Shown: in pieces, positions 1 through 64,000 of the stretch | Position numbering within the stretch: the stretch's first letter is position 1 | Layout: every line of letters begins with the position of its first letter | Assembly: GCA_964518475.1 (NCBI GenBank) | Contig: CAZFGR010000001.1 | Coordinates: 128,001 to 192,000 of the forward strand | Length of the DNA: 64,000 nucleotides | Source: an uncultured Nitrososphaerota archaeon | GTDB lineage: Archaea; Asgardarchaeota; Njordarchaeia; Njordarchaeales; Njordarchaeaceae | Direction of reading: 5' to 3' | Notes under the pieces: model-generated | The model's input: only the letters and a program-made list of their open reading frames with translations | Told to the model about the DNA's origin: nothing | Databases searched by the model: none | Made by a program: the position numbers and the translations under genes

Positions 1-368
1 ACAATTCCCTTAACAACCCAGGGCTGAAAAACAGCTATAGACGCTATTGTGAATTCAATATCATCTCGCCACCTAGCTACCACGGGGTAAGGATCCAAAA
101 CAGCGTGTCCTCTCTCAGCAAAAAAGCCCGTCCATTTCCGTATGGTGTTGTGAATATCCCACTCCCTAGACCAAGTGTTGTCTTCGATAAATCTATATTC
201 TCCTTCACATTCAACGTCTCCACAAGTTTCTCGATCCGGATTTAATGTCCAGAAAAACCTTCCACAAACCTTACACTGTTTGCGCACGAATCCCATTTCT
301 TTAAAGAATTCAGTCTCATATTCTTCCTTACCAAATAGTTTGAATAATTCCTCTTTACTAATGCTCAT
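1..368 (-). CDS. alaS: Alanyl-tRNA synthetase, archaeal type (N-terminal part; runs off the window start)
   Basis: Manual translation from ATG 368: MSISKEELFKLFGKEEYETEFFKEMGFVRKQCKVCGRFFWT...TCGD...YPVVARWRDDIEFTIASIAVFQPWVVKG, the archaeal AlaRS N-terminal signature. Not in the ORF track. Confidence 0.93.
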   Translation of the reverse strand, partial: MSISKEELFKLFGKEEYETEFFKEMGFVRKQCKVCGRFFWTLNPDRETCGDVECEGEYRFIEDNTWSREWDIHNTIRKWTGFFAERGHAVLDPYPVVARWRDDIEFTIASIAVFQPWVVKGI

Positions 369-509
369 TGTACCGCCCCAGTCATATATAAGGCTACTCA
401 ATTATATACGTCTCAACTAAAGCTACAGTCTAAAATAATAATAGATGGAGGAAGACGAAAGCTTTTTTAATGATGATGGAAGAGATAGATATACCTTTTA
501 TGGTAAGAT

Positions 510-584
510 GGACGGGTAGCTCAGTGGTAGAGCGCCGGCTTCGCAAGCCGGAGGCCGCGGGTTCGAATCCCGCCCCGTCCACCA
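510..584 (+). tRNA. tRNA-Ala(CGC), CCA encoded, no intron; acceptor pair 3:70 is A:U
   Basis: Cloverleaf GGACGGG-TA-GCTC/GAGC-CCGGC-TT CGC AA-GCCGG-AGGCC-GCGGG TTCGAAT CCCGC-CCCGTCC-A-CCA. Confidence 0.97.
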
Positions 585-703
585 TTTTCAAGCTAATCAG
601 ATTTTCTTCTCTTTTCTACCGCCCAGATCTTGATTCCGTATTCTTTATATATCAGCTTTTCTTAAGAATTGATTGAGTAGTACAATTTTAAGCGGTGCCT
701 TAA

Positions 704-1501
704 TTGGTTAAAGCGATTAGATATGCGGCAGGTCTAGCTCACTTCTTAGCAATCATTGCAATAATATGTGAAACAGTGGCTGCGGTTATGTTATTTATAA
801 TGGCTACTATTATCTGGGGCATCGCTCTAATACAGAATCCTAGTATTTGGTGGCCAGTATTCGAGAAAATAACCATTGCAACTATAGGCATCTCTTTCTT
901 GATAACTTTTGCTCTCTTATACACACCATTGTATGAGTTCCTATCATATGTGTGGCGAACATTCGTAACTTTCTTTTTAACACTTGTTTCCCTTTATACA
1001 ATAATAGTGGTGAGTTGGCCTTCTGCAGTTAACGCTCAACAAGACACTCTTTTACAATTCGCCTTCTTAGCTATGATAATCTTCATTGCTGAAATTGTTC
1101 TTTTCTACATATTGTATATGATAAGAGGCAGGAAACTATCTTTCATTATTCGTCACAAAAATGCATTGGAAGAGATTTCTAGAGGATTAGGCACTTTATC
1201 TGAGATAATTAAGGAGAAAAAAGATTTAGACCCCATACTTAGAGCTAGTAACGCTGCTTATCAGTCTTGGACACACATTGTTAAGTATGAAGTATTAGAA
1301 AGATGGGACATAAGTAGAATAATGTTTCAGGCATTAATAATCTCGCTTGCATTCTTCATAGCCGGTGTTGCCTTGACTTATCAACAAATAGGTTATTCAG
1401 ACTTGGTAATATTCCTAGGCGCTGCAACTTTTGTTGTGCTAGTATTGCTCATAGCAATAGATATAATTCGCAGCGAAAAAACTAGAGCTATGTTGCTCTA
1501 A
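704..1501 (+). CDS. Hypothetical multi-pass membrane protein
   Basis: 265-aa ORF with about 6 hydrophobic segments; no recognised motif. Confidence 0.6.
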   Translation: MVKAIRYAAGLAHFLAIIAIICETVAAVMLFIMATIIWGIALIQNPSIWWPVFEKITIATIGISFLITFALLYTPLYEFLSYVWRTFVTFFLTLVSLYTIIVVSWPSAVNAQQDTLLQFAFLAMIIFIAEIVLFYILYMIRGRKLSFIIRHKNALEEISRGLGTLSEIIKEKKDLDPILRASNAAYQSWTHIVKYEVLERWDISRIMFQALIISLAFFIAGVALTYQQIGYSDLVIFLGAATFVVLVLLIAIDIIRSEKTRAMLL

Positions 1502-1971
1502 TGTTTTCCTATCATACAGGGCTTAATAAGTAACTCCTCAATTTTTTTCTCAATACTGTCGTTAACGCTGCATAGATCATTAATCTCCATCACAATTGAG
1601 CTATTTGAGTCGTATACTATGAAAGAACGTCCATCAGTTAAAATTACATGCGAAGGTTTTAGAAGATAGAGATAGGTCCTAACAACGAGCCTTTCCAGCT
1701 TCTTTTTAACTTCCTCTTTTCTCAAGTTCCATTCTTCTTCCGGCTCAATAATCTCCCATACACTTTCAATCTTCTTATCATTGCAGAGGACCACGATGTC
1801 TGGTAAGACTTCAAGGATTTCTTCCTGAACTTTTATTTTTTCCTCAAGAACTCCTTTGGATACAAGCCACATTTTGAACATGACTACTATCATATCATGA
1901 CTTTTTTTACCTTCTCTGCTCACCAATTCCCCAATTTTTTTAAGAGAGATGCCATTCATAATGCTCACCAT
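1498..1971 (-). CDS. Hypothetical protein, possible PD-(D/E)XK / HsdR-N-like fold
   Basis: PDIVV...WEI and ILTDGRSFIVYD resemble type I restriction enzyme N-terminal domain motifs. Confidence 0.4.
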   Translation of the reverse strand: MVSIMNGISLKKIGELVSREGKKSHDMIVVMFKMWLVSKGVLEEKIKVQEEILEVLPDIVVLCNDKKIESVWEIIEPEEEWNLRKEEVKKKLERLVVRTYLYLLKPSHVILTDGRSFIVYDSNSSIVMEINDLCSVNDSIEKKIEELLIKPCMIGKH

Positions 1972-2299
1972 TTCAAGCCAAGGAAATTTCGTTCTAAAAC
2001 ACGATATTTCATTTTTATATCATGATCCTTTACTTGTTTCGAACTACGGTATTCCAGTCGCTACAATTAGGGCTTTAAAACCTATCTCAAAACTTTGAAA
2101 AGGATAGTGAGCTAAGAAATGAAAAGAAAAATACTCACCTCTTAGTCGACCGTAAATCTTTAATATTAAATATGCCATACGACTTTTTTCTTTATTGTAG
2201 TACTAACTAAAGATAGAGATTGAGAAGTCATGCTTAGACAAGTCTCGCTTCTTGTAATATTTGCCTTATTCTTAGTGTTGAATTGTTAGGGAGATATGT

Positions 2300-5200
2300 A
2301 TGTACTTCGAAATACCAAAGAAACTAGCGAGTATTAGATTCGGGATAATGTCTCCAGAAGAGATTAGGAAATTAGCTGTAGTGAGAATAGACCAGTCCAC
2401 TTTATATGATGATGAGGGCAGAGGATTCCCAGGAAGTCCTCTGGATAGAAGGCTGGGTTCTCCAGATAATAGAGAAAGATGCGAATATTGTGGGCTTAGA
2501 AGGCGTGAAGGGGAAACTGGTTGTATAGGTCATTTCGGTTATATTTCTCTTGCAATGCCTGTCTATCATCTCGGATTTGTTAAATACATAGAAAAGGTTT
2601 TAAATGCTATTTGTGAAAGGTGTGGCCGCCTTACTTTACCTCCAGAAAAGCGCGAAAAATATTGGGCTAAAATGAAAGAATTCATTGATCGGTATGGATA
2701 TCCTAGTCCAGAAATAGCGAAAGAGGTACTTAATGAGGCTATAAAGGAAAAGAAATGTTATAACCTTAATTGTGGTCATGAAAAAGTTGGAAAATTTATT
2801 TGGTCAAAAGAATATCTCACATTTATCAAGCGAATCGAAATACCTCCAGAAAAACTTGAGGAAATCAAAAAATCAGAGAAAAGCAGTTTAAGCGCTTACT
2901 TAATTGGTAGGCGAAGGCCTCGTATCGTTAAAGGTCGTGGCAATAAGTATTATGAAAACCAATACTTAACAGCTCAACAAATAAAGCAAATTCTCGAGAC
3001 CATTTATGATCCTAAAGAGGATTACTCCCCAGAAGAAAGAGAAGAACGCAGAAAAGACGTCTTCTTATTAGGTTTCCACCCAGATTATGCTCTTCCTCAA
3101 TGGACTATTCTCCAAGACCTCCCTGTACCTCCCATAACAGTTCGTCCACCAGTTGTGACGGCTGATGGTAAACGATCCGAGGATCACTTAACTATAACGC
3201 TTCGAGACATTGTAAGAATAAATGAACAACTAAAAAACAAACTACGTGGGGGCCCATCCCCTGTCATAGAATCTAACTGGCAAAAACTTCAAAAACTTGT
3301 CATGGTTTTGTTTGGACTTCACAAAGTTGGTGAAATTAAGCTTGAAAGCTTGTATGTTAAGGGTATTGTGCACAGACTGTCTGGTAAGGAGGGTAGATTC
3401 AGACATAATCTGAGTGGAAAAAGAGTTGATTTCTCTGGCAGAGCTGTTATATCTCCGGATCCATACTTAAGTGTTGATGAAATCGGTGTGCCAGAAAAAA
3501 TGGCACGAGTTCTTATAGTGCCTGAAGTAGTTAATGAGCTGAATATCGAGAGACTAAGACAGCTCGTTATAAATGGCCCGGATAATTATCCAGGAGCTGT
3601 ATTCATATGGCAAAAACGAGGAGAAATGTATCATAAAATATCCTTAGAAGTCTTCAAAGGTGTTGAGGAACGGAAAGCCAAAGCTCTTGAATTAAAGCCT
3701 GGGGATATCGTAGAGCGACATTTAATGGATGGGGACATAGTAGTCTTCAATAGGCAACCCACACTTCATAGAATTTCCATGATGGGGCATTATGTACGTG
3801 TACTGCCTTACAATACACTCCGTCTTCACTTACATTCCTGCCCTCCATATAATGCAGACTTTGATGGAGATGAAATGAATATTCACTTGCCAAGATCTCT
3901 TGAGACGCGCGCAGAGATATCAACAATAATGGAAGTGAAAAGACATATCATTACTCCAAGATACGGGGGCCCAATAATTGGTCCCAAGCAAGACTATATT
4001 ACTGGGGCCTACCTCCTTACGAAGGATGATACCCTATTATCGCTCGAAGAAGCCGTTCAAATTTTATTCTATGCTGGTATTACATCATTACCCGAGCCAA
4101 CAACCGTTATTGGTAGAGAGCCTTATTGGAGCGGAAAAGATCTTTTCTCTCAGATCATTCCACGGTATATCTTTTATGAAAAAGACGTAAAAGGCGCTTT
4201 GTGTGGTAAGAAAGGCTCAGAGAAATGCAAAGTTAAAATATGGGATGGTAAAATCCTCGAAGGCGTTATAGATAAGAACGCTATAGGTGCTGAAAAACCA
4301 GAAAACCTTGTTCAGAGAATCATTGATAGGTGGGGATACGAAGCTGGTAAGAAATTCCTGAATAGTATGGGTGCAATGATTATTCGGTATCTAACTGATA
4401 GAGGTTTTAGCTTGACATTATGGGATATAAAATTACCAGCTGAAACTAGAGAAAAAATCAGAAAGGTACTGGCAGAGTACATAGAGAAGGCGAATAATCT
4501 AGTAAGACAATATCTTGAAGGAAAACTTGAACCAGACCCAGGAAAAACTCTTGAAGATACATTCGAGGACAAACTAGTCGAAATCCTAGATGAGGCGAGA
4601 ACGAAAGCTGGGGAGATAGTAATGGAATCAATGCCTATGGATAGCCAATTCTTAGCAATGACTGTAACGGGCGCGAGAGGAGATGAGACCAATATTCAGC
4701 AAGTACTAGCATGTATTGGCCAGCCAGTGGTTAGAGGGAAACGATTAAGAAGAGGTTATGACCAGCGTACTTTGCCTCATTTCAAGAAGGGGGACGTAGG
4801 TCCTTATGCCGGTGGTTTCACGATAAACAGTTTCTCATCTGGCATGTCACCTATCGAGTATTTCTTCCATAATGCTGGTGGAAGAGATAGTCTTGTCGAT
4901 ACTGCGGTTAGAACAGCTGATAGTGGATACTTCTATCGACGATTAGTCAATGCTTTGCAGGATAGTAGAATAGAATATGATGGTACAGCGAGAATGATGA
5001 GTGGTCATATAGTTCAGTTCAGATACGGTGGAGATGGCATTCATCCAGGAAAAAGCTTCCATGGCAAGCTTACAGATTACGAATCATTGTTCTACGAAAT
5101 AATTGTACGTAGAGAAGATAATGGTAAGAAAGTTAAAACTTCTAGGAAGACTTGGCCGAAGTATTATGATGAAGTGATAGAAGAAATCACTGAGAAAACT

Positions 5201-6361
5201 TCTAAAGCTATCGCTGAAGATATAAGAAAAATATTCAAAGACATGTTGAAGAAAGGTTATGTGCTATCCGAAGAAGAAGTAAAAGAATACAAGGAGAAAA
5301 TACTCGAAAAGTATCTACAAGCGCAAATAGATCCAGGCGAAGCGGCTGGAACGGTAGCTGCTCAATCTGTAAGCGAGCCAGCGACGCAATTAACTCTCCG
5401 TACATTCCACTGGGCCGGCGTAGCAGCCTTTAGCATTACAACGGGTCTACCAAGGCTGAAAGAGATTTTTGATGCTGTGGAGAGGCCTAGTACTCCGATG
5501 ATTTCCGTGTACCTAGAGAGTGATTACAAACGAAGTAAGAAGAAAGCCGAGGAAATCTTCAGCTACATACGAGCAGTCACTATCTTGCATCTAATTAAAC
5601 AAGATGGGCTTCAAATAGAGCCTGGAGAAAACAGAATAAAAGTTGTTTTGAGCAGGGAAAGACTCCGCCACTATAATTTAACCCCAGAGATCGTTAAAGA
5701 GAAAATTGAGAAAATCGGAAAAGTCCGAGTTGAGCACCCAAGCAGTTATATATTATATATCTACCCAGCAGACACTGATGTAAGCTTAACTGAGATCTAT
5801 CGAAAACTCCGCGAAAAAGTCTTCAAAGGTTTCAAGGAATATGAGCGAGCACAGCTTAGGAAATCAGATGAATTCGATGAATATTATATTGTAATAGCAG
5901 GATCCGATATTACACCCCTACTGTACGTGAAAGGCGTTGACGTGTCTAGGCTAGAAACAAACAACATCCACATGTTCGCAAAGATTTTCGGTATTGAGGC
6001 TGCTCGAAGATTAATTGCAAAAGAAGCTAAGAACGTCCTTGATCAGTATGGTCTTGACGTGGACATGCGTCACATTCTCTACATAACTGATGTCATGACT
6101 ATGCATGGCCACATCGAAGCTATTGGAAGATATGGAATTGCTGGAAAGAAACTAAGTGTACTAGCCCGGGCAGCTTTTGAAGAAACCGGTAAGCATTTGT
6201 TCCGTGCTGCTGCAGCTGGTATGGTAGATCCCCTCTTAGGTGCTACAGAAAATGTCATAGTGGGAGGAGTTCCACCTTTGGGTACGGGAGTAGTAAAGCT
6301 TGGATTTTTCAAAAAACCAATTAAACAAAACCAGGCTCAGGCCACGATCTCTAACTCTTAA
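2300..6361 (+). CDS. rpoA: DNA-directed RNA polymerase largest subunit, fused A'+A''
   Basis: GHFGYI, GKRVDFSGR, YNADFDGDEMN, DTAVRTADSGY, then the A''-type GTVAAQSVSEPATQLTLRTFH and ARAAFEET in one 1353-aa ORF. Confidence 0.98.
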   Translation: MYFEIPKKLASIRFGIMSPEEIRKLAVVRIDQSTLYDDEGRGFPGSPLDRRLGSPDNRERCEYCGLRRREGETGCIGHFGYISLAMPVYHLGFVKYIEKVLNAICERCGRLTLPPEKREKYWAKMKEFIDRYGYPSPEIAKEVLNEAIKEKKCYNLNCGHEKVGKFIWSKEYLTFIKRIEIPPEKLEEIKKSEKSSLSAYLIGRRRPRIVKGRGNKYYENQYLTAQQIKQILETIYDPKEDYSPEEREERRKDVFLLGFHPDYALPQWTILQDLPVPPITVRPPVVTADGKRSEDHLTITLRDIVRINEQLKNKLRGGPSPVIESNWQKLQKLVMVLFGLHKVGEIKLESLYVKGIVHRLSGKEGRFRHNLSGKRVDFSGRAVISPDPYLSVDEIGVPEKMARVLIVPEVVNELNIERLRQLVINGPDNYPGAVFIWQKRGEMYHKISLEVFKGVEERKAKALELKPGDIVERHLMDGDIVVFNRQPTLHRISMMGHYVRVLPYNTLRLHLHSCPPYNADFDGDEMNIHLPRSLETRAEISTIMEVKRHIITPRYGGPIIGPKQDYITGAYLLTKDDTLLSLEEAVQILFYAGITSLPEPTTVIGREPYWSGKDLFSQIIPRYIFYEKDVKGALCGKKGSEKCKVKIWDGKILEGVIDKNAIGAEKPENLVQRIIDRWGYEAGKKFLNSMGAMIIRYLTDRGFSLTLWDIKLPAETREKIRKVLAEYIEKANNLVRQYLEGKLEPDPGKTLEDTFEDKLVEILDEARTKAGEIVMESMPMDSQFLAMTVTGARGDETNIQQVLACIGQPVVRGKRLRRGYDQRTLPHFKKGDVGPYAGGFTINSFSSGMSPIEYFFHNAGGRDSLVDTAVRTADSGYFYRRLVNALQDSRIEYDGTARMMSGHIVQFRYGGDGIHPGKSFHGKLTDYESLFYEIIVRREDNGKKVKTSRKTWPKYYDEVIEEITEKTSKAIAEDIRKIFKDMLKKGYVLSEEEVKEYKEKILEKYLQAQIDPGEAAGTVAAQSVSEPATQLTLRTFHWAGVAAFSITTGLPRLKEIFDAVERPSTPMISVYLESDYKRSKKKAEEIFSYIRAVTILHLIKQDGLQIEPGENRIKVVLSRERLRHYNLTPEIVKEKIEKIGKVRVEHPSSYILYIYPADTDVSLTEIYRKLREKVFKGFKEYERAQLRKSDEFDEYYIVIAGSDITPLLYVKGVDVSRLETNNIHMFAKIFGIEAARRLIAKEAKNVLDQYGLDVDMRHILYITDVMTMHGHIEAIGRYGIAGKKLSVLARAAFEETGKHLFRAAAAGMVDPLLGATENVIVGGVPPLGTGVVKLGFFKKPIKQNQAQATISNS

Positions 6362-6908
6362 GCAGATCCTCTGCTACAGCTACTACTAATATATCATCTA
6401 ACGTTTCTTCTAAACTCTTTTTAGGCTTCTTTTCTTCTTTTACTTCAATGCCTTCTGCAACTTTTAGTTCAGGAAGAACTAATTCTTGAGAAGTACCCGT
6501 AGCTTTTCGCTTCATAGCTATTGATTCTTGCGCGCTTACGGCGATACTTGGTTGAGATATGATATTACTTATTCTTTGAACCTGTATTATATTCTCGTTC
6601 AATGTTCCTATTAGGGAATTTAGTACTGATATCATTTCTTTTAATTCCTTAAGAGTCTTTTCGTTTTCTCCCTTCTTTGTTTTTTTCTTAGCTATCTTCT
6701 TTTCTCGAGCTACTCGTCTTCCAAAAAGTTCTTTGTAGAATTCGTTAAAAGCTCTTTTAATTATTTCCTCAACGGAGACTCCTAAGAGATCAGCAGCGTC
6801 GATCATTTTTTCAAACAGGTCCTTGGGAAGAACAAACATTACTTTAACTAAATTTCTATCCTTGTCCTCATGGAGAATCCTAGAATACGGATCAGATAGA
6901 CCACTCAC
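6351..6908 (-). CDS. Hypothetical protein with N-terminal ribbon-helix-helix-like segment and coiled coil
   Basis: VKVMFVLPKDLFEKMIDAADLLGVSVEEIIKRAF resembles CopG/RHH. Confidence 0.5.
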   Translation of the reverse strand: MSGLSDPYSRILHEDKDRNLVKVMFVLPKDLFEKMIDAADLLGVSVEEIIKRAFNEFYKELFGRRVAREKKIAKKKTKKGENEKTLKELKEMISVLNSLIGTLNENIIQVQRISNIISQPSIAVSAQESIAMKRKATGTSQELVLPELKVAEGIEVKEEKKPKKSLEETLDDILVVAVAEDLLKS

Positions 6909-6979
6909 AACAGCTCACATTATCTTATAGTGATTAAATTAGGGATAGAGGAAACTACAAGCAATTACCTCGTTTGGAG

Positions 6980-7329
6980 GGCACGGCCATCCCCGGCGGG
7001 AAAGCCTCCCTACTCTCTGATCTCGAATCTCAACTTTTCCCCGCTTAGTCTCGGAGCATAGGGGCGCTGGGTTAGGCGCGCTCCCTTCCGGGCCTACGCC
7101 GATTCCCCACCGCCCCACGACGGGCTCCTAGACACCCGCCTTCCAGCGGGTGTCTAGGAGCACGCCCCTATCCCCGAGAGGCGGGGAATCATCGTCTCGA
7201 TTCGAGATCAGAGAGTAGGGTTTTAACTTCCCCATCCGGGGACTTTCGGGCCCGCCATATCGGGGATTTGCGGCCGGAACCGCTGTGCGGTTCCGGGAGG
7301 GACCCCGAGCCCCTCGCCCTAGCCGTGCC
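6980..7329 (-). ncRNA. Archaeal SRP (7S) RNA
   Basis: GC-rich island; termini GGCACGGCT/GGCCGTGCC pair (helix 1); helix 8 motif AGGCCCGGAAGGGAGC; helix 6 GCTCCTAGACACCCGCT-GGAA-GGCGGGTGTCTAGGAGC; 22-bp helix 5 segment 7008-7029/7199-7220. Confidence 0.92.
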
Positions 7330-7509
7330 TTTCTCCCTAGCCTAGTTAGGGTATCTAAATATATATGTGTTTTCTTATTTAATATATTGCTTCCTGGTGG
7401 CTTTTAAAGTCTTAACTCTTCATACAATAAAGAAAAATAATGGTGCAATTATATGAATTGAGGTCTTCTCAGAAGTGGTCTCGTTTAGCCTATATTTTAG
7501 TCTTGTAAC

Positions 7510-7776
7510 TCATATTCTAGAAATGGATTTTATTTCTGCACTGGCTCCTTCGATACTGTTTAGGATCTCTTCAAGTTGCCTAATTTTTTCTTCTTTCTCG
7601 GGGACAAGAAAAGCTATTATCAACTTATTTATTCCGAATGCTAATGGCTCTATCTTGTGATCTTTTATTTCAATATCATCAGGAAGGCTCTCCTTAAGAT
7701 CCTTTAAAACGCGTTCTAGGTCCGTATCTGTATCATCTGGATATATTTCCACAATAACAGCGTTGTAGGCTGTCAT
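7510..7776 (-). CDS. ef1b: Translation elongation factor 1-beta
   Basis: 88 aa, IYPDDTDTDLE...IEPLAFGINKL. Confidence 0.93.
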   Translation of the reverse strand: MTAYNAVIVEIYPDDTDTDLERVLKDLKESLPDDIEIKDHKIEPLAFGINKLIIAFLVPEKEEKIRQLEEILNSIEGASAEIKSISRI

Positions 7777-7788
7777 ACCTATACCACC

Positions 7789-8052
7789 TTAAGGATACTC
7801 ATAACCACATACAGGACATTTAGCAATATTTCCAGCCTTTCTACATTTAGAACATCTAATAAGAACACCCTCTCCACAGTTTGGACACTGCATTGCTATA
7901 GCTCCTATGTCTCTCGGAGAGATAACTTTGCTGCACGAGGAGCACCTAGGCATATCAATGTACCTTGGCTCAGTAATGCTCCTCCGATCTCTTATTGTTG
8001 GCATCTCGTTTTCTTCTCTTCTAGCTACTCTGAAGAGATTCGCTACCTTCAT
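7789..8052 (-). CDS. Zn-ribbon protein (DUF1610/HVO_2753 family)
   Basis: CSSC..CPNCG..RCSKCRK..CPVCGYEYP, in the usual position upstream of EF-1beta. Confidence 0.88.
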   Translation of the reverse strand: MKVANLFRVARREENEMPTIRDRRSITEPRYIDMPRCSSCSKVISPRDIGAIAMQCPNCGEGVLIRCSKCRKAGNIAKCPVCGYEYP

Positions 8053-8127
8053 GGGAATCCCTCAAGAATTAAAAATATTAATGGTGAGAAAAACTAGATA
8101 TGGCTATAAAAGTTTTAGGGATTTACA

Positions 8128-9120
8128 ATGGATAGGGATGAGTTTATTAAGAGGCTAAAACCTGTCCAAGACATTACTATTCGAAAGGATATGAAAGTAA
8201 GGGAGCTGATAGAAGAATTCTCAAAAATTGGGGGATTTGTCGCTAAAAAAGTGTATATAGCAGCAGAAATTCTTGCAGACATGCTATTAGATGATAAAAG
8301 CACGAACTTTCTAGCTTTCCCAGCAGCTATTATCGCTACTGGTTTACGAGGAGTAATCGTTGAGATGGTGAAAAGAGGGTTCTTTGATGTTATAATTACG
8401 ACATGCGGGACTATTGATCATGATATTGCTAGAACGCGGCGGAGATATTATCAGGGATGGTTTGAGGCTGATGACTTATGGCTAAATGAGATGAATATTC
8501 ATAGGCTTGGAAATATCTTTATTCCGATAGAAAATTACGGAATTATAATAGAGGAAGTTGCACAAAAACTCTTAAAGAAGCTATGGAGAGAGGGAATATC
8601 AAGGATTTCAACGAGAGAATTAATTTGGCAATTAGCTGATGTCATTGATGAGCAGAAAGACTCTCGAGAAAAAAGCCTCATATGGTGGGCTCGAAGGAAA
8701 GGAATTCCTATATATGTTCCTGGGATAACCGATGGAGCTTTTGGATATCAGATATGGCTCTTTTCTCAAGACAAAGACTTTATCATTGATATCCTAAGAG
8801 ACGAGACGGAAATATCTGAGATAATATATGATTCAGAAAGAACCGGAGCTCTAATAATAGGGGGAGGCATTTCAAAACATCACGTAATATGGTGGAATCA
8901 ATTCAAAGAGGGTTTAAATCGAGCAGTGTACATTACAACGGCAGTTGAATGGGATGGCTCCTTGTCTGGAGCAAGAACTAGAGAAGCGATTTCTTGGGGA
9001 AAAATCTCTAAGAAAGCCCAACACGTCACTGTAGAAGGGGATGCAACATATATTCTGCCTCTACTAGCTAGTTATTTGATAGATAAAGTAGGAGAGAGAA
9101 AGAATAAGAAACTCCTATGA
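8128..9120 (+). CDS. dys: Deoxyhypusine synthase
   Basis: RLGNIFIP, PGITDGAFG, IGGGISKHH, WDGSLSGA, EAISWGKI. Confidence 0.96.
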   Translation: MDRDEFIKRLKPVQDITIRKDMKVRELIEEFSKIGGFVAKKVYIAAEILADMLLDDKSTNFLAFPAAIIATGLRGVIVEMVKRGFFDVIITTCGTIDHDIARTRRRYYQGWFEADDLWLNEMNIHRLGNIFIPIENYGIIIEEVAQKLLKKLWREGISRISTRELIWQLADVIDEQKDSREKSLIWWARRKGIPIYVPGITDGAFGYQIWLFSQDKDFIIDILRDETEISEIIYDSERTGALIIGGGISKHHVIWWNQFKEGLNRAVYITTAVEWDGSLSGARTREAISWGKISKKAQHVTVEGDATYILPLLASYLIDKVGERKNKKLL

Positions 9121-9145
9121 TTGCTATTATGATTTTATGATTATC

Positions 9146-9202
9146 TATCAGAGCGTCGCGAGATCTTCATGAGGATCCGATTGGAGTGGCTTCATCATGC
9201 TC
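9146..9202 (-). ncRNA. Box C/D guide sRNA
   Basis: Minus strand: ATGATGA-AGCCACTCCAAT-CGGA-tcctc-ATGAAGA-TCTCGCGACGCT-CTGA (C, 12-nt guide, D', C', 12-nt guide, D). Confidence 0.85.
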
Positions 9203-9284
9203 TAAATGAATTTTGCAGAGTAAAGATTATACGCGGACGAGATTAAACATAAATTTAAAGTTCCCAATCTAGATTAAACCTTGC

Positions 9285-9356
9285 ATGCCCCCGAGTCGGG
9301 GAGGCGGACCTAGAAAGATCTCTAGGGATGACTTCCTCCCCACGGGGGCTACATTA
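9285..9356 (+). ncRNA. Single-hairpin box H/ACA guide RNA, probable target 16S rRNA U891 region
   Basis: Basal stem GCCCCCG/CGGGGGC, pocket AGTCG and CTCCCCA, K-turn CGGA/GGATGA, apical stem CCTAGA/TCTAGG, ACA 15 nt from the top of the pocket; TTTAAA about 30 nt upstream. Confidence 0.8.
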
Positions 9357-9360
9357 TTTA

Positions 9361-9969
9361 TTACTCTTCTTTTAACACTTCTTTCAGAATTCTCTCTATC
9401 TCGTCTTCTTTAACTTTAACCTCTTTCTTCTTAGGAATCTTTATTCCTTCACGTTCTGCAATTTTTTCAACTAATTTTTCTGCTGACTCATCCAGGTCAC
9501 TTTCCGATATTTCACCAAGCGTCTCTGTAAAAAGTTCTTCCGTACTTGCTATTTTCTCAGATGTTTTAGCTAATTCCGAAAAGGCTTCCATTAGTTCTTT
9601 ATCCCCAACCATCGTAGCTACCTGCGTAATATTAGGAGCTAGTTCCTTAATGGAATCTGCCAGATCTTTTATTATTTCGCCGCGTTCTATATAGCCTCGA
9701 AAAGTACTTACTAGAGATCTGATTCTTGTAGCACTTATTAATCCTCTATCAAGTAAAATTGCTTGTTTTGCATGTTCCCTAGCTAAATCTATATTCCCAC
9801 TTCTTAATGCTTCCCTAATCCTTATTATTTCTTTCTTCCTACGCTCTCTAAGCTCCATTTCATGCCTTTCTAATCTTCTTTCAAGTATTCTCAACTTTAT
9901 CTTGATATTAGTTTTAGTAGGGGATGGTTCCCCTCTTAACCACTTCCAGAATTTTTTAAGAACAGACAT
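9361..9969 (-). CDS. ESCRT-III / Snf7-family protein (Vps2/24/46- or CdvB-like)
   Basis: N-terminal amphipathic helix VLKKFWKWL, basic coiled coil IREALRSGNIDLAREHAKQAI, acidic C-terminus with MIM-like EDEIERILKEVL. Confidence 0.85.
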   Translation of the reverse strand: MSVLKKFWKWLRGEPSPTKTNIKIKLRILERRLERHEMELRERRKKEIIRIREALRSGNIDLAREHAKQAILLDRGLISATRIRSLVSTFRGYIERGEIIKDLADSIKELAPNITQVATMVGDKELMEAFSELAKTSEKIASTEELFTETLGEISESDLDESAEKLVEKIAEREGIKIPKKKEVKVKEDEIERILKEVLKEE

Positions 9970-10037
9970 CCAAAAACACCAGATTATAAACTATGAATTA
10001 TTAAGAGTTATTAGCTATATTATCGTTTTTCTAACAA

Positions 10038-11984
10038 CTACTGGTTAAGCTCTTTGATGACTTGTTGCAGTTTTTCCCGTAATCGCTCACTAACAGTCTT
10101 TCCATCGATTTTTCCTCGGACAATTTTCATCACGTCACCCATTAGGGGTTTGAATGCCCTTTCTCTTCGCTTCTTTACCAATTCAATATTATTTCTTATA
10201 ATTTTCTCTATTATCTTATCCAATTCCTCAAGAGAGATCTTCTTGATACCTAACTCTTTTAGAATATCACTAATCTCCCTCTCTGGATTCTTAGATAATT
10301 CTTTAAGAACCTCTGGAAGAGCTTCTTTGGAGAGTTCTCCTTTCTTATAGTATATGAAAACCTGTACTAATTTTTCATCTGGGATTCTGTCCACTAAGAA
10401 GCCCTCTCTCCTTAGACTCGTCATTGTTTCCAGGATTACTGTTGCTACTAGTTTTGGCGGAACTCCTATTCTAACTATTTCCTCAAAGACCTCGCTTCTC
10501 TCGGAAAGTACAATTCGTTCAGCGTATTCTTTACTTAATCCGTACTCTTTCATGTATCTTTCAACACGTTTCCATGGATACTCTGGAAGAGATTTCATGA
10601 TTCTCTCAATAATCGATCTATTGAGAACGATGGGTGGTGAATCCGTGTCTGGGTATAACCTAGCAGCCCCTCCTAAAGGTCTTTCGAAACTAGTGGTTCC
10701 GTCAGGATTAGCTTTACGAGTCTCTGTGGGAACACCATCTAGTGCTTCTTTTGCTCTCTCTCGTACCTCTTCTAGCGCCTCTATGGCTTTTTTCTCTGGC
10801 CCAACTACTATAACGATGCAATCTCTCTCCCTATCCGCTTTCAAAACTTCAAACAACTTTTCTTTCTCTTCTTTCGATATTCCATACGCTGGTAACTCAT
10901 CTGTATGAATTATTCCCTTTAACCCAGTTATTACGGAAACTCTTTCAGCAAACTCCTTTCCAAATCTCTTACCCGGCAAGATCTCTCTTCCTAATAATCC
11001 GCCAAAGTTGGGTAGCTTTATGGCGAAAACTTTTTCTCCTCTTTTAATTGCTCTTGAAATGAATTTTGCCTCAGTCCCCATGAAAATATCAGTCACGTCT
11101 ATTATCGGCTCCTTTTCGATGCTTTCTTTCGTAACACCTCTTGCCTTAAGTTCTTCTGCAATTTTAATTAAAGCTAGTTGTCTCTTTATCTCGTTATCTA
11201 TTAATGACTTAAACCATTCTGGTCGTTGCACTCCCTTAATTTCTACTCTGTTTCCGCCTTTAATACTAACATTTATGTCTTGTCGAATCGTTCCAATGCC
11301 TCTTAACACTTTTTTCGTAGCTCGTAAGAGAGCACCGATTCTTAATGCGGCATCCAAGACCTCTTCAGGAGAAGATAGTGATGCATCAGTGGTTATTTCA
11401 ACGAGAGGTATTCCTAGTCTATCCACTCTATATACGGTTTCTTTATCATTTTCAGCGATTTTTCTAGCAGCATCCTCCTCCAGACATAACTGAAGAATTC
11501 GTAATCGCTTTCCGTTTGATAATTCAACATAACCATCAAGCCCAACAATTACTGTTCTTTGAAAACCAGAAGGAACGCTACCATCTAAGTATTGTTTTCT
11601 AGATACTAGCAAGATATCTGGGATTTTCATATTGAATAAAAGCGCAATCATTAGTGCTATCTCTAACGCTTCTTGCGAAATTTCATAAGGTGGTATCTCG
11701 TCTAACTCATACAAGCATGTTGTATCCTTATAAGCTTCATAGATAATTGTCTTTCTCTTCTTGAACTCTTTTTGCATTGTAGGATCTATCTCACCCGTCT
11801 CTCCAAGTGTGGGTCTCATGAACCTAATAACTCTAATATCAGGATCATCCCGCCTAAGTATAGGAGGACAGTAACAGAATAGTTTTCGTGAAGTCTTTAA
11901 TTGCTGGTGAATCTCCAGCCCAACCTTTAATCCAACCTCTCTATAGAAGTCGCTCTCAACACTTTCCGCGGCCATAAGAATCAC
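10038..11984 (-). CDS. gatE: Glutamyl-tRNA(Gln) amidotransferase subunit E
   Basis: GLKVGLEIHQQL, DGSVPSGFQRT, LEEDAAR, RGIGTIRQD, ARLYPDTD. Confidence 0.97.
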   Translation of the reverse strand: MILMAAESVESDFYREVGLKVGLEIHQQLKTSRKLFCYCPPILRRDDPDIRVIRFMRPTLGETGEIDPTMQKEFKKRKTIIYEAYKDTTCLYELDEIPPYEISQEALEIALMIALLFNMKIPDILLVSRKQYLDGSVPSGFQRTVIVGLDGYVELSNGKRLRILQLCLEEDAARKIAENDKETVYRVDRLGIPLVEITTDASLSSPEEVLDAALRIGALLRATKKVLRGIGTIRQDINVSIKGGNRVEIKGVQRPEWFKSLIDNEIKRQLALIKIAEELKARGVTKESIEKEPIIDVTDIFMGTEAKFISRAIKRGEKVFAIKLPNFGGLLGREILPGKRFGKEFAERVSVITGLKGIIHTDELPAYGISKEEKEKLFEVLKADRERDCIVIVVGPEKKAIEALEEVRERAKEALDGVPTETRKANPDGTTSFERPLGGAARLYPDTDSPPIVLNRSIIERIMKSLPEYPWKRVERYMKEYGLSKEYAERIVLSERSEVFEEIVRIGVPPKLVATVILETMTSLRREGFLVDRIPDEKLVQVFIYYKKGELSKEALPEVLKELSKNPEREISDILKELGIKKISLEELDKIIEKIIRNNIELVKKRRERAFKPLMGDVMKIVRGKIDGKTVSERLREKLQQVIKELNQ

Positions 11985-12199
11985 ACTAGTTTTTAGACTT
12001 TTCTAAGCCAAAAGTTTCAGCTTTGTCTTACTAAGTTAAGTTTTCCCTTTCTTATGTAGTTAAAGCTTTTTTCGCAAGATTGCTTAGGAAAAGTGGGGTA
12101 TCAATAATCCCCCTAGAACATAGCGCTAAGCAAACTCTGTCCGAGAAATTTAGTTTTAAAGCATAATAACAGCTACCCACAATACGTTTTTCAAGTGTC

Positions 12200-12877
12200 T
12201 TATACATAACGACTTACTTGATAAATTGCTTCCTCAGCAGCTTTTCCTCGGACAATAATATAATAAGGTTCCTTCTTACTTAGCTCTAATAACTCCATTC
12301 TATAAATTGAGGGAGCTAATTTAGAGAGAATCGTTAATCGAATAGCACTTCTGAATACTGGTTCTATGCCGGTTCCTCTTATAGCTATTGTCGGATAAGC
12401 AACAAAAGGTCTATCAAGGTTCAAGACTCGTAAGATAACTGTTATGGGGAGAGCATCTATTAAATCTCTCTTATTCAGAGCAATCACTAGAGGAATCGTC
12501 TTAAACCTGCTTCCAAAAAATGTTTTAAGTTCATTCATACTCTCTAGATTTTCCCTTATTGCCCTAGGATCACTATCAGCCACGAAGATTATTCCATCCA
12601 CTCCCTTCAATAGAATAATCCTTTGTTTACGATGCCTTTTTTGACCAGGAGCAGCATATACGTCACAGTATATGTTATTATGAATTTGTACTGTAGTATA
12701 ATCGAAGAAAATTGTTCTCCCATCATCCTGCTCAATAGATAAAACTTTTGCTACTTTATCAGGATTCATACTCTTAAAGCTTCTCAGCATCGTTGTTTTA
12801 CCGGAAAGAGATGGCCCATATAGAATTACTTTAAACCTATAACTACCATCTCTAGCAATATATACCACAATTAGCAC
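12200..12877 (-). CDS. MglA-like small GTPase
   Basis: YGPSLSGKTT, RTIFFDY, APGQ, GVDGIIFVADS, NKRDL. Confidence 0.9.
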   Translation of the reverse strand: MLIVVYIARDGSYRFKVILYGPSLSGKTTMLRSFKSMNPDKVAKVLSIEQDDGRTIFFDYTTVQIHNNIYCDVYAAPGQKRHRKQRIILLKGVDGIIFVADSDPRAIRENLESMNELKTFFGSRFKTIPLVIALNKRDLIDALPITVILRVLNLDRPFVAYPTIAIRGTGIEPVFRSAIRLTILSKLAPSIYRMELLELSKKEPYYIIVRGKAAEEAIYQVSRYV

Positions 12878-13364
12878 CTACTTCACTAGGAACGATTATG
12901 CCCTATTAAATATTTTCAATAGATTAATACATTAATTAACTTTTCGTTTTTTCTGATAATAAGCAAAGCGAAATTATGAATAATATCCCATTTAACGCGT
13001 CAGTTAATAGCGGATTGGATTGTTGGTAAGAAGTGAAAGTAACTACATTAATAGCCCTTAAGCCCTAGAATATAAATGCTGAAATTCATTGACAAAGCTA
13101 ATAGAGGAAGCTCTATGTTGGATCACACTATTTGTCATAGAATGACTGGCTCGAAAAGAATATAAGGAAAATGTTAGCGCAAAATTATATATAGCAAGAG
13201 CCAGTATATTCTAGATTCTTATCTATCCTGATATCTTAATAAGATGTAATATTCTGGAACCGCAGAACCTTGCCTTCGCTAATTGATAATTAGTTTATAG
13301 TCGGAGAGTGTTATCATAATGTTAGGGATCTCAAGTATCTATATGTGCCTTTAGGTGTACTCTT

Positions 13365-15083
13365 ATGGCTACTCAAGCATTGTCAGTATCTCCAGCAAAA
13401 TTTTTCGCTGATAATAGAAGTATAGCTGGGTTTGGTAATCCAGCAAAAGCTTTGTTTACATCGATCAGAGAGTTAGTTGAGAATTCTTTGGATGCTGCTG
13501 AGAGTGTGAATGTATTACCAGAAATTAAAGTTAGATTAAGAAAACCAACTTCTGATGAACTGAGAGAATTAATTGGAATATCCGACGAAATACACAAACG
13601 ACTTTTAGAACTCCAGGGAGCTCCAGAAGAAAGTGATTCAGAACAAGCCGAGACCGAGCCTTCTGCGGAAATCTTTGAATTAATAGTGGCCGATAACGGA
13701 TCTGGAATGTCGTATGACGAAATTCCTTTCCTTATGGGTCGCGTTTTAACATCGACTAAATATTCCCTCATACAGCAGAGAGGAAGGTTTGGTCTAGGAG
13801 GTAAAATGGTAATAATTTACTCATTAATGGAAACTAATGCTCCAGTGGAGATCTGGAGTGCTAGGAAAAAAGATCCTTACGTTTCCCATTATTTGCTAAA
13901 AATTGATCTGATAAAAAATGAACCCATAATCAAACTTCGTAAAAAAATACCTAAGAATAAATTCCGTGACCCATGGAATAGGCCACTGGAGCACGGTACC
14001 ATTATAAAGGTATTCGTATTAGGGGATTGGAGACGATCCAGGCGGTACATCTTAGAATACTTTAAACAAATGGCAATTATAACCCCCTACGCAACTTTCA
14101 TATTTGAGGATCCTGATGGAAATATCCATGCCTACGAGAGAATAACCGATGAGATGCCGTCTCCCCCCAAACCTTCTAAGTTCCATCTTCAGGGTATTGA
14201 TGCTCAAACGCTCAGCATGCTTCTAAAAAGTAGTAAGGCTAAGACAATCAAGGAATTCCTCATTAAAGAGTTTCAACGCATAGGTCCTAGAACCGCTGAG
14301 CAATTCTTACATGTTGTCGGTATAGATCCAGATACTCCTCTTCGGGAAATAATCCGAAACGAAAAAATAGTTGCTGCATTAGTAGAAGTTGCTAGAAAGT
14401 TTAAATTTAAACCGCCCGATCCCTCTTGCTTATCTCCCCTAGGAACAAAACTACTAGAGGAGGGAATTAAACGAGTCCTAAATCCCGAATTCGTTTATGT
14501 GACACAACGTAAACCTTTCTCGTACATGGGTCATCCAATGATTGTCGAGATAGGCATAGCTTACGGTGGTAATATCCCACCTGGGATCCATCTATATAGA
14601 TTCGCTAATAGGGTTCCTCTACTATATAAGGAGAAAAGCGATGTTTCTTGGAAAGTATTGGAGAGCATTGATTGGACACGATATGGTGTCAAAAAAGATG
14701 AAGACCCAGTAGCAGTTTTTGTCTCAGTCGTTAGCACTCGTGTTCCTTTTTCTGAGACGTCCAAGGATTTCATTGATGATGTTGATGTATTGCGAAGAGA
14801 GATAAAATTGGGTATTCTAGAAGGACTTCGAAGACTGCGAGAGTACATAAACAGGAAACGTAGACGAGAACTACAGTTAAGAAGGCGAAGAACGTTCATA
14901 CATTATGCTAAAAATCTCGTTAGAAGCATTTCATCCATTCTTAAAACAGACGAAACTCTTCGAGATTTGCCGATTCATTCGGAGGACTTCCTATTTGCTA
15001 CATTGGCGGACTTAATAGAACTTAAGGTTGAAAAAACGTCTATAACAGAGCCAGAAGAAGAGGAGAATATTAATGAGCAATGA
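13365..15083 (+). CDS. top6B: DNA topoisomerase VI subunit B
   Basis: RELVENSLDA, DNGSGM, QQRGRFGLG, RFANRVPLLY. Confidence 0.96.
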   Translation: MATQALSVSPAKFFADNRSIAGFGNPAKALFTSIRELVENSLDAAESVNVLPEIKVRLRKPTSDELRELIGISDEIHKRLLELQGAPEESDSEQAETEPSAEIFELIVADNGSGMSYDEIPFLMGRVLTSTKYSLIQQRGRFGLGGKMVIIYSLMETNAPVEIWSARKKDPYVSHYLLKIDLIKNEPIIKLRKKIPKNKFRDPWNRPLEHGTIIKVFVLGDWRRSRRYILEYFKQMAIITPYATFIFEDPDGNIHAYERITDEMPSPPKPSKFHLQGIDAQTLSMLLKSSKAKTIKEFLIKEFQRIGPRTAEQFLHVVGIDPDTPLREIIRNEKIVAALVEVARKFKFKPPDPSCLSPLGTKLLEEGIKRVLNPEFVYVTQRKPFSYMGHPMIVEIGIAYGGNIPPGIHLYRFANRVPLLYKEKSDVSWKVLESIDWTRYGVKKDEDPVAVFVSVVSTRVPFSETSKDFIDDVDVLRREIKLGILEGLRRLREYINRKRRRELQLRRRRTFIHYAKNLVRSISSILKTDETLRDLPIHSEDFLFATLADLIELKVEKTSITEPEEEENINEQ

Positions 15084-16200
15084 CTATTTTCAGGGCTACT
15101 CTTATAAACAATTCTTCATTGTTATGCTAGCAGAAGATCCATGGAGCTATTTACGAACATTGAGAATACCTTCGGAAATTAAGGTATTATCTGGCTTGAG
15201 AGGATTTAAGAGGAAAAAAACAGATATAGAGACGGTAGCGATCGGGGATAAATACACGGGTATGCATATTCTTAATAGTGATTTCATCGTCGCACCCATC
15301 AAAGTTCCCAGAATTAAGGAAACATTAATTCCTTATATAGCAGGCAGCGTAAGAAAGGAGAGTTTAATAATTTGGAGAGACCCTCATGATTATCACCCCC
15401 TCTACTACTCAAGGCTTCCAGATGGATATATTTTTTCATCAAGAATGGAATGGATTTGGCGTATTGGTTTTAGATCCAAGATCTTCCCCAAAGAAAAAAA
15501 GGCGCTAATAGATAAAGCAAGTATTTATTTCAGAAATAGAGAAATCCAGAAACAATCTAAGTCAGCGCTTTTTTTACAAACAATTAGTAGAGTTCAAAAA
15601 GTACTAAAAAATAGAGTATCGCTTAACATTATTCTTCTTGGTACTCCAGAGGATATTTTCCTGTTAAATTTCTTATCAGATATCAAGGACTCCTTGGACA
15701 ATGTGCAATTAAAGGTATTAGTTCCAGACGTGGTAAATGGAGAATTACAAAGACTTACTGTTGAGGATGTAGAAAGCATTCCAGTAAATGATTTAACCAC
15801 CGACGAGAATATACGCAGGTGGATTGAGCTTTCAGAAAGCTCTGATCCGGGTCTCTTCCTTAGAACTAGTCATCTTCTATCATATAGAGAGAATCTGGTT
15901 AAAAATACTGTTACAAATGTGAATGTGCTACCTATTGCAAGAGAGAATAACAAGGATAAAGCGTTACAGTGGGTATCTTTTAAGCTTTTATGGCCAGCAC
16001 TATGCGTGTTTATTCCGCCCTCAACCAGAAAACTAGCGGAAAGAGAGACTATAAGATTGCGTCAATATATGGATGCTTGGAAAAAATATCGCGAAAAACT
16101 TGTAAAGGAGCTTCAATTTAAAGCAATGGAAAAAAATTTAAAGCGGGTTGAGGAATATTTTGCTATTATCTTCAAAGACTTATTTCCCTACACTAGATAA
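15073..16200 (+). CDS. Degenerate asparagine-synthetase-like protein
   Basis: WRDPHDYHPLYYS...YIFSS resembles AsnB RDxxGxKPLYY...FASE; no N-terminal Cys and no SGGLDS motif. Confidence 0.45.
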   Translation: MSNDYFQGYSYKQFFIVMLAEDPWSYLRTLRIPSEIKVLSGLRGFKRKKTDIETVAIGDKYTGMHILNSDFIVAPIKVPRIKETLIPYIAGSVRKESLIIWRDPHDYHPLYYSRLPDGYIFSSRMEWIWRIGFRSKIFPKEKKALIDKASIYFRNREIQKQSKSALFLQTISRVQKVLKNRVSLNIILLGTPEDIFLLNFLSDIKDSLDNVQLKVLVPDVVNGELQRLTVEDVESIPVNDLTTDENIRRWIELSESSDPGLFLRTSHLLSYRENLVKNTVTNVNVLPIARENNKDKALQWVSFKLLWPALCVFIPPSTRKLAERETIRLRQYMDAWKKYREKLVKELQFKAMEKNLKRVEEYFAIIFKDLFPYTR

Positions 16201-16234
16201 TACTCGTCTTCTAGTAAAAAAAGGTGATACAAAA

Positions 16235-16579
16235 ATGCCAGAATACTGTGAACGTTGTGGATCGTTCATGCGAGTAAAGGAAATAAAGGACAATGGTATC
16301 ATCATATACACCTGCCCTGTTTGCGGTTGGTCAAAAGAAGTAACTAATAATAAGCCAGAGAGTAGTGCTTCCTTAGTCATTGACAAAGCTGCTAGTACAG
16401 TCGTTATTATTGATGAATCAAAAATTAAACGTCGAGGAGTTGTTGCTAAGGTGCAATGTCCTAAATGCGGTAATTTAGGAGCATATGTTGAAGTTGTACA
16501 AACAAGAGCTGCTGATGAGCCTCCAACGAGGATATATCACTGTACAAAATGTGGTTATACGTGGAGAGAATACTCCTAG
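16235..16579 (+). CDS. tfs: Transcription factor S (TFS/RpoM)
   Basis: ATG after GGTGAT RBS; two Zn ribbons; QTRAADEPPT. Confidence 0.95.
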   Translation: MPEYCERCGSFMRVKEIKDNGIIIYTCPVCGWSKEVTNNKPESSASLVIDKAASTVVIIDESKIKRRGVVAKVQCPKCGNLGAYVEVVQTRAADEPPTRIYHCTKCGYTWREYS

Positions 16580-16689
16580 GTAAAAATCATGTACAGTATC
16601 TAACATTTGTTAGCATTTTACATGAGTCATCAAAGATCATCTCTTTCACTACACTCCAATGAAATTAAGATAAAAGATATTAGATAACG

Positions 16690-17640
16690 TTGTGTTCTGA
16701 AATGACTTACAAGCGTTGTCAGCCTATATATTATAAGCCTGAAGCTGGAAAATACTTTTGTCGAGATGAGTTTATTAGATATTTCAAGAAACGCGTTCTA
16801 AAAACCATTCAAAAATGGAAAATGTTTGAGAGAGATAGTCGCATTGCTGTGGCGGTCTCGGGCGGGAAGGATAGTATGACTCTCTTGTACGTGCTTGAGG
16901 AGATAGAAAGGGATTTTCCGTCTGAGCTCATAATCGTCCATTTGGATGAGAATATCAAGGGATACTCTGATGTGTCGCGCGATCTCGTACGAAAAACGGC
17001 TAAGAAACTGGGTTTACTCTTGTATGAAGCAAGTTATAAGGAGCTATTTGGCTACTCCATGGATGAAATAGCTAATATCGAGAGAGAGAAAAGGATATAC
17101 GCTGCATGTACTTTTTGTGGAGTATGGCGACGTTGGGGACTAAACTATTTAGCTCTAAAAGCGGGTGCAGATAGACTCGCTACTGCCCACTGTCTTGATG
17201 ATGAGGCTCAAACTATAATATTAAATGTTCTAAAGGGAAACCTCCGGAATATCCTTAAATTAGACCCTCGCCCGCGTAGAATTGCTGAAAACGTTGTTCC
17301 TCGTGTGAAACCTTTCAGAGAGATCCCAGAGAGAGAAGTAACCCTCTACGCTCACTTAATGGATATCCCATATAATGATATCCCTTGTCCTTACGCTACA
17401 GAAGCGATGCGTTGGAATATTAGATTATGGTTAGCTGAGATGGAACGAGCGCACCCTGGAACACTTTATAATATTCTGCGCTTTGGGGAGAAATTAGCCT
17501 TGTTGTACGGGAATGCAAAGACCGAAGAGAGAATAAATCATTGTGAAATATGTGGTTTCCCCACGGTTGGACGCATCTGTAAAGCACATCAGTTAAAAGA
17601 ACATCTCAACAAGTTATTCAGCAAGAACAAGAAGAGATAG
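16690..17640 (+). CDS. tRNA 2-thiolation protein NcsA/TtuA (TIGR00269-like)
   Basis: PP-loop AVSGGKDS, CTFCGVWRR, TAHCLDDEAQ, CPYA, C-terminal CEICG...CKAH. Confidence 0.92.
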   Translation: MCSEMTYKRCQPIYYKPEAGKYFCRDEFIRYFKKRVLKTIQKWKMFERDSRIAVAVSGGKDSMTLLYVLEEIERDFPSELIIVHLDENIKGYSDVSRDLVRKTAKKLGLLLYEASYKELFGYSMDEIANIEREKRIYAACTFCGVWRRWGLNYLALKAGADRLATAHCLDDEAQTIILNVLKGNLRNILKLDPRPRRIAENVVPRVKPFREIPEREVTLYAHLMDIPYNDIPCPYATEAMRWNIRLWLAEMERAHPGTLYNILRFGEKLALLYGNAKTEERINHCEICGFPTVGRICKAHQLKEHLNKLFSKNKKR

Positions 17641-17686
17641 AGCTTATTTTTGAGGCAAATATAGAAAAATATTTGGTTGAGAAAGA

Positions 17687-20122
17687 TTATTGGAACAATA
17701 TTTCTCGATTCTCCGAGATCATTAACATTGGCCCTAGAGAGTATGTTTTTATCAGAAGGTTCGCCGATCTTTCGCTACAACATTCATTTCTCATACTCTT
17801 TGTTTGCAGGGACGAATTTCCACTAAATCCCCCGCCTCTAAATGGTTCTGGTGGAACTACTTCATCCCTATAGACAACTCTATATAATTTCACTTGATTA
17901 CCGCTAATTATTGGTTTAAAGTACGAAAGCTTGAGAGGAATTAGACCAGATGGATTCTGTCTCAAAGATTCTTCTCCTATCATGTTAATCCATCTAGATA
18001 CTGTGGATACTTCTTCACCATAAGCTAGCAAATTCCACAGCATGCTGCTAAAGAATGGCTTTTTATAAACACCCTTTTCTTCATCAAAGTAATCTTCTTC
18101 TGTAATGTTGTACTGAGGAGCGTGTTTCTCGGCTATTCTGATCATCCAAATGGCTTTAAAGAGATCAACCGTATAGACTACCACCCATTTAACGTTATAT
18201 TCCCTTAACAATTTTATTGATTCATTCTCGGGCAAAATTAACATCGCCCCTACTATTCCCATTTGCGTAGAATTATTTGTCCCATTATCTGCTAGTGTTG
18301 TCACATTAGCGTATGCTTTTAATCTATAACCATAATCCCACCAGCTCAAAACAACATCTGTTGGTTCAGCATACAGTCTTAAATATTCGAACACTTCGAG
18401 TTCATCTTCACTTAGATCATATTGGGCTAAGCCTTTCGTTGCAACAATTCCGTTGTATAGAGAGAATATCAGCATCATTCCAATGATTAAATAAGCTATG
18501 ACCGCTTCACTTCTTGGTAATCTAGCCTCTCCGGCAAGCAATCGAACAGGTCTTATAGGGTGTAATATCCATTCTCCCTTCAATGCTGTTGTGAAAGGTT
18601 CCAAGAAGTAATCAATAGCAACTCCTGCTGCTATGGCAAGGAGAGGAGCGCCAACGACAATAAATCTAGAGATGCTAGCAGAGAAATAAAAACCAGTGAG
18701 AATTATCAATAATAGCATCATTTCATTTGGTGTTCTTTTTTCTAGGATATAATTAATCGCTAGAGGCGCCAGAAGAATGGATAGGAAGCCTCCAAACAGT
18801 ATTGTACTCCAAGTAGCTGGCTGATTCTCACTAACGCTACTGAATGTTGGTAGGAGGTTTCGGAGGGCTGGATTTATCACGCTAGCGAACTTTGCTCCTA
18901 TATCGATTAACTGTCCAGTAGCGTATAAGTAAATAACTCCCACAAGAATCGCTGTTATTCCACCCCCGAGAATGATTTTGTATGCTTCCTTTTTGCCTCC
19001 TGGTAAACTTTCTCCAAAGTACGTTCCCAGATAATTAACAATAATTATGAGAAGGGAGAATATTGCGAGTAGACCATCCGGTCTTAATAGGATACCATAG
19101 TTTCTTGGCAAGACGGATATTAAGCCTAAACCAATAGGAATCGAAACACTATATGTTAAACTAATTTTATCATCGAGCTTATTTGTAATCCATAATAGTA
19201 CCACGAAGATAGCTAAGAGGTCAATAACATAACGATAGAGACCCCAAGTCCACCCTAGTAAACCTAAAGATACGCCCGCTAATACTGATGAGATAATAGA
19301 ATCTTTTTTGTAACCTCTTATGAATAGATAAATGGTAAGAAAAATCAGGAAAATTCCCACAGATTCGTTGTCATAGAACCCTGCAATTGTTCTTTGGATA
19401 AGTCCTGGACTAATAGCGGCCAGAAACGCGGCGAAGAGCCCTGCTCTTGAGCTTTTAAGTTCTCTGGCTATTAAATATATTAGAATAATTGCTAGTGAAC
19501 CAAAAATTGCTGGAACCACGCTTATTACTGTGAGAAGATCAATCTCGTAACCTAGGAGAATGAGGAGTTTATGCAAGATAACTCCAGTGAGCGGTATTCC
19601 TATGTAGAGAGCATTCCATGGTCTCCCCCATGGATACCAGATACTGTAGTCAATATCACAAAGAAACACCTTTAGACCACGCTCCTCTATGTATCTTGCT
19701 GCTTCCAGTTGAATAAATGGATCATAAGCTCTAAGAGAAGCACCATAAACTATGAATGGATAGATCCTGATGATAAATGCGATTGTTACGATTAGCAATA
19801 GCGCGAGGAGATTCATTGCACTACTCACAGGAATTTTGAAGATTTTTATGAAATCTCTTAACTTCTCTTTCCAAGAGACCAAGTTAGTCACCACTTTGCG
19901 AAGCAACCTAAAATAGTTTTGAATAATATTATCTTGGCCTTTCTCCAAAATCTTCTTTGCTTGATAGATTATAAAGTTTTTATTTCGTGGAAGTAGTATT
20001 GTATTGAAAAAGCAAGACATAACGTAGAAGAATAACAAACTTAGTAGCGATGATCGGAGTCTGGCCTTCTGAATTTTGCTCATGATGAAGATCTTGAGTG
20101 GTGAGCCCTCCTTATTTCCCAT
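17687..20122 (-). CDS. aglB: Oligosaccharyltransferase AglB/STT3
   Basis: AYDPF, AGFYDNE, SVSENQP, WWDYG, ADNGT, DLFKAIWMIRIA; many transmembrane helices. Confidence 0.96.
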   Translation of the reverse strand: MGNKEGSPLKIFIMSKIQKARLRSSLLSLLFFYVMSCFFNTILLPRNKNFIIYQAKKILEKGQDNIIQNYFRLLRKVVTNLVSWKEKLRDFIKIFKIPVSSAMNLLALLLIVTIAFIIRIYPFIVYGASLRAYDPFIQLEAARYIEERGLKVFLCDIDYSIWYPWGRPWNALYIGIPLTGVILHKLLILLGYEIDLLTVISVVPAIFGSLAIILIYLIARELKSSRAGLFAAFLAAISPGLIQRTIAGFYDNESVGIFLIFLTIYLFIRGYKKDSIISSVLAGVSLGLLGWTWGLYRYVIDLLAIFVVLLWITNKLDDKISLTYSVSIPIGLGLISVLPRNYGILLRPDGLLAIFSLLIIIVNYLGTYFGESLPGGKKEAYKIILGGGITAILVGVIYLYATGQLIDIGAKFASVINPALRNLLPTFSSVSENQPATWSTILFGGFLSILLAPLAINYILEKRTPNEMMLLLIILTGFYFSASISRFIVVGAPLLAIAAGVAIDYFLEPFTTALKGEWILHPIRPVRLLAGEARLPRSEAVIAYLIIGMMLIFSLYNGIVATKGLAQYDLSEDELEVFEYLRLYAEPTDVVLSWWDYGYRLKAYANVTTLADNGTNNSTQMGIVGAMLILPENESIKLLREYNVKWVVVYTVDLFKAIWMIRIAEKHAPQYNITEEDYFDEEKGVYKKPFFSSMLWNLLAYGEEVSTVSRWINMIGEESLRQNPSGLIPLKLSYFKPIISGNQVKLYRVVYRDEVVPPEPFRGGGFSGNSSLQTKSMRNECCSERSANLLIKTYSLGPMLMISENREILFQ

Positions 20123-20284
20123 TATTAGTTATCCACCCTCTCCACCTATCTACTAATAGTGAGATTGAAATAATGAATGTTAATGTTTAGTGTATTATTT
20201 CGATAGGTAATTTGGTTATGCTGCACCAAAAATACTTGCAGAAGCTCATGAGTAAGAATCTTATGTGAGCAGGGGTGTCATGAA

Positions 20285-21922
20285 GTGTCAGATAGTACTC
20301 AGGGATATCCAAAGAAATATGTGCTCGATCTAAGTTTGATTCTCTCTGGAGCATTGAAGAGTACGAAGATTTTGGAACTAATTAGAACAGGAAAATTCTA
20401 CATTCCCTGGATAATAATTAACAAGTTAAAACAGATGGCCAATCAAGGACTCGAAGAGGGCATCGTGGGAATTAACGAGTTAGTTAGGCTACGTGAGTTA
20501 GGGGCTGAGATTGAATATTTGTTTCAGGATACCAAAATTCACGGGAGCTTAGAAGAAGTTGTCCTGGAGACCGCAAAGAACATAAATGCTACTCTATTAA
20601 CAAGTGACGAGACACTATACCAACTGGCAAAAGTTGCTGGAATAGACGCTTTATTAATTAAACGCCAAAAAAGAGCAGAAAAGTGCTTGAGAATCAGAGA
20701 TTTTTTTGACGAAGATACGCTATCCATTCACTTAAAAGAAGGAGTAAAACCGATGGCTAAGAAGGGAAAGCCTGGAGAATGGGAATTCGTTACTCTGAGG
20801 GATGAACCACTTACAAGAGAAGAGTTAGAGGAACTTATTCGTGAAATAATAGAGGAAGTTCGCAAAACTGATGTGAGAGGATTTATTGAATTAGAACGAC
20901 CATCCTCGACAATAATACAGCTTGAGGATCTTCGAATAGTTATCACAAAACCACCATTCTCGGATGCACTTGAAATCACTGCCGTGAGACCAGTTAAACG
21001 ACTTAAACTAGAAGATTATAATTTACCACAGAAGCTGATTAATCGTCTACTTTTTCGAGCAGAGGGAATCTTAATAGCTGGAGCTCCAGGTATGGGCAAA
21101 ACAACATTCGCCCAAGCTTTAGCCGAGTTCTATATGAGAAAAGGAAAAATAGTTAAGACTATCGAGGCTCCCCGAGACATGGTTCTACCCAGAGAGATAA
21201 CAAGTTATTCTAAGTCATTTGGTACATCCGAAGAAATTCATGATATATTGCTATTATCAAGGCCCGATTACACAATCTTTGATGAGATGAGGAATCCCGA
21301 AGACTTCAAATTATTTGCTGATTTACGACTTGCTGGTGTGGGAATGGTAGGAGTTGTTCATGCTACAACCGCTATTGATGCTATTCAACGATTTATAGGC
21401 AAAGTAGAACTCGGAATGATTCCTTCCATAATAGATACCGTAATATTCATGCACAAAGGAAAAGTAAACCGGGTTTTAGCATTAAAGACCGTAGTTAAAG
21501 TCCCACATGGACTCCAAAGCGAAGACTTAGCTAGACCAGTCGTTTTAGTGTACGATTTCTTAACTAACAAGCCAATGTATGAAATATACACTTTCGGAGA
21601 AAGAACCTTTGTAGTCCCCGTTAGTAGAGAGGCTGTTGAAGAACTATACGGTGTAGAAGAAAAAGCGGAACGACCCGAGGAAGTCCGGGGAATGCCCCTC
21701 CCATATGTTATTAGAGTTAAAAAGAAAGCCTATATCTTCGATTTTGGCCGTGCACATGGAGGGAAAACGGTATCAGCGTATCTCGGTTCACGATTCCTTT
21801 TCGCTGATGTTATAGGGAAATCGGGAACCATAAGAATTGATAAGCGAGGAAGAATAGGTCGAATAATAAAGGAAGCTCTGGAGAGAGGAGAAAGAATACA
21901 ATTTTACGAGGAGGAAGAATAA
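20285..21922 (+). CDS. PINA ATPase (PIN domain + VirB11-like ATPase)
   Basis: N-terminal PIN-like region; GAPGMGKTT, RPDYTIFDEMR, GVVHAT, GMIPSIIDT. Confidence 0.92.
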   Translation: MSDSTQGYPKKYVLDLSLILSGALKSTKILELIRTGKFYIPWIIINKLKQMANQGLEEGIVGINELVRLRELGAEIEYLFQDTKIHGSLEEVVLETAKNINATLLTSDETLYQLAKVAGIDALLIKRQKRAEKCLRIRDFFDEDTLSIHLKEGVKPMAKKGKPGEWEFVTLRDEPLTREELEELIREIIEEVRKTDVRGFIELERPSSTIIQLEDLRIVITKPPFSDALEITAVRPVKRLKLEDYNLPQKLINRLLFRAEGILIAGAPGMGKTTFAQALAEFYMRKGKIVKTIEAPRDMVLPREITSYSKSFGTSEEIHDILLLSRPDYTIFDEMRNPEDFKLFADLRLAGVGMVGVVHATTAIDAIQRFIGKVELGMIPSIIDTVIFMHKGKVNRVLALKTVVKVPHGLQSEDLARPVVLVYDFLTNKPMYEIYTFGERTFVVPVSREAVEELYGVEEKAERPEEVRGMPLPYVIRVKKKAYIFDFGRAHGGKTVSAYLGSRFLFADVIGKSGTIRIDKRGRIGRIIKEALERGERIQFYEEEE

Positions 21923-22566
21923 TGGCAAAGGATATTCAGGGGAAAAAAGTAGTAGTTCCAGGAGAATATATTGGCAATGTCAAGGAATATATTCCAGGAG
22001 AAGGCACTTATACTGCTAATGGGAAGATATTTTCGTTATATTATGGCGTAGTAATGTATGATAAAGAGAAAAAGAAAATAAACGTAAGACCTATTAAGCA
22101 GCCTATAGTTCCGCAGAAAAACGACATCATACTAGCCGAGATAACTTCATCCGGAGACAGCATAGCTCAAGCAAAGATATACTTCATAATACGTCGAGAA
22201 GACACTGAATCAAAGCTTATTCCATTAATTCCCCCCTTCTCTGGATTAATTCATGTATCGCAATTAGGGATCAGAACAGAGGCTATAAGCAGATACATCA
22301 AAGTTAGTGATAAGATAATAGGAAGGATAACTATAGATTCTTATCCTCCGTTCGGAATAAGCTTAGCAGGAAAAGATTACGGCGTTGTAGCTGCGAGATG
22401 CAGCAATTGTGGCACGCCCTTAACCCGTAAAAATAATAACTTATTCTGCCCTAACTGTCATAAAAATAACCCTCGAAAAATCTCTCCACTCTATAACTTC
22501 GAGTTATTCGAGGAATTGTTTAGAAAGTATAAGAGAAGGGTAGAGGTTATAGGAGAGGTCGAGTAA
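21922..22566 (+). CDS. csl4: Exosome complex component Csl4
   Basis: VVPGEYIG...PGEGTY, S1 domain GLIHVSQ, GVVAARCSNCG...CPNC Zn ribbon. Confidence 0.92.
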   Translation: MAKDIQGKKVVVPGEYIGNVKEYIPGEGTYTANGKIFSLYYGVVMYDKEKKKINVRPIKQPIVPQKNDIILAEITSSGDSIAQAKIYFIIRREDTESKLIPLIPPFSGLIHVSQLGIRTEAISRYIKVSDKIIGRITIDSYPPFGISLAGKDYGVVAARCSNCGTPLTRKNNNLFCPNCHKNNPRKISPLYNFELFEELFRKYKRRVEVIGEVE

Positions 22567-22568
22567 GT

Positions 22569-22826
22569 ATGAGCGATAATAATTTACTAACACTTATTCG
22601 GTTAGGTTTTCTTCCTCCTAATTTTAAAACACAGGATCTTGAAAGAACACTATATTATATAATCTGGGATCGATTTCGTCTCGTCTGTAATTTTGGGGAA
22701 ATAAAATCTCTTTCTCCGCCAGTTATATTCTGTAAAAAGGTACAAATGAATTGTGACTTTATATATTGCCCTATAATTAAGAACGCTTTGAGAGATTATG
22801 AAAGAAAGAATTTGACTACACTATAA
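22569..22826 (+). CDS. Small Cys-containing hypothetical protein
   Basis: 85-aa ORF 2 nt downstream of csl4; C...CKK...C...CP. Confidence 0.55.
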   Translation: MSDNNLLTLIRLGFLPPNFKTQDLERTLYYIIWDRFRLVCNFGEIKSLSPPVIFCKKVQMNCDFIYCPIIKNALRDYERKNLTTL

Positions 22827-22830
22827 GTTC

Positions 22831-23796
22831 TTAACCCATCAGAATCTTTAAGATGATTATAACAACCGCGAGAGATATTGGAATCGGTAAGGCTGGTAAC
22901 GTAACTTCGCGTCCTCTGCTTAGATTTCTTACCAAGATAAGTCCCGTGATGATTACACCAGCTATTATAGCTGCCCCAACGACTAACGCTATGATTTCAC
23001 CAAAGTATGCTAGAGAGTAACTAACTGCAAGGGAATAAAAGAAGATATCTCCAAGACCTAGCATTAATGCTTTTTCACTATTTTCTCTTACTCTCTTTGA
23101 AAGTTCCTCTGAAATTTTCTTGATGGGACCTTTAAAAACTGCAAAAATATCATAAAGCACGAAACCTATCATAAGCACTAAGGGAGTATAAAAGCCCATA
23201 AAAAGGCCTATGAGAGAACCTGCCCAGGTAACTGATAGAAGAAGAGTATAGTTTCGTAAACGTATCCATTCACTCTTTAATAAACTGATAGCTTGCAAAA
23301 CACCAAACAATACGAAAATCGCATAGGATAATACGCCAAACCAGTTAACTAAACTATGTAAAATAGCTATGAACTCTTCGTGGAGTATTGTTAAGAAGGC
23401 TATGAATATTAGAAGCCATATTGGTATGACGAACGAAGCCATGCTAGCTGTAAGATATGAGAGAAGAAGAACTTGTATAATAACAATTAACTTCAATTTA
23501 CCACTTCTCAAGAGGAGATACAATATTACGGAGAATAAAATTACCATGGATATGTAAAATAGTAAGTTAAGTACCGCCGCACTCTCCCCCATAGTACTCT
23601 CTTTAAAAATTGCTGCTTCTTCTCCTACACCGAAGATCCAATATAATGGTATAACTGTCCCTATAGAAATTAGAATCGTCAAAAGTACGACTCGTACAAG
23701 GATTCCGAGCAAACTCCAAGTTCTTTTTTTATCCTTAAGGTTAAACATTAATACTGGAAACCATTGAGAAATATTGTCCTCACTCATTACTAACAC
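22831..23796 (-). CDS. Presenilin-family GxGD intramembrane aspartyl protease
   Basis: YD, LGLGD and PALP motifs; about 9 transmembrane helices. Confidence 0.93.
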   Translation of the reverse strand: MLVMSEDNISQWFPVLMFNLKDKKRTWSLLGILVRVVLLTILISIGTVIPLYWIFGVGEEAAIFKESTMGESAAVLNLLFYISMVILFSVILYLLLRSGKLKLIVIIQVLLLSYLTASMASFVIPIWLLIFIAFLTILHEEFIAILHSLVNWFGVLSYAIFVLFGVLQAISLLKSEWIRLRNYTLLLSVTWAGSLIGLFMGFYTPLVLMIGFVLYDIFAVFKGPIKKISEELSKRVRENSEKALMLGLGDIFFYSLAVSYSLAYFGEIIALVVGAAIIAGVIITGLILVRNLSRGREVTLPALPIPISLAVVIIILKILMG

Positions 23797-23818
23797 GCTC
23801 CATAATAGGTGTTAAAAA

Positions 23819-24964
23819 ATGCTCGTAGATGAGGTAGCTAAATCTAGGAAAGAAAGAGTAATCGACCTTTTAAAAAAATATGATGCTGATGGCTGGCTTG
23901 TTATTTCCTCCAAAAATGATCCTAATCTGGATTATCTCTTAAACGCATCTTACTATGGTCTAACAGCAGCGCTTCTTACTAGGGATTCTCTTAAGATCTT
24001 AGCTAGTAAGCTTGAAGAAAGCATGGTCTCCAAACCACATGTTGATCAAGTTATCACTTACTATGGTTCAAGAGATTTTGTAGCTAAATTGCTAGAATTA
24101 TTAAAAGATGTACGAGACGGTAGATTATTGCTTAATATTGCCCCTCCTCTTGTCTCCACCCACGCTTCTCGAATATCGTACGGCCACGCAAAAGTTATCA
24201 TGAATCTCTGCGAACTATACGGCATAACAGTCGTTTCTTCTCATAATTTTGTAAATGAACTTAGGAGCATTAAGACCGATGCAGAACTGACCGCGTTAGA
24301 AAAAAGTGTCAAATTCACGTTAGAGGCTATAGATAATGTTGTTGAAAAAATAAAAATTGGTATGAGTGAGAAAGAAGTAGCAGCCATGTTATATAAGGAA
24401 ATCTACTTAATAGCTAAGCCAGCTTTTGAAACTATAGTTGCTTTTGGGGAAAATACAGCCAATCCCCACCACGAAACTTCTGATAAGAAATTAAGAGCAG
24501 GGGAGATAGGATATATCGACGTTGGAATAAGATATGCGGGCGTATGTTCTGATATTACGCGAGTTTTCTTCACCAGTACTGCGGATGCAGAATTTAGTAA
24601 AATTTATCTGGCTGTAAGGGAGGCACAGGATGCCAGCATCTCTAAGATTCGTGATGGTATTTCTGCTGTAGAGCCAGATACTGTCGCTCGTGAAACAATT
24701 AAAGCACACGGTTATGATCCCGAAAAACATTTTACACATGGCTTAGGTCATCCACTAGGAGTAGAAGTACATGACGTTGGGCCAGCACTAAGCTTTTTGT
24801 CTCCTCCTAATGTTTTGCTTCGAAAAAATATGGCCTTAACAATAGAACCCGCGATATATATTGAAAAGAAAGGAGGCGTTAGACTAGAAGATGATATTAT
24901 TGTAGAATCTACTAGTGCTAGAAGACTCTCTAGATCTCCTGAAGAACCTCCTAAAGTAGGTTAA
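23819..24964 (+). CDS. Xaa-Pro peptidase (M24B)
   Basis: LRSIKT, ANPHH, DVG...SDITR, HGLGHPLGVEVHD, TIEPAIY, GVRLEDD. Confidence 0.93.
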   Translation: MLVDEVAKSRKERVIDLLKKYDADGWLVISSKNDPNLDYLLNASYYGLTAALLTRDSLKILASKLEESMVSKPHVDQVITYYGSRDFVAKLLELLKDVRDGRLLLNIAPPLVSTHASRISYGHAKVIMNLCELYGITVVSSHNFVNELRSIKTDAELTALEKSVKFTLEAIDNVVEKIKIGMSEKEVAAMLYKEIYLIAKPAFETIVAFGENTANPHHETSDKKLRAGEIGYIDVGIRYAGVCSDITRVFFTSTADAEFSKIYLAVREAQDASISKIRDGISAVEPDTVARETIKAHGYDPEKHFTHGLGHPLGVEVHDVGPALSFLSPPNVLLRKNMALTIEPAIYIEKKGGVRLEDDIIVESTSARRLSRSPEEPPKVG

Positions 24965-25018
24965 GGAAATTAAAGTTAGGAGAATGACCTAATAATATTT
25001 TCCAAGTTTATACTCTTA

Positions 25019-25681
25019 CTATTTTTCTTTTCTTGGAATAATTTTATGAGCTGTTAAGGCGAATCCTAGCGGGAGAAAAACTAATACAGCAAGTAATAGC
25101 TCCCATGCCTCTATACTTCCTTCTGGTGGTTGAGTATACCTCCTTCCACTAACCGATACTGTTAATGCGGGACATACGATGGAGCTTTTTTCTTTCAATT
25201 CACCTTTTACACGTTCGAATGTGATTCTGAACGAATCAAATGCATACTCGCCTTCTTCAGTAAACTCAAGCAGAATCCAATAGTAGAACGTCCTATTCAT
25301 ATCAACTTTCTCTATTCGCGATGTAACATTGGTACCCTCTCGTACAATTTTAATACTCGAAAAAACAACTGATGAATCATTTCTAGTAGCTAGTACTTTG
25401 ACATTCTGAGGGATAAGCATCCAGAATGTGACGTTATAAAGAATCCAAGTTGTGGGATTATGAATTACTAAGATTAGGTAAACGGGCATGTTCACATAGA
25501 TCTCAGAAGAATTGAATACTCTATAAGATATTATCTGAGACTCCTGTTGCATTTCTTTTATAGGAAGTTTCGTTACTTCATAACTATGAACTAATGGTGC
25601 CGAAAAGCTGTACATTATAATGAGACTGAAAACTAATATTACTAGCCGCCTCTTTTGTGCATAAGAAGAATTTTTAGCCAT
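25019..25681 (-). CDS. Single-pass surface protein with Ig-like domain (TRAP-beta/BatD-like)
   Basis: Signal peptide, beta-rich domain with several N-x-S/T sequons, C-terminal TM and basic tail. Confidence 0.55.
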   Translation of the reverse strand: MAKNSSYAQKRRLVILVFSLIIMYSFSAPLVHSYEVTKLPIKEMQQESQIISYRVFNSSEIYVNMPVYLILVIHNPTTWILYNVTFWMLIPQNVKVLATRNDSSVVFSSIKIVREGTNVTSRIEKVDMNRTFYYWILLEFTEEGEYAFDSFRITFERVKGELKEKSSIVCPALTVSVSGRRYTQPPEGSIEAWELLLAVLVFLPLGFALTAHKIIPRKEK

Positions 25682-25987
25682 TTTTCTCCCTCAACATAAT
25701 AATGTTTTTCTAAATAGCCTCTCCAGGAATTCGTTTGAAGGAAATCTAGAGTTAAAAAGTTTTAGAAAAATTTAATAAAGATGCCACAAAGAGTCTTTTA
25801 GAAAATGTTCTCCCAAACAAACAGACTAAGATGTTGGCAATCTTACTTATCACGTGAGCAGAGTTTTAGTTTATCCTAAATCCTAAGTTGTTTCTCCTAC
25901 TAATAGCTGGTGAAGAACCAATAAAAAGTAATGCATAGCTAAAACTAGGATCGTAGTAAGTTGGAGAAAATGTTGAAAAGGGGTTTT

Positions 25988-27880
25988 CTACTCGATTATC
26001 TTGAAGAGATCAGAAACTTTGTGTCCTGGTTTTCCGATAACTGTGTATTTGATCTTGTACTCCGATTTCGCTGGAATCTCTTTGATAATCCATCTAACCT
26101 CTAATCCCCCTACTACCTCCTCAACGCTCTCCGCTGCAGGTTCTGCTTTCTCTGCTATAAAATCAAATGTTTCAGGTATGCGTTCTATAAATTCATAGTT
26201 TTCTACGGGTAGGTCGCCTTCATTCTTAAGCGTAACGATAACTACATACTCATTCTCGGTCTCCCCTGGTTCGACCTCTTTGCTCTTCGCGATTTTCCTA
26301 AGAGCCTCCATGGTTTCAAGCTTTGGTACTTCATCCAGTACTATCCTCAGAGGCCTTGTATCGGGAGAGAACGCGATTTCTGCTTCAGCAGGGAACTCAT
26401 AAATAACTCCTGGTTTGGGATCTACTGATTGAATTGTATATCTTATAATAATGGATTCACCACGCAACAAGGGTTCTCCAAGTATCTCTTTGAACCCAGT
26501 CATCACGATTCTTAGCGTATGCTCTTTTGATGGATCTGGATCTTGAGGAGACACGTCTATCTGTACCATCTCTGGAGGGAGTTCAAATTCTCCACCGCCT
26601 TTTACTGCGTATACTTTAACATTAACTGGTCGTGGAGGCTTAAAGTCTGCAGGTATTTTTGCTGTTACAACGACCCTATCTAGCGACGCACTTCCTAAGT
26701 TATCAATCCTAACTGTTGCATGGATATTCTCCGCTAAGTGTCCGACTAATTGATGCTCAGTTAATCCTTTAATGTAGGGTGGGTGTTCAACTTTCAGTTC
26801 CTTAGTAATTCTACCCCAGACCACCGGAATTTCTATATCTTCTATTCTGAATTCGCCCGCGGTTCTCTTTATTACCTCTGGTATAATCCATACTTTCAAA
26901 TTCGTGACAAGTTTAGGCTCCGCTTCATGCGCTATCGTAAATGGACCAATTCTAGCGGTTTCTGCTGGATTTACAATTACTGGTTCCCAGATGATTGTAT
27001 CATAGTCTCTCTTGCCCGGAATTTTTCTTTCAATAGAACCTTTGATCTCCGCTCCACCTTCTTCCGGTGATAGTGCTTTTCCTTCCACCACACCTATTTC
27101 CGCTATTACTTTGATAGGTGCCTTACTCTTATTATCGACGATTATGTAATAATCCCAAACTCCTCTATGCTCTAATCTTTCCGTTTTATCAACATGGTGA
27201 ATAACATTCAATACTCCTTTTACTTCCTCCACATCAAGACCGCTTACAGTGAGCCCTTCAGAGAAATATCTGTATACAACGACACCTGATCTAAACGCCT
27301 CTTCACTTTTCGCCGAAACTGTTGCATCAATCTCTACTTTAGTTTCTTCGTGTGGCCTAACTATAAGACCCTCTATTATTAATCTAGAATCTTCTGTTCT
27401 TATAGAACCGCTTTCTAGTGTTGGAAGGTTTACTATCTTTATTTGGTCTGGGATAGGCTTAGCTATATTCAATGCGAATTCTTTATCTGTAGAATTCTTT
27501 ATCATGAGTCTTATCTTTATTGGAATATCTTCCTGCATCAACGCTATAGGTCGAGCAAAATCTTCCGGAAAAACTAATTGCTCTATTACTGATACCGCAC
27601 GTGCTACTTCCTTTAACTTATATTCTACTTCCTTGGGTCCTTTTACTGGATCATATTTAGGCACAAAACCTACGAAGACTTTCTTTTCTAGGTTTGTTTT
27701 TTCGAAATTCTTTAGGGAAATTTCTAGATCGTATATAGGACTCTCGGTCGCATTCGCTACTAGAATCTTCCCACTATTTCTTAGCTCGCGTTCTTGTCCT
27801 TCATGTGAGAGCACTCCTTCTTGCTTCTCAGCCAGAATTATAATTAATCCTTCTTTCTCAGGTATCTTTTCAAGTTCCAT
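25988..27880 (-). CDS. Cytoplasmic beta-sandwich protein; N-terminal mu-homology-like domain plus DUF11/Ig-like repeats
   Basis: 630 aa, no signal peptide; repeated V-x-I-x-N-x-G strands; GLTVSGLDV motif. Confidence 0.5.
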   Translation of the reverse strand: MELEKIPEKEGLIIILAEKQEGVLSHEGQERELRNSGKILVANATESPIYDLEISLKNFEKTNLEKKVFVGFVPKYDPVKGPKEVEYKLKEVARAVSVIEQLVFPEDFARPIALMQEDIPIKIRLMIKNSTDKEFALNIAKPIPDQIKIVNLPTLESGSIRTEDSRLIIEGLIVRPHEETKVEIDATVSAKSEEAFRSGVVVYRYFSEGLTVSGLDVEEVKGVLNVIHHVDKTERLEHRGVWDYYIIVDNKSKAPIKVIAEIGVVEGKALSPEEGGAEIKGSIERKIPGKRDYDTIIWEPVIVNPAETARIGPFTIAHEAEPKLVTNLKVWIIPEVIKRTAGEFRIEDIEIPVVWGRITKELKVEHPPYIKGLTEHQLVGHLAENIHATVRIDNLGSASLDRVVVTAKIPADFKPPRPVNVKVYAVKGGGEFELPPEMVQIDVSPQDPDPSKEHTLRIVMTGFKEILGEPLLRGESIIIRYTIQSVDPKPGVIYEFPAEAEIAFSPDTRPLRIVLDEVPKLETMEALRKIAKSKEVEPGETENEYVVIVTLKNEGDLPVENYEFIERIPETFDFIAEKAEPAAESVEEVVGGLEVRWIIKEIPAKSEYKIKYTVIGKPGHKVSDLFKIIE

Positions 27881-27984
27881 GCAACTCCCTCAAGAATACC
27901 TTTTCTAGAGACTTTCGGGATATCAGGATTTTGCAAGTATCATAAAAGCAATACCTTATTAATTATTTATAACTTTCATGCAAC

Positions 27985-28470
27985 TTACTCTTTCGCAAAA
28001 ATAAAACGCAATAAAAGGGAAACACTTAGCAGGAGTATCATTCCTGTTGTATATTCATGAAAATAATGCTCAAAAAACATATTAAGGATTTGGTACGAAG
28101 ATTCCGTAAGTAAATTAGTAATTGGACCTAATTCTGTATAAAGTACAACAAGTATAAAAACAGAATTAAATATAATTACTTGCCATAAAACTTCGCTCCC
28201 CGACTCTGAAGACAATGCTATTAAAGCGCAAGCTACCATGATACTAGAAATCAACACCATTGCATCAGGACTTATTAGGAGGCCGGGATTATTTATATAC
28301 TCGGATATACTCGCTAAGAACTCTACATACTTCTGAGAGAAAGCAAAGAATGTAACAAATTCTGAGAAAGTTTTAGTAACGATGCTCTTAATCGCTAATG
28401 CCAACGTATATAGGCTGAAGGTAAGCCACGCTATAAAAAGAGAGTTTACGATAGCTTTTGTGAAACTCAT
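27985..28470 (-). CDS. Hypothetical 4-TM membrane protein
   Basis: Hydrophobic segments; 4-nt overlap with the TPR gene. Confidence 0.6.
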   Translation of the reverse strand: MSFTKAIVNSLFIAWLTFSLYTLALAIKSIVTKTFSEFVTFFAFSQKYVEFLASISEYINNPGLLISPDAMVLISSIMVACALIALSSESGSEVLWQVIIFNSVFILVVLYTELGPITNLLTESSYQILNMFFEHYFHEYTTGMILLLSVSLLLRFIFAKE

Positions 28471-29627
28471 ACAGAGCCCCTTTGCGTCTCAATTATTGCT
28501 CTAATTAGTTCAATAGAAAAGCTTATCATCTCATTCTGTGAGTTTAATTTTGCCGCTCTTAATAGCGCTTCAAGACTCTTTAATTTCTTACCATTCATGA
28601 TAGCTGCGAGGCCAAGGCCATACCATATTCTAGCATTCCTCCTATTTAATTGTAAAAGCGCTTTAAATGCTTTTTCAGCATCTTTCCATCTCTCTCCCAA
28701 GTATAGTGCCCAAGCCCTAGCATACCAACATGGGAAACAGCTCGCATTTAATCTCAATGCTTCATTAATGAACTCTAATCCTTTTTCTATATCCCCTACT
28801 CTAACGTAGATGACTCCTATGTTATGGTGAAGAATTCCAAGTGTTTTCTTATCTGCTATCTCTCTTTCTTTAAGTTCAATTAATAATCGCTCGAAAATAT
28901 TATATGCTCTCAGGAGATTTCCTTCACAATATTCAAGTTTTCCCGCCGCTAGGAGAGAAAAAACATCATCGCACTTCCCGTCTTTTTGAGTGGAATTTAT
29001 CAAATTTCGTGCCTCTTGAACGTTACCTAGGGATAGACTGGTGATTCCTAGAATACGTCGCACTCTAGTTTTTGTTTCATTATCTAATTCTCCTCTTTTA
29101 ATAACTTCTTTTAGGACTTTGTAGAGTAGTTTCCGTGTCTCCCGCCTAAAAGGCAGTACTACGAAACCATCCTTTTCTGTTGTGAGAAGTCTCTGAAGCT
29201 TGTTTAAATCGTCATCATCGTATTGATTAAGGAAAGCCTCTAGTGAGAGCTCTATGTTTGGTATAAGTTCCCAATCGATTGGGCACGCATATATATCCTC
29301 AAAGAATTTCTCTTCGAAAAATTTGATAGCATTCGAAAAACTATCTGTAAAAGCCTCTAAGAAAAGATAGAGAGCTACTAAATCTTTCAATTCCTCCGTT
29401 TTTCTCGAACTTTTCCAAATATTTGATTGATCTAGAAAGTTTTTTAGTATCTGCTTAGCCTCAGACAAATTACCTTTTTTTATGAGAGTCAAGACTAAGT
29501 TATTGACGACTACTACGTTAGTGCTGTTTCTTAGATATAATTCTTTAAAAGCTTTCTCAGCTCGCTCATAATCACCATCAAGGAAGGAAAGGAATCCCTC
29601 TATGAAGCGTTCTTTGAAATTATTCAC
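28467..29627 (-). CDS. TPR-repeat protein
   Basis: GDYERAEKAF, HHNIGVIY...GDIEKGLEFINEAL, WYARAWALY, IWYGLGLA. Confidence 0.88.
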   Translation of the reverse strand: MNNFKERFIEGFLSFLDGDYERAEKAFKELYLRNSTNVVVVNNLVLTLIKKGNLSEAKQILKNFLDQSNIWKSSRKTEELKDLVALYLFLEAFTDSFSNAIKFFEEKFFEDIYACPIDWELIPNIELSLEAFLNQYDDDDLNKLQRLLTTEKDGFVVLPFRRETRKLLYKVLKEVIKRGELDNETKTRVRRILGITSLSLGNVQEARNLINSTQKDGKCDDVFSLLAAGKLEYCEGNLLRAYNIFERLLIELKEREIADKKTLGILHHNIGVIYVRVGDIEKGLEFINEALRLNASCFPCWYARAWALYLGERWKDAEKAFKALLQLNRRNARIWYGLGLAAIMNGKKLKSLEALLRAAKLNSQNEMISFSIELIRAIIETQRGSV

Positions 29628-29845
29628 GGTTCTCCCCCTTAATTTTGCCTTTGTTTTCTGAAATTAACTTTGTTTTTCGATGGGAAAATCCTTGTATGAT
29701 TTTTCCAAGAGATCCCCAAAACCTCTATGAGTACTAGTATAATACTGTCATAGTCTTATATTATGTCTATCGCACAGTGATAGAAAAAATCTTAATGTAC
29801 TGATACTCTATTTGAGGATAGCGAAATTTTCAAGGAGGTTCACTT

Positions 29846-31162
29846 TTGAGAAAGATTAAGTACTTTACAAGCGAGATTAGTCCAGACATGGAAGGTAGGA
29901 AGGTTAGGATCGCTGGATGGGTTATTAGAGTGCGAGATTTAGGAAAAATAGTATTTGTTCGAATAAGAGATCGAGAAGGCGAGGCTCAGATAATTTTCAA
30001 GAAAGGGCTTGTAGATGACGATTTAATTACGCTCGCCAAGAATTTAAACCCAGCCTCCTCGATTATTGTTGACGGAATTGTAAAGAAAGCTGATACACCC
30101 GAAGGTTTTGAAATACTACCAGAAACAATATATGTGATTCCATCAGATGCACCCCTCCCTGTCGATCTCTTTCAGGAAACTACCGAATTAGATAAACGAA
30201 TACGTTACCGTACTCTGGATCTCCGAATTTTGAGAAATGCAGGGATATTTAAGTTAAGATCTTTACTCGTTAATGCATTCCGAGAATTTCTCTTAAACAA
30301 TGGTTTTGTTGAAATACATACACCAGTAATTGCACTTTATGTTGCAGAAGGCGGTGCAAATGTTTTCCAAGTCGATTATTTTGGTAGAAAAGCTTATCTA
30401 AGACAAAGTCCTCAACTATACAAACAATTGATGGCAGGTGCCTTAGAAAGAGTATTTGAAATAGGTCCTGCTTTTAGAGCAGAACCATCATATACTATTA
30501 GGCACTTAACAGAGTTTACTTCTCTAGACGTGGAGATGGCATGGATTGAAGGAGTAGAAGATCTACTAGATTTGTTAGAAGACTTAATGATCTACATCAT
30601 TCGAAAAGTTCGATATGAAGGGAGAAAAATTTTTGAAGCTCTTGAAAAAGAACTTCCAGATATTCCAGAGAAACCATTTCCAGTAATGAGTTATAAAGAA
30701 GCAACTCTCCTCCTCAAACAAGCGGGAATTCCACTTGAAGGAAAAGAAATACCTCATACTGGTGAGAAGTATCTTGGGGAAGTCATTAAAAAGAAAACAG
30801 GATCAGATTTCTTCTTTATAACTGACTTCCCGTGGGATATCAGACCATTCTATACTATGAAATACGAGATACTCGGAAATAATGAAATAGTAACTAAGAG
30901 TATGGACTTATTGTATAAAGGAATGGAAATCGCTACAGGAAGTCAGAGAGAACATAGATATGATGTACTAGTTAAGCAGATGCGAGAGAAAGGCCTAAAC
31001 CCAGAGAGATTCGGCTATTATCTCAAAGCCTTTAAATACGGTATGCCACCTCACGGCGGTTTTGCAATTGGATTAGATAGACTAACAATGCTTATGCTCG
31101 ATCTTAAGAACGTCAGAGAAGCTGTATTGTTCCCTCGAGATCCAGAAACTTTAGAGCCTTAA
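29846..31162 (+). CDS. aspS: Aspartyl-tRNA synthetase, archaeal type
   Basis: GWV..RDLG OB fold, EGGA, YLRQSPQLYKQ, FRAE, GMPPHGGFAIGLDRL, LFPRD. Confidence 0.95.
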   Translation: MRKIKYFTSEISPDMEGRKVRIAGWVIRVRDLGKIVFVRIRDREGEAQIIFKKGLVDDDLITLAKNLNPASSIIVDGIVKKADTPEGFEILPETIYVIPSDAPLPVDLFQETTELDKRIRYRTLDLRILRNAGIFKLRSLLVNAFREFLLNNGFVEIHTPVIALYVAEGGANVFQVDYFGRKAYLRQSPQLYKQLMAGALERVFEIGPAFRAEPSYTIRHLTEFTSLDVEMAWIEGVEDLLDLLEDLMIYIIRKVRYEGRKIFEALEKELPDIPEKPFPVMSYKEATLLLKQAGIPLEGKEIPHTGEKYLGEVIKKKTGSDFFFITDFPWDIRPFYTMKYEILGNNEIVTKSMDLLYKGMEIATGSQREHRYDVLVKQMREKGLNPERFGYYLKAFKYGMPPHGGFAIGLDRLTMLMLDLKNVREAVLFPRDPETLEP

Positions 31163-31255
31163 CCTAGTCAGTAGCTTTCCCAATCTCCATAAATTTATTT
31201 ATTTAACATCTCATAGTATGTTGTCACCAATAATGAAATCGCCGAGGGATATCTA

Positions 31256-31882
31256 ATGTTCTTCTTAGTGAAGACTAGGATAACTGTGCCAATAAGTCCC
31301 GAGAAACTAGATCCCTCGAAAGATATAGACAAGATAATCTTAGATACCCTCCAAAAACGTTTAGAAGGAAGCGTTATAGAGAAGCTAGGACTAGTTATTG
31401 CAGTGATTGATGCTGAACCAAGCGATGTTGGTAAGATCTTTTACAAAACTCCAGAAGTTTATTTCGAGACAATAGCTAGCCTACTCGTATTTCGACCAAT
31501 AGAAGAAGAAATTATCGAGGGACCAATAGCAGAGGTAACTCAATCGGATGTATATGTGACCATTGGAAGCATCGACGCCAGATGTCCTGTAACACAACTA
31601 TACGACGATAAGTTTCATTATGATGTGCGAAATAAAATGCTCCGAGGACGTAATAGTAAACTGATAATTAAAGTAGGAGATAAAATTAGAGCGAAAATAA
31701 GAAGAACTGAATTCAGAATCCCCCAGATAATTCCCCCCTTAAGAAGGGGGTTAACTATAGTTCCGCCAATCGAGATACGTCAAAAATCGGAGATAAGGAT
31801 ATTATTAAATGCCAGAGAGACGGGACTGGGTCCTCTAAAAGTTTTGAAACAAGTAAGAAAAGATATTTTGAAGTCAATATAG
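31256..31882 (+). CDS. rpoE1: RNA polymerase subunit E' (Rpo7)
   Basis: LEGSVIEKLGLVIAV, FRP..EEIIEG, S1 domain, GLGPL. Confidence 0.9.
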   Translation: MFFLVKTRITVPISPEKLDPSKDIDKIILDTLQKRLEGSVIEKLGLVIAVIDAEPSDVGKIFYKTPEVYFETIASLLVFRPIEEEIIEGPIAEVTQSDVYVTIGSIDARCPVTQLYDDKFHYDVRNKMLRGRNSKLIIKVGDKIRAKIRRTEFRIPQIIPPLRRGLTIVPPIEIRQKSEIRILLNARETGLGPLKVLKQVRKDILKSI

Positions 31883-31979
31883 TCAGTTAGAAGACTATTT
31901 TAATAAAGGGAGTTAGTAGGTAGAGTCTTATTAATACGAAAAACCCATTCCTAAAAATGCATAGAATAGGTGCCGTATT

Positions 31980-32909
31980 ATGTTAATGGGGCGCGATTTT
32001 CTAACACTTGCTGACTTCACTAAAGAGGAAATTCTTTACTTACTTGATCTATCTAAGGATTTTAAGAAAAAACTAATGAGAGGAGAACCCCATATATACT
32101 TTGCTGGGAAGACTGCAGCACTACTTTTTGAAAAACCAAGTACTAGGACAAGAACATCTTTAGAGGTAGCTTGTGTACACCTTGGTATCCATCCTATTTA
32201 TATGCCACGAAGCGAGACCCAACTTGCCCGAGGAGAACCAGTAAAAGACTTTGCGAGGGTTTTAGAGAGATATGTTGATGCAATTATTGCTCGCGTATAT
32301 AAACACTCAACACTAGAAGAACTAGCTAAATATGCACGAATACCCGTTATAAATGCATTAAGTGATTACACACATCCTTTGCAAGGCCTTGCTGATTATC
32401 TAACAATTATGGAGAAGAAGGGATTCGAAGACACAAAAATAGCTTATGTAGGAGACGGTGACAATAATGTGGCACATACATTACTATTCGGTGCAGCAAT
32501 ACTCGGTTTAGAAATTCGGATAGGTTCTCCCAAAGGGTATACACCGAATAAGACCGTGCTTGATCTCGCCGAGAAGCTAGCTAGGAAGAATGGTAATAAG
32601 TCTCGAATAATAATCACTAATGACCCTATAGAAGCTGTTAGAAACGCTGACGTAATCTACACAGATGTATGGGTAAGCATGGGTCAGGAAAAAGAAGCAG
32701 AAGAGAGGCTTAAAGTATTTGAACCTTTTAGAGTTACTTGGGATCTAGTAAAACATGCCGCAGAAGATTTCATTTTCATGCATTGTCTTCCAAGGCATGA
32801 AGAAGTGACTGAAGAAGTATTCGAGTCCTCTCATAGTGTAGTATGGGATCAGGCTGAAAATAGATTACATACTGCAAAGGCAGTAATCGCCGCCTTACTT
32901 CCCCATTAA
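31980..32909 (+). CDS. argF: Ornithine carbamoyltransferase
   Basis: FEKPSTRTR, HPLQ, YTDVWVSMG, MHCLP, QAENRLH. Confidence 0.96.
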   Translation: MLMGRDFLTLADFTKEEILYLLDLSKDFKKKLMRGEPHIYFAGKTAALLFEKPSTRTRTSLEVACVHLGIHPIYMPRSETQLARGEPVKDFARVLERYVDAIIARVYKHSTLEELAKYARIPVINALSDYTHPLQGLADYLTIMEKKGFEDTKIAYVGDGDNNVAHTLLFGAAILGLEIRIGSPKGYTPNKTVLDLAEKLARKNGNKSRIIITNDPIEAVRNADVIYTDVWVSMGQEKEAEERLKVFEPFRVTWDLVKHAAEDFIFMHCLPRHEEVTEEVFESSHSVVWDQAENRLHTAKAVIAALLPH

Positions 32910-32984
32910 TCCTCCCTTTTTATCTCGTGATTTTTAGAACAACAAAATAGCGCTAAAGATTAAAGATTATAAAGGCGTTTCCGA

Positions 32985-33317
32985 ATGTTGGGAAGAATTA
33001 TAGGAAAGAAAGTATTTACAGTCGATGGAGAAGAAATCGGTATTATAAAGGATCTTATAAGGGACGAGCTAGGGTATGAAATAGCAATCATAAAAACAGT
33101 ATTCAACGAAATCCCCGAAATTAGAACCGTTGCTACAAATCTAAGACGAGCAAAGAGGAATTCTGAAGATATTTATATATTGAGAACTCTCCCTATCAAA
33201 CTCAAACATATATTGAAGGAGATAAAGCGTAGGAAAGAAATTGAGGAATTTGAGAAAAAATTTTTATCCCAGAAAAGAGTGGATGAGGATAAAGGAGAAT
33301 CAAATTCCACGTGTTGA
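32985..33317 (+). CDS. PRC-barrel domain protein
   Basis: IIGKKVFTVDGEEIGIIKDL. Confidence 0.75.
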   Translation: MLGRIIGKKVFTVDGEEIGIIKDLIRDELGYEIAIIKTVFNEIPEIRTVATNLRRAKRNSEDIYILRTLPIKLKHILKEIKRRKEIEEFEKKFLSQKRVDEDKGESNSTC

Positions 33318-33775
33318 TTATGATGAAAAAAACTCCAACACTTCTGCTTCTTATTCTCGCATTAATATTGTACGTGTTAAGTTTAGCTAGTCCTTGGTTA
33401 AGGATATTGTATATGGCGGAGGACACAGTAATCTCCTTGGAAAAAATCTACGTGATTAAAAGCTCCGTTTCTCTACTTTACATAATTAGTTTCATAATCA
33501 TATTTGCAATATTTGTTACAGCAATCGCCTATGTAAAAAATAATCCAGAATACCAAATCCTTAGTGTATTTCTTAGCTTTTTAGCAGTCATGATCTTTAT
33601 AATAGCGTTGTTCGATGGAGTTCTAACATATGCAAACGCTCAATTAAGCACTTACACATCTCCAGATAAGAAAATAAGAGCTATAATCTTCTTAGAGATT
33701 GGAATCTATTTCGTAGTATTAGCAACGTTTCTAAACTCATTATCTCTAGCCCTCGGCGTGTATTCTGAGAAATAA
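33311..33775 (+). CDS. Hypothetical 4-TM membrane protein
   Basis: Four hydrophobic helices; SLASPW start resembles claudin-like topology. Confidence 0.55.
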   Translation: MLIMMKKTPTLLLLILALILYVLSLASPWLRILYMAEDTVISLEKIYVIKSSVSLLYIISFIIIFAIFVTAIAYVKNNPEYQILSVFLSFLAVMIFIIALFDGVLTYANAQLSTYTSPDKKIRAIIFLEIGIYFVVLATFLNSLSLALGVYSEK

Positions 33776-33803
33776 GAAACAACTAAAAGAGGAAATTCGG
33801 CAC

Positions 33804-35141
33804 TTATACTCCTTTTAATTCTCTTAAAATTGTGACTTGCTTTAGTAATTCATTTGTTCTATCAATGAGATGCCCCCATTTCCCGTATGTGAGGAGAAAG
33901 TGCGCATCTATGCATCTTTCTAAAAACTTTTCAAAGTCTTCAGGTTTCAACTTAACACTCATTTGAGTGGCTTCAATGTCCTCATACGGTCTTGCTGGAC
34001 CCACGATCTTGCCTTCGTACCATATTAACTTATTCTGTTGGAGATCGATCTGAACAATTGTTACGTCCTCACCTATTGGGGGGGGAACACGTATTACACC
34101 ATACACCGGCCTAAATCGATGCTTTAATACTCTTATTTTATCTCTAGACTGTGATAAAAGTGGATTTGCGCATGAGTGAGAAAATACTAATATCTTCTCG
34201 TCCTTTATGATTTTACTAATATCTGCTAACCATACATAGTTTCTAGTTATCTCCTTTAGAAGTAGGATGCCGAAGATTGCGGGGATATCTCTTTGGCAAG
34301 TAATAATATAGCCATCTTCTAGTAATAGGGAGACTGCTAAGCAAGGAGCTACTCCATAATACTTTATAAGATTATAACACTCTATACTAGCGAGCTTTAC
34401 TTTTACTTTTTTACGCTCCATTAATGTGTTGAGTAAGTCCTTAACATTTACATAGATAGTTAATGCCTTTGAAAGACTTTGATCATTTATAGCTTCCGCA
34501 TCATCTATCCAATTTTGTATTCTCCTTATAACTTCTTCTAGGATATCCCTAGGAACAGGCTTAAGAATATTTTTTAACCTAAGAGATTGAACAATATGAT
34601 ACCCTCTAGGAACTCTAACGCCGGTTGTAGGACCAAGTAGTAAGATCTTATGAGATGCGTATGCATAATCTATAGCTTTAGAGATCACCGCAAACTCTTG
34701 GATAGGTTTTATGTCTTCATATACTATTGGAACTGGTATTGGGGTATTAAGGAGATTCTGTATTCTTGATTTCGTATTTAAAGCGCTAGCTAATGAATTG
34801 AATTTGCCAAATGCCCATACTAGAAAAGGTTTTGCCTTAGTTATGTTTATCAACACCTCTAGCGCTAACTTGCTAGTACCCCCAGTTAAATGCATCAGAA
34901 CGATTCCATGGACATCCTCTATCATAGCGTTTATACGTGATAATGCCTTGTCTATATTTTTTTCATCAATAATCTCAGGGAAAAAAGCTATATCGATACC
35001 TCTCAACAATGATTCACTATTCTCTCTCCACTGTTTAAGTAACTCTATTACCTCTTCACGCGGAACAACATTAGATGCCAAGGGAATGATTAGAATCCTA
35101 GGTAATTCTCCCGAAATCGTCACTTTAATCCTCTCCCACAC
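33804..35141 (-). CDS. L-fucose isomerase-like protein
   Basis: LTGGTS, FNSLASA, ASIECY, PCLAVSLL, CQRDIP, SHSC. Confidence 0.7.
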   Translation of the reverse strand: MWERIKVTISGELPRILIIPLASNVVPREEVIELLKQWRENSESLLRGIDIAFFPEIIDEKNIDKALSRINAMIEDVHGIVLMHLTGGTSKLALEVLINITKAKPFLVWAFGKFNSLASALNTKSRIQNLLNTPIPVPIVYEDIKPIQEFAVISKAIDYAYASHKILLLGPTTGVRVPRGYHIVQSLRLKNILKPVPRDILEEVIRRIQNWIDDAEAINDQSLSKALTIYVNVKDLLNTLMERKKVKVKLASIECYNLIKYYGVAPCLAVSLLLEDGYIITCQRDIPAIFGILLLKEITRNYVWLADISKIIKDEKILVFSHSCANPLLSQSRDKIRVLKHRFRPVYGVIRVPPPIGEDVTIVQIDLQQNKLIWYEGKIVGPARPYEDIEATQMSVKLKPEDFEKFLERCIDAHFLLTYGKWGHLIDRTNELLKQVTILRELKGV

Positions 35142-35400
35142 TGAAGTATCTTCGCTCTCTCGTTAATTTCTCAATTACACGCTCTTTTGGCGCTCCAACT
35201 TCCACATGAATTAGACCATCTATTTCAAGTTGCATTAAGGCTCTGTTTAGAACTGTAGAGGAGACCTCGCCATAAATCTTTTTCAGTTCATCTCTCAAAG
35301 TACTTTCTGTTATTCTTCCATGATGTTTTTCTAAAATTTCGAGAATTGCTATCTTGATTGGTTTGGCGAACCATACAGATATGCCTTTCCTCTCTACCAT
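35125..35400 (-). CDS. Small winged-helix protein
   Basis: AILEILEK...LNRALMQLEIDGLIHV; start taken at ATG of MVERK. Confidence 0.7.
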   Translation of the reverse strand: MVERKGISVWFAKPIKIAILEILEKHHGRITESTLRDELKKIYGEVSSTVLNRALMQLEIDGLIHVEVGAPKERVIEKLTRERRYFSVGED

Positions 35401-35694
35401 CTTGTATCCCTCGCTTCTTATTCTTCCTAAAACTAACATTATAGAAAACTAAGTATCTTTCTTAGCATTGAAAAATTATAGGCAATTCACAGCGTCGAGG
35501 TATCTCGGGACGATTTGATTCGTATATTTATTTAGGATTAAACGCTATAAGGTAGGAGATAAATTCGCTTATTTATTTGAGGAATAACGACTTAAGCTCC
35601 TACTACTCTTAGAATAGTTTTGATACCAATATTATTCTTCACCTAATGAGACAGAAAGTCTTGTGTTTTTAATATCTTTGAAACGAAACAAATT

Positions 35695-36600
35695 TCAAGA
35701 AAGTGAAAACTTGGCTTTGATTGCATTTGTTGGGCATGCTTCAGCGCACATTAAACACATGATGCATTGAGGGTGTCTTATATCGCTTTTGAACGACAGA
35801 ATAGGAATATTAAGTAAGCAATTTTTCTCACAAAGTCTGCAATGCTCGCCAAGACATTTTTTGGGATCAACATAAATTTTCAGAAAGCTGTACTGGCTAC
35901 CTAGACCCATTAATCCTCCTAGAGGACAGAAAGTTCTGCACCAGAATCGTGGAAGATAGTAGTTTGACAGTATTGCGATGATTATTATGAAAATTCTAAA
36001 CCAGAAAACGCCAGGATATTTTGTTAGTTGAGAGAGATCTTGGAAAGTTTTAGGATACAATCTCCAGTAGATATACCAGAAGAGCATACTAAACAAGCTA
36101 GACGTAGGATCAATTATTGTTGATGGTTCTCTACTAAATTCTCCAAAATAAGATGCGATGCTGGTTCCTATAGCTTCGTTGTAACCAATAGAGAAATCAA
36201 TGAACAAGAATAAAGCTGCCACGAACAAGGATATTTTGAAAAGCCCTATGTTTGTTTTGTTGGACACTCTCATCTTTCGACCTAAATATGATGTTAAGTC
36301 ACTTATGAATCCAAATGGGCAAACCCACCCACAGAAAAATCTTCCAAATATTAGTGATCCGAGGGAGATAACAGCGATTGCTAAGTACGGGAATATAGCC
36401 GCGGTCACCATTATCTCTAGTAATTGCCAAGCTCCCATCACTGTAGTATAGGGATTACCTGCGGGAATCATTACTGGGAGGACTATCACTGATGCGGCTA
36501 TACCAAATACGCCGCCAAATATCACGAAGAATGATATAAATTGAATGATGCTCCTAATTATAGTTATTCTTTTAGAAGGTTCATTTTCTTTCTGCATCAT
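35695..36600 (-). CDS. Membrane 4Fe-4S protein (NapH/NosR-like)
   Basis: GRFFCGWVCPFG, RFWCRTFCPLG, C-terminal CIMCLMCAEACP. Confidence 0.9.
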   Translation of the reverse strand: MMQKENEPSKRITIIRSIIQFISFFVIFGGVFGIAASVIVLPVMIPAGNPYTTVMGAWQLLEIMVTAAIFPYLAIAVISLGSLIFGRFFCGWVCPFGFISDLTSYLGRKMRVSNKTNIGLFKISLFVAALFLFIDFSIGYNEAIGTSIASYFGEFSREPSTIIDPTSSLFSMLFWYIYWRLYPKTFQDLSQLTKYPGVFWFRIFIIIIAILSNYYLPRFWCRTFCPLGGLMGLGSQYSFLKIYVDPKKCLGEHCRLCEKNCLLNIPILSFKSDIRHPQCIMCLMCAEACPTNAIKAKFSLS

Positions 36601-36618
36601 TTTTTAGTCACCTCTAAC

Positions 36619-36774
36619 TTAAAGAGCTTTTGGTAAACCTCCATTTTCATACTCAATTAGCTTTGAGAGGATTTCTTTCACTATTTCCCATTGCTTGTAT
36701 TTGATGGCCATTACTAAGGAGATGACTCCTATAATCACCAATAGGGCTCTAATACTTATCTTACGGAAACTCAT
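36619..36774 (-). CDS. Small single-TM protein (51 aa) upstream of the 4Fe-4S membrane protein
   Basis: Manual translation MSFRKISIRALLVIIGVISLVMAIKYKQWEIVKEILSKLIEYENGGLPKAL; AGGTG RBS; fills the operon gap. Confidence 0.65.
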   Translation of the reverse strand: MSFRKISIRALLVIIGVISLVMAIKYKQWEIVKEILSKLIEYENGGLPKAL

Positions 36775-36783
36775 AGAGGCACC

Positions 36784-37800
36784 TTAGAAAAGTCCGCTAA
36801 TGATATCCCAGCTATACCTAAGAAATTTCTCTCTTGCATCCCTTATATTTTTTAGCATCTTATCGAAGGAGTATTTATTGCTCAGTTCCTTTAATTTTAG
36901 GAGACTAGGATCGTACCCTACTAGCCCTGGAAGACCTCCTTCAATTTCTTCTGGCGGGGATTCTAAGAATTTTTTCTCAGTAATAAGTATTTTGTTGAAG
37001 GTCTCTGGAAGCGCTGAAAGAAATTCAACATCATCAATAACTGCTGGAGCAGATTTTCCAGTTCTGATCATCTTAAAGAACTCCCTTATTACTTCTTTTT
37101 CTTCAGAGAATATCCGCGAATATATACGTGATATAAATGCAGAACGGGTCTGATTATAGCCCGGTGTTCTAAAGTCGATTATGTATACTAATTGACGAAT
37201 TCTTTCGGATACTTCGCTTACAATTTTTGGTGGGCTAGAAAGAGCAGTTTCATACGTAGTATAGAGCATTAATACTCCATGGATTAATTTTGAGTATGTT
37301 ATTGGCTCCTTAGCGTTTTTTAGATAGAACTTGCAGTAATAAACTCCAGGACCCAAGATGAGAATAGCATCCCGACCATACACAGTTTGCCAAGTGATCT
37401 CCTTACTAGAAAGGAGAATAACCTTACTATCGATTATGCGTGATATTACACGACCTTTAAAAGCTCCCATCCACTTAGCTTGAACAAGATCACGCCATTT
37501 TGGAAAAATTATCAGTTTTAATCCCTGCATTAATTCTCTCTTTATAGTAGATATTTCGTGACGAATACGGGCTAGTTCTCTATCTAGAATCGTTCTTGCC
37601 ATGGATACCGACGTTTTTTCACTCTTAACAATCTCGGAAAAAAACCACTCTACTTCTTCCCGTGTCAGAAATTGAGTCTTCTTTATCTCTTCTAAAGTGC
37701 GAATATCTAAAAGCAAGTCTCGGAGAGTCTCTAATACTCTTTCCTTATTCGTTAAATCGATCAATTTCCTTTCAAGATCAATAGTGCTCATTATGCCCAT
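36784..37800 (-). CDS. Hypothetical protein
   Basis: 338-aa ORF, no recognised motif. Confidence 0.6.
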   Translation of the reverse strand: MGIMSTIDLERKLIDLTNKERVLETLRDLLLDIRTLEEIKKTQFLTREEVEWFFSEIVKSEKTSVSMARTILDRELARIRHEISTIKRELMQGLKLIIFPKWRDLVQAKWMGAFKGRVISRIIDSKVILLSSKEITWQTVYGRDAILILGPGVYYCKFYLKNAKEPITYSKLIHGVLMLYTTYETALSSPPKIVSEVSERIRQLVYIIDFRTPGYNQTRSAFISRIYSRIFSEEKEVIREFFKMIRTGKSAPAVIDDVEFLSALPETFNKILITEKKFLESPPEEIEGGLPGLVGYDPSLLKLKELSNKYSFDKMLKNIRDAREKFLRYSWDIISGLF

Positions 37801-37961
37801 CTCATAGTAATCCTTTTTAGTCAGTAAGGAAACTCACTAATCCTCCTAAAGTGTATTTGATAAATTTAAATCCATAAATCAGTCTTAGCATTAACCAATA
37901 TATCGTTATTTGAAAGAATTAATCATGATCGGAGGAAAAGTTGTTCATTGGGTGAAAAAGT

Positions 37962-39002
37962 ATGCCGAAATATCACGCTCCAAGACGAGGATCGCTAGGG
38001 TTCGTTAGGAAAAGGGCCAGCAGAATATATCCACGTGTATCTACGTGGCCAAAAATTGATGAAGTAGTCCCACTAGGTTTCCCCGCTTATAAGGTTGGTA
38101 TGGTATCGGTTCAAGAACTTTATGAGAGGCCGGGTAGCCTATTTCATGGTATTAAAAGAATGATTGCAGCAACGGTTCTTGAAGCACCACCTATTCGAGT
38201 TATGGGGGTTCGTGTGTACAAATTGACGGCTTACGGATATCAAACTATTGGGGAAATCTGGACACCAGATATAACAGATTTCGAGCGAAAATATCTGGGA
38301 CGAAAAGTAACACTGCCTAAGAAAGAAACATTAAGCGAAGAAGCAGTTAATGAAAGAAAGGAGAAATTCTTGGAAATGGCTAAGATGGGTGAAATTGATA
38401 GGGTAAGGTTAATAATAAGGACAAGACCTGAATTGACAGGAATAGGTAAAAAGAAGCCAGAAGTTATGGAAATTCAGGTAGGCGGGCCCGTATTAGATGC
38501 TTTACAATATGCGTTAGATAAACTAGGAAAAGAAATATCTGTCACAGATGTGTTGAAACCAGGACAATTAGTTGATATCATTGGAGTTACTAAAGGGAAG
38601 GGGTTCCAAGGCGTTGTTAAACGTTTTGGAGTGAAAATTTTGCCTCCTAAAACCAAGAAAGAGAAGAGAGCAGTGGGTTCGCTTGGCCCATGGACTCCGG
38701 GTAGAGTTGCTTGGACAGTGCCTCGATATGGCCAACTAGGATTCTTCAAGAGAACGGAGTATAATAAGCAAATACTAGCTATAATAACAGGTGATGAAAT
38801 TGAGAAATTGAATCCAAAAAGTGGATGGATGCATTATGGAGTGATTCGTAACCCAGCAGTAATTATCAGAGGATCAACGTTTGGTCCACCAAAGCGTATG
38901 ATCTTCTTAAGATATGCGATAAGACCAAGCTTTCAGCCTAGAGAACCTAAGATCTTCGCGATATACTATTCTAAGGAACAGTTACCCATAACTATTAGTT
39001 AG
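37962..39002 (+). CDS. rpl3: Ribosomal protein uL3
   Basis: HAPRRGSLG, YKVGM, TKGKGFQGVVKRFG, RTEYNK. Confidence 0.97.
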   Translation: MPKYHAPRRGSLGFVRKRASRIYPRVSTWPKIDEVVPLGFPAYKVGMVSVQELYERPGSLFHGIKRMIAATVLEAPPIRVMGVRVYKLTAYGYQTIGEIWTPDITDFERKYLGRKVTLPKKETLSEEAVNERKEKFLEMAKMGEIDRVRLIIRTRPELTGIGKKKPEVMEIQVGGPVLDALQYALDKLGKEISVTDVLKPGQLVDIIGVTKGKGFQGVVKRFGVKILPPKTKKEKRAVGSLGPWTPGRVAWTVPRYGQLGFFKRTEYNKQILAIITGDEIEKLNPKSGWMHYGVIRNPAVIIRGSTFGPPKRMIFLRYAIRPSFQPREPKIFAIYYSKEQLPITIS

Positions 39003-39035
39003 AGATCTCATGCATCAGTTTTGGGGTGAGTAGCG

Positions 39036-39866
39036 GTGAAAGTTGGCGTGTATGATCTTTCGGGAAGAAAAATTGAAGAGATAGAATTACCAAAAGTTTT
39101 TCAGACTCCAGTTCGCCCAGATCTCATTTGGAGAGCGTTTCTCGCTATCATGTCTGAAAAATATCAGCCTAAAGGTAAAAGTCCTCTAGCCGGTAAAAAA
39201 CATGTAGTCGAGAGCCCAGGAACGGGATACGATATATCAAGGGTATCTAGAACTGGAGGAGGATTCGGTATAGCTAGATTTATCGCATTAGCAGTTGGTG
39301 GACGCAAGGTTAGGGCTCCAAAATCAAATAAGGTAATTATTGAAAAGATAAACAAGAAAGAAAAGTTGAGAGCTTTAGAGAGTGCTATAGCAGCTACGGC
39401 AGATCCTATCTTAATACAGATGAGGGGACACAAACTAGGAGATGTGAGAGAAGTTCCAATTGTGATAAGTGATGATTTTGAATTATTAAAGAAAACATCA
39501 GAGGTACGTAAAACCCTTTATGTGCTCGGACTAAAGGAGGATCTGGAGAGAGCTTCAGAGGGAAGACGAGTAAGAGCGGGTAAAGGAAAAAGACGGGGAA
39601 GAAAATACAAGCGGAGAAAGGGACCACTAATAGTTGTATCTGGTGAACATGAGGAAATTATTAAGGCAGCAAGAAATATTGAAGGAGTCGATGTAGTACC
39701 AGTTAATTACCTAAGCGTAGTTCATCTCGCTCCTGGGGGGCATCCAGGCAGATTAACTATCTGGACAAAGAAAGCTATTGAAGCAATTCAGAAAAGAATA
39801 GATGACCAATGGGCACGGCTAAGAAGAACTAAAGAAGAAAAAGTCATCATGAAAGCAACTGTCTAA
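39036..39866 (+). CDS. rpl4: Ribosomal protein uL4
   Basis: [36 protein letters not shown]. Confidence 0.97.
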
Positions 39867-39879
39867 GGAAGGAAGGTGT

Positions 39880-40209
39880 GTGATAATGGCGAAAGATAAG
39901 AAAGCGAAAGTAAAAACTAGGGCAGTACTTAGAAGAGCTCTTAAAATAGATGATCCCTTCAAAGTAATTAAGAGGATAGTAATTACCGAAAAAGCGATTG
40001 AACTAATTCAAAGAGAAAACAAACTAACACTTATAGTGGATAGAAGAGCTAATAAACCAACAATAAAGAGAGTAGTGGAAAATCTCTTTGATGTAGAAGT
40101 CGAGAAAGTAAACACAATGATAACACCTGAGGGGGAAAAAAAAGCAATTGTGAAGTTAGCGAAGGATTACTCGGCGATAGAGATAGCGTCTAATCTAGGA
40201 ATCCTCTAG
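39880..40209 (+). CDS. rpl23: Ribosomal protein uL23
   Basis: [33 protein letters not shown]. Confidence 0.96.
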
Positions 40210-40448
40210 TTCTGTATATTTTTCCCCCACATTAAATCTGTTGGGTACAAAACATTTTTAGAAAAATTGATATTATGTGTCTGATAAACTGTTCTTATTG
40301 ACTAGCTTGTAGCAAGTTGGGTGGTCTCTGATTTTTATTATAATTTGTCGGGATAAATATGCATTCTCCCTGATCATATGTCAATGCTTAGTTTTTTATC
40401 CAGAAGGTACTGCGATTCAAAGAGATTTAAGCTAATTGAGGTGACTTA

Positions 40449-41510
40449 ATGAGACTTCTTGCGGAGACGGAGGAATTTTTCCAGGAATATGCTGCTAAAG
40501 AATTATCACTTATCCTTAGTAAAGAAGTACTAAAGCATGAATACCTGAAAAATATGGTTACCGTCAATACTGATACTCTGACACGAGATTTGGTACTGAT
40601 CACTTTCTTCAGCCATTCCATTTACCGATTTTACCTAGAAGTCGCAGAGCTAATAGTTGAGTCACCTAATGATATGTATAGAAAAGCATTAGAAATCAAT
40701 TGGCACGAATTCTGGGATCCTTCCCAGACTTTCGCCATTAGACCATTCACAGAAAAGCGCGCCATCGAAAGAGATATTGGCGTAAAAGTAGGTCAAGCCA
40801 TTGTGGACGCCTTTTTAAAAGAAACGGGTAAGCGACCAAAAGTGAGACTAGAAAATCCCGATATAGAAATAATGGCTTGGTTAAAAGACGAAAAGTTACT
40901 TTTAGGCATTAATATGTGTGGAGAACCCCTAAACGACCCAGAAATATTATTTGCGCGAAATTTGCTTTTTATTAGTAATTGGGACGAAAAAAGCGATTTA
41001 GCAGAAGTTTTTTGTGATGGAGTAGCGATTTCAGCTCTAAGATTAGCGGTTCGGGACCCGCATAGAGAAAAAATCTTGAAAAGGACTTTCATCAAAACAA
41101 AGATAGTTAATAAAGAGGAAATACTCGAATTAATGAGAACCAATTGGCGAAGAAATTTAGGTGAATTAACAATTAATTGTTATGAAAGAGCAAATAGGAT
41201 CGAAATCGTAAAACAAGAGAATCCGGAAATAAGAAAAGTAGGAATAAGAAGACTTGAAGATTTAAGAATTTCTACAGAGAAATACATCCTCTCGAATACT
41301 TTCTTCGTGATTGAAAAGAAGAGTGAAGAGAAAGAATGGCTTGACAAAATATTTAATCTATTGAAAAATAACGATAGTTGGGAGACGATGTGTGTTTGTG
41401 CTCTCTCAGAGGCTTTCCCACAGGATTATATTGGAGAAAAACTTTATGAACTGAACATTAAATTTAAAGGCAAGAGCGGGAAGATAGTGTGTCTAAGTAA
41501 CAATAGGTGA
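40449..41510 (+). CDS. THUMP-domain protein (Trm14-like, methyltransferase motif degenerate)
   Basis: TFAIRP, VGQAI, KVRLENPDIEI THUMP region; the expected DPxCGSGT motif appears only as EVFCDG. Confidence 0.7.
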   Translation: MRLLAETEEFFQEYAAKELSLILSKEVLKHEYLKNMVTVNTDTLTRDLVLITFFSHSIYRFYLEVAELIVESPNDMYRKALEINWHEFWDPSQTFAIRPFTEKRAIERDIGVKVGQAIVDAFLKETGKRPKVRLENPDIEIMAWLKDEKLLLGINMCGEPLNDPEILFARNLLFISNWDEKSDLAEVFCDGVAISALRLAVRDPHREKILKRTFIKTKIVNKEEILELMRTNWRRNLGELTINCYERANRIEIVKQENPEIRKVGIRRLEDLRISTEKYILSNTFFVIEKKSEEKEWLDKIFNLLKNNDSWETMCVCALSEAFPQDYIGEKLYELNIKFKGKSGKIVCLSNNR

Positions 41511-42001
41511 TCATCATGAGTGAAGAAGCGGGAAATGTGGTTAGTACAGAATCTGAGACAAAACAGGAGATTGAGATACCAAGACCTGAAGTTAGTCGAC
41601 AGAGAAAAATTGTACTCGCAGCTGGTAAGCGAAAAACAGCGATTGCCAGAGCAGTAATAATGCCAGGTACAGGCATCGTAAGAATTAATGGTAGAAGACT
41701 AGAGGCCATAGAAAACCCATGGGTAAGAGCTATCATTGAGGAGCCACTTCTTCTTATAGGTCCCCTTAGAAACAAGATTAATATCAAAGTTAGAGTTCAT
41801 GGAGGTGGAGTTTCTGGTCAAGCACAAGCTGCGAGAATAGCCATAGCAAGAGCCATAGTACGATACTTTAATGACCCCCGGATAGAGGAATTATTTAAAC
41901 AATACGATAGATACATGCTGGTAGGTGATCCAAGACGAAAAGAGATGAAGAAATTCGGTGGACCTGGAGCTCGCGCGAGATTCCAGACAAGCTATAGGTG
42001 A
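41507..42001 (+). CDS. rps9: Ribosomal protein uS9
   Basis: GKRKTAIARA, GGGVSGQA, DPRRKEMKKFGGPGARARFQTSYR. Confidence 0.97.
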   Translation: MIIMSEEAGNVVSTESETKQEIEIPRPEVSRQRKIVLAAGKRKTAIARAVIMPGTGIVRINGRRLEAIENPWVRAIIEEPLLLIGPLRNKINIKVRVHGGGVSGQAQAARIAIARAIVRYFNDPRIEELFKQYDRYMLVGDPRRKEMKKFGGPGARARFQTSYR

Positions 42002-42082
42002 AAGCAATTACATATTTTCTCTTTTGAAATAAAAAGCTCTCTAAATCTCTCTCCATAACATATTTTTGGAGTCATTAAATAA

Positions 42083-42400
42083 TTAATTCCTGATACTACT
42101 AACTACTTTTTTCACAACAACTACCAAGATAGCGCTTTTTCCAGGAATGATATAGAGACTAAAATCACCTATCCTAACAGAACAAGTCAAGATCTTTCCT
42201 TCATTTAAAGTATCAGATAATTTTACCACTTCTTTAACTATGTCAAGTGTAAGAATCGCCATAGCGTCTCTTGCTTCATCATTTCTTATATCTGAAGAAA
42301 TGGGGAAACCATCCCAATCCAATAGAATTACACCTAAAGCCCCTTTCACCCTATTTCGAATCTCTTTACTTATCTCATCGAACTGGATCATCATCATCAA
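42083..42400 (-). CDS. Roadblock/LC7 (MglB-like) protein
   Basis: VKGALGVILLDWDGFPISS, about 100 aa. Confidence 0.85.
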   Translation of the reverse strand: MMMMIQFDEISKEIRNRVKGALGVILLDWDGFPISSDIRNDEARDAMAILTLDIVKEVVKLSDTLNEGKILTCSVRIGDFSLYIIPGKSAILVVVVKKVVSSIRN

Positions 42401-43252
42401 CTAATCAGCATCTAATTCGCATTCATATGAAATTCCCAGAATCGAAAGTATTCGTAAAGGCCAGAGACGATTACTATTACCCGATTTTATGATAATCCCT
42501 AACATATTTTTTATCCGCGCTAATCTGATAAGGATTATGATTTTTTCTGTGAGATCCTTGAGTTCGGCTTCGATAATCTCCTTCATACTCCTTTTTTCCC
42601 CCGCCATTGATAAATTCAAAAGATATAATTGGCTTCCATCCTCGCTTTTTGTTACATAATAAGGTTTTTTCTGGAAATTGTTTGCGTAGCTTAGAAATCT
42701 CCTCAGTATATTTTCAAAACCTCCTGGCAGGAAAGAATTTGGAAATGCTATAAGATATATATGTGGATGTTGCCACTGCTTAGGAACATTCTTTGATAAT
42801 TGAAATCCACCTAATATGAGGCCATAGTTCTCCTTTATGAGTTTATTAGATTCATGCACAAAACTTTTAATTCCGCTTCTTGTAAGGATATTTAGCACTT
42901 TACGATCTTCTACATTATGCTTATCAGTTAGAATAATTATTTTCTCCGCACCAATTACTGGTACTTCGCAGACTACTTCTGGATTTTCTCTAAGGAAAAA
43001 TTCCAGAAAGTCCCAAGGAACAAAATCCTTTACTATAGTTTCTGGAAAAAGAAAATGAGTAGACATTATTATTATGTCCTTTCTCTTGGATTTTCTCCGC
43101 TTCTTAGCCTTAATACATAATCTACATTTCCCTACATACTTCCTCAGTAAGTTATCACATGAAAAAACTAGTTTCCATTGCTTTTTCTCCGTATCCCAGC
43201 GTGCGTAAACACCCATTCTATCTCGAGGCCTCCGCAATCCTCTCGATCTCAA
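42401..43252 (-). CDS. Hypothetical protein (true start probably downstream of the track start)
   Basis: ORF between rps7 and the roadblock gene, probably co-transcribed; no recognised motif. Confidence 0.5.
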   Translation of the reverse strand: MRSRGLRRPRDRMGVYARWDTEKKQWKLVFSCDNLLRKYVGKCRLCIKAKKRRKSKRKDIIIMSTHFLFPETIVKDFVPWDFLEFFLRENPEVVCEVPVIGAEKIIILTDKHNVEDRKVLNILTRSGIKSFVHESNKLIKENYGLILGGFQLSKNVPKQWQHPHIYLIAFPNSFLPGGFENILRRFLSYANNFQKKPYYVTKSEDGSQLYLLNLSMAGEKRSMKEIIEAELKDLTEKIIILIRLARIKNMLGIIIKSGNSNRLWPLRILSILGISYECELDAD

Positions 43253-43874
43253 CTTTCTTTCTTATAGCATAGCTATCCATACTATTTCTAGCTGCAAGAA
43301 TTATTTCCTCTGCAAGACACTCCGCTAAGGAGAGAGGACTATTCCAAGCTCGTCTTCTTGCACCAGCTACTATGAATTTTAATGCTAGATCTAATCTTCT
43401 TTGCGGGGCAATGTCAACAGCATATCTCCTAACAATACCTCCTTGTCTTATCTCTACCGTTTCTTCACGAGGCGCTACATTTTCTAGTGCCCTAACGAAT
43501 ACTTGAATTGGATTTTCATTTGTTCTTTTTTCAATTATTTCAAATGCCTGCTTAACTATACCTAGCGCATGGAATTTTTTGCCACCCATCATTCCAATTT
43601 TCTTTGTACCTTTTTCTCTTCCCGGCGCTAATAATCTATTGACAAGTCGCTCCACAATAGGAACATTCGCTTTACCGAACTTTCTTTTCGCATGTCTACC
43701 AAAAGTGTGAGGAAGATACACGGGTTTGAGATTAATATAAGCCCTTAGCCCCGGATCCCGAACTGTGATCCCTTCATAGCTCCACTTACCGAATAGCTTT
43801 AGAGCAGGTTGTAGAGATAATTCTTCCTGCTTCTCACTTTGTGACTCATTATTGCTTTCGTTTTCCTGGCTCAT
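43218..43874 (-). CDS. rps7: Ribosomal protein uS7
   Basis: KLFGKWS, PHTFGRH, IVERLVN, APREE, VDIAPQRR, ERIAEASR; start set at MSQENE. Confidence 0.97.
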   Translation of the reverse strand: MSQENESNNESQSEKQEELSLQPALKLFGKWSYEGITVRDPGLRAYINLKPVYLPHTFGRHAKRKFGKANVPIVERLVNRLLAPGREKGTKKIGMMGGKKFHALGIVKQAFEIIEKRTNENPIQVFVRALENVAPREETVEIRQGGIVRRYAVDIAPQRRLDLALKFIVAGARRRAWNSPLSLAECLAEEIILAARNSMDSYAIRKKVEIERIAEASR

Positions 43875-44035
43875 CAAGACCCCCAGCTGTTTTAAGCTAT
43901 TACGTGATATACTACTAGTCATATGAAGAGTTTATTTAAAAGTTTGAGAATTATAGGAAATCAACACACATATTTAAATTTGCTAAGAATGGATTATGGA
44001 AAGTATATTACTGAGGTTCTGGATAGGGGGATTTC

Positions 44036-44509
44036 ATGGTAACTAAATCTCCACGTGGTGAATTTGCTGCAAGAGTTTTGCGAAGAAAAAGAAAAAAGCA
44101 GAGATGGGCTGATGTAGAATATAGAAGACGAATGTTGAGGCTTCGAGAAAAATACGATCCCCTAGAGGGCGCTCCTCAAGCAAGCGCCATAGTTTTGGAG
44201 AAAGTGGGTATAGAAGCTAGAAAGCCAACAGGAGCTCTTAGAAAAGCTGTAAGAGTAAAAATAAAGAAAAATGGAAAAATTGTAACAGCTTTCGTGCCTT
44301 ACGATGGAGGATTATTATTCATAGATGAGCACGACGAGGTAATCATTGAGAGGATAGGGGGCAGCCAGGGACGATCAATGGGGGACATGCCCGCGATCAA
44401 ATGATCGCGGGCACCCCAAATCCCAGGAGTTAAGTTCAGAGTCGTCAAAGTAGCTGGCATAGCCCTTAAGGAGTTAGTGACTGGTAGAAAGCGGAAAGAG
44501 AGAAGATAG
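44036..44509 (+). CDS. rps12: Ribosomal protein uS12, two exons (44036-44386 and 44420-44509), 146 aa after splicing
   Basis: Exon 1 ends ...IDEHDEV...GRSMGD; exon 2 reads [29 protein letters not shown]; the insert carries an in-frame TGA. Confidence 0.95.
44387..44419 (+). other. 33-nt BHB-type archaeal intron in rps12
   Basis: GGGG-AC^A-TGCCCGCGATC-AAAT-GATCGCGGGCA-CCCC-AA^A; canonical cuts after bulge nucleotide 2 give GAC|ATC (D-I). Confidence 0.88.
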
Positions 44510-44583
44510 TCACTTTCTATATCCACTACTCCGTTTTCAGTGTTTTTCATTAAACACTATTTATTTTTTGTAAGGAAAACGCT

Positions 44584-45624
44584 ATGGAGCCTCTTGCAGA
44601 ATACACTCGCAAAAGAATTTTTAAGATAACCCCTGAAACTGATATCCCATTAATGGGCTGTATCGCTTTTGGTTTGATTGACCGTGGCACTAATCTTATT
44701 CAGGTACGTCCAGTTACTACATGCCCTCTTTCGTGTATTTTTTGTGCAACAGATGCTGGTCCTAGATCCAGAAATAGGCAGACAGAATATATCGTCGAGC
44801 TTGATTATCTTGTTGAGGAATTTAGGAAATTGGTTATGTTTAAGGGTCCAAAAAAGATTGAAGCTCACATAGACACCGTTGGTGACCCATTGACATATCC
44901 CAGAATTGTAGAGCTGGTGCAAGAGCTATCTGAGACTCCAGGAGTTGATGTAATATCTCTTCAAACTCATGGTGTTTTGCTTACCGAGAAGTTAGTGGAT
45001 GAGCTTGATGCTGCTGGGTTATCTAGAATAAATCTCTCAATAGATTCTCTCGACCCCGATTTAGCAAAGTACCTTTCAAATACACCAAGTTATAATCTGG
45101 ACAAGGTATTAGGAATTGCTGAGTATATTGCAAACAGTAGTGGAATAGATCTTTTGATAGCTCCTGTTTGGGTTCCAGGAATTAACGATTCAGAGATCCC
45201 AAAAATTATTGAATTCGCTTTGCGTATTGGGGCTGGAAAACGTTGGCCTCCCCTAGGAATACAGAAATATATACCACATAAAAGAGGCCGTAAACCAAAA
45301 AATGTGAAAGCAATGAGTTGGTCACGTTTTTACAAGCAATTACGGATTTGGGAAAAGAAATATGGTGTAAAGCTAATTTTAAAGCCGGAAGATTTTGGTA
45401 TTCACAGGAGAAAGAGCTTGAAAGCTCCTTTTAAGATTGGTGAAGTAGTTAGAGCGACTGTTGTTGCCCCGGGATGGCTTAAGAACGAGGTAATTGGAAG
45501 AGCTAAGGGATTCTGTATAACGATAGTTAATGCAACTATTGAGGAAATACCTATAGGCACTGATGTTTTTGTTAAGATAGAGAAGACTAAACACAATATT
45601 TTGATTGGTAAGTTAGCTAGATAA
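44584..45624 (+). CDS. Radical SAM protein with C-terminal TRAM-like domain (COG2100-like)
   Basis: GLIDRGTNLIQVRP, CPLSCIFC, EAHID, C-terminal VKIEKTKHNILIG. Confidence 0.9.
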   Translation: MEPLAEYTRKRIFKITPETDIPLMGCIAFGLIDRGTNLIQVRPVTTCPLSCIFCATDAGPRSRNRQTEYIVELDYLVEEFRKLVMFKGPKKIEAHIDTVGDPLTYPRIVELVQELSETPGVDVISLQTHGVLLTEKLVDELDAAGLSRINLSIDSLDPDLAKYLSNTPSYNLDKVLGIAEYIANSSGIDLLIAPVWVPGINDSEIPKIIEFALRIGAGKRWPPLGIQKYIPHKRGRKPKNVKAMSWSRFYKQLRIWEKKYGVKLILKPEDFGIHRRKSLKAPFKIGEVVRATVVAPGWLKNEVIGRAKGFCITIVNATIEEIPIGTDVFVKIEKTKHNILIGKLAR

Positions 45625-46063
45625 TCCGAACGTACTCTACGTCAAAATATTTCGATAGGAAATATCTGGCTCTATACAGTTTATAGCTATTCTTTCCAAG
45701 TGCTTTACCTCGGTCCCATGGAGAAACTTTAACTAATAGAGATTTCCGCCCATTCTTCATAGATCTTGAGAATACGTTCTCTACCTTAGCGGGTTTAAAT
45801 AAGTTCTGAATAAACTTCTCTAAATTCTCTGAATAGACAATAATATCCACTTTTTTCTTAAACTCGTCCGAAAGCATTCTTACAATATCTAGCGTTTTCT
45901 CTCTTATTTTTCTAGCGTCAGCGGGAGTTATTAAAAAAGATATTGTCTCATTCGTCTCATAATAGTCAATAGGTGTGATCCCAGTGAGCGTTGTAAAGAA
46001 TGTGTAGATGAAAATTTTCCGGGGATCATCGAGTTTAAGTTCCTTGTTTGGTTCTTTTCCCAA
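45617..46063 (-). CDS. nusA: Archaeal NusA (two KH domains)
   Basis: EKFIQNLFKPAKV, DRGKALGKN; TTG start after GGGGAGGA RBS; follows eL30. Confidence 0.85.
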   Translation of the reverse strand: MGKEPNKELKLDDPRKIFIYTFFTTLTGITPIDYYETNETISFLITPADARKIREKTLDIVRMLSDEFKKKVDIIVYSENLEKFIQNLFKPAKVENVFSRSMKNGRKSLLVKVSPWDRGKALGKNSYKLYRARYFLSKYFDVEYVRII

Positions 46064-46100
46064 TCTCCTCCCCCGATTAATACATAGATGAGAATTATGA

Positions 46101-46472
46101 TTATAGAGTTGGCACCTTGCCCAGTTTGATAATTTCGCTTGTTCCAGGATCAATTACGACTAATGACGAAACTATATGGGGTCGTCTGCATACCTCGCCG
46201 AGTTCTTTAACCGTTCCTGGGAATTTTATATATGGTACATTTGCTAGTGCGCATAGATATTTCAAATATAAGTCTCTCTCCTTAGGTGTGTTAAGAGTCA
46301 CAACCACAGCTTTTGCTTCTCCTCTCTGAAGAGCTCTTACAGTATTTCTGAAACCAAACTTTAATTTCCCAGTATTTAGTACGAGTTGAATTTCCTTGAT
46401 GAGTTTTTCCCTGAATTCTTTTTCTTCTCGCGATAGTTCATAGAACATTGTTTTCATTTGGGTCACCGTCAT
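46101..46472 (-). CDS. rpl30e: Ribosomal protein eL30
   Basis: TGKLKFG, ELGEVCRRPH, IDPGTSEI. Confidence 0.93.
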   Translation of the reverse strand: MTVTQMKTMFYELSREEKEFREKLIKEIQLVLNTGKLKFGFRNTVRALQRGEAKAVVVTLNTPKERDLYLKYLCALANVPYIKFPGTVKELGEVCRRPHIVSSLVVIDPGTSEIIKLGKVPTL

Positions 46473-46571
46473 AATTCTTCCGCTAAAATAATGTTCTCAT
46501 TCATGTTGCCTTATAGAGTATTAAAATTATACTGCTAGCTAAGACCCTCTGGGTACTTAGACGTTTCTCTT

Positions 46572-47309
46572 TCATTTTTTCTCTATGCATTCGCGAAAAT
46601 GTTTAAAATTTATCTTCGAAGGCTCAATAATTCTCTCTCTGCATATGATTTCATGAAGCACACTTAAGGCTTTTAATAATCGTTTCATTCTGTTCTTAGT
46701 TCTTTCAAGTAGGTTATTCGCAATGTCTATAATCCTATATAAGTATTCTTTTTCGACTAATAATCCATTAAATTTCGTAGCTACAGGCAAATACATTTTT
46801 TCAGTACTAGTAAAATCCATTATTACGTGCCCTTTATTATGATTGATTGCTCGGATCCCAGAATCCTTAAAACCTAGAAATCTAGCTAATTTAATAAAGA
46901 AAGATGCCCAATCAATACTGCTTACTGCAACAGCTACGATCATACCTTCCAACTTTAGCCACACGATACCTTTTGGTTCGTAATTTTCCAGAATATTCCA
47001 CACAACATCGGGCTTAACTGGTGAGTGCCAACGAGCAACCTTTACACTATCCTTTTTGCTTCCCGTGTAAGGAATATCTATTAGAAGTATTCTTCCAGAA
47101 CACGAAGATGTAGTATATGCAAATGGTAGAAGATTAATCATGTTTAATAAGGGTATAATATCCTCATCTACTTCTCCACGCTCGATAGCTTGCGAGAGTC
47201 TTCTTATGAAAACTTTCTTTCTTTGAATGAACTCTCGCGATATTCTAAAGGTCTCCATACTTACACCAAAAAAGGGAAGAGATAAAAATTCTTTAAGGTT
47301 TTGGAACAA
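46572..47309 (-). CDS. taw3: tRNA wyosine methyltransferase Taw3/TYW3
   Basis: GEVDEDI, YTTSSCSGRI, GFKDSGI. Confidence 0.92.
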   Translation of the reverse strand: MFQNLKEFLSLPFFGVSMETFRISREFIQRKKVFIRRLSQAIERGEVDEDIIPLLNMINLLPFAYTTSSCSGRILLIDIPYTGSKKDSVKVARWHSPVKPDVVWNILENYEPKGIVWLKLEGMIVAVAVSSIDWASFFIKLARFLGFKDSGIRAINHNKGHVIMDFTSTEKMYLPVATKFNGLLVEKEYLYRIIDIANNLLERTKNRMKRLLKALSVLHEIICRERIIEPSKINFKHFRECIEKK

Positions 47310-47347
47310 TATCTTATTAAAGATTGAGATTTATCGATTAGATTATG

Positions 47348-47404
47348 GCATGAAGAAGGATCAACCGTCTGAATACAATGATGAACGGTCCACTTTCGGA
47401 TTCT
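47348..47404 (+). ncRNA. Box C/D guide sRNA; D' guide antisense to the 16S rRNA 5' end
   Basis: ATGAAGA-AGGATCAACCGT-CTGA-ataca-ATGATGA-ACGGTCCACTTT-CGGA; AGGATCAACCG pairs with the conserved archaeal 16S CGGUUGAUCCU. Confidence 0.85.
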
Positions 47405-47405
47405 T

Positions 47406-50267
47406 CTATCTTTGCCAAAAAACTCTCGTCCTGAAGTACGCAGCTTCTCTCTTACGCAACTCTCTTATTAGCGCTGATCGATCCTCGGCATATCGTTTTA
47501 AAATCTCTATTGCTTGTTTTGGGCCTATTCCCCTAGTTGCTACTGTTATTGCTGTTAATTCTTTATAGGTTTGTAGGAATCTACTTATTTGCTCAGCTAA
47601 TATCAGCTTTTCAACCTCTTTTGCACTTAGCTTCATTTTCTTTTTAAGCTTATCAATTATCATTGGTAACTCTTTTTCATGTTTCTTTGAAACAACAATT
47701 CTCGTTGAATCACACCGCGGACATTTAAGAAGAACATCTGAAACTGGTCTAATCTCTTTATAACCACATGATAAGCAAAGATAGAGAACTTCTTTTCTTA
47801 AGAGCCTCTCCTCATATTTTCTGATGACTAGTTTATCTAGGTCCCTAACAATCACCTGTGGCGTTACTGGTAGGGCCATACCGAGAGGTGAGAGACCACG
47901 TACAAACCAAATATTTATTTGCCCCTCATCAATTTTAAGGAGCATTTCTCTCGTGTGTTTGAGATCTAGATTGTAAAAAATATACTCATGAACAGCCTCT
48001 GCAAAAACCGGTGTGTCAATGTACTCACTTAGTATTCTCGCTAATTTCGTTTTAGATAAGTAAGTCTCGCTTTTTACGAGCCCAAACCGTTTCAAAACTT
48101 GAAGAAAATACCACATTACCTCGTTAAGCTTATTTTCTCTGACTATCTCTATCAGAAATTTCTTCAACGATGTTAGATCCCTAGCATAGTCTATTAAGGT
48201 ATTGAACGCTTCTTCTAAAGCTGTTATAAGAAAATCCTCGCGTAAGTAGAATGTTCGGTAAAGAAAGAATTGAATACGATAAGCGTCACTGTCAAACTCG
48301 GTCATGGGAAAGTTAGGATTCTCGGATAATAATGCAGCTAATAAAATAGCGAGTGTCCTATTTATGTTCGTACCGAAAGGAGAATGAATAATTACTATTC
48401 CCTTAATTTCGTCGATCTCTACTACAATGTTTTTATCGTCCGGAATCGGTCGATCCTTCGGATAACTTTCAGCAATTCCTTTTAACCATTTTTTAGCAAC
48501 GGGAGAGAAGTAACTCTCTTTCAAAGTCTCTTCAAAATTTATCCTCCAAGTTTTTCTGATCTTACCAACTTCTTGCGCCACCTCAAACGAGACAGGAAGG
48601 AGCTCCCCTGTCCACTTAGGCGGAACGGCTTCAATATTGGCAGGAGAGACGAAAACAGCTTTTTTCTCAGCATTAATCTCAAGTACTTCTCTAGGAATAC
48701 CAGCTAAAAGGAAGTGATCTCCTACTTCAGTTTCCAATACGAATTTCTCATCTACTTCTCCAATCTTTCTTCCTTCCTCAATATCAATGACGTCATATTT
48801 CAAAACGGAGGGGATTGTTGAAACATTCTCAAAATAATAACTTAATGCACCTTTTCTGAGAATTATCCGTCCTCGCTCTCTAATAATTAACCTACAGCGT
48901 TGTTCTAAGAAGTTTAGTACCCATTTGAAATCTTCTATTGAAAGCTCTCTAAATGGGTATGCTCTTTTTATTACCTGGTAAACCTCCGATTCTCTCGGAT
49001 AAACTCCTCGATCTAAATATTTTTCCCGTACAATTCCGATTATCTGATGAGCCAGCACGTCATAACTTACGTCTATTACTTTTAAAGGCTCTAATATCCC
49101 CTTCTTGATTAGTCTAGCAATAGCCAACGATTCATATAGATCATCAATTGTCGAAGCTATTATAACTCCCCGAGTTATTAACGATATTCTATGACCAGAT
49201 CGCCCTATTCGCTGAAGCGCTGTCTCAACACGTCGCGGACTCATTACCTGAATTACTAATCCTATCTCTCCAATATCTATTCCAAGCTCCAACGAGGATG
49301 TAGCTATGACACATTTGAGATTTCCTTCTCTGAAATCTCGTTCAATTCCCACTCTTAATTCTCTACTTAGAGAGCTATGATGAATAGCAAAAGGGAAGCG
49401 TGCATATTTCTTCATATAAAGCCCAAGTAGTTCTGCTAGATCTCTTGTATTTGTGAAAACCAGTACCTTACCCCTTTCTTTATCTACGTACTCAACAATT
49501 TTTCGAGCTATCTCGGCCACATTGACTCTTATTCCGAGACCGAAAATATTGGGCGCAGGGGATAACTCTGGTTTTACAGCATCTATTTTCAAATGAATTT
49601 TTTTATATTCCTTTGTTTCAATTATTTTTCCGCCTCTACCTCCCGTGATAAACTCCAATACTTCTCGAGGATTTTGTACAGTCGCGCTGAGGGCGATTAT
49701 TGATAGATCCCGTTGTGCTAATTCCCTCAGTCTCTCTAAACCCACAGCTAATTGGCAACCTCTCTTATTATCAACAAGAGCATGTACTTCATCTATTATA
49801 ACCCAGCGAACATTTTTCAGATATGATCTAATTCTCTTTCCACATAGAATAGATTGGAAAGATTCTGGTGTTGTGATAAGAATTTGAGGAGGTTTTTTTG
49901 CCTGCCTACTTTTCGCTGACTTGGGAGTATCGCTGTGTCTGACTTCAATAGTTATGCCTAAGGCATTTCCGATCTCAACTAATCTCTTGAAAATATCCCT
50001 ATTAAGCGATCGGAGAGGAGTTATGTAAAGTACTAAGATTCCCTTCTCTTTTATCCCTTCCTTACTCAGTAGTATGTGTAAGATAGGAAAAATTGCAGCT
50101 TCGGTCTTTCCAGCGCCAGTGGGGGCGATGAGTAGAAAATTGCCTCGAGGATTCCTAAGTATCTCTGGTATTGCTAATTCTTGTATTTTTGTCGGTTTTT
50201 TGTATCCAAATTTTCTTAGTATACTTTTCAACCTCTCGTCTAACAAGTCAAATACTTGCCTCTCCAC
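47406..50267 (-). CDS. lhr: Lhr-family SF2 helicase
   Basis: APTGAGKT, ITTPES, DEVH, LSATV, HHSSL, SLELGID, QRIGRSGH, C-terminal Zn finger. Confidence 0.94.
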   Translation of the reverse strand: MERQVFDLLDERLKSILRKFGYKKPTKIQELAIPEILRNPRGNFLLIAPTGAGKTEAAIFPILHILLSKEGIKEKGILVLYITPLRSLNRDIFKRLVEIGNALGITIEVRHSDTPKSAKSRQAKKPPQILITTPESFQSILCGKRIRSYLKNVRWVIIDEVHALVDNKRGCQLAVGLERLRELAQRDLSIIALSATVQNPREVLEFITGGRGGKIIETKEYKKIHLKIDAVKPELSPAPNIFGLGIRVNVAEIARKIVEYVDKERGKVLVFTNTRDLAELLGLYMKKYARFPFAIHHSSLSRELRVGIERDFREGNLKCVIATSSLELGIDIGEIGLVIQVMSPRRVETALQRIGRSGHRISLITRGVIIASTIDDLYESLAIARLIKKGILEPLKVIDVSYDVLAHQIIGIVREKYLDRGVYPRESEVYQVIKRAYPFRELSIEDFKWVLNFLEQRCRLIIRERGRIILRKGALSYYFENVSTIPSVLKYDVIDIEEGRKIGEVDEKFVLETEVGDHFLLAGIPREVLEINAEKKAVFVSPANIEAVPPKWTGELLPVSFEVAQEVGKIRKTWRINFEETLKESYFSPVAKKWLKGIAESYPKDRPIPDDKNIVVEIDEIKGIVIIHSPFGTNINRTLAILLAALLSENPNFPMTEFDSDAYRIQFFLYRTFYLREDFLITALEEAFNTLIDYARDLTSLKKFLIEIVRENKLNEVMWYFLQVLKRFGLVKSETYLSKTKLARILSEYIDTPVFAEAVHEYIFYNLDLKHTREMLLKIDEGQINIWFVRGLSPLGMALPVTPQVIVRDLDKLVIRKYEERLLRKEVLYLCLSCGYKEIRPVSDVLLKCPRCDSTRIVVSKKHEKELPMIIDKLKKKMKLSAKEVEKLILAEQISRFLQTYKELTAITVATRGIGPKQAIEILKRYAEDRSALIRELRKREAAYFRTRVFWQR

Positions 50268-50692
50268 TATTTTGCCTCCTCATAGATTTCCTGCAGAAGC
50301 GCTTCTGCAAAATTTCCTAACGTATTTATTAGAACCTTATCACTCAGAATACTTTGCACTATTCTCTTTATTCTCTCTGGCGACTCTCTAAGCACGTCCT
50401 CTACAACATCTCTTTCATCGAAAGGCAATAAGTTGAGACATTCTCTACTTAATTTATAAATCTCCAAAAAGCTCTGTAATATGATTTCCTTCTTCCCCTC
50501 TCTACAAGCTTCCGACAGTTTACTAAGCATATATCTTAGTTTAAGCATGTATTCTGGAGGGATCCGTTCATCATCAAGAACACTTTCTAAGACAAAAGAT
50601 ATAGCGTCTAGAAGTTCTAAGAAAAGTTGTTGAGTTTTTCTCAATATATCTTCCCTCCTGAGCCTCTGGGGAGAACTCAGAGCTGGTGCCAT
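50267..50692 (-). CDS. Hypothetical alpha-helical protein coupled to lhr
   Basis: 141-aa ORF whose stop overlaps the lhr start; its 5' end overlaps a C/D sRNA, so the start is uncertain. Confidence 0.55.
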   Translation of the reverse strand: MAPALSSPQRLRREDILRKTQQLFLELLDAISFVLESVLDDERIPPEYMLKLRYMLSKLSEACREGKKEIILQSFLEIYKLSRECLNLLPFDERDVVEDVLRESPERIKRIVQSILSDKVLINTLGNFAEALLQEIYEEAK

Positions 50693-50739
50693 TCTTCATT
50701 TTTCAGTCGAAACACTCCCTCTTCATCGTTCTCTTCCCC
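50668..50739 (-). ncRNA. Box C/D guide sRNA (downstream member of a tandem pair)
   Basis: GAGAAC-G-ATGAAGA-GGGAGTGTTTCGA-CTGA-aaa-ATGAAGA-ATGGCACCAGCT-CTGA-GTTCTC, with terminal stem. Confidence 0.85.
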
Positions 50740-50749
50740 GGCGTTGGAT

Positions 50750-50806
50750 CGTCAGGCGGCCCATCAGCTCATCACGAAATCAGTAGCGCTGGGATTCATC
50801 ATCTTG
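50750..50806 (-). ncRNA. Box C/D guide sRNA (upstream member of a tandem pair)
   Basis: ATGATGA-ATCCCAGCGCTA-CTGA-tttc-GTGATGA-GCTGATGGGCCGC-CTGA; D guide antisense to the 16S-like GCGGCCCAUCAG. Confidence 0.9.
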
Positions 50807-50886
50807 TTACTGCTGGATAACAAAATTAGTACCTGTTCTTAAAAAATAAGTTGGTTTATTCTGTAAGGGACCAAATCATAATTCAG

Positions 50887-51438
50887 TTAGTGATATATAA
50901 TAAAATCTTTTTTCTTAAAATTGCTTTTACCCGCCACCGCTAAGAAAACCATGAAAGCCTGTAAAAAATGCGCAATTCCCGCTTTTCCTTTGAAATTAAA
51001 CCACCACGCTCTAAAAACCGGTGGCATACAAAAAGGTTTATAATTAGTCCACTTTCGAAGCATCATTATGAATTCTCTATCCCATCTAGGATCTCCTATT
51101 GTGGGAGGATGTTTAGGATAACTTATTGGGACGTTTATTGTTACTGTTAACCAGTATTCTCGTCCCATATTAAAGAGTTCACCAACATTAACATCTACAA
51201 GGAATCTTTGCGGATTATTCTTTGCGATACGGAGATTCTTGAAAGGTACATTAGCATTGAATAATCTCCATGTTTCGAATACTCTAATTTCTTCCTTGAC
51301 TCTGTCGAGCCATTTATTTGTACGTGGAGAAGCTATTATTTGAAGCGATGGGATATCTGTATAGAAATTCCACACGAGAGGAATACCACGAGCTTTTTTC
51401 TGCCTTAAGACGATCTTTAGAGACGGGAGGTCTTTCAA
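50887..51438 (-). CDS. UFC1-like (Ufm1-conjugating) E2 enzyme
   Basis: [42 protein letters not shown]...GIAHFL...FLAV, collinear with UFC1 motifs. Confidence 0.8.
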   Translation of the reverse strand: [183 protein letters not shown]

Positions 51439-51818
51439 CGTCTAACTCCTTCTTTTAATGTACTGAAATCTATACTTCCCCTTATAGCTGGCTTTATTAG
51501 TTTTGCCCCTTTTTTGAAACATAAATCACAGTGTTCTTCATTATTCTCGTTAACAACTTCAAAATCGTTCCACACATTTTTCTTACCCCGTTCATTTAAA
51601 CATTCATCACAGACCCAGATGCCTCTCTCTATAGGTATAACGACAAAAGATGCTTCACTTTCACAAATATCACACTGCACCATATCCTCACTTTCGACTT
51701 TTAGAATAAAGCTATCTTTCAGCGCGCCTCTGAGAGTAAGCAGGATTAAACAATCTGGACATACATATGTTTTATCAGAAATTCTCTCTCCAGAATTAAT
51801 GGTTATTTCATTAAGCAT
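51435..51818 (-). CDS. Zn-finger repeat protein (4 CxxC)
   Basis: CPDC, CDIC, CDEC, CDLC; 4-nt overlap with the UFC1-like gene. Confidence 0.75.
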   Translation of the reverse strand: MLNEITINSGERISDKTYVCPDCLILLTLRGALKDSFILKVESEDMVQCDICESEASFVVIPIERGIWVCDECLNERGKKNVWNDFEVVNENNEEHCDLCFKKGAKLIKPAIRGSIDFSTLKEGVRR

Positions 51819-51937
51819 TTAGTTTCCCTCAGTATATTTCATGTTTTAATAAACTCTTGCCACATGAATCTTTAGGAGACGCATTTTATTTAAATTACTT
51901 TTGGATTAAAAATCAGCCAGTCTCTGGGTGATAGTAT

Positions 51938-52051
51938 ATGGGTGCGGACGAAATTTTACGACAATGGCACGAATTTATGCGTGCTTTCCGAGCAAAAAAG
52001 AAAGCAAAAAGAAGCAGATCGCATAGAAAGAAACGGCCCAAGAAAAAATAG
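51938..52051 (+). CDS. Small basic protein (37 aa)
   Basis: MGADEILRQWHEFMRAFRAKKKAKRSRSHRKKRPKKK; GGTGAT RBS; AT-rich TATA-like stretch upstream; T-run downstream. Confidence 0.65.
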   Translation: MGADEILRQWHEFMRAFRAKKKAKRSRSHRKKRPKKK

Positions 52052-52243
52052 AACCATTTTTTAAGCACTCAAATCGTTATCTTATATCTTGCTATTTTCT
52101 AAATTTCTTGTTCTGAAAATGTGCCTACTTCATCAATTATTAATTATCTTTAAAACCGTTAATCATTAAAAGTATTTTAACTCAGTTTGATTTTAAGAAA
52201 GATCCTTATTAAAGATCATTGCTTAGCTACTGAGAGGATCACA

Positions 52244-54115
52244 ATGTCATTGCAAGGTATATTAAAGGGTATTCTTAGAAAAGAAGAAAGCTTTGAGCGA
52301 AGATGTAAGTATCTTGAACGTCTTCTCGATGCTGACATAAAGCAACTTGAAACAAATATTCTTGGTATAACAAAAACTATTGAACTAATAGAGTACAGAG
52401 TACGAGCAGGAGATGTTCAGGAAAAGGTAGTTCTAGTAGAATTTCTAAGAGTATTAAGCGAAGTCTCTGTGCGATCACAAAGATTAAGCTCGGTGGTATT
52501 GGATTTCCTCATTAGTCGTTTGAAAAAATTGGCTGATTTTCTAATAGCAGATGACTACTTATTATCAAACTATATTGCTGCTCTTCGAATTCCTCTAAAA
52601 AATGAGACTTGGCGAGTTTTTGAGTTAATTGATACTTTAAGAGGTATCGTGCTCACAGACAGATTTGAGGAATCTAGAAAAGCTGTTTTAAGAACTTTAA
52701 ATGATATAGCCTGGAACCTCCCTTACATAATAAGTGATTTTAAAGATGCACTCCCGAAACTGCTCAAAGAATCGCCACCAGATATAAAATCGCTTACTAT
52801 TCATTTTATAGCCCGTATCCTTTCCAGAAATCTCTATGCAACAAAATCTCTCATAACAGAGCTTCTAGCCAGTGATCTAAGCCTTATTTCGGAGATACTA
52901 GACGTAGCCACGTACTTGCCTATTCCTCTTCAACACAAAGAAATTGCTGAATCCTTCTTTAATGTAATCTATGAGAGATATTTAGTTTCCTCTGAACCGA
53001 GTGAACAGATGAAATTGCTTAGGGAACTCTCTAAGATCATTAGAATTAATCCCTTCCCAGATCTTCAAAATAAGTTTCTAGAAATCGCTCTTGATAAACT
53101 ACTTAAAGGAGGAGCCGAAAATCTTGACATTAAGGCGAATTTATTAGAAATTTTATCGTCAATATCTTGGCATCCAGAGGTTCGTATTGATAAATTAGTT
53201 GATACATTAATTAATGCTCTTCACAATCCATTAGAAAGAGAAGAGATCCGAGGAAAAGTTATAGAAGCTTTAATGAAGACGATCATTCGTTATCCTCAAT
53301 TCATTTCAGAAGCGTATTCTGCCCTGCTAGATGCTTACGAGTTATGCTCATCCGCAGAGAATAAAACACGTTTAATAAAGAGTTTACAAGCATTGCTTAA
53401 CCTTGTCCGTGACAGAGCTCTTGCATTAAGAACTACGACATTATTGCTTAACATCATGCAGGATGTAGGGGAAGAAGAAAGTGTTAGGGTTAATGCTTCT
53501 GAGTTATTAACAGAACTATCAAAACGTTTTCCAGACATTATAGCAGAGTTGAGTTCTAATATTCTGTCTATTTTCAATTCATTAAACGAATGGGATTTAA
53601 GGGATTCCCTCGTAAGAATTGCTGGAGAAGCTGTAAAGAAAGGATTTTCGGATGAATATTTAGTGGACATTCTGGTAAATGCTCTTAGTGATGAGTGGAT
53701 CTATAGTACTGCTCTTGATTATCTAGTCGTCTTGGCTTATAACAAACCTGAAAGCCTACTCGAAAAAATATCGAAACTAAGAAAATTCTTAGAAGTGATT
53801 AGTTCTGTGGAAAAGGAAATCCTTGAAGAGGAAAATATGGAGGCTTACTATTACCATATTGAAACACCCAAGCGTATTTTCTATAGAATTCTGCGAGAAA
53901 TAGTAACAAGAACTAAACAAGCACTAGAGGAGATTCTAGAAATATTGATTATCGGGTCAAAAGAAGAAACTAATGAGATAATTATTAGAGATATTGCTCA
54001 GACAATAAAAGATATCATCGAAATCGATGAAGAATTCAAAGAAAAACTTAATTTGAATGAGTTAAATCCCCTTCTACTAGATACACTTAAACAGTTCGGT
54101 TTAAATATAAGTTAA
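52244..54115 (+). CDS. HEAT/ARM-like alpha-solenoid protein
   Basis: Repeats such as EEIRGKVIEALMKT, ESVRVNASELLTEL, WDLRDSLVRIAGE; start set at MSLQG. Confidence 0.75.
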   Translation: MSLQGILKGILRKEESFERRCKYLERLLDADIKQLETNILGITKTIELIEYRVRAGDVQEKVVLVEFLRVLSEVSVRSQRLSSVVLDFLISRLKKLADFLIADDYLLSNYIAALRIPLKNETWRVFELIDTLRGIVLTDRFEESRKAVLRTLNDIAWNLPYIISDFKDALPKLLKESPPDIKSLTIHFIARILSRNLYATKSLITELLASDLSLISEILDVATYLPIPLQHKEIAESFFNVIYERYLVSSEPSEQMKLLRELSKIIRINPFPDLQNKFLEIALDKLLKGGAENLDIKANLLEILSSISWHPEVRIDKLVDTLINALHNPLEREEIRGKVIEALMKTIIRYPQFISEAYSALLDAYELCSSAENKTRLIKSLQALLNLVRDRALALRTTTLLLNIMQDVGEEESVRVNASELLTELSKRFPDIIAELSSNILSIFNSLNEWDLRDSLVRIAGEAVKKGFSDEYLVDILVNALSDEWIYSTALDYLVVLAYNKPESLLEKISKLRKFLEVISSVEKEILEEENMEAYYYHIETPKRIFYRILREIVTRTKQALEEILEILIIGSKEETNEIIIRDIAQTIKDIIEIDEEFKEKLNLNELNPLLLDTLKQFGLNIS

Positions 54116-54159
54116 GAATTGTTGAATGTTAAATTCCAAATGATTAGTTGGTGAAGTAG

Positions 54160-55002
54160 ATGATAAGAGCCGTAGCAATATATGATGCGTTAGATAATCA
54201 GATATTTTATACAGACTTTGCACAATATGCACTAAACCTTTCATTTATAACAAACTCATTATTCGAAATGAAGGAACTTATCAGTAAGCAGTTAGAAGAT
54301 ATCACTATAAGCAGATATCGCGTAGGCGCATTATTTGAGCCCGATTATACAATAGTAGTATTAGCCGATAGAACTAATAGGAAGGAAGAATTAGAAGAAT
54401 TTACTCTGAATCTAAACATACTTGTAAAGAAGATATTTGGGGAGGATATTTCGAGCGAAAGCTTTCAAGATGAAGAAAAAGTTGATAAATTCTCTGATGA
54501 ATTAGAGAAACTCGTTGGTAAAATACCTGTTAAGATAACCTTTGTAGGATCTGGTGGTGTTGGAAAAACTACTATGGTAAGACTACTAGCGAGAGGAATA
54601 ATAACGTCCGAGTACACACCAACAATTTTTGCAGATGTCGAACATATAGACGTTCTTATCCCACCATTCACGATATCTCTTTTCACAGTAGCTGGACAGG
54701 AAAGATATAGAAAAACATGGGATATTGTCTCTGAAGCCACAGATATCGTAGTACTCGTACTTGACAGCACGAAAAGTAATCTAAAAGAAACAAGAGAAGT
54801 TATTTATCCAAAGATCCGCCAACTAGCTCCCTATGCACGATATGTGGCTATTGCAAATAAACAGGACTTACCTGAAGCATTGCCGCCAGCGATTATTGAA
54901 GAGGAAATAGGACTACCCACCTATGGAATGATCGCGATAAGAGAAGACGCTCGAGAAAGGTTATCAACAATTATTAAACAGATATTAACCACGATTCCTT
55001 AA
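54160..55002 (+). CDS. Longin-like domain fused to a small GTPase
   Basis: N-terminal MIRAVAIYD...; GSGGVGKTT, YTPTI, TVAGQERY, NKQDL. Confidence 0.85.
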   Translation: MIRAVAIYDALDNQIFYTDFAQYALNLSFITNSLFEMKELISKQLEDITISRYRVGALFEPDYTIVVLADRTNRKEELEEFTLNLNILVKKIFGEDISSESFQDEEKVDKFSDELEKLVGKIPVKITFVGSGGVGKTTMVRLLARGIITSEYTPTIFADVEHIDVLIPPFTISLFTVAGQERYRKTWDIVSEATDIVVLVLDSTKSNLKETREVIYPKIRQLAPYARYVAIANKQDLPEALPPAIIEEEIGLPTYGMIAIREDARERLSTIIKQILTTIP

Positions 55003-55116
55003 AGCGATAAATAAAAAATTAGAATAGTGTGGTAGACAGTAAATAGTACAACTAGAACCCCAAGCTGTTGTTCAAAAATTAGACATCATGTTTCTCGCAT
55101 AATGTATTTTCATTCC

Positions 55117-56112
55117 TCACAAATAACCTATTTTCTTATACCAATCTATCGTTATTTTCATGCCCTCTTCAAACTTGTATCGAGGATTGTAATTCAGTTC
55201 TCTCCTAGCTTTCTCAATACTATAAACTCTGTCTGTTAACATATCTTCAACAACGGATACATGAAACACAAAATCATCAATTCCCTTAATGGCATTCCAT
55301 TTCTCAATTAGCCATACTACCGCTTTAGCAAGCCATACTGGCATGGATCCCCTTGGAGGTGGAACACCAAGAGTATTTGCGATTATTGTAAAAGCCTCTT
55401 TATATGTATAGTAGTCTTCACTAGTAATTATGTATATTTCTCCAATAGCTTTATCTCTATGTTGCAACGCCCTTAAGTAACCTTGGACAACATCCTTAAC
55501 GAAAACAAATTGAATGTAATGATTTCCACCACTAGGTAGTCTCTTCAATAGTCCCTTCGCAATAGCTCTGATAACTGAATACGTGACATATAGATCCCCA
55601 GGACCATAGACCCCCGATGGTCTTATAATCGTGACCGGTAATCCTTCTCTATGATAGTAATTTAGGGCTAACTCCTCTGCTAAGAGTTTAGAACGACCAT
55701 AATCATATACCGGGTTCGTGGGGGAATTCTCGTCAGCTGGAATCTTCTCAACAGGTCCTATTACCTCGGTAGTACTTGTAAGAATGAAATGATCCACATC
55801 CGCCCTTAAGGCTTCTTTTATGATGTTTTCCGTTCCAAGAACGTTTACTCTATACAGATCTTCCCATTTCACACCATGGAATTTCATTAACGCTGCGAGA
55901 TGAACAACTGCTTCGACACCTTTCGCTATTCCTTTCAACGTTTCTGGCTTTGTAATATCCCCTTTAACTAGCTTAGCCCCCATTTCCTCTAATTTTTTAG
56001 CCATTTCAAGACTTCTTACCAACGCTTTTACGGAGTATCCCTCATTTATAAGACTCTCTACAAGATGTTTACCTATGAAACCCGTGCCTCCAGTAACTAG
56101 GACTTCTGTCAT
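55117..56112 (-). CDS. Extended SDR (NAD-dependent epimerase/dehydratase, 3beta-HSD-like)
   Basis: TGGTGFIG, VHLAA, YGRSK, RPSGVYGPGD. Confidence 0.92.
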   Translation of the reverse strand: MTEVLVTGGTGFIGKHLVESLINEGYSVKALVRSLEMAKKLEEMGAKLVKGDITKPETLKGIAKGVEAVVHLAALMKFHGVKWEDLYRVNVLGTENIIKEALRADVDHFILTSTTEVIGPVEKIPADENSPTNPVYDYGRSKLLAEELALNYYHREGLPVTIIRPSGVYGPGDLYVTYSVIRAIAKGLLKRLPSGGNHYIQFVFVKDVVQGYLRALQHRDKAIGEIYIITSEDYYTYKEAFTIIANTLGVPPPRGSMPVWLAKAVVWLIEKWNAIKGIDDFVFHVSVVEDMLTDRVYSIEKARRELNYNPRYKFEEGMKITIDWYKKIGYL

Positions 56113-56119
56113 AATACTT

Positions 56120-57670
56120 TCACCCAGAAATAAGTTTACCTTCTCTTAGGGCTTCTAGATTATTACTAAGTTTCTCCAATTCAGCATCAATATCCTTAGC
56201 ATTTATACTAATCCAATGTACGTAATCTTCATCAAGCATGAATTCTAGAACAGGATAATTTCCATCCCAACTCTCACCCAGCCTAGGTAAAGTAACTGTG
56301 CCAACTACTCTAAGGTTGCTAACACCCAGTCTCGCTACTTTATCGGCAAATTCGAATAGTTTCTCATTAGGAATCGCTACACCTATTGTCTGTAAATATT
56401 CTTTCCAAGGCTTCAATGTTCGGACAACGTCAAAGATGCTCTTTATTGGATACACTTTGAGAAGTCTGTTTTGCCCATCCGGCACTAGTTTGGGTTCTGG
56501 ATCAAATATTACGGCACAACCATTGTTTTCTGGAAGAAATACTTCGATTTTTCCCATTGCTTCTAATGATAAGTATTTTTGCAATTCTTGCTCCCTATAT
56601 TTTCTGAACAAATCAGATTGTTGAATTATTTTCGTGATCCATTCCGCTTCCTCTGCCATATATTTTGCAAACTTTCTTGCTAATCCTGTGCCATCATCCT
56701 CCACAAAGAAACCAAACGCTGGTGACGCACACATGTACCCCTCGTACCCTATTCCATCAATTACAGATAGTGCTGCCACATCTCTCCTCACATATTCCTT
56801 AGCTACGACACTTAACCCAAATTTTCCACCATGGTAACATCCCTTAATTCTGTATCCTCGTTTCCTTAATTCATCAACTCTCCGTTTCACAGACAAGACA
56901 GTTTCAGTGCTCCCTACTACGCTTATAGCATCAGATTCCCGAAATAGTACAGCCTCAATGTTTTTGTCACCACCTTTCCATGGGAGAACCGCTATTGTTT
57001 CTCCAAGCTCCTCATCAATCTCCCTCAAAGATTCAGCAAACACGGGGCCAAAAACCGGTTGTTTTGACGGAGTCTTTATAATCATTCCAGTCCTAGAGCA
57101 TACGCTCAGCAACACCCCTATGGCTTCTATTAACCCTGGCACATTTGATGGGGTTATGAAAGTCACTAATTTCGGTCTTCTCAGATTTTTGATTGCTTTC
57201 CCAAATTTTAGTTTATTCATAAAGGATGCGTATCCTCTTAACCACACATTAGCGTCTTCTAGTAGAATAAATTTATCAAGGACCTTCTTGTCAATTTTTA
57301 GATTTGATAGAAATTTCACGACATTTTTGTTCATTTTTCTGATTGTACCGAACTGGTAATATATTATCACCTCTTTTGATAACCCCGTTAATTTAGGTAG
57401 TATCTCTAGAGCGATCTTTCTTTTCTCGTAATCTGGGTTCATCCAAAGATCTCGAACCTTTTGAATAACTTCCGCTAAGTACTCTGTATCCTTATTCTCG
57501 TAAATACTTTTAGCCGCATTCTTGATGGCTTCTGCAATTCTCTTCATTTGTTCCGGCGATATTTTTGGATAAAGAATTCTATACCCATCTACCTCAAGTT
57601 CCCTAAATTCGAAGTCCTCTTCGAGATCATCAAGAGAGGGGGGAAGGTAGAAAGCTTTTAATATCATCAT
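56120..57670 (-). CDS. LuxC-like acyl-CoA/acyl-protein reductase
   Basis: PSNVPG, IIKTPS, WKGGD, VGSTETV, HGGKFG, YMCASP (catalytic Cys), LQTIGVA, WDG. Confidence 0.85.
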   Translation of the reverse strand: MMILKAFYLPPSLDDLEEDFEFRELEVDGYRILYPKISPEQMKRIAEAIKNAAKSIYENKDTEYLAEVIQKVRDLWMNPDYEKRKIALEILPKLTGLSKEVIIYYQFGTIRKMNKNVVKFLSNLKIDKKVLDKFILLEDANVWLRGYASFMNKLKFGKAIKNLRRPKLVTFITPSNVPGLIEAIGVLLSVCSRTGMIIKTPSKQPVFGPVFAESLREIDEELGETIAVLPWKGGDKNIEAVLFRESDAISVVGSTETVLSVKRRVDELRKRGYRIKGCYHGGKFGLSVVAKEYVRRDVAALSVIDGIGYEGYMCASPAFGFFVEDDGTGLARKFAKYMAEEAEWITKIIQQSDLFRKYREQELQKYLSLEAMGKIEVFLPENNGCAVIFDPEPKLVPDGQNRLLKVYPIKSIFDVVRTLKPWKEYLQTIGVAIPNEKLFEFADKVARLGVSNLRVVGTVTLPRLGESWDGNYPVLEFMLDEDYVHWISINAKDIDAELEKLSNNLEALREGKLISG

Positions 57671-58966
57671 TCACCCCTCGAACGTTCTCGATAGAACACC
57701 CGCACATCCTCGTTCTTCAACACCAGTAATCCTCTCAACATTTAGAATAACAGGCCCATTTAAGTTATCCTGGTCACAACCATCCCAGTCGACAGTTATT
57801 CTATCTCCCGTCAATATGAATCCTGGGAAAGACAAACTTGATGGCTCTATGAATCCGTACCGCCCAACAGTTTTACCATATGGTTCAATTGGCTCTAGTT
57901 GGTCATCAAATAGTATAGGTTCTATCCATGGTGGAAAATGTTTAACATGCCCGGCAAAGCATTCCATGATAATAGAATTACTCTCTGTCATCCCGTATAG
58001 GTCGACGTATCTATCAGCACTAACACCAAAGGCCTCTTCTATCAATCTGTTAAGCTCCTTTCTGTCTATTGGTTTTCTTCCCTTAAAACCTCCCGTGCTA
58101 GCAATTATGCTATCTTCTTTTAGCCTAGCATCGATACCTTTTTCTATTACCTTTCTAGCAACATTGGCTATCATCCACGGAGGAGCTAAGAAAATCACTC
58201 TCCTTCTCTTAAACTCCTGAAGCTTTTTAATTAATTTTTCTTCAGCTTTGCGTTCAACCCTTGGAAGCATAAAGGATATTAGTCGACGCGTGATTCTCTC
58301 TTTGAGATTTTTGATTTTTCCAGTCCTTATGCGAACAATATCGGCCGATAATTCTTCGAATGCAAAAAATACGTTGCCAGGCGAAATCGCATTAGCTACG
58401 CTTCTACCGTTCCAAGCTATCTGTAGGTAAGATTTTTTAGGAATTCCCAATATGAAGTACTCCTTACCTTTCTCCAGTTCAACGTGTGCGTCTACTGTTG
58501 CTACGTAGGATTTTACAAGCATCTCTTGAGTAAATTTATCTCTTGGGAGAAAAGTCATCCTACCAGATGTACCACTGCTAAATCCCAGTAATAATCCCTT
58601 CATGTCGAATCTCCTAAGCATATCATCGAGAGATTTTGGTTTTCCTTCAATCTCTGGAATATCTATGCTAGCTACTCCTCTAAGCCAATTAGTGAACTCT
58701 CTAACATTTTCCTCTGGGAAATCCATTGGGTAAGACTTATAGACCTCCGCTTGAATTAGTAATTTAGGTAAATCTTTCTTTGTTATTTCGTCACCAATCC
58801 CTTTTGATTTGCAATGCTTTCTATAGAACTGGTTGTTCTCATAATGATATTTATGTGCGGCCTTAATTGCTTTGAACCTTAACTCTCTAATCTCTTTTGC
58901 GTCAGCATAGTAAGATTCTGGACGGATAAGTTTGTCTAATAGTTCCATTATAACTTTCCTGTCCAA
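57671..58966 (-). CDS. LuxE-like acyl-protein synthetase
   Basis: SSGTSG, TGGFKG, DLYGMTE, FPGFILTGD, C-terminal ERGC acylation Cys. Confidence 0.88.
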   Translation of the reverse strand: MDRKVIMELLDKLIRPESYYADAKEIRELRFKAIKAAHKYHYENNQFYRKHCKSKGIGDEITKKDLPKLLIQAEVYKSYPMDFPEENVREFTNWLRGVASIDIPEIEGKPKSLDDMLRRFDMKGLLLGFSSGTSGRMTFLPRDKFTQEMLVKSYVATVDAHVELEKGKEYFILGIPKKSYLQIAWNGRSVANAISPGNVFFAFEELSADIVRIRTGKIKNLKERITRRLISFMLPRVERKAEEKLIKKLQEFKRRRVIFLAPPWMIANVARKVIEKGIDARLKEDSIIASTGGFKGRKPIDRKELNRLIEEAFGVSADRYVDLYGMTESNSIIMECFAGHVKHFPPWIEPILFDDQLEPIEPYGKTVGRYGFIEPSSLSFPGFILTGDRITVDWDGCDQDNLNGPVILNVERITGVEERGCAGVLSRTFEG

Positions 58967-59444
58967 ATAATCACCAGTCTCTGGCTACCGTATGAAAGAT
59001 TACCAAAAGATTCCAACCATTTATTACTAGACAACGTCCTTATGACAGCACCCTTCCTTATGACATATCGCAATTCGATTTAAAGTTATTACAAGAGATA
59101 AACCTTACGGGAGTGCGAAGAAGTTACCTCGGTCCGTAAACGAAGATAGAAACTTAGAGGAAATGTTACACTGCGATTCAAAAACAACTTAGAAAATTCT
59201 AGCTGGAAACTCTCGTTTATCAATACCGGGAAAGCATAAAGATGCGTAGCGTTGCTGGAGATACTCTCTTAAGGAAGTGGTGAGAGAATTATGGTAGGAA
59301 TATTTCCGACAAAAATACAGTACTTATTTTCTCAGAAACCCTCCTAAATCCTTTCTCGCTCATCTCACTTGAAGTTCCCTTTATAGGTCAGCTTTTAATC
59401 TATCGAAACATTTCATTATTCTCCTGTTTATGAGCTTAGATGCT

Positions 59445-60527
59445 TCATAAAAAGGTCTTTAGAAGTTCAAATTTTTTGAGAAACTTTTCTTTAAGTTTGA
59501 AGTATGTTTCGGAATCGATATCCCCCATTTTATGAAGATTCTCTAATTCTCTCAGTAACAGCGTTATAACTTTCGTATTAGCCCTATAAATGTTCGTACT
59601 TTCCATTCCACCAGCGATCCTTTTCTCTAATTGCTCATTCGAAATTCCTTTATCAACATTTCTTTTCTCACTTGGACTAGATTCTATCAATAATTTCTGT
59701 TTTAATTTGAGAAATTCCTGACGTATAACGTTGAAGTTAGGTCTCACGGCGTTCTTCTCTGCTATGAAAAAAGATGCGTCTCTGGAGAGTACGTCTCCTT
59801 CTCTGACCATCTCTAGTGCGGATTCTATTACCTCCTTTAAATACGCATTTGGAATTTTTATTTCCGCACTAATTGTTTTAATCACTGTTCCACGGAAAAA
59901 TAGAGACTTTTTTTGCTCAACTTCTATTACGTCGGGAAGATGAATGCGATGCTTAACCCCTTTCCTATTATCATACAAGTAAAGATCTTTTGCTGAAATT
60001 ACACAAAGTTGTCTCATATCTTGAGAGATAAAGATAAGGAGATCTTCTTGATCTAGCAAGTTTTCTAATAAACCGCTCTGGATTATTTTTTCGTAAATCC
60101 TCATTAGATTTTTAAATCGATTCTTTATTGGTTTGATAAAGAACTTCACTAAATCTACGATTTCTTTTCTCACTTCTTGTATAAAATTGAGGTATAACTC
60201 TCTATATTCTTCAACTTTTTCGCTTTCAATCACATGATTAAGGAATTCTCTAATTTTTTCAAATATTCTGCCCGTTAAGCTATAGCTCTTTAGAATTTCA
60301 TCTTCTAAACCATAGTCTATAAGAATTCGCTTCTTCCTAATGTTTATGAGCTTATTTGACATCATGTCTAGATTTTGAAGTATACGCTGAAGCGCGCTCA
60401 AGATTTTTTCTAACTCCTCTAGACTAAGAGAAAATAGTTGCTGAGTACTTTTCATCTCATTTTTCCTAGATTCTGGTTTTTCCTCTTTTATTGATGATAT
60501 TGATTCATCAAGTAAATAGCGATGCAT
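59445..60527 (-). CDS. Coiled-coil protein with PH-like domain and SHOCT-like tail
   Basis: LYLYD...IHLPDVIEVEQKKSLFF (bPH-like); LENLHKMGDIDSETYFKLKEKFL (SHOCT-like). Confidence 0.5.
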   Translation of the reverse strand: MHRYLLDESISSIKEEKPESRKNEMKSTQQLFSLSLEELEKILSALQRILQNLDMMSNKLINIRKKRILIDYGLEDEILKSYSLTGRIFEKIREFLNHVIESEKVEEYRELYLNFIQEVRKEIVDLVKFFIKPIKNRFKNLMRIYEKIIQSGLLENLLDQEDLLIFISQDMRQLCVISAKDLYLYDNRKGVKHRIHLPDVIEVEQKKSLFFRGTVIKTISAEIKIPNAYLKEVIESALEMVREGDVLSRDASFFIAEKNAVRPNFNVIRQEFLKLKQKLLIESSPSEKRNVDKGISNEQLEKRIAGGMESTNIYRANTKVITLLLRELENLHKMGDIDSETYFKLKEKFLKKFELLKTFL

Positions 60528-60685
60528 TACGTTAGCACCTTAGATGTTATTAGCAATAAAACAAAGGAAAAAAGCCTAAATGCCACCAGATTTATAGCTA
60601 TTATCTAGAACTTAAGCACCAGAAAAAAGCTATATTAAAGACTAATAATATCCCAGTATTTTGCTAAGCAGCCCTTTTCAATATC

Positions 60686-60748
60686 AATGATGAGATCGCC
60701 ACCATCGGACGAATACGGATGACGAACTTTTAAGAAGTGGTAATATGA
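60686..60748 (+). ncRNA. Possible box C/D-like sRNA (no clear D box)
   Basis: ATGATGA-GATCGCCACCAT-CGGA-cgaatacgg-ATGACGA, then no canonical CTGA. Confidence 0.4.
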
Positions 60749-61596
60749 GTTTGCTAGCTGAGATCCAACACCTTTGCCAGCTATTTGACATACGTCTCAA
60801 ACCTGAAAAAGGACAACATTTTATAATTTCTCGGAGAATTCTCCAGTTAGAAGTAGAGATATCTGGTGTATCAAGTAATGATTACGTATTGGAAATAGGC
60901 GCTGGTTTCGGATTTTTAACAGAAGAAATCGCAAAAAAAGCCAATAAGGTTTTCACAATAGAGGTAGATACTAAAATCATAGAAGTTTTTAGATTCAGGT
61001 TACAGAGACTTTTAGCGAGTGGTAAAATAATCCTGATAGAAGATGATGCTCTAAAGGTACCATTCCCCACAGAAATAGACTATCTAATTTCTAACCCTCC
61101 TTATCATATAATATCGCCTCTCATTATACGCATTCTTAGGGAATTATTTCCCCTAGAGAGATTTCGAGGTGCAGTGATGATACTTCAGAGAGAATACGTG
61201 AGAAAACTCTTCGCTAAACCAGGAAGTAAATATTGGGGGCGACTCCCAGCGGCTTTTAGATATTTTGCAAAAGGAAAGATCATTAAAGTAATTCCAGCAA
61301 AAGTATTTTTCCCGCGCCCAGAAGTAGATTCTGTTCTTGTAAAAATATGGCCAGATAGAAAACAACATCTAGTGGACTTTTCGACTTACGAAAAGACAAC
61401 TCAGATAATTTTCCAATCAGCTAATAAAAAAGTAAGAAGAGTGATGAAAGATTTTCTTAGGCAAAAAACACATTCCTGGCGGAGCCTCTTAACGCAGCTT
61501 TCTCAATCGATTAATTTAGAAAAACGCGTAAGAGAATTAACTGTAGAGGATCTTGAAAAGATAGCGTTCTTTTTACGAGAAAAAGAAATAATTTAA
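60745..61596 (+). CDS. rsmA: 16S rRNA dimethyladenosine transferase KsgA/Dim1
   Basis: GQHF, VLEIGAGFGFLT, DAL, ISNPPYHI, FFPRPEVDS. Confidence 0.95.
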   Translation: MSLLAEIQHLCQLFDIRLKPEKGQHFIISRRILQLEVEISGVSSNDYVLEIGAGFGFLTEEIAKKANKVFTIEVDTKIIEVFRFRLQRLLASGKIILIEDDALKVPFPTEIDYLISNPPYHIISPLIIRILRELFPLERFRGAVMILQREYVRKLFAKPGSKYWGRLPAAFRYFAKGKIIKVIPAKVFFPRPEVDSVLVKIWPDRKQHLVDFSTYEKTTQIIFQSANKKVRRVMKDFLRQKTHSWRSLLTQLSQSINLEKRVRELTVEDLEKIAFFLREKEII

Positions 61597-61610
61597 AAAG
61601 GAAGGGAAAG

Positions 61611-62597
61611 TTATTCAAAACCAGCTAGTTTTAGAAGATAATGCCACTCTTTCATAACTCTATCTTGTATCTGCTTGATTAAGTCGTCTCTTCTTACTGG
61701 TCTAAATAGGTGAGCAAAGCGTCCTTGTCTTTTCAAGTACTCCTCTACCGGAATAATCTTGTCCGGATTCTTGGCAAGGTACAAGCTTCTATCTGTTATT
61801 CTGTACTCTCTTGTTTCTGGATCAAATTCCCACAATGGATGAAGGCAGGTATCTGTAGCTAATCTTGCTATTTCCATAGAGATGCCTGGATCAAATCTCC
61901 AGCCCCTATCACAGGGTGAGATAGCATGAATGAATGCAGGTCCGTCGTACTCAGCAGCTTTTCTAACCTTTTTCATGAAATCTATCCAGTAGTAGGGATT
62001 TGCTGTAGCCACGTATGCATTGTGATGCGCTGAAATTATAAATCCTATGGGTTTCTTCCACTCTAGTTTCCCAGGAATAACTTTACCCGCTGGACTCGTT
62101 GTTGTTGCTGCATACTGAGGCGTACTTCCAGATCTCTGAATACCAGTATTCATGTAAGCCTCATTATCGTATAGAATATATACAAACTTATGACCTCTTT
62201 CTATGGCTCCAGAAAGTGACTGAAGTCCTATATCATATGTTCCACCATCTCCGCCAAAAACTACGATTGTAGGCAATTCATCTTTCCAAATTCCCTTACG
62301 TTTCAAGACTTTAAAAGCAGCCTCTACTCCTGAGGCCGTTGCTGCAGCGTTTTCAAAAGCATTGTGTATCCATGGTCGTTTCCAAGCTGTGTATGGGAAA
62401 ATCGTTGTTGCTACTTCTAAACAACCTGTAGCATTAACTATGACTGTATTTTCTGGATCAGGTAACGCTCTAAGTGCTAACTTAACTATTACTGGAGCCA
62501 CACAGCCAGCACACATTCTATGGCCAGGGAGAATATAATCTGGTATTTTAGCTATTTCAAAAAGATTAGGCGTCCATTCTTTAGATGTCTTGGCCAT
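61611..62597 (-). CDS. porB: Pyruvate/2-oxoacid:ferredoxin oxidoreductase beta subunit
   Basis: [37 protein letters not shown]. Confidence 0.95.
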
Positions 62598-62609
62598 ATA
62601 ATCATCACC

Positions 62610-63851
62610 TCACTCTCTTACACCGAGATACTTTCTCCTAAATGGCTTAATCTTGCCTTTTGCAATATCTACTAACTCATCAAATGCGCTTCTGATCATC
62701 TCTGGTGTTGTATCTCTGCCTCCTAAACCATACACATAGTTAACAACAATTGGTCTCTCAGGTAAATCGTATAATGAGGCCCTAGTCTCGATGAATAATG
62801 GCCCGCCAACTAGACCAGCATCTTGAACTCTATCGAATACTCCTACTACTTTTGCTCTGCTTAAGTACTTAGCTAATCGGTCGTAAGGGAAGGGTCTGTA
62901 CGTCCTAACTCTTAATACTCCGATCTTAATACCCTCCTCCCTCATCTCATCCACAACATATCTCATAGTACCAGCTGTGCTTCCCATAACAACTGCTATA
63001 ATTTCAGCATCTTCTGTTCTATAAGGCACAACAAAACCATCCCCATATCGTCTACCACTAATCTCTGCGTACTGCTCGTGAACTTCCTCGATTACCTTGT
63101 ATGCGTTTTCCATAGCTTCAAATTGCTGTCGTTTGTGCTCAAAATAATAATCGAACAAGTCTAGAGGACCAAAAGTGACCGGTACTGGATTCTTAGGATT
63201 CAGGGACAACTCGACTTCCTTACCCATGAGATTTATTTTAGCAACCTTCCGGGGCCCACCGAGAAACTCTTGGACTACTTTCTCGTCTTTGAAGATCTTT
63301 ATTCGCTCAGCAGTATGGCTTATCAGAAAACCGTCGAAACTAACCATAACGGGCAATAAAACGCGCGGATTTTCAGCAATTTTGTATGCTTGGATTATAG
63401 TATCGTAAACTTCTTGTGCATTCTCACAGAAAAACATTAACCAACTAGCTAGGAAAGCGGAACCTATCGCATCTGTATGATCACAGTGAATGTTTATCGG
63501 TCCAGAAACAGCCCTATTCGCTACTGCCATTACGATGGGTAAACGAAGACTACTAGCTATGTATAGAATTTCATGCATCAGATTGAGACCATTAGCAGCG
63601 GTTGCTGTAAACGCTCTGGCGCCCGCTGCCGCGGCCCCTACACATGCGCTTAAGGCGGAGTGCTCAGATTCCACTGATATGAATTCACAATCTACCTCTC
63701 CGTTCGCAACGAATTCTGAGAACCTCTCTACAATAATTGTCTGTGGAGTAATTGGATACGCAGCAACCACGTCTACGTTACAATGCCTCGCAGCCCAGGC
63801 AGCCGCCTCATCACCATTTAATAGCATATCAATCTGCTCGGCTGGGGACAT
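62610..63851 (-). CDS. porA: Pyruvate/2-oxoacid:ferredoxin oxidoreductase alpha subunit
   Basis: AYPITPQT, VESEHSA, NRAVSGPINIHCDH, GLGGRD. Confidence 0.95.
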   Translation of the reverse strand: MSPAEQIDMLLNGDEAAAWAARHCNVDVVAAYPITPQTIIVERFSEFVANGEVDCEFISVESEHSALSACVGAAAAGARAFTATAANGLNLMHEILYIASSLRLPIVMAVANRAVSGPINIHCDHTDAIGSAFLASWLMFFCENAQEVYDTIIQAYKIAENPRVLLPVMVSFDGFLISHTAERIKIFKDEKVVQEFLGGPRKVAKINLMGKEVELSLNPKNPVPVTFGPLDLFDYYFEHKRQQFEAMENAYKVIEEVHEQYAEISGRRYGDGFVVPYRTEDAEIIAVVMGSTAGTMRYVVDEMREEGIKIGVLRVRTYRPFPYDRLAKYLSRAKVVGVFDRVQDAGLVGGPLFIETRASLYDLPERPIVVNYVYGLGGRDTTPEMIRSAFDELVDIAKGKIKPFRRKYLGVRE

Positions 63852-64000
63852 TATTCCTCACCTCCCTCAGGTATCATTGTAATCGCTTTAACGGGACAAA
63901 CATTCGCACAAATTCCACATCCTTTACAGTGATCATAATCGTAATATACTCTCTTTGGTTTCTTGCCATCTGGCTCCCATTCAATCCTTATGGACATATC
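63851..64000 (-). CDS. porD: 2-oxoacid:ferredoxin oxidoreductase delta subunit (C-terminal part; runs off the window end)
   Basis: ...DYDHCKGCGICANVCPVKAITMIPEGGEE*. Confidence 0.9.
   Translation of the reverse strand, partial: DMSIRIEWEPDGKKPKRVYYDYDHCKGCGICANVCPVKAITMIPEGGEE

Follow-up and report, generated by a model that had tools for sequence, protein, structure and literature searches.

The G3:U70 base pair of tRNA-Ala is the textbook example of the operational RNA code, and the locus described here raises the question of how, and with which amino acid, a tRNA-Ala without that pair is charged. Its gene lies in a 64,000 nucleotide stretch of DNA (the whole stretch analysed, called the window below) from a Njordarchaeales (Asgard) metagenome-assembled genome (MAG), G000. 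ARAGORN finds there a 75 nt, intronless tRNA-Ala(CGC) gene with an encoded CCA at positions 510..584 of the plus strand, which matches the Rfam model RF00005 with a score of 80.4 bits (E 2e-17, threshold 29) and has only standard stem pairs. In its acceptor stem, GGACGGG/CCCGTCC, A512:T578 is A3:U70: A3 (position 512) stands in place of the canonical G3, and U70 (position 578), its Watson-Crick partner, is scored as part of a standard pair in the Rfam alignment. The anticodon CGC (542..544) reads GCG, and the discriminator A73 (581) and the encoded CCA (582-584) together occupy 581..584. A73, G1:C72 and G2:C71 of the canonical alanine identity set are present and G3:U70 is missing, and the number of G:U pairs in the cloverleaf, read from the sequence over the whole molecule, is zero. 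The original prediction had described an otherwise intact tRNA with an A3:U70 stem, a CGC anticodon, A73 and CCA, all of which we read directly in the sequence, and it had named 512 as the base to be confirmed. That base is A, not G, in variant-free contigs (contigs, not raw reads) from two independent public runs (X1 and X2), and the GGC and UGC isoacceptors likewise have A there.

The neighbour of this gene is alaS, which had been placed 141 nt away on the opposite strand; the gap measures 369-509, and the two genes are indeed head-to-head. The window holds the 5' part of alaS, its first 122 codons (1..368, minus strand, with the ATG at 368-366), and the full gene extends over G000:C1:125618-128368 (-). 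The 141 nt spacer between the divergent genes (369..509) is AT-rich, and TATA-like runs seen in it by eye on both strands, at ~383-392 (alaS side) and ~464-471 (tRNA side), are putative promoters of alaS and the tRNA gene. The full alaS product (P0001) is a 916 aa protein with Pfam domains PF01411 and PF07973, which aligns over its full length with 3wqy_A (E 4e-199; 2zze_A also gives E < 1e-199) and has the editing-site His and Cys motifs; a Pfam search of it found no extra domain. A PF01411 search of the assembly yields no other full AlaRS, only two short editing paralogs of the AlaX type. The AlaX-like stand-alone editing-domain genes are located at G000:C4:88975-89709 and C4:~71953-73200 (ORFs of 243 and 419 aa), and AlaX-type trans-editing factors in other organisms likewise depend on G3:U70.

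Is the lack of G3:U70 a property of this one gene? The G000 assembly (2.33 Mb in 121 contigs, 38% G+C) contains 45 tRNAs by ARAGORN, and its tRNA-Ala genes are GGC at C1:15330-15404, CGC in the window and UGC at C11:32757-32831. These three differ from one another at nt 32 and 34 only and share the stem given above with its A3:U70 pair; their near-identity suggests a recent homogenisation or an anticodon shift. The 402-kb contig with alaS and rpoA holds two of them, which therefore belong to this organism. Of the non-Ala tRNA calls of this genome, 42/42 have G:C or C:G at 3:70, A3:U70 being found in tRNA-Ala only, and the acceptor stems are otherwise nearly all G:C, the sole other A:U being A1:U72 of tRNA-Gln. 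No alternative tRNA-Ala with G3:U70 was found in the G000 assembly; since every genome used here is a MAG (for G000, completeness is 91% and contamination 5.8%), a G3:U70 copy may formally have escaped assembly. As a separate observation, more than half of the G000 tRNA genes have introns, many at non-canonical positions (for example, C1:193033-193130 and C3:45617-45742), and ARAGORN mis-assigns several G000 tRNAs, such as a 'tRNA-Asn(att)' whose acceptor stem is poor. Intron-bearing tRNA-Ala genes of relatives are miscalled as Ser or Gly (L044, L046, L048 and L020).

Such genes might be artefacts or pseudogenes, or their products might be charged with another amino acid through a reassignment of GCN or GCG codons. 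The AlaRS of model systems charges A3:U70 variants poorly (PMC9976931), which would fit, but we regard these explanations as scarcely credible. Independent contigs agree, the cloverleaf is perfect at 80 bits, the state recurs in three G000 genes and in 12/14 genomes of the order with compensatory A:U to U:A changes (below), and the assembly has no alternative tRNA-Ala, and GCN and GCG codons fall on conserved alanines. In an alignment with 21 non-Njord Asgard AlaRS, eight columns have 90% Ala or more, and G000 alaS has a GCN codon at every one of them (8/8); one GCG codon of that gene falls on a column that is Ala in 21/21 of these proteins, and 26/43 of its GCN codons are on Ala-majority columns. 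GCG codons on conserved Ala columns are also found in G004 and G006, whose CGC isoacceptor has U3:A70. The comparison of GCG codons with Ala columns that had been proposed as a check thus finds GCG aligned to conserved Ala, and a differently charged GCG decoder, one of the options raised originally, is rejected, as the other GCN codons are on conserved Ala columns as well. The codons that these tRNAs read do not mark positions conserved for another amino acid in G000, and there is no second dedicated synthetase. With GCN codons on conserved Ala columns and a single AlaRS, the tRNAs must be alanylated by P0001, either directly or after modification.

How widely is the A3:U70 state shared? The nearest public matches to the G000 alaS are from 'Candidatus Njordarchaeota archaeon B77_G9' (79% identity) and also 'B6_G17', and identity to the gene of 'Candidatus Njordarchaeum guaymaensis GB_154' is 60%. 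A preprint unites the Njordarchaeales and Panguiarchaeales as the thermophilic Asgard class Njordarchaeia (10.1101/2025.02.13.637844). Our sample of the order comprises 14 species genomes (G000 and 13 others) with 34 tRNA-Ala genes, in which the 3:70 pair is A:U in 25, U:A in 3 and G:U in 6 (in G005 and G009 only); G:C or C:G occurs in 0/34. The non-G:U state (A:U, with some U:A) is present in 12/14 of these genomes, and the possibility of a private mutation, which the original prediction had wished to see checked in the other isoacceptors and in relatives, is answered by A3:U70 in the GGC and UGC isoacceptors and in most relatives. In the genus of G000 itself (f1), G000, G002 and G003 have A:U in every gene seen, G001, G004 and G006 have A:U in the UGC/GGC and U:A in the CGC isoacceptors, and G005 has G:U in all three genes. 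The five f2 genomes have A:U throughout, in the stem GGAGGGG/CCCCTCC, the f3 genome G008 has A:U, and G:U is the state of all three genes in the f4 genome G009 (0.9 Mb, probably Panguiarchaeum-like). Two more metagenome contigs (L121 and L171) carry an A:U tRNA-Ala(CGC) adjoining alaS. A change from A:U to U:A is a double compensatory substitution, and pairing at 3:70 is thus maintained.

The gene order alaS, tRNA-Ala(CGC), two small ORFs and an unsplit rpoA is kept in Njord contigs (the window, L169 and L171). The ORFs that sit between the tRNA gene and rpoA in the window are at 704-1501 (+; 265 aa, with a multi-pass membrane look by eye) and 1498-1971 (-; 157 aa), and similar-sized ORFs are present there in L169 and L171. 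The unsplit RNA polymerase subunit A is encoded at 2300-6361 (+; 1353 aa, Rpb1 domains 1-5 in one ORF), and the unsplit rpoA beside alaS and tRNA-Ala in the other Njord contigs encodes 1351 aa in L169 and at least 1377 aa in L171. The tRNA-Ala gene is head-to-head with alaS in G000 and G002 only, and it is upstream of and co-directional with alaS in G001/L169, L121, L171 and G005. Across the lineages the syntenic tRNA-Ala(CGC) site beside alaS (L169:5801-5876, L121:1132-1229, L171:4781-4856 and G005:C39:43235-43310) is occupied by all three 3:70 states, A:U, U:A and G:U. The difference in orientation between lineages and the near-identity of the three G000 genes suggest that the CGC gene beside alaS was recently replaced or inverted. 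Comparison of the loci gave no sign of a regulatory role for the adjacency of alaS and tRNA-Ala.

Do these varied states mean that the 3:70 pair no longer matters? AlaRS might read A73, G1:C72, G2:C71, the elbow (via C-Ala) or even the anticodon, and leave position 3:70 to neutral drift. The occurrence of A:U, U:A and G:U all within one genus and the mixed state of some genomes would agree with this, as would the findings that the Nanoarchaeum equitans AlaRS-alpha alone charges minihelices without regard to G:U (PMC11392972) and that human mitochondrial AlaRS is G3:U70-independent (PMC6451123). However, some G:C should have turned up if the pair drifted neutrally in a GC-rich, thermophile-type tRNA set, and neither G:C nor C:G is found at 3:70 in any of the 34 tRNA-Ala genes of the order, whose other acceptor pairs are all G:C/C:G. 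In addition, G1:C72, G2:C71 and A73 are common to Val, Pro, Ile, Met, Phe and Trp tRNAs and so would be insufficient alone for specificity, and the G000 AlaRS has no extra domain. We consider such drift unlikely, and 3:70 is probably still the discriminating site.

Our wider survey searched for intronless tRNA-Ala genes with a non-G at position 3, a pattern that intron-containing genes escape. Its matches in 400 Asgard species genomes were confined to Njord f1-f3, the unrelated genome G111 and one other genome, G015, whose match has no cloverleaf and was rejected as due to chance; in Thermoproteota the pattern matched 0/401 genomes. The G3...U70 pattern matches 277/400 Asgard genomes, within the order G005 and G009 only. 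Families missed by both patterns were spot-checked (for example, the tRNA-Ala of G019 has G3:U70 and an intron), and four spot-checked genomes from other archaeal groups all have G3:U70. The three tRNA-Ala genes of G111 are at G111:C322:2905-2978, G111:C455:1054-1127 and G111:C521:1315-1390, and its AlaRS is on L168:35-2731; the GGC and CGC isoacceptors have A3:U70, and the UGC gene has G3:U70 with a different body. The G111 MAG consists of 860 contigs with 6% contamination, so the linkage between these tRNAs and this AlaRS rests on binning. G110, from the sister genus of G111, has G3:U70 and the canonical Tyr-Asp-Ser-His-Gly AlaRS loop, and the nearest named relatives of the G111 AlaRS are labelled Hod- and Heimdallarchaeota.

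If P0001 charges A3:U70 tRNAs, is it different from other AlaRS enzymes where these read the 3:70 pair? Naganuma et al. reportedly found in 2014 that an A3:U70 tRNA is a poor substrate in A. fulgidus. On the minor-groove side, Asp450 of the A. fulgidus enzyme touches the 2-amino group of G3 (PMC6055181, PMC8583063), Tyr449 + Gly453 backbone contacts the U70 ribose in the published A. fulgidus model (PMC6055181), and Asp450 substitutions lower discrimination against Watson-Crick 3:70 pairs while an N359A change makes no difference (PMC6055181). Losing the acidic residue is thus a plausible permissive step, but an insufficient one, since several Asgard lineages with G3:U70 also have no Asp/Glu at the site.

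We compared 30 Asgard AlaRS genes (19 of them outgroup), further Njord proteins and 120 wider archaeal AlaRS. In the alignment with 3wqy_A, P0001 keeps the equivalents of Asn359 (Asn360, in the PSN motif of the major-groove helix), Tyr449 and Gly453, and its Asp450 equivalent is Ile456; of the Asn and Asp residues that had been marked for inspection in the full AlaRS, the Asn is therefore kept and the Asp is an Ile. Across f1-f3 the Asp450 site is I, L or V (T in one f2-type AlaRS, P0021), compared with E7, V5, Q3, R2, T1 and D1 in the 19 Asgard outgroups and D90 and E23 (113 D/E) in the 120 wider archaeal proteins. The Ser451 site is Asn in f1 and f2, Ser in f3 and Ala in one, and Asn is found there in 0/19 outgroup and 0/120 wider archaeal AlaRS. 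The clade loop thus reads Tyr-Ile/Leu/Val-Asn-His-Gly, where Archaeoglobus has Tyr-Asp450-Ser-His-Gly. The Gly363 site, one helical turn past Asn359, is Ala, Cys or Tyr in f1-f3 and Gly in 19/19 and 116/120 of the others, and just before the Tyr-Asp-Ser-x-Gly loop f1-f3 have a two-residue insertion (444-445) that is absent from the others.

How closely do these changes follow the tRNA? G009 (G:U) has all the ancestral AlaRS states and is sister to the rest of the order in the AlaRS tree. G005 (G:U in its three genes) has the derived AlaRS type, encoded 1.1 kb from a tRNA-Ala gene, and is nested inside f1 in the tree with moderate support (SH-aLRT 89-92). The G111 AlaRS has Tyr-Thr-Asn-Tyr-Gly (Thr-Asn for Asp-Ser) and a one-residue insertion at the same place, and keeps Gly363; judged by its sequence, it is an independent replicate of the loop change with A3:U70. 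Apart from G111, essentially a single branch accounts for the AlaRS changes, which leaves roughly two independent events behind the co-variation. No single AlaRS residue was found that tracks the 3:70 state of the tRNA: Ser is retained in G008 and Gly363 in G111, and the Asp450 site has Val both together with G:U (G005, G009 and Odin-like genomes) and together with U:A/A:U (L169); a rule of 'Ile/Leu with A:U, Val with G:U' is broken by L169, in which a Val AlaRS adjoins a U3:A70 tRNA-Ala. Ile or Leu at this site was not seen with G:U among the AlaRS paired with their tRNA-Ala.

Two further sets of proteins came to light in these comparisons. P0048 and P0072 (locus L176), which are 'Asgardarchaeia' AlaRS, have Ile at the Asp450 site and keep Ser451 and Gly363. 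P0038, P0042 and P0045, labelled Njordarchaeota or Njordarchaeum guaymaensis in nr, are of a canonical-looking AlaRS type of about 894 aa, with an Asp-Ser loop and Glu at the Gly363 site; either the naming or binning is inconsistent here, or one name covers two lineages.

The AlaRS data also bear on whether the tRNAs are alanylated only after modification. A post-transcriptional change, such as A3 to inosine, might restore a wobble pair (I3:U70) that would be read conventionally. I:U does have wobble geometry, and archaeal/eukaryal AlaRS are said to select by fit more than by specific atoms (PMC6055181). However, A-to-I editing would leave the U3:A70 of G001, G004 and G006 unexplained, as a different edit giving a reversed wobble would be needed there, and the remodelled AlaRS reading loop would be needless. 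A PF02137 (ADAR/ADAT1-type) search of G000 was empty, a weak test in that control genomes are equally silent, and no TadA-like gene was found in it, its sole CDA-fold gene (PF00383) being a tetrameric cytidine deaminase that scores above the TIGR01354 cut-off. We know of no editing at acceptor-stem position 3, and we judge this explanation very improbable.

The likely explanation is, in our opinion, that f1-f3 have a lineage-wide alanine identity independent of G:U, in which the tRNAs are charged directly by a single co-evolved AlaRS; direct charging is strongly implied by the sequence data. Thus, among the three options of the original prediction, we favour the co-evolved AlaRS, consider an editing step unlikely and reject the differently charged decoder (above). 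G3:U70 has been replaced across f1-f3 by A3:U70 in all isoacceptors, and by U3:A70 in some CGC isoacceptors, and the single, otherwise ordinary archaeal-type AlaRS would charge both kinds of tRNA-Ala with alanine directly. Seen from the minor groove, A:U and U:A should be almost the same, and neither would offer the guanine 2-amino group found in G:C and C:G. The aliphatic residue and the Asn in the reading loop may accept A:U, U:A and, in some enzymes, G:U, and exclude G:C and C:G, and the Gly363 change and the two-residue insertion before the loop may also contribute to the altered 3:70 acceptance. We infer these roles of individual AlaRS residues and offer them as hypotheses. The loop hypothesis fits the mixed genomes (A:U and U:A in G001, G004 and G006, A:U and G:U in G111), in which one enzyme serves more than one 3:70 state, and it fits the total absence of G:C at 3:70 in a G:C-saturated tRNA set. 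A stronger version, which we put forward tentatively and hold to be possible rather than probable, is that the identity rule has been re-specified, such that AlaRS positively selects A:U/U:A by minor-groove readout and uses the guanine 2-amino group to reject G:C and C:G; its Ile/Leu forms might reject G:U.

The absence of G3:U70 is real and lineage-wide, and it is undescribed as far as our literature search reached (a full-text search, with subscription journals outside its scope, found no report of an archaeal tRNA-Ala without G3:U70). The Njordarchaeales seem, from their sequences, to have departed from a charging rule believed to hold everywhere except in mitochondria; the alanine identity rule would thus be open to change in cellular translation too, not only in organelles. 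The mixed A:U/U:A and A:U/G:U genomes and a sister lineage with G:U and the ancestral enzyme are natural intermediates from which the joint evolution of a synthetase and its tRNAs can be followed, and a few residues of the AlaRS reading loop are nominated as candidates. The character may cleanly separate Njordarchaeaceae-type lineages from the Panguiarchaeum-like branch, and it is a caution for tRNA annotation tools that assign the alanine isotype by G3:U70. The AlaRS/tRNA pair is possibly usable as an orthogonal system; if the identity rule were truly re-specified, nature would have found a second answer to the acceptor-stem 'second genetic code', and the orthogonal pair would come ready-made.

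How does this system compare with those already known? The Njord AlaRS belongs to the same enzyme family, with the same PF01411 + PF07973 architecture, as the canonical archaeal enzyme (A. fulgidus, 3wqy_A), and its tRNA shares A73, G1:C72, G2:C71, an NGC anticodon and a normal cloverleaf with canonical tRNA-Ala; it differs in that A3:U70 or U3:A70 replaces the defining G3:U70 and the AlaRS loop is remodelled. E. coli tRNA-Ala knockout selections have yielded active mutants without G:U at 3:70, so alanine acceptance by such tRNAs is physically possible (PMC9976931), but these are laboratory mispairs used by an unchanged enzyme, whereas the Njord pairs are natural Watson-Crick pairs that accompany a changed one. 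The split AlaRS of N. equitans is another case of archaeal AlaRS activity independent of G3:U70 (PMC11392972); there, however, it is an in-vitro side activity of isolated alpha, the holoenzyme is G3:U70-specific and the tRNA-Ala carries G3:U70 (PMC11392972), while in the Njord lineages the tRNA-Ala genes themselves are without it. Animal mitochondria are also G3:U70-independent, as in human mitochondrial AlaRS (PMC6451123) and the G2:U71 of Drosophila mitochondria (reviewed in PMC9976931), and they resemble the Njord case in having a natural tRNA-Ala without G3:U70 and a dedicated AlaRS that has diverged in its reading of the acceptor stem. The mitochondrial systems are organellar and fast-evolving, with degenerate tRNAs and often a translocated G:U (G5:U68 or G2:U71); the Njord system, in contrast, is that of a free-living, or at any rate cellular, organism with GC-rich canonical tRNAs, no G:U anywhere and order-wide conservation.

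Follow-up and report, generated by a model that had tools for sequence, protein, structure and literature searches.

A predicted 33-nt tRNA-type intron in the single uS12 (rps12) gene of an Asgard archaeon of the Njordarchaeales

In eukaryotes, the HAC1 and XBP1 mRNAs are spliced independently of the spliceosome: IRE1 cuts the mRNA and Trl1 or RtcB ligates it. Bypass elements, known from T4 gene 60 and, under the name 'byps', from the mitochondria of Magnusiomyces, are passed over by the ribosome, which requires matching take-off and landing codons. Within the literature that we searched, cbf5 is the sole protein gene of archaea whose splicing by the tRNA endonuclease has been confirmed in experiments. 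The intron of its pre-mRNA was described in Crenarchaeota of the Desulfurococcales and Sulfolobales (PMC2738675, Yokobori 2009; also Watanabe 2002, Yoshinari 2006), and the 2009 paper stated that splicing had been confirmed in no archaeal protein gene besides cbf5 (PMC2738675). Our full-text literature searches for a BHB intron in rps12, in any ribosomal protein gene or in Asgard mRNAs found no published case, in line with an earlier note on this DNA, whose author knew of none in rps12. A 2026 preprint on Asgard tRNA introns leaves mRNAs unmentioned.

The window analysed here is a stretch of 64,000 nucleotides from a metagenome-assembled genome of the Njordarchaeales lineage (G000; 2.33 Mb in 121 contigs, 91% complete, 5.8% contamination, 38% GC), and the same DNA is present in hydrothermal-vent and sediment metagenomes. 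In this window, the rps12 gene, which encodes the essential ribosomal protein uS12, lies at 44036-44509 on the plus strand and is interrupted by a 33-nt insert at 44387-44419. The upstream open reading frame (44036-44404) reads as uS12 as far as GRSMGD, with GAC at 44384-44386, and then runs through MPAIK into the TGA at 44402-44404. The uS12 frame picks up again at 44420 and ends in TAG at 44507-44509. The insert separates Asp117 from Ile118 inside the conserved GD^IPGV motif (the caret marks a cut or junction). The uS12 reading up to GRSMGD, the TGA-containing insert and the resumption at 44420 had been proposed in the earlier note, and all of its coordinates agree with ours. The Pfam profile PF00164 (Ribosom_S12_S23) spans the insert with 111.9 bits, above the cut-off, over model positions 2-110 of 110, with one TGA inside the match. 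The features of the locus are as follows.

44036-44386, plus strand: rps12 exon 1, 117 codons, ending in GRSMGD; the PF00164 match extends over both exons.
44387-44419, plus strand: predicted BHB-type intron, 33 nt; relatives have homologous introns at this site, 31, 33 or 34 nt in length.
44420-44509, plus strand: rps12 exon 2, 29 codons ending in KERR, plus TAG; dN/dS 0.01-0.13 among carriers.
44402-44404, plus strand: in-frame TGA within the predicted intron.
44380, plus strand: minimal outer helix h, G44380-U44421 (alignment A1, columns 27/28 against 70/71); both sides are coding.
44381-44384, plus strand: 5ʹ strand GGGG of the central 4-bp helix H, exonic (Gly GGG and the G of GAC), invariant in 8 of 8 sequences.
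44385-44387, plus strand: 5ʹ bulge ACA, predicted cut 44386/44387; AYA in 8 of 8 sequences.
44388-44398, plus strand: 5ʹ arm of the inner helix h' (TGCCCGCGATC), 11 pairs.
44399-44402, plus strand: hairpin loop AAAT; 4-8 nt in relatives.
44403-44413, plus strand: 3ʹ arm of the inner helix h' (GATCGCGGGCA), pairing with 44388-44398.
44414-44417, plus strand: 3ʹ strand CCCC of the central helix H, intronic, invariant in 8 of 8 sequences.
44418-44420, plus strand: 3ʹ bulge AAA, predicted cut 44419/44420; ARA in 8 of 8 sequences.

We asked whether the insert is real and whether the gene has a second copy. A Logan contig, which is a separate assembly of the source sample with a depth of 35, covers 44114-44600 and contains the insert with zero differences; the contigs of three other DNA runs (X2-X4) did not extend over the intron. 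Since this contig is identical and the same site recurs in assemblies of other species, the insert is not an assembly artefact. There is one PF00164 locus in the window's genome, counted in an assembly that is 91% complete with 5.8% contamination. No other copy of the intron was found within the genome, which argues against a mobile repeat.

The surroundings of the gene differ within the genus. In the window's genome and in G002, rps12 is preceded by rps7 (window 43218-43922, minus strand), encoded on the other strand, and followed by a radical-SAM-like gene (window 44584-45624, plus strand). In the intron-less G003, as also in the distant G257, rps7 comes directly after rps12, which is the usual operon order. 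The rps12-rps7 operon is rearranged in part of the genus.

To describe the fold of the insert, we compared the window's gene with homologous sequences from relatives in an alignment of eight distinct carriers (A1, see below). A 4-bp helix with two 3-nt bulges on opposite strands was found in all eight, and the inner helix h' stands beside the 5ʹ bulge, being a perfect 11 bp in the window's gene. The geometry given in the earlier note (GGGG/CCCC, the ACA and AAA bulges, the 11-bp stem) is the same as ours. The 86-nt region around it folds with -36.6 kcal/mol (z = -4.0), and none of 200 dinucleotide shuffles was as stable. In the minimum-energy fold of ViennaRNA the register was one G off, with bulges of 4 nt and 2 nt. 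Such a slip is possible because five G residues face four C residues; the comparative data favour the BHB register over the slipped minimum-energy fold.

The outer helix is the weak part of the motif. The strict hBHBh' form has an outer helix of at least 2 bp, and we found it reduced to a single G-U pair in the window's gene, against two pairs in most relatives: the next outer position is U-A in seven of the eight sequences and U-C in the window's gene. The earlier note had drawn a longer exon helix, CCAGGGA/TCCCAGG. It can be formed in the window sequence with an A-A mismatch, but it is unconserved in the alignment, where 68% of cells were paired. Departures from it were unpaired cells only, without covariation, and we rejected this 7-bp helix as the outer helix. 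As the 3ʹ bulge is closed weakly by a reduced outer helix, we classify the motif as a relaxed BHB in which h' is strong and h is minimal, with at most 1-2 predicted bp.

Cutting after the second bulge base on both strands would join GAC^ATC, leaving GDIPGVK intact and giving a uS12 of 146 aa, in agreement with the product predicted earlier. Because an A is repeated at both borders, an intron placed at 44388-44420 would give the identical spliced product. The same cut rule could be calibrated on the tRNA genes of this genome, as ARAGORN listed 43 of them on contigs C1-C53, 20 with introns, several of which are at non-canonical positions. In tRNA-Thr(TGT), an intronic CAAG pairs with the CTTG of the anticodon loop; with TA^A and AG^A as bulges, the 37/38 borders fall after the second bulge base on both sides. 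The rule also holds for the intron of tRNA-Lys(TTT) and for that of tRNA-Met(CAT), which is non-canonical, in agreement with the ARAGORN calls. Applied to two further protein genes, it also restored conserved motifs of EF-1alpha (FAVRD^MGQ) and uL2 (RGVAM^NACDHPFGGG).

We then searched for an rps12 insert in 12 genomes from the class and in about 390 others from the phylum. Among these genomes, an insert at the GD^IPGV site was confined to the genus of the window, where four of the seven species carried it (G000, G001, G002 and G006) and three were intron-less (G003, G004 and G005). A pattern scan of JGI metagenomes added four further distinct carriers (L125, L129, L130 and L132), and these eight make up alignment A1. 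Intron length was 33 nt in G000, G001, G002 and L125, 34 nt in G006, L129 and L130, and 31 nt in L132, so that four of the eight introns (G006, L129, L130 and L132) break the frame. The would-be insert peptides were unrelated, for example MPAIK(stop)SRAPQ and ILGA(stop)RPRVPQ. Taken together, the frame-breaking 31- and 34-nt lengths and the unrelated peptides exclude translation through the insert.

The comparison across relatives, one of the checks advised in the earlier note, showed both presence/absence polymorphism and covariation of the stem. In the h' helix, 94% of the cells of the alignment were paired and 6 of the 11 pairs were changed on both sides (compensatory changes such as G-C to A-U and C-G to U-A). 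The score for covariation was 0.213; shuffles scored 0.098, with none of 500 reaching the observed value, and slid partners scored no more than 0.089. As the central helix is invariant, the support for its pairing is indirect, through codon choice. The Gly codon that provides three G residues of this helix was GGG in all eight carriers, and in the aligned intron-less relatives it was GGA, GGT or GGC (6 of 6; GGG in none), with GGG making up 15.6% of the Gly codons in the long ORFs of the genome. This is indirect evidence that the GGGG/CCCC pairing is under selection.

Both exons were under strong purifying selection across the carriers. For exon 2, pairwise dN/dS among carriers was 0.01-0.13, with dS often above 1; between G000 and G002, for instance, 18 of 87 nt of exon 2 differed with one amino-acid change, and the intron differed at 3 of 33 nt. 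As synonymous sites are saturated, the carriers are old relative to each other, and the intron is, to judge from these sequences, old within the genus. In the rps12 tree, the intron-less G004 fell within the carrier clade (support 89/94 and 91/92), and the uS12 proteins of G004 and G006 differed by one residue. For G004 this suggests a precise loss of the intron, after which GGG relaxed to GGA; there seems to have been at least one precise loss. The tree was built on 441 nt and resolved the history of the intron only in part, not in its deeper nodes.

To find out which enzymes could act on the insert, we looked for the splicing machinery in the genome. Two EndA paralogues are encoded. The alpha paralogue (L002:1474-2121, minus strand; 215 aa) matched best the alpha subunit of A. 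pernix (3p1z_B, 6e-50) and retains the catalytic Y/H/K context (FSVYKYGPGIDHAPF ... SVRKKF). In the HMMER alignment its IPKPKIG aligned with VEKPR-G of A. pernix, and this region is taken as the Crenarchaea-specific L1/CSL loop (K44/R46) that would confer broad specificity. In earlier work, Lys44 of the Crenarchaea-specific loop was found to give EndA its broad substrate range (PMC3241643), and Asgard archaea were reported to have an (alpha-beta)2 EndA bearing the L1 loop (PMC5829648). The second paralogue (L003:1441-2052, minus strand), of about 190-203 aa, has Q where His lines up by eye, within a similar local motif, and is probably a non-catalytic structural beta subunit. RtcB is also encoded (500 bits). 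The gene content thus includes a putative cognate EndA for relaxed non-tRNA motifs together with RtcB, and the heteromeric EndA predicted in the earlier note corresponds to the two paralogues, with an alpha chain carrying the likely broad-specificity loop region.

On this basis, we consider it probable (about 0.86) that the insert is a 33-nt BHB intron of the archaeal tRNA type in the single rps12 gene, removed by EndA and RtcB. In the mechanism we propose, folding of the pre-mRNA would pair the exonic GGGG with the intronic CCCC beside the 11-bp hairpin and leave a 3-nt bulge on each strand. A heterotetrameric (alpha-beta)2 EndA would cut after the second base of each bulge, leaving 2ʹ,3ʹ-cyclic phosphate and 5ʹ-OH ends, and RtcB would ligate the exons to GGGGAC^AUCCCA (GGGGAC^AUCCCAGG), the intron being probably circularised. 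Only the spliced mRNA would encode the 146-aa uS12; the unspliced one would give a product of 122 aa without the C-terminal 29 residues. Cleavage and ligation of the rps12 mRNA are steps that we infer from sequence, and every testable prediction of an mRNA intron of the EndA/RtcB type appeared to be supported. Full-length uS12 is almost certainly obtainable only after tRNA-splicing enzymes have cut and rejoined the mRNA.

Other explanations for the interrupted frame were also considered. Some nuclease and ligase different from EndA and RtcB could excise the insert from the RNA by way of its hairpin, as might be suspected from the weak outer helix; this is improbable, since the geometry is exactly that of an EndA substrate, the tRNA introns of the same genome share the cut rule, and an EndA of presumed broad specificity is encoded together with RtcB. 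Programmed translational bypassing, in which the ribosome hops over the hairpin and the insert stays in the mRNA, would fit a short GC-rich hairpin in a genome of 38% GC with a stop soon after the take-off point, and the purifying selection on exon 2 is compatible with any mechanism that skips the insert. However, take-off would be from GAC or GAT, and in each of the eight sequences CAA or CAG precedes the codon at which reading resumes. Bypassing would also leave unexplained the invariant 4-bp helix with its exactly 3-nt bulges, the constraint on the GGG codon, and why a cut rule taken from tRNAs hits the exact borders. With take-off and landing codons unmatched in 8 of 8, we rejected bypassing, which we regard as slightly less probable than a different enzyme pair.

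Lower still is the probability that rps12 is a decaying or silent gene, either a pseudogene or a locus backed up elsewhere, with the hairpin as a neutral insertion or a mobile mini-element. The in-frame stop and an assembly 91% complete with 5.8% contamination would allow for this, but a single PF00164 locus is present in each of G000, G001 and G002, the two matches in G006 are halves of one gene, and both exons have stayed under strong purifying selection in carriers despite saturated synonymous sites. Moreover, the structure of the insert is maintained by compensatory changes, and it has no other genomic copy. Hardly any weight can be given to recoding of the stop, in which TGA would stand for Sec, Trp or some other amino acid and the insert would add an 11-residue loop to uS12. 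The inserts of G000, G001 and G002 do have a length divisible by three (33 nt) and a single TGA, but the 31- and 34-nt homologues (G006, L129, L130 and L132) shift the frame, the insert peptide is unconserved, and the site lies within the most conserved loop of uS12. The 31- and 34-nt homologous inserts led us to reject readthrough and Sec insertion.

We also examined whether similar elements interrupt other genes, for which the earlier note had proposed a genome-wide scan. A lax scan that combined BHB search with ORF merging gave 4052 ORF-joining candidates, 1238 of them 'disrupted', and nearly all due to chance. After strict filtering (stem of at least 7 bp with at least 4 GC pairs), the yield consisted of uS12, EF-1alpha, uL2, tRNA introns and a hairpin at C1:239094-239129 (minus strand). 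The junctions of other ORF-joining hits, on C63, C73, C8, C19, C17, C16 and C4, were meaningless and these were discarded. A scan for GC islands (667 hits) was uninformative and missed the rps12 intron.

In EF-1alpha, there is a 31-nt BHB element at G000:C1:93853-93883 (plus strand) with a GGGA/CCCG-type helix and a 10-bp GC stem; the predicted cut joins LGRFAVRD^MGQLVAVGVV, restoring the conserved motif exactly. In uL2, the element is 47 nt long (G000:C1:205520-205566, minus strand) and the cut would join PRTRGVAM^NACDHPFGGG, again the exact motif. The match to Pfam L2_C ends at model position 102 in G000, G002 and G005 and reaches 118 in G003, which hints at presence/absence polymorphism of the uL2 element within the genus.

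Inserts in rps12 were also noticed in a distant Asgard family, in two genomes of one genus (g12). In G257, a 30-nt insert with an in-frame TAA (L147:1757-1786) agrees with the BHB geometry: its GCGU/GCGU helix includes two G-U pairs, the bulges are AAU and AGG, and the stem has 10 bp with a single mismatch. The canonical cut would restore PGV^RYKVVKV, at a site other than that in the window. In G235, a 30-nt insert, likewise with an in-frame TAA, lies between AFLPG and DGALNF (L152:1388-1417); it contains an AT-rich hairpin of 8 bp, with an exon-exon helix of 8 bp on its flanks, and in no register could it be fitted to the strict BHB. It seems from these cases that rps12 acquired such inserts more than once. 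Most of the low-scoring rps12 matches of the phylum survey were truncations at contig ends, not introns (G123, G256, G263, G394, G070, G080 and G091).

Some hairpins outside the genes discussed above were recorded as well. The one at G000:C1:239094-239129 (minus strand) is strongly BHB-like, with a stem of 12-13 bp. Three BHB-shaped hairpins of 31-33 nt, at C10:78-108, C61:305-335 and C27:12476-12508 of the same genome, are apparent repeats near contig ends; their core TCCTAGCC...GGCTAGGA is flanked by 4-mers of the GCGG/CCGC type. They may represent a mobile-element RNA with a BHB site.

Given the EF-1alpha and uL2 elements and the rps12 sites of other Asgard genomes, annotation may greatly understate how common enzyme-spliced mRNA introns are in Asgard archaea. 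We put forward tentatively, at somewhat less than even odds, that core translation genes of Asgard archaea host a whole population of EndA-dependent micro-introns, which have arisen at various sites and disappeared again. If so, the synthesis of ribosomes and elongation factor would depend on tRNA-splicing capacity, a dependence that could serve as a built-in coupling or checkpoint, and the prokaryotes most closely related to eukaryotes would regularly contain enzyme-spliced mRNA introns. For rps12, the predicted intron in the single uS12 gene would make ribosome production depend on tRNA-splicing enzymes, and it has been maintained for a long time in evolution, its stem undergoing compensatory changes. 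There is also a practical side, as gene callers split or truncate such universal marker genes, and this affects phylogenomic marker sets and completeness estimates in lineages used to study eukaryote origins.

Of the known systems, bypass elements resemble the rps12 insert in being short GC-rich, stop-containing hairpins in essential genes of an AT-rich genome. They differ in needing matched take-off and landing codons and in staying in the mRNA, and neither signature is seen in rps12. The splicing of HAC1 and XBP1 shares with our proposal the small stem-loops, the use of protein enzymes, the 2ʹ,3ʹ-cyclic phosphate and 5ʹ-OH ends and a tRNA ligase, as well as a C-terminal part that is readable only after splicing. 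Its endonuclease, however, is IRE1, acting on twin 7-nt loops in a regulated stress switch. Archaeal tRNA introns have the same 4-bp helix and 3-nt bulges, the same cut after the second bulge base, a similar make-up of the bulges and an equal size range. In comparison to them, the rps12 intron would be spliced from an mRNA context without a tRNA body, the 5ʹ strand of its central helix is constrained by codons, and its outer helix is nearly absent.

The cbf5 intron is likewise short, of BHB type and located in an archaeal protein gene of the translation and ribosome-biogenesis apparatus; its motif is often relaxed, its endonuclease is heteromeric, and it shows one gain with losses in some lineages. 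The two differ in host gene, site and sequence and in lineage, Crenarchaeota for cbf5 and Njordarchaeales for rps12. In the genome studied here cbf5 itself is uninterrupted (TruB_N match at C11:12928-13266, in an open frame of 340 aa without a stop). The host of the intron described here is a ribosomal protein at the decoding centre, and its splicing is predicted from sequence, whereas that of cbf5 was shown by experiment. The predicted rps12 intron is of the same kind as the cbf5 intron and not its homologue; the mechanism is already known, and the host gene and the lineage are new.

Follow-up and report, generated by a model that had tools for sequence, protein, structure and literature searches.

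On the reverse strand of a 64,000-nucleotide stretch of a Njordarchaeia genome (2.33 Mb, 91% complete), here called the window, two small overlapping genes encode a cysteine-rich protein and, directly downstream, a protein that the initial annotation had read as an archaeal UFC1-like E2. UFC1 is the carrier enzyme (E2) of the eukaryotic UFM1 protein-tagging pathway. Picchianti et al. (2023) surveyed UFC1 and UFM1 and placed both in eukaryotes only (PMC10183829), and a search of the searchable full-text literature for UFC1 together with Asgard returned only this paper, which denies an archaeal UFC1. A 2026 structural survey reported Ufm1 homologues in Asgard archaea, its main text being devoid of UBA5 and of the ufmylation enzymes (PMC12962969). 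The novelty here is an unlinked, class-wide and long-branched subfamily of UFC1-like E2s, together with its predicted zinc-binding partner.

The gene pair and its surroundings

The stop codon of the partner gene and the start codon of the E2 gene share four nucleotides (Table 1), an overlap that suggests translational coupling of the two, and a 60%-identical relative carries ATGA at the same junction. The T6 run downstream of the E2 gene is likely to end a two-gene transcript, by analogy with archaeal oligo-T termination. Upstream of the partner, a candidate TATA-box-like element, TTTAAATA, is conserved in a relative, with the block CAAAA.T..T.TAAATAAAA common to loci L009 and L017.

Table 1. 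Features of the E2 locus and related genes elsewhere in the genome. Positions refer to the window unless preceded by a contig.
Feature	Position	Strand	Description	Basis
UFC1-like E2 gene	50887..51438	-	183 aa, start TTG, stop TAA; E2 core, sole invariant Cys in PFC[MI]P	Pfam, PDB, AF2, Foldseek
Cys137 codon	51028..51030	-	TGT; predicted thioester-forming active-site Cys	
TAK-equivalent F123-I124-M125	51064..51072	-	aligned with UFC1 T106-A107-K108	HMMER alignment
Partner gene	51435..51818	-	127 aa; four invariant CxxC pairs, Cys 20/23, 49/52, 70/73, 97/100	
TTGA overlap	51435..51438	-	partner TGA stop over E2 TTG start	
T6 run	50841..50846	-	41 nt past E2 stop	sequence read
Candidate TATA-box-like element	51887..51894	-	about 69 nt upstream of partner ATG	
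Candidate C/D-box sRNA	50751-50806	-	downstream of E2	Rfam sR5, 34.9 bits, E 1.3e-6, below gathering score 40
Weaker C/D-box sRNA candidate	50675-50730	-	overlaps start of a 141-aa ORF	sR14, 22.4 bits
Helical-repeat protein gene	52187-54115	+	642 aa	weak HEAT/ARM-like Pfam matches
GTPase gene	54160-55002	+	280 aa; N-terminal extension, Arf/Ras/Roc-type GTPase domain	Arf 60 bits
Lhr-type helicase gene	47406-50267	-	953 aa; overlaps end of the 141-aa helical ORF	
TYW3 methyltransferase gene	46572-47309	-	follows the Lhr gene	Pfam 137 bits
Operon E2 gene	C1:24208-24735		inside a proUbl-E2-E1-JAMM operon	
Third UFC1-like gene	C1:73790-74413 (L007:4791-5414)	+	207 aa; start overlaps end of an upstream 337-aa gene	Pfam UFC1 32.4 bits; PDB matches UFC1 only
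Homologue of the f4 ~250-aa protein	G000:C1:84160-84954 (L069:3661-4455)	-	unlinked	E 1e-15 to 1e-17

Across the relatives of the partner (110-127 aa), all eight cysteines of the four CxxC pairs are invariant. By inspection, the protein repeats one C-x2-C-L...C-D-[IL]-C module in tandem through internal duplication, and it is predicted to bind two zinc ions. It is rare, with only 16 protein clusters in 5.8 billion sequences, and its nearest Pfam family, DUF4428, stays close to threshold (27.1 vs 27.8 bits). Its AlphaFold2 (AF2) model (pLDDT 79) has no PDB match: Foldseek reached no E-value better than 0.2 and VIA-align wide a best Z of 3.0; no known E3 fold was matched by either program, and an Atlas feature search returned unnamed clusters only. 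A predicted complex of the E2 and the zinc partner scored 0.00, below the mark, a result that counts neither for nor against binding.

Beyond the pair, the genes for the helical-repeat protein and the GTPase are divergent from it, and this adjacency is kept in family f1 of the class and in a 42%-identical MAG labelled 'Korarchaeota', not in family f4. On the other side, the order of the Lhr and TYW3 genes is the same in the relative L009. We rejected the solenoid, the longin-GTPase, the Lhr helicase and the 141-aa helical gene as core parts of the system, since their adjacency is confined to f1 and does not extend to f4.

A UFC1-type E2 fold with an invariant cysteine

Pfam matched a single family in the E2 protein, UFC1 (PF08694), at E 4.4e-7 and 30.1 bits (curated gathering cut-off 25), the alignment spanning profile positions 6-134 of 155 (129 positions), while the orthologues score 20-30 bits against the same profile. 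The same search gave no match to the canonical UBC family (PF00179) at E <= 1 and no RWD or UEV match (protein P0001), and the sequence holds no HPN motif. Searched with phmmer against all PDB chains, the protein retrieved 26 sequences, all of them human or Leishmania UFC1 (best E 4.4e-6), and a profile of eight orthologues reached UFC1 at E 4.5e-9, with the nearest non-UFC1 chain at E 0.04. Among these PDB entries the mutant structures T106I/L/V and K108M of UFC1 score highest, because the residues of the E2 differ at the TAK positions described below. The AF2 model, built with 13 homologues, has a mean pLDDT of 83.6, exceeding 90 for residues 30-170. Foldseek against the PDB placed UFC1 at all of ranks 1-29 (E 1e-5 to 1e-3, TM 0.55-0.67, identity 21-24%), and the canonical E2s in the list followed at E > 6e-3 and TM 0.25-0.41, the first of them at TM 0.28.

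Cys137, the only cysteine of the protein, falls on UFC1 Cys116 in the phmmer alignment as well as in that of the family profile. It is invariant in 12/12 orthologues, which share 35-60% identity and keep the context T131...P-F-C-x-P throughout, and the cysteine of this column is kept in 31/31 archaeal UFC1-like sequences aligned. By profile, fold and aligned catalytic residue, the product of the gene is thus a genuine UFC1-type E2-fold protein. The initial annotation had proposed such a protein with its catalytic cysteine kept, and it fared well on these points: UFC1 came first by profile and by AlphaFold and Foldseek, generic UBC, RWD, UEV or unrelated folds were nowhere ahead of it, the cysteine falls on the UFC1 site by sequence alignment, and the four peptide stretches quoted in support all occur in the translation, where HMMER pairs them with the human UFC1 stretches given beside them.

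The alternative that the likeness to UFC1 is convergent or due to chance, or that the gene is a eukaryotic contaminant, draws on the low identity to eukaryotic UFC1 and on a Pfam score just 5 bits over the cut-off. It is effectively refuted, since three independent methods (Pfam, PDB sequence search and Foldseek) picked UFC1 alone, the GC content of the gene (0.37) is close to that of the window (0.38), and its synteny with archaeal Lhr, TYW3 and L7Ae genes is kept in other Njordarchaeota MAGs.

Compared with eukaryotic UFC1 (PF08694; PDB 2Z6O, 3EVX, 7NW1), the archaeal protein has the same Pfam family, fold and Cys column, displays the motifs YP..PP and G-[IL]-A-H-[FL]-[LM], and shares the lack of a canonical HPN. 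It differs by a longer loop before the cysteine, a proline two positions beyond this residue, an N-terminal W-N-F segment that is conserved, the obligate pairing with a small zinc protein, and the replacement of TAK by F-x-x and of E149 by alanine. With canonical UBC E2s (PF00179; the Caldiarchaeum/Asgard ubiquitin-operon E2s) it has in common the general E2 alpha/beta core and a catalytic cysteine, but it has neither their Pfam signature nor their HPN, and no ubiquitin-family or RING genes lie nearby.

The TAK positions deserve closer attention. In human UFC1, T106 and K108 of this motif, propped by W145 and E149, constitute the oxyanion hole for transfer to a substrate lysine, and the mutants T106I/V and K108M/R are charged normally but show no trans transfer; a second, backbone-based oxyanion hole permits cis-modification (PMC12032130). 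In the archaeal subfamily, F123 is invariant in the 12 orthologues, whereas the second and third TAK positions, including the K108 column, vary. The position of W145 is occupied by F165 here and by tryptophan in the orthologues of families f2 and f4, and that of E149 by A169 here and by A, T, V, F or S across orthologues. TAK occurs in 0/31 of the archaeal UFC1-like sequences aligned, operon-encoded and Helarchaeota proteins included, although all 31 keep the Cys column, YP..PP and G-I-x-H-[FWY]-L. Its absence is therefore a general archaeal trait and not a defect of this gene. The earlier claim that TAK is replaced stands, with F123, I124 and M125 in its place; the replacement is not peculiar to this protein, as every archaeal UFC1-like sequence in the alignment lacks TAK.

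The loss of the trans-transfer residues, with T106 replaced by F, K108 by M and E149 by A, would also suit a non-catalytic, UEV/RWD-like pseudo-E2 that forms no thioester and serves as a scaffold for the zinc protein. Pseudo-E2s (UEV proteins) typically lose the catalytic cysteine. Here, on the contrary, that residue is invariant, sits in the UFC1 active-site column and lies within a PFC.P motif; the protein has no RWD or UEV match, and TAK is also missing from the archaeal E2s encoded in operons. We consider a pseudo-E2 quite unlikely.

Distribution of the subfamily and its candidate E1 and Ubl

The class was sampled through 14 GTDB species genomes of Njordarchaeia, all MAGs that are 66-91% complete, and in 12 of them the E2 subfamily is represented by a single strong match (E 1e-45 to 1e-84). 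Strong matches among 301 sampled genomes of the phylum were confined to Njordarchaeia. Close homologues form only five clusters among 5.8 billion proteins, with eight representatives in a 1.8-billion library, and their named records belong to Njordarchaeota MAGs or to MAGs labelled Korarchaeota, Crenarchaeota or Nitrososphaerota. A profile of the partner found it in the same 12/14 genomes, always directly upstream of the E2 gene and on the same strand, on all contigs examined, and in many cases overlapping it by 4 nt. The profile search returned archaeal proteins only, mostly from Helarchaeota, and in a maximum-likelihood tree of archaeal sequences the subfamily forms a clade with 100/100 support, its internal branching tracking the families of the class. 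The gene is thus real and vertically inherited. The very long stem of the clade (2.45 changes per site) hints at an altered function and speaks for the pseudo-E2, as does the distance of the gene from any E1 or Ubl gene.

In other genomes of the phylum, several UFC1-like E2 matches crowd into a few kb of a single contig (G239:C36:4904-8666, G296:C204:1628-4669, G071:C46:8984-12117), and this clustering suggests that other lineages have E2 paralogues in tandem.

The genome itself encodes three UFC1-like paralogues: the window E2, an E2 located within a proUbl-E2-E1-JAMM operon, and a third one found only in this genome and in its closest relative, G007. The third paralogue has a sub-threshold RWD match (16.7 bits) that is missing from the window E2. 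The operon E2 is homologous to the window E2 (phmmer E 1.6e-8 within the genome); the operon-encoded E2s as a group resemble it in the Cys column, in having no TAK and in a C-terminal GIAH. They nevertheless form a separate, strongly supported clade. The window E2 is linked to a zinc protein instead of E1, Ubl and protease genes, its subfamily extends to families of the class from which the operon type is absent, and it has the higher Pfam UFC1 score, the operon copy having no Pfam match.

Two UBA5-like E1s and one MoeB/ThiF-type protein were found in the genome. The non-operon E1 (255 aa) has UBA5 as its best PDB match (E 3e-26), ahead of ThiF (1e-15) and MoeB (1e-13). UBA5-like E1s are a feature shared with the eukaryotic UFM1 system, although the E1 of this genome is devoid of the long C-terminal tail. 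The genome also has two genes for Ubl-like proteins of about 100 aa: the first, adjoining Sec61beta, is Gly-ended, and the second, in the operon, ends in Gly-Asp-Asp-Phe. The E1 and Ubl genes lie 80-105 kb from the E2 on the same contig, in agreement with the earlier remark that the window contains no E1 or modifier gene. Neither Ubl candidate matches Pfam Ufm1 (PF03671), their PDB searches gave insignificant matches to ubiquitin only, and an Atlas search of the Ubl yielded only sub-0.9 leads, to ubiquitin and Rad60-SLD; it is thus from the E1 and the E2, and not from the modifier, that the term UFM1-type is taken.

Across the 91%-complete genome, Pfam searches found no Ufm1, no UFL1, DDRGK1 or UFSP/C78 (PF09743, PF09756, PF07910), and no canonical UBC E2 (UQ_con) or ubiquitin-family gene. 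These negatives are weak, because the first-look filter of the same search missed the third UFC1 paralogue. The system thus differs from the eukaryotic one in that UFL1, DDRGK1 and UFSP were not found and in a modifier that is not demonstrably UFM1 by sequence. The initial annotation had inferred a UFM1-like pathway or its precursor and had suggested looking for UFM1/Ubl, UBA5/ThiF and UFSP homologues in the genome. This view is supported by the two UBA5-like E1s and the two small Ubl-like genes with glycine at or near the C terminus, with the qualifications just given for the modifier and for UFL1, DDRGK1 and UFSP. As the E2 has no TAK, and UFL1, DDRGK1 and UFSP were not found in its system, we regard the protein as a UFC1-like paralogue with a probable E2 function, and not as an orthologue of UFC1.

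Family f4 is the most informative about which E1 and Ubl the E2 might work with. In its five genomes, the window-type E2 is the only UFC1-like E2, and each genome has one UBA5-like E1, falling outside the well-supported clade of operon-type E1s, and one Ubl, which shares 46-48% identity with the Ubl next to Sec61beta in the present genome. This Ubl adjoins a gene with a JAMM-like HSHP...S..D motif and a weak Prok-JAB match. The operon-type E1 and E2 are restricted to families f1 and f2, whereas the distributions of the E2 subfamily, of the non-operon E1 and of the Sec61beta-type Ubl agree across f1, f2 and f4; in G002, a reduced genome, E2, partner, Ubl and E1 are missing together. Since it is the only E2 in f4 beside one E1, one Ubl and one JAMM-like protease, the E2 is probably the cognate E2 of a dispersed Ubl system that would be the core system of the class, the operon being a second one. 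Its place as sole E2 of an otherwise complete E1/Ubl/JAMM set also argues against a pseudo-E2. We infer this assignment from phyletic patterns in incomplete MAGs (66-91%), and co-occurrence is weak evidence in this case because the genes for E2, E1 and Ubl lie apart from one another and each is near-universal in the class.

The C-termini of the orthologous Ubls of two f4 genomes differ, ending ...AEMLG in L065:1880-2221 and ...AEMLGITGST in L064:1957-2277, so that the first is ready-made and the second needs trimming; both orthologues adjoin the JAMM-like gene. Adjacency to Sec61beta was considered as a clue to the target and rejected, as it holds in this genome while the f4 Ubl adjoins the JAMM-like gene instead. 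Directly 3' of the E2, f4-type genomes encode a protein of about 250 aa (L021:8520-9272, L023:8564-9310, L022:2475-3221, L019:2023-2787, L020:2575-3336) with no Pfam or PDB match, in which Cys13, Cys98 (E-C-[FL]), His177, Asp90 and Asn169 are invariant, a set that could be a thiol-enzyme signature. This protein, which has a homologue in the present genome (Table 1), may also belong to the system.

In ubiquitin systems, E2 families often share one E1. An active E2 could accordingly be a redundant or alternative carrier for the JAMM-E1-E2-proUbl operon system, alone or along with the dispersed one, and would then not be dedicated to the dispersed E1/Ubl pair; the count of three UFC1-like paralogues against two UBA5-like E1s and two Ubls in the genome would fit such sharing. 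We regard this as improbable, given that the operon already has its own E2, that f4 keeps the window subfamily without operon-type E1 and E2, and that the subfamily is co-distributed with the non-operon E1 and the Sec61beta-type Ubl. Some cross-talk of the E2 with the operon system may occur, since the operon brings its own E2.

A proposed conjugation route

The explanation towards which we lean, with moderate confidence, is that Cys137 would be charged by the dispersed UBA5-like E1/Ubl pair and that transfer would be aided by the zinc partner. It builds on the family, the fold, the conserved cysteine, the gene pairing and the phyletic pattern as observed above; we infer the charging, the choice of E1 and Ubl and the role of the partner. 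The UBA5-like E1 would adenylate the C-terminal glycine of the Ubl and hand the Ubl to Cys137 as a thioester, the likeliest pair being the 103-aa Gly-terminal Ubl beside Sec61beta and the 255-aa E1 at C1 46963-48516, after which the E2 would transfer the Ubl to its targets. The E2 and the small, putatively two-zinc protein would be made from one two-gene transcript, and the co-translated zinc protein may bind the E2 as a specificity factor, either an E3-like adaptor or a first substrate, and direct or assist its discharge. As the positions of T106, K108 and E149 are hydrophobic or variable here, discharge is probably partner-dependent or relies on another chemistry.

A broader reading, which we put forward tentatively and hold to be rather doubtful, is that the zinc protein and the E2 could be a self-contained conjugation module with a new, small zinc-dependent E3 or adaptor, within an ancestral, class-wide archaeal UFM1-type pathway devoid of TAK, UFL1/DDRGK1 and UFSP.

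The class-wide conservation of an archaeal UFC1-family E2 supports an archaeal origin for the E2 of the UFM1 cascade and adds to the evidence that a 'eukaryote-only' type of E2 has archaeal roots. The case is a notable one, with a TAK oxyanion motif that was lost or never acquired, an obligate partner of predicted two-zinc type, and a role as sole E2 in some genomes. With just four small thermophile proteins (E2, E1, Ubl and zinc protein), the set could be reconstituted in vitro, which would open to study the discharge of a UFC1-type E2 that has neither TAK nor UFL1. If the module reading is true, UFC1-type E2s would be archaeal in origin, and their first discharge mechanism and ligase partner would have been unlike those of eukaryotes.
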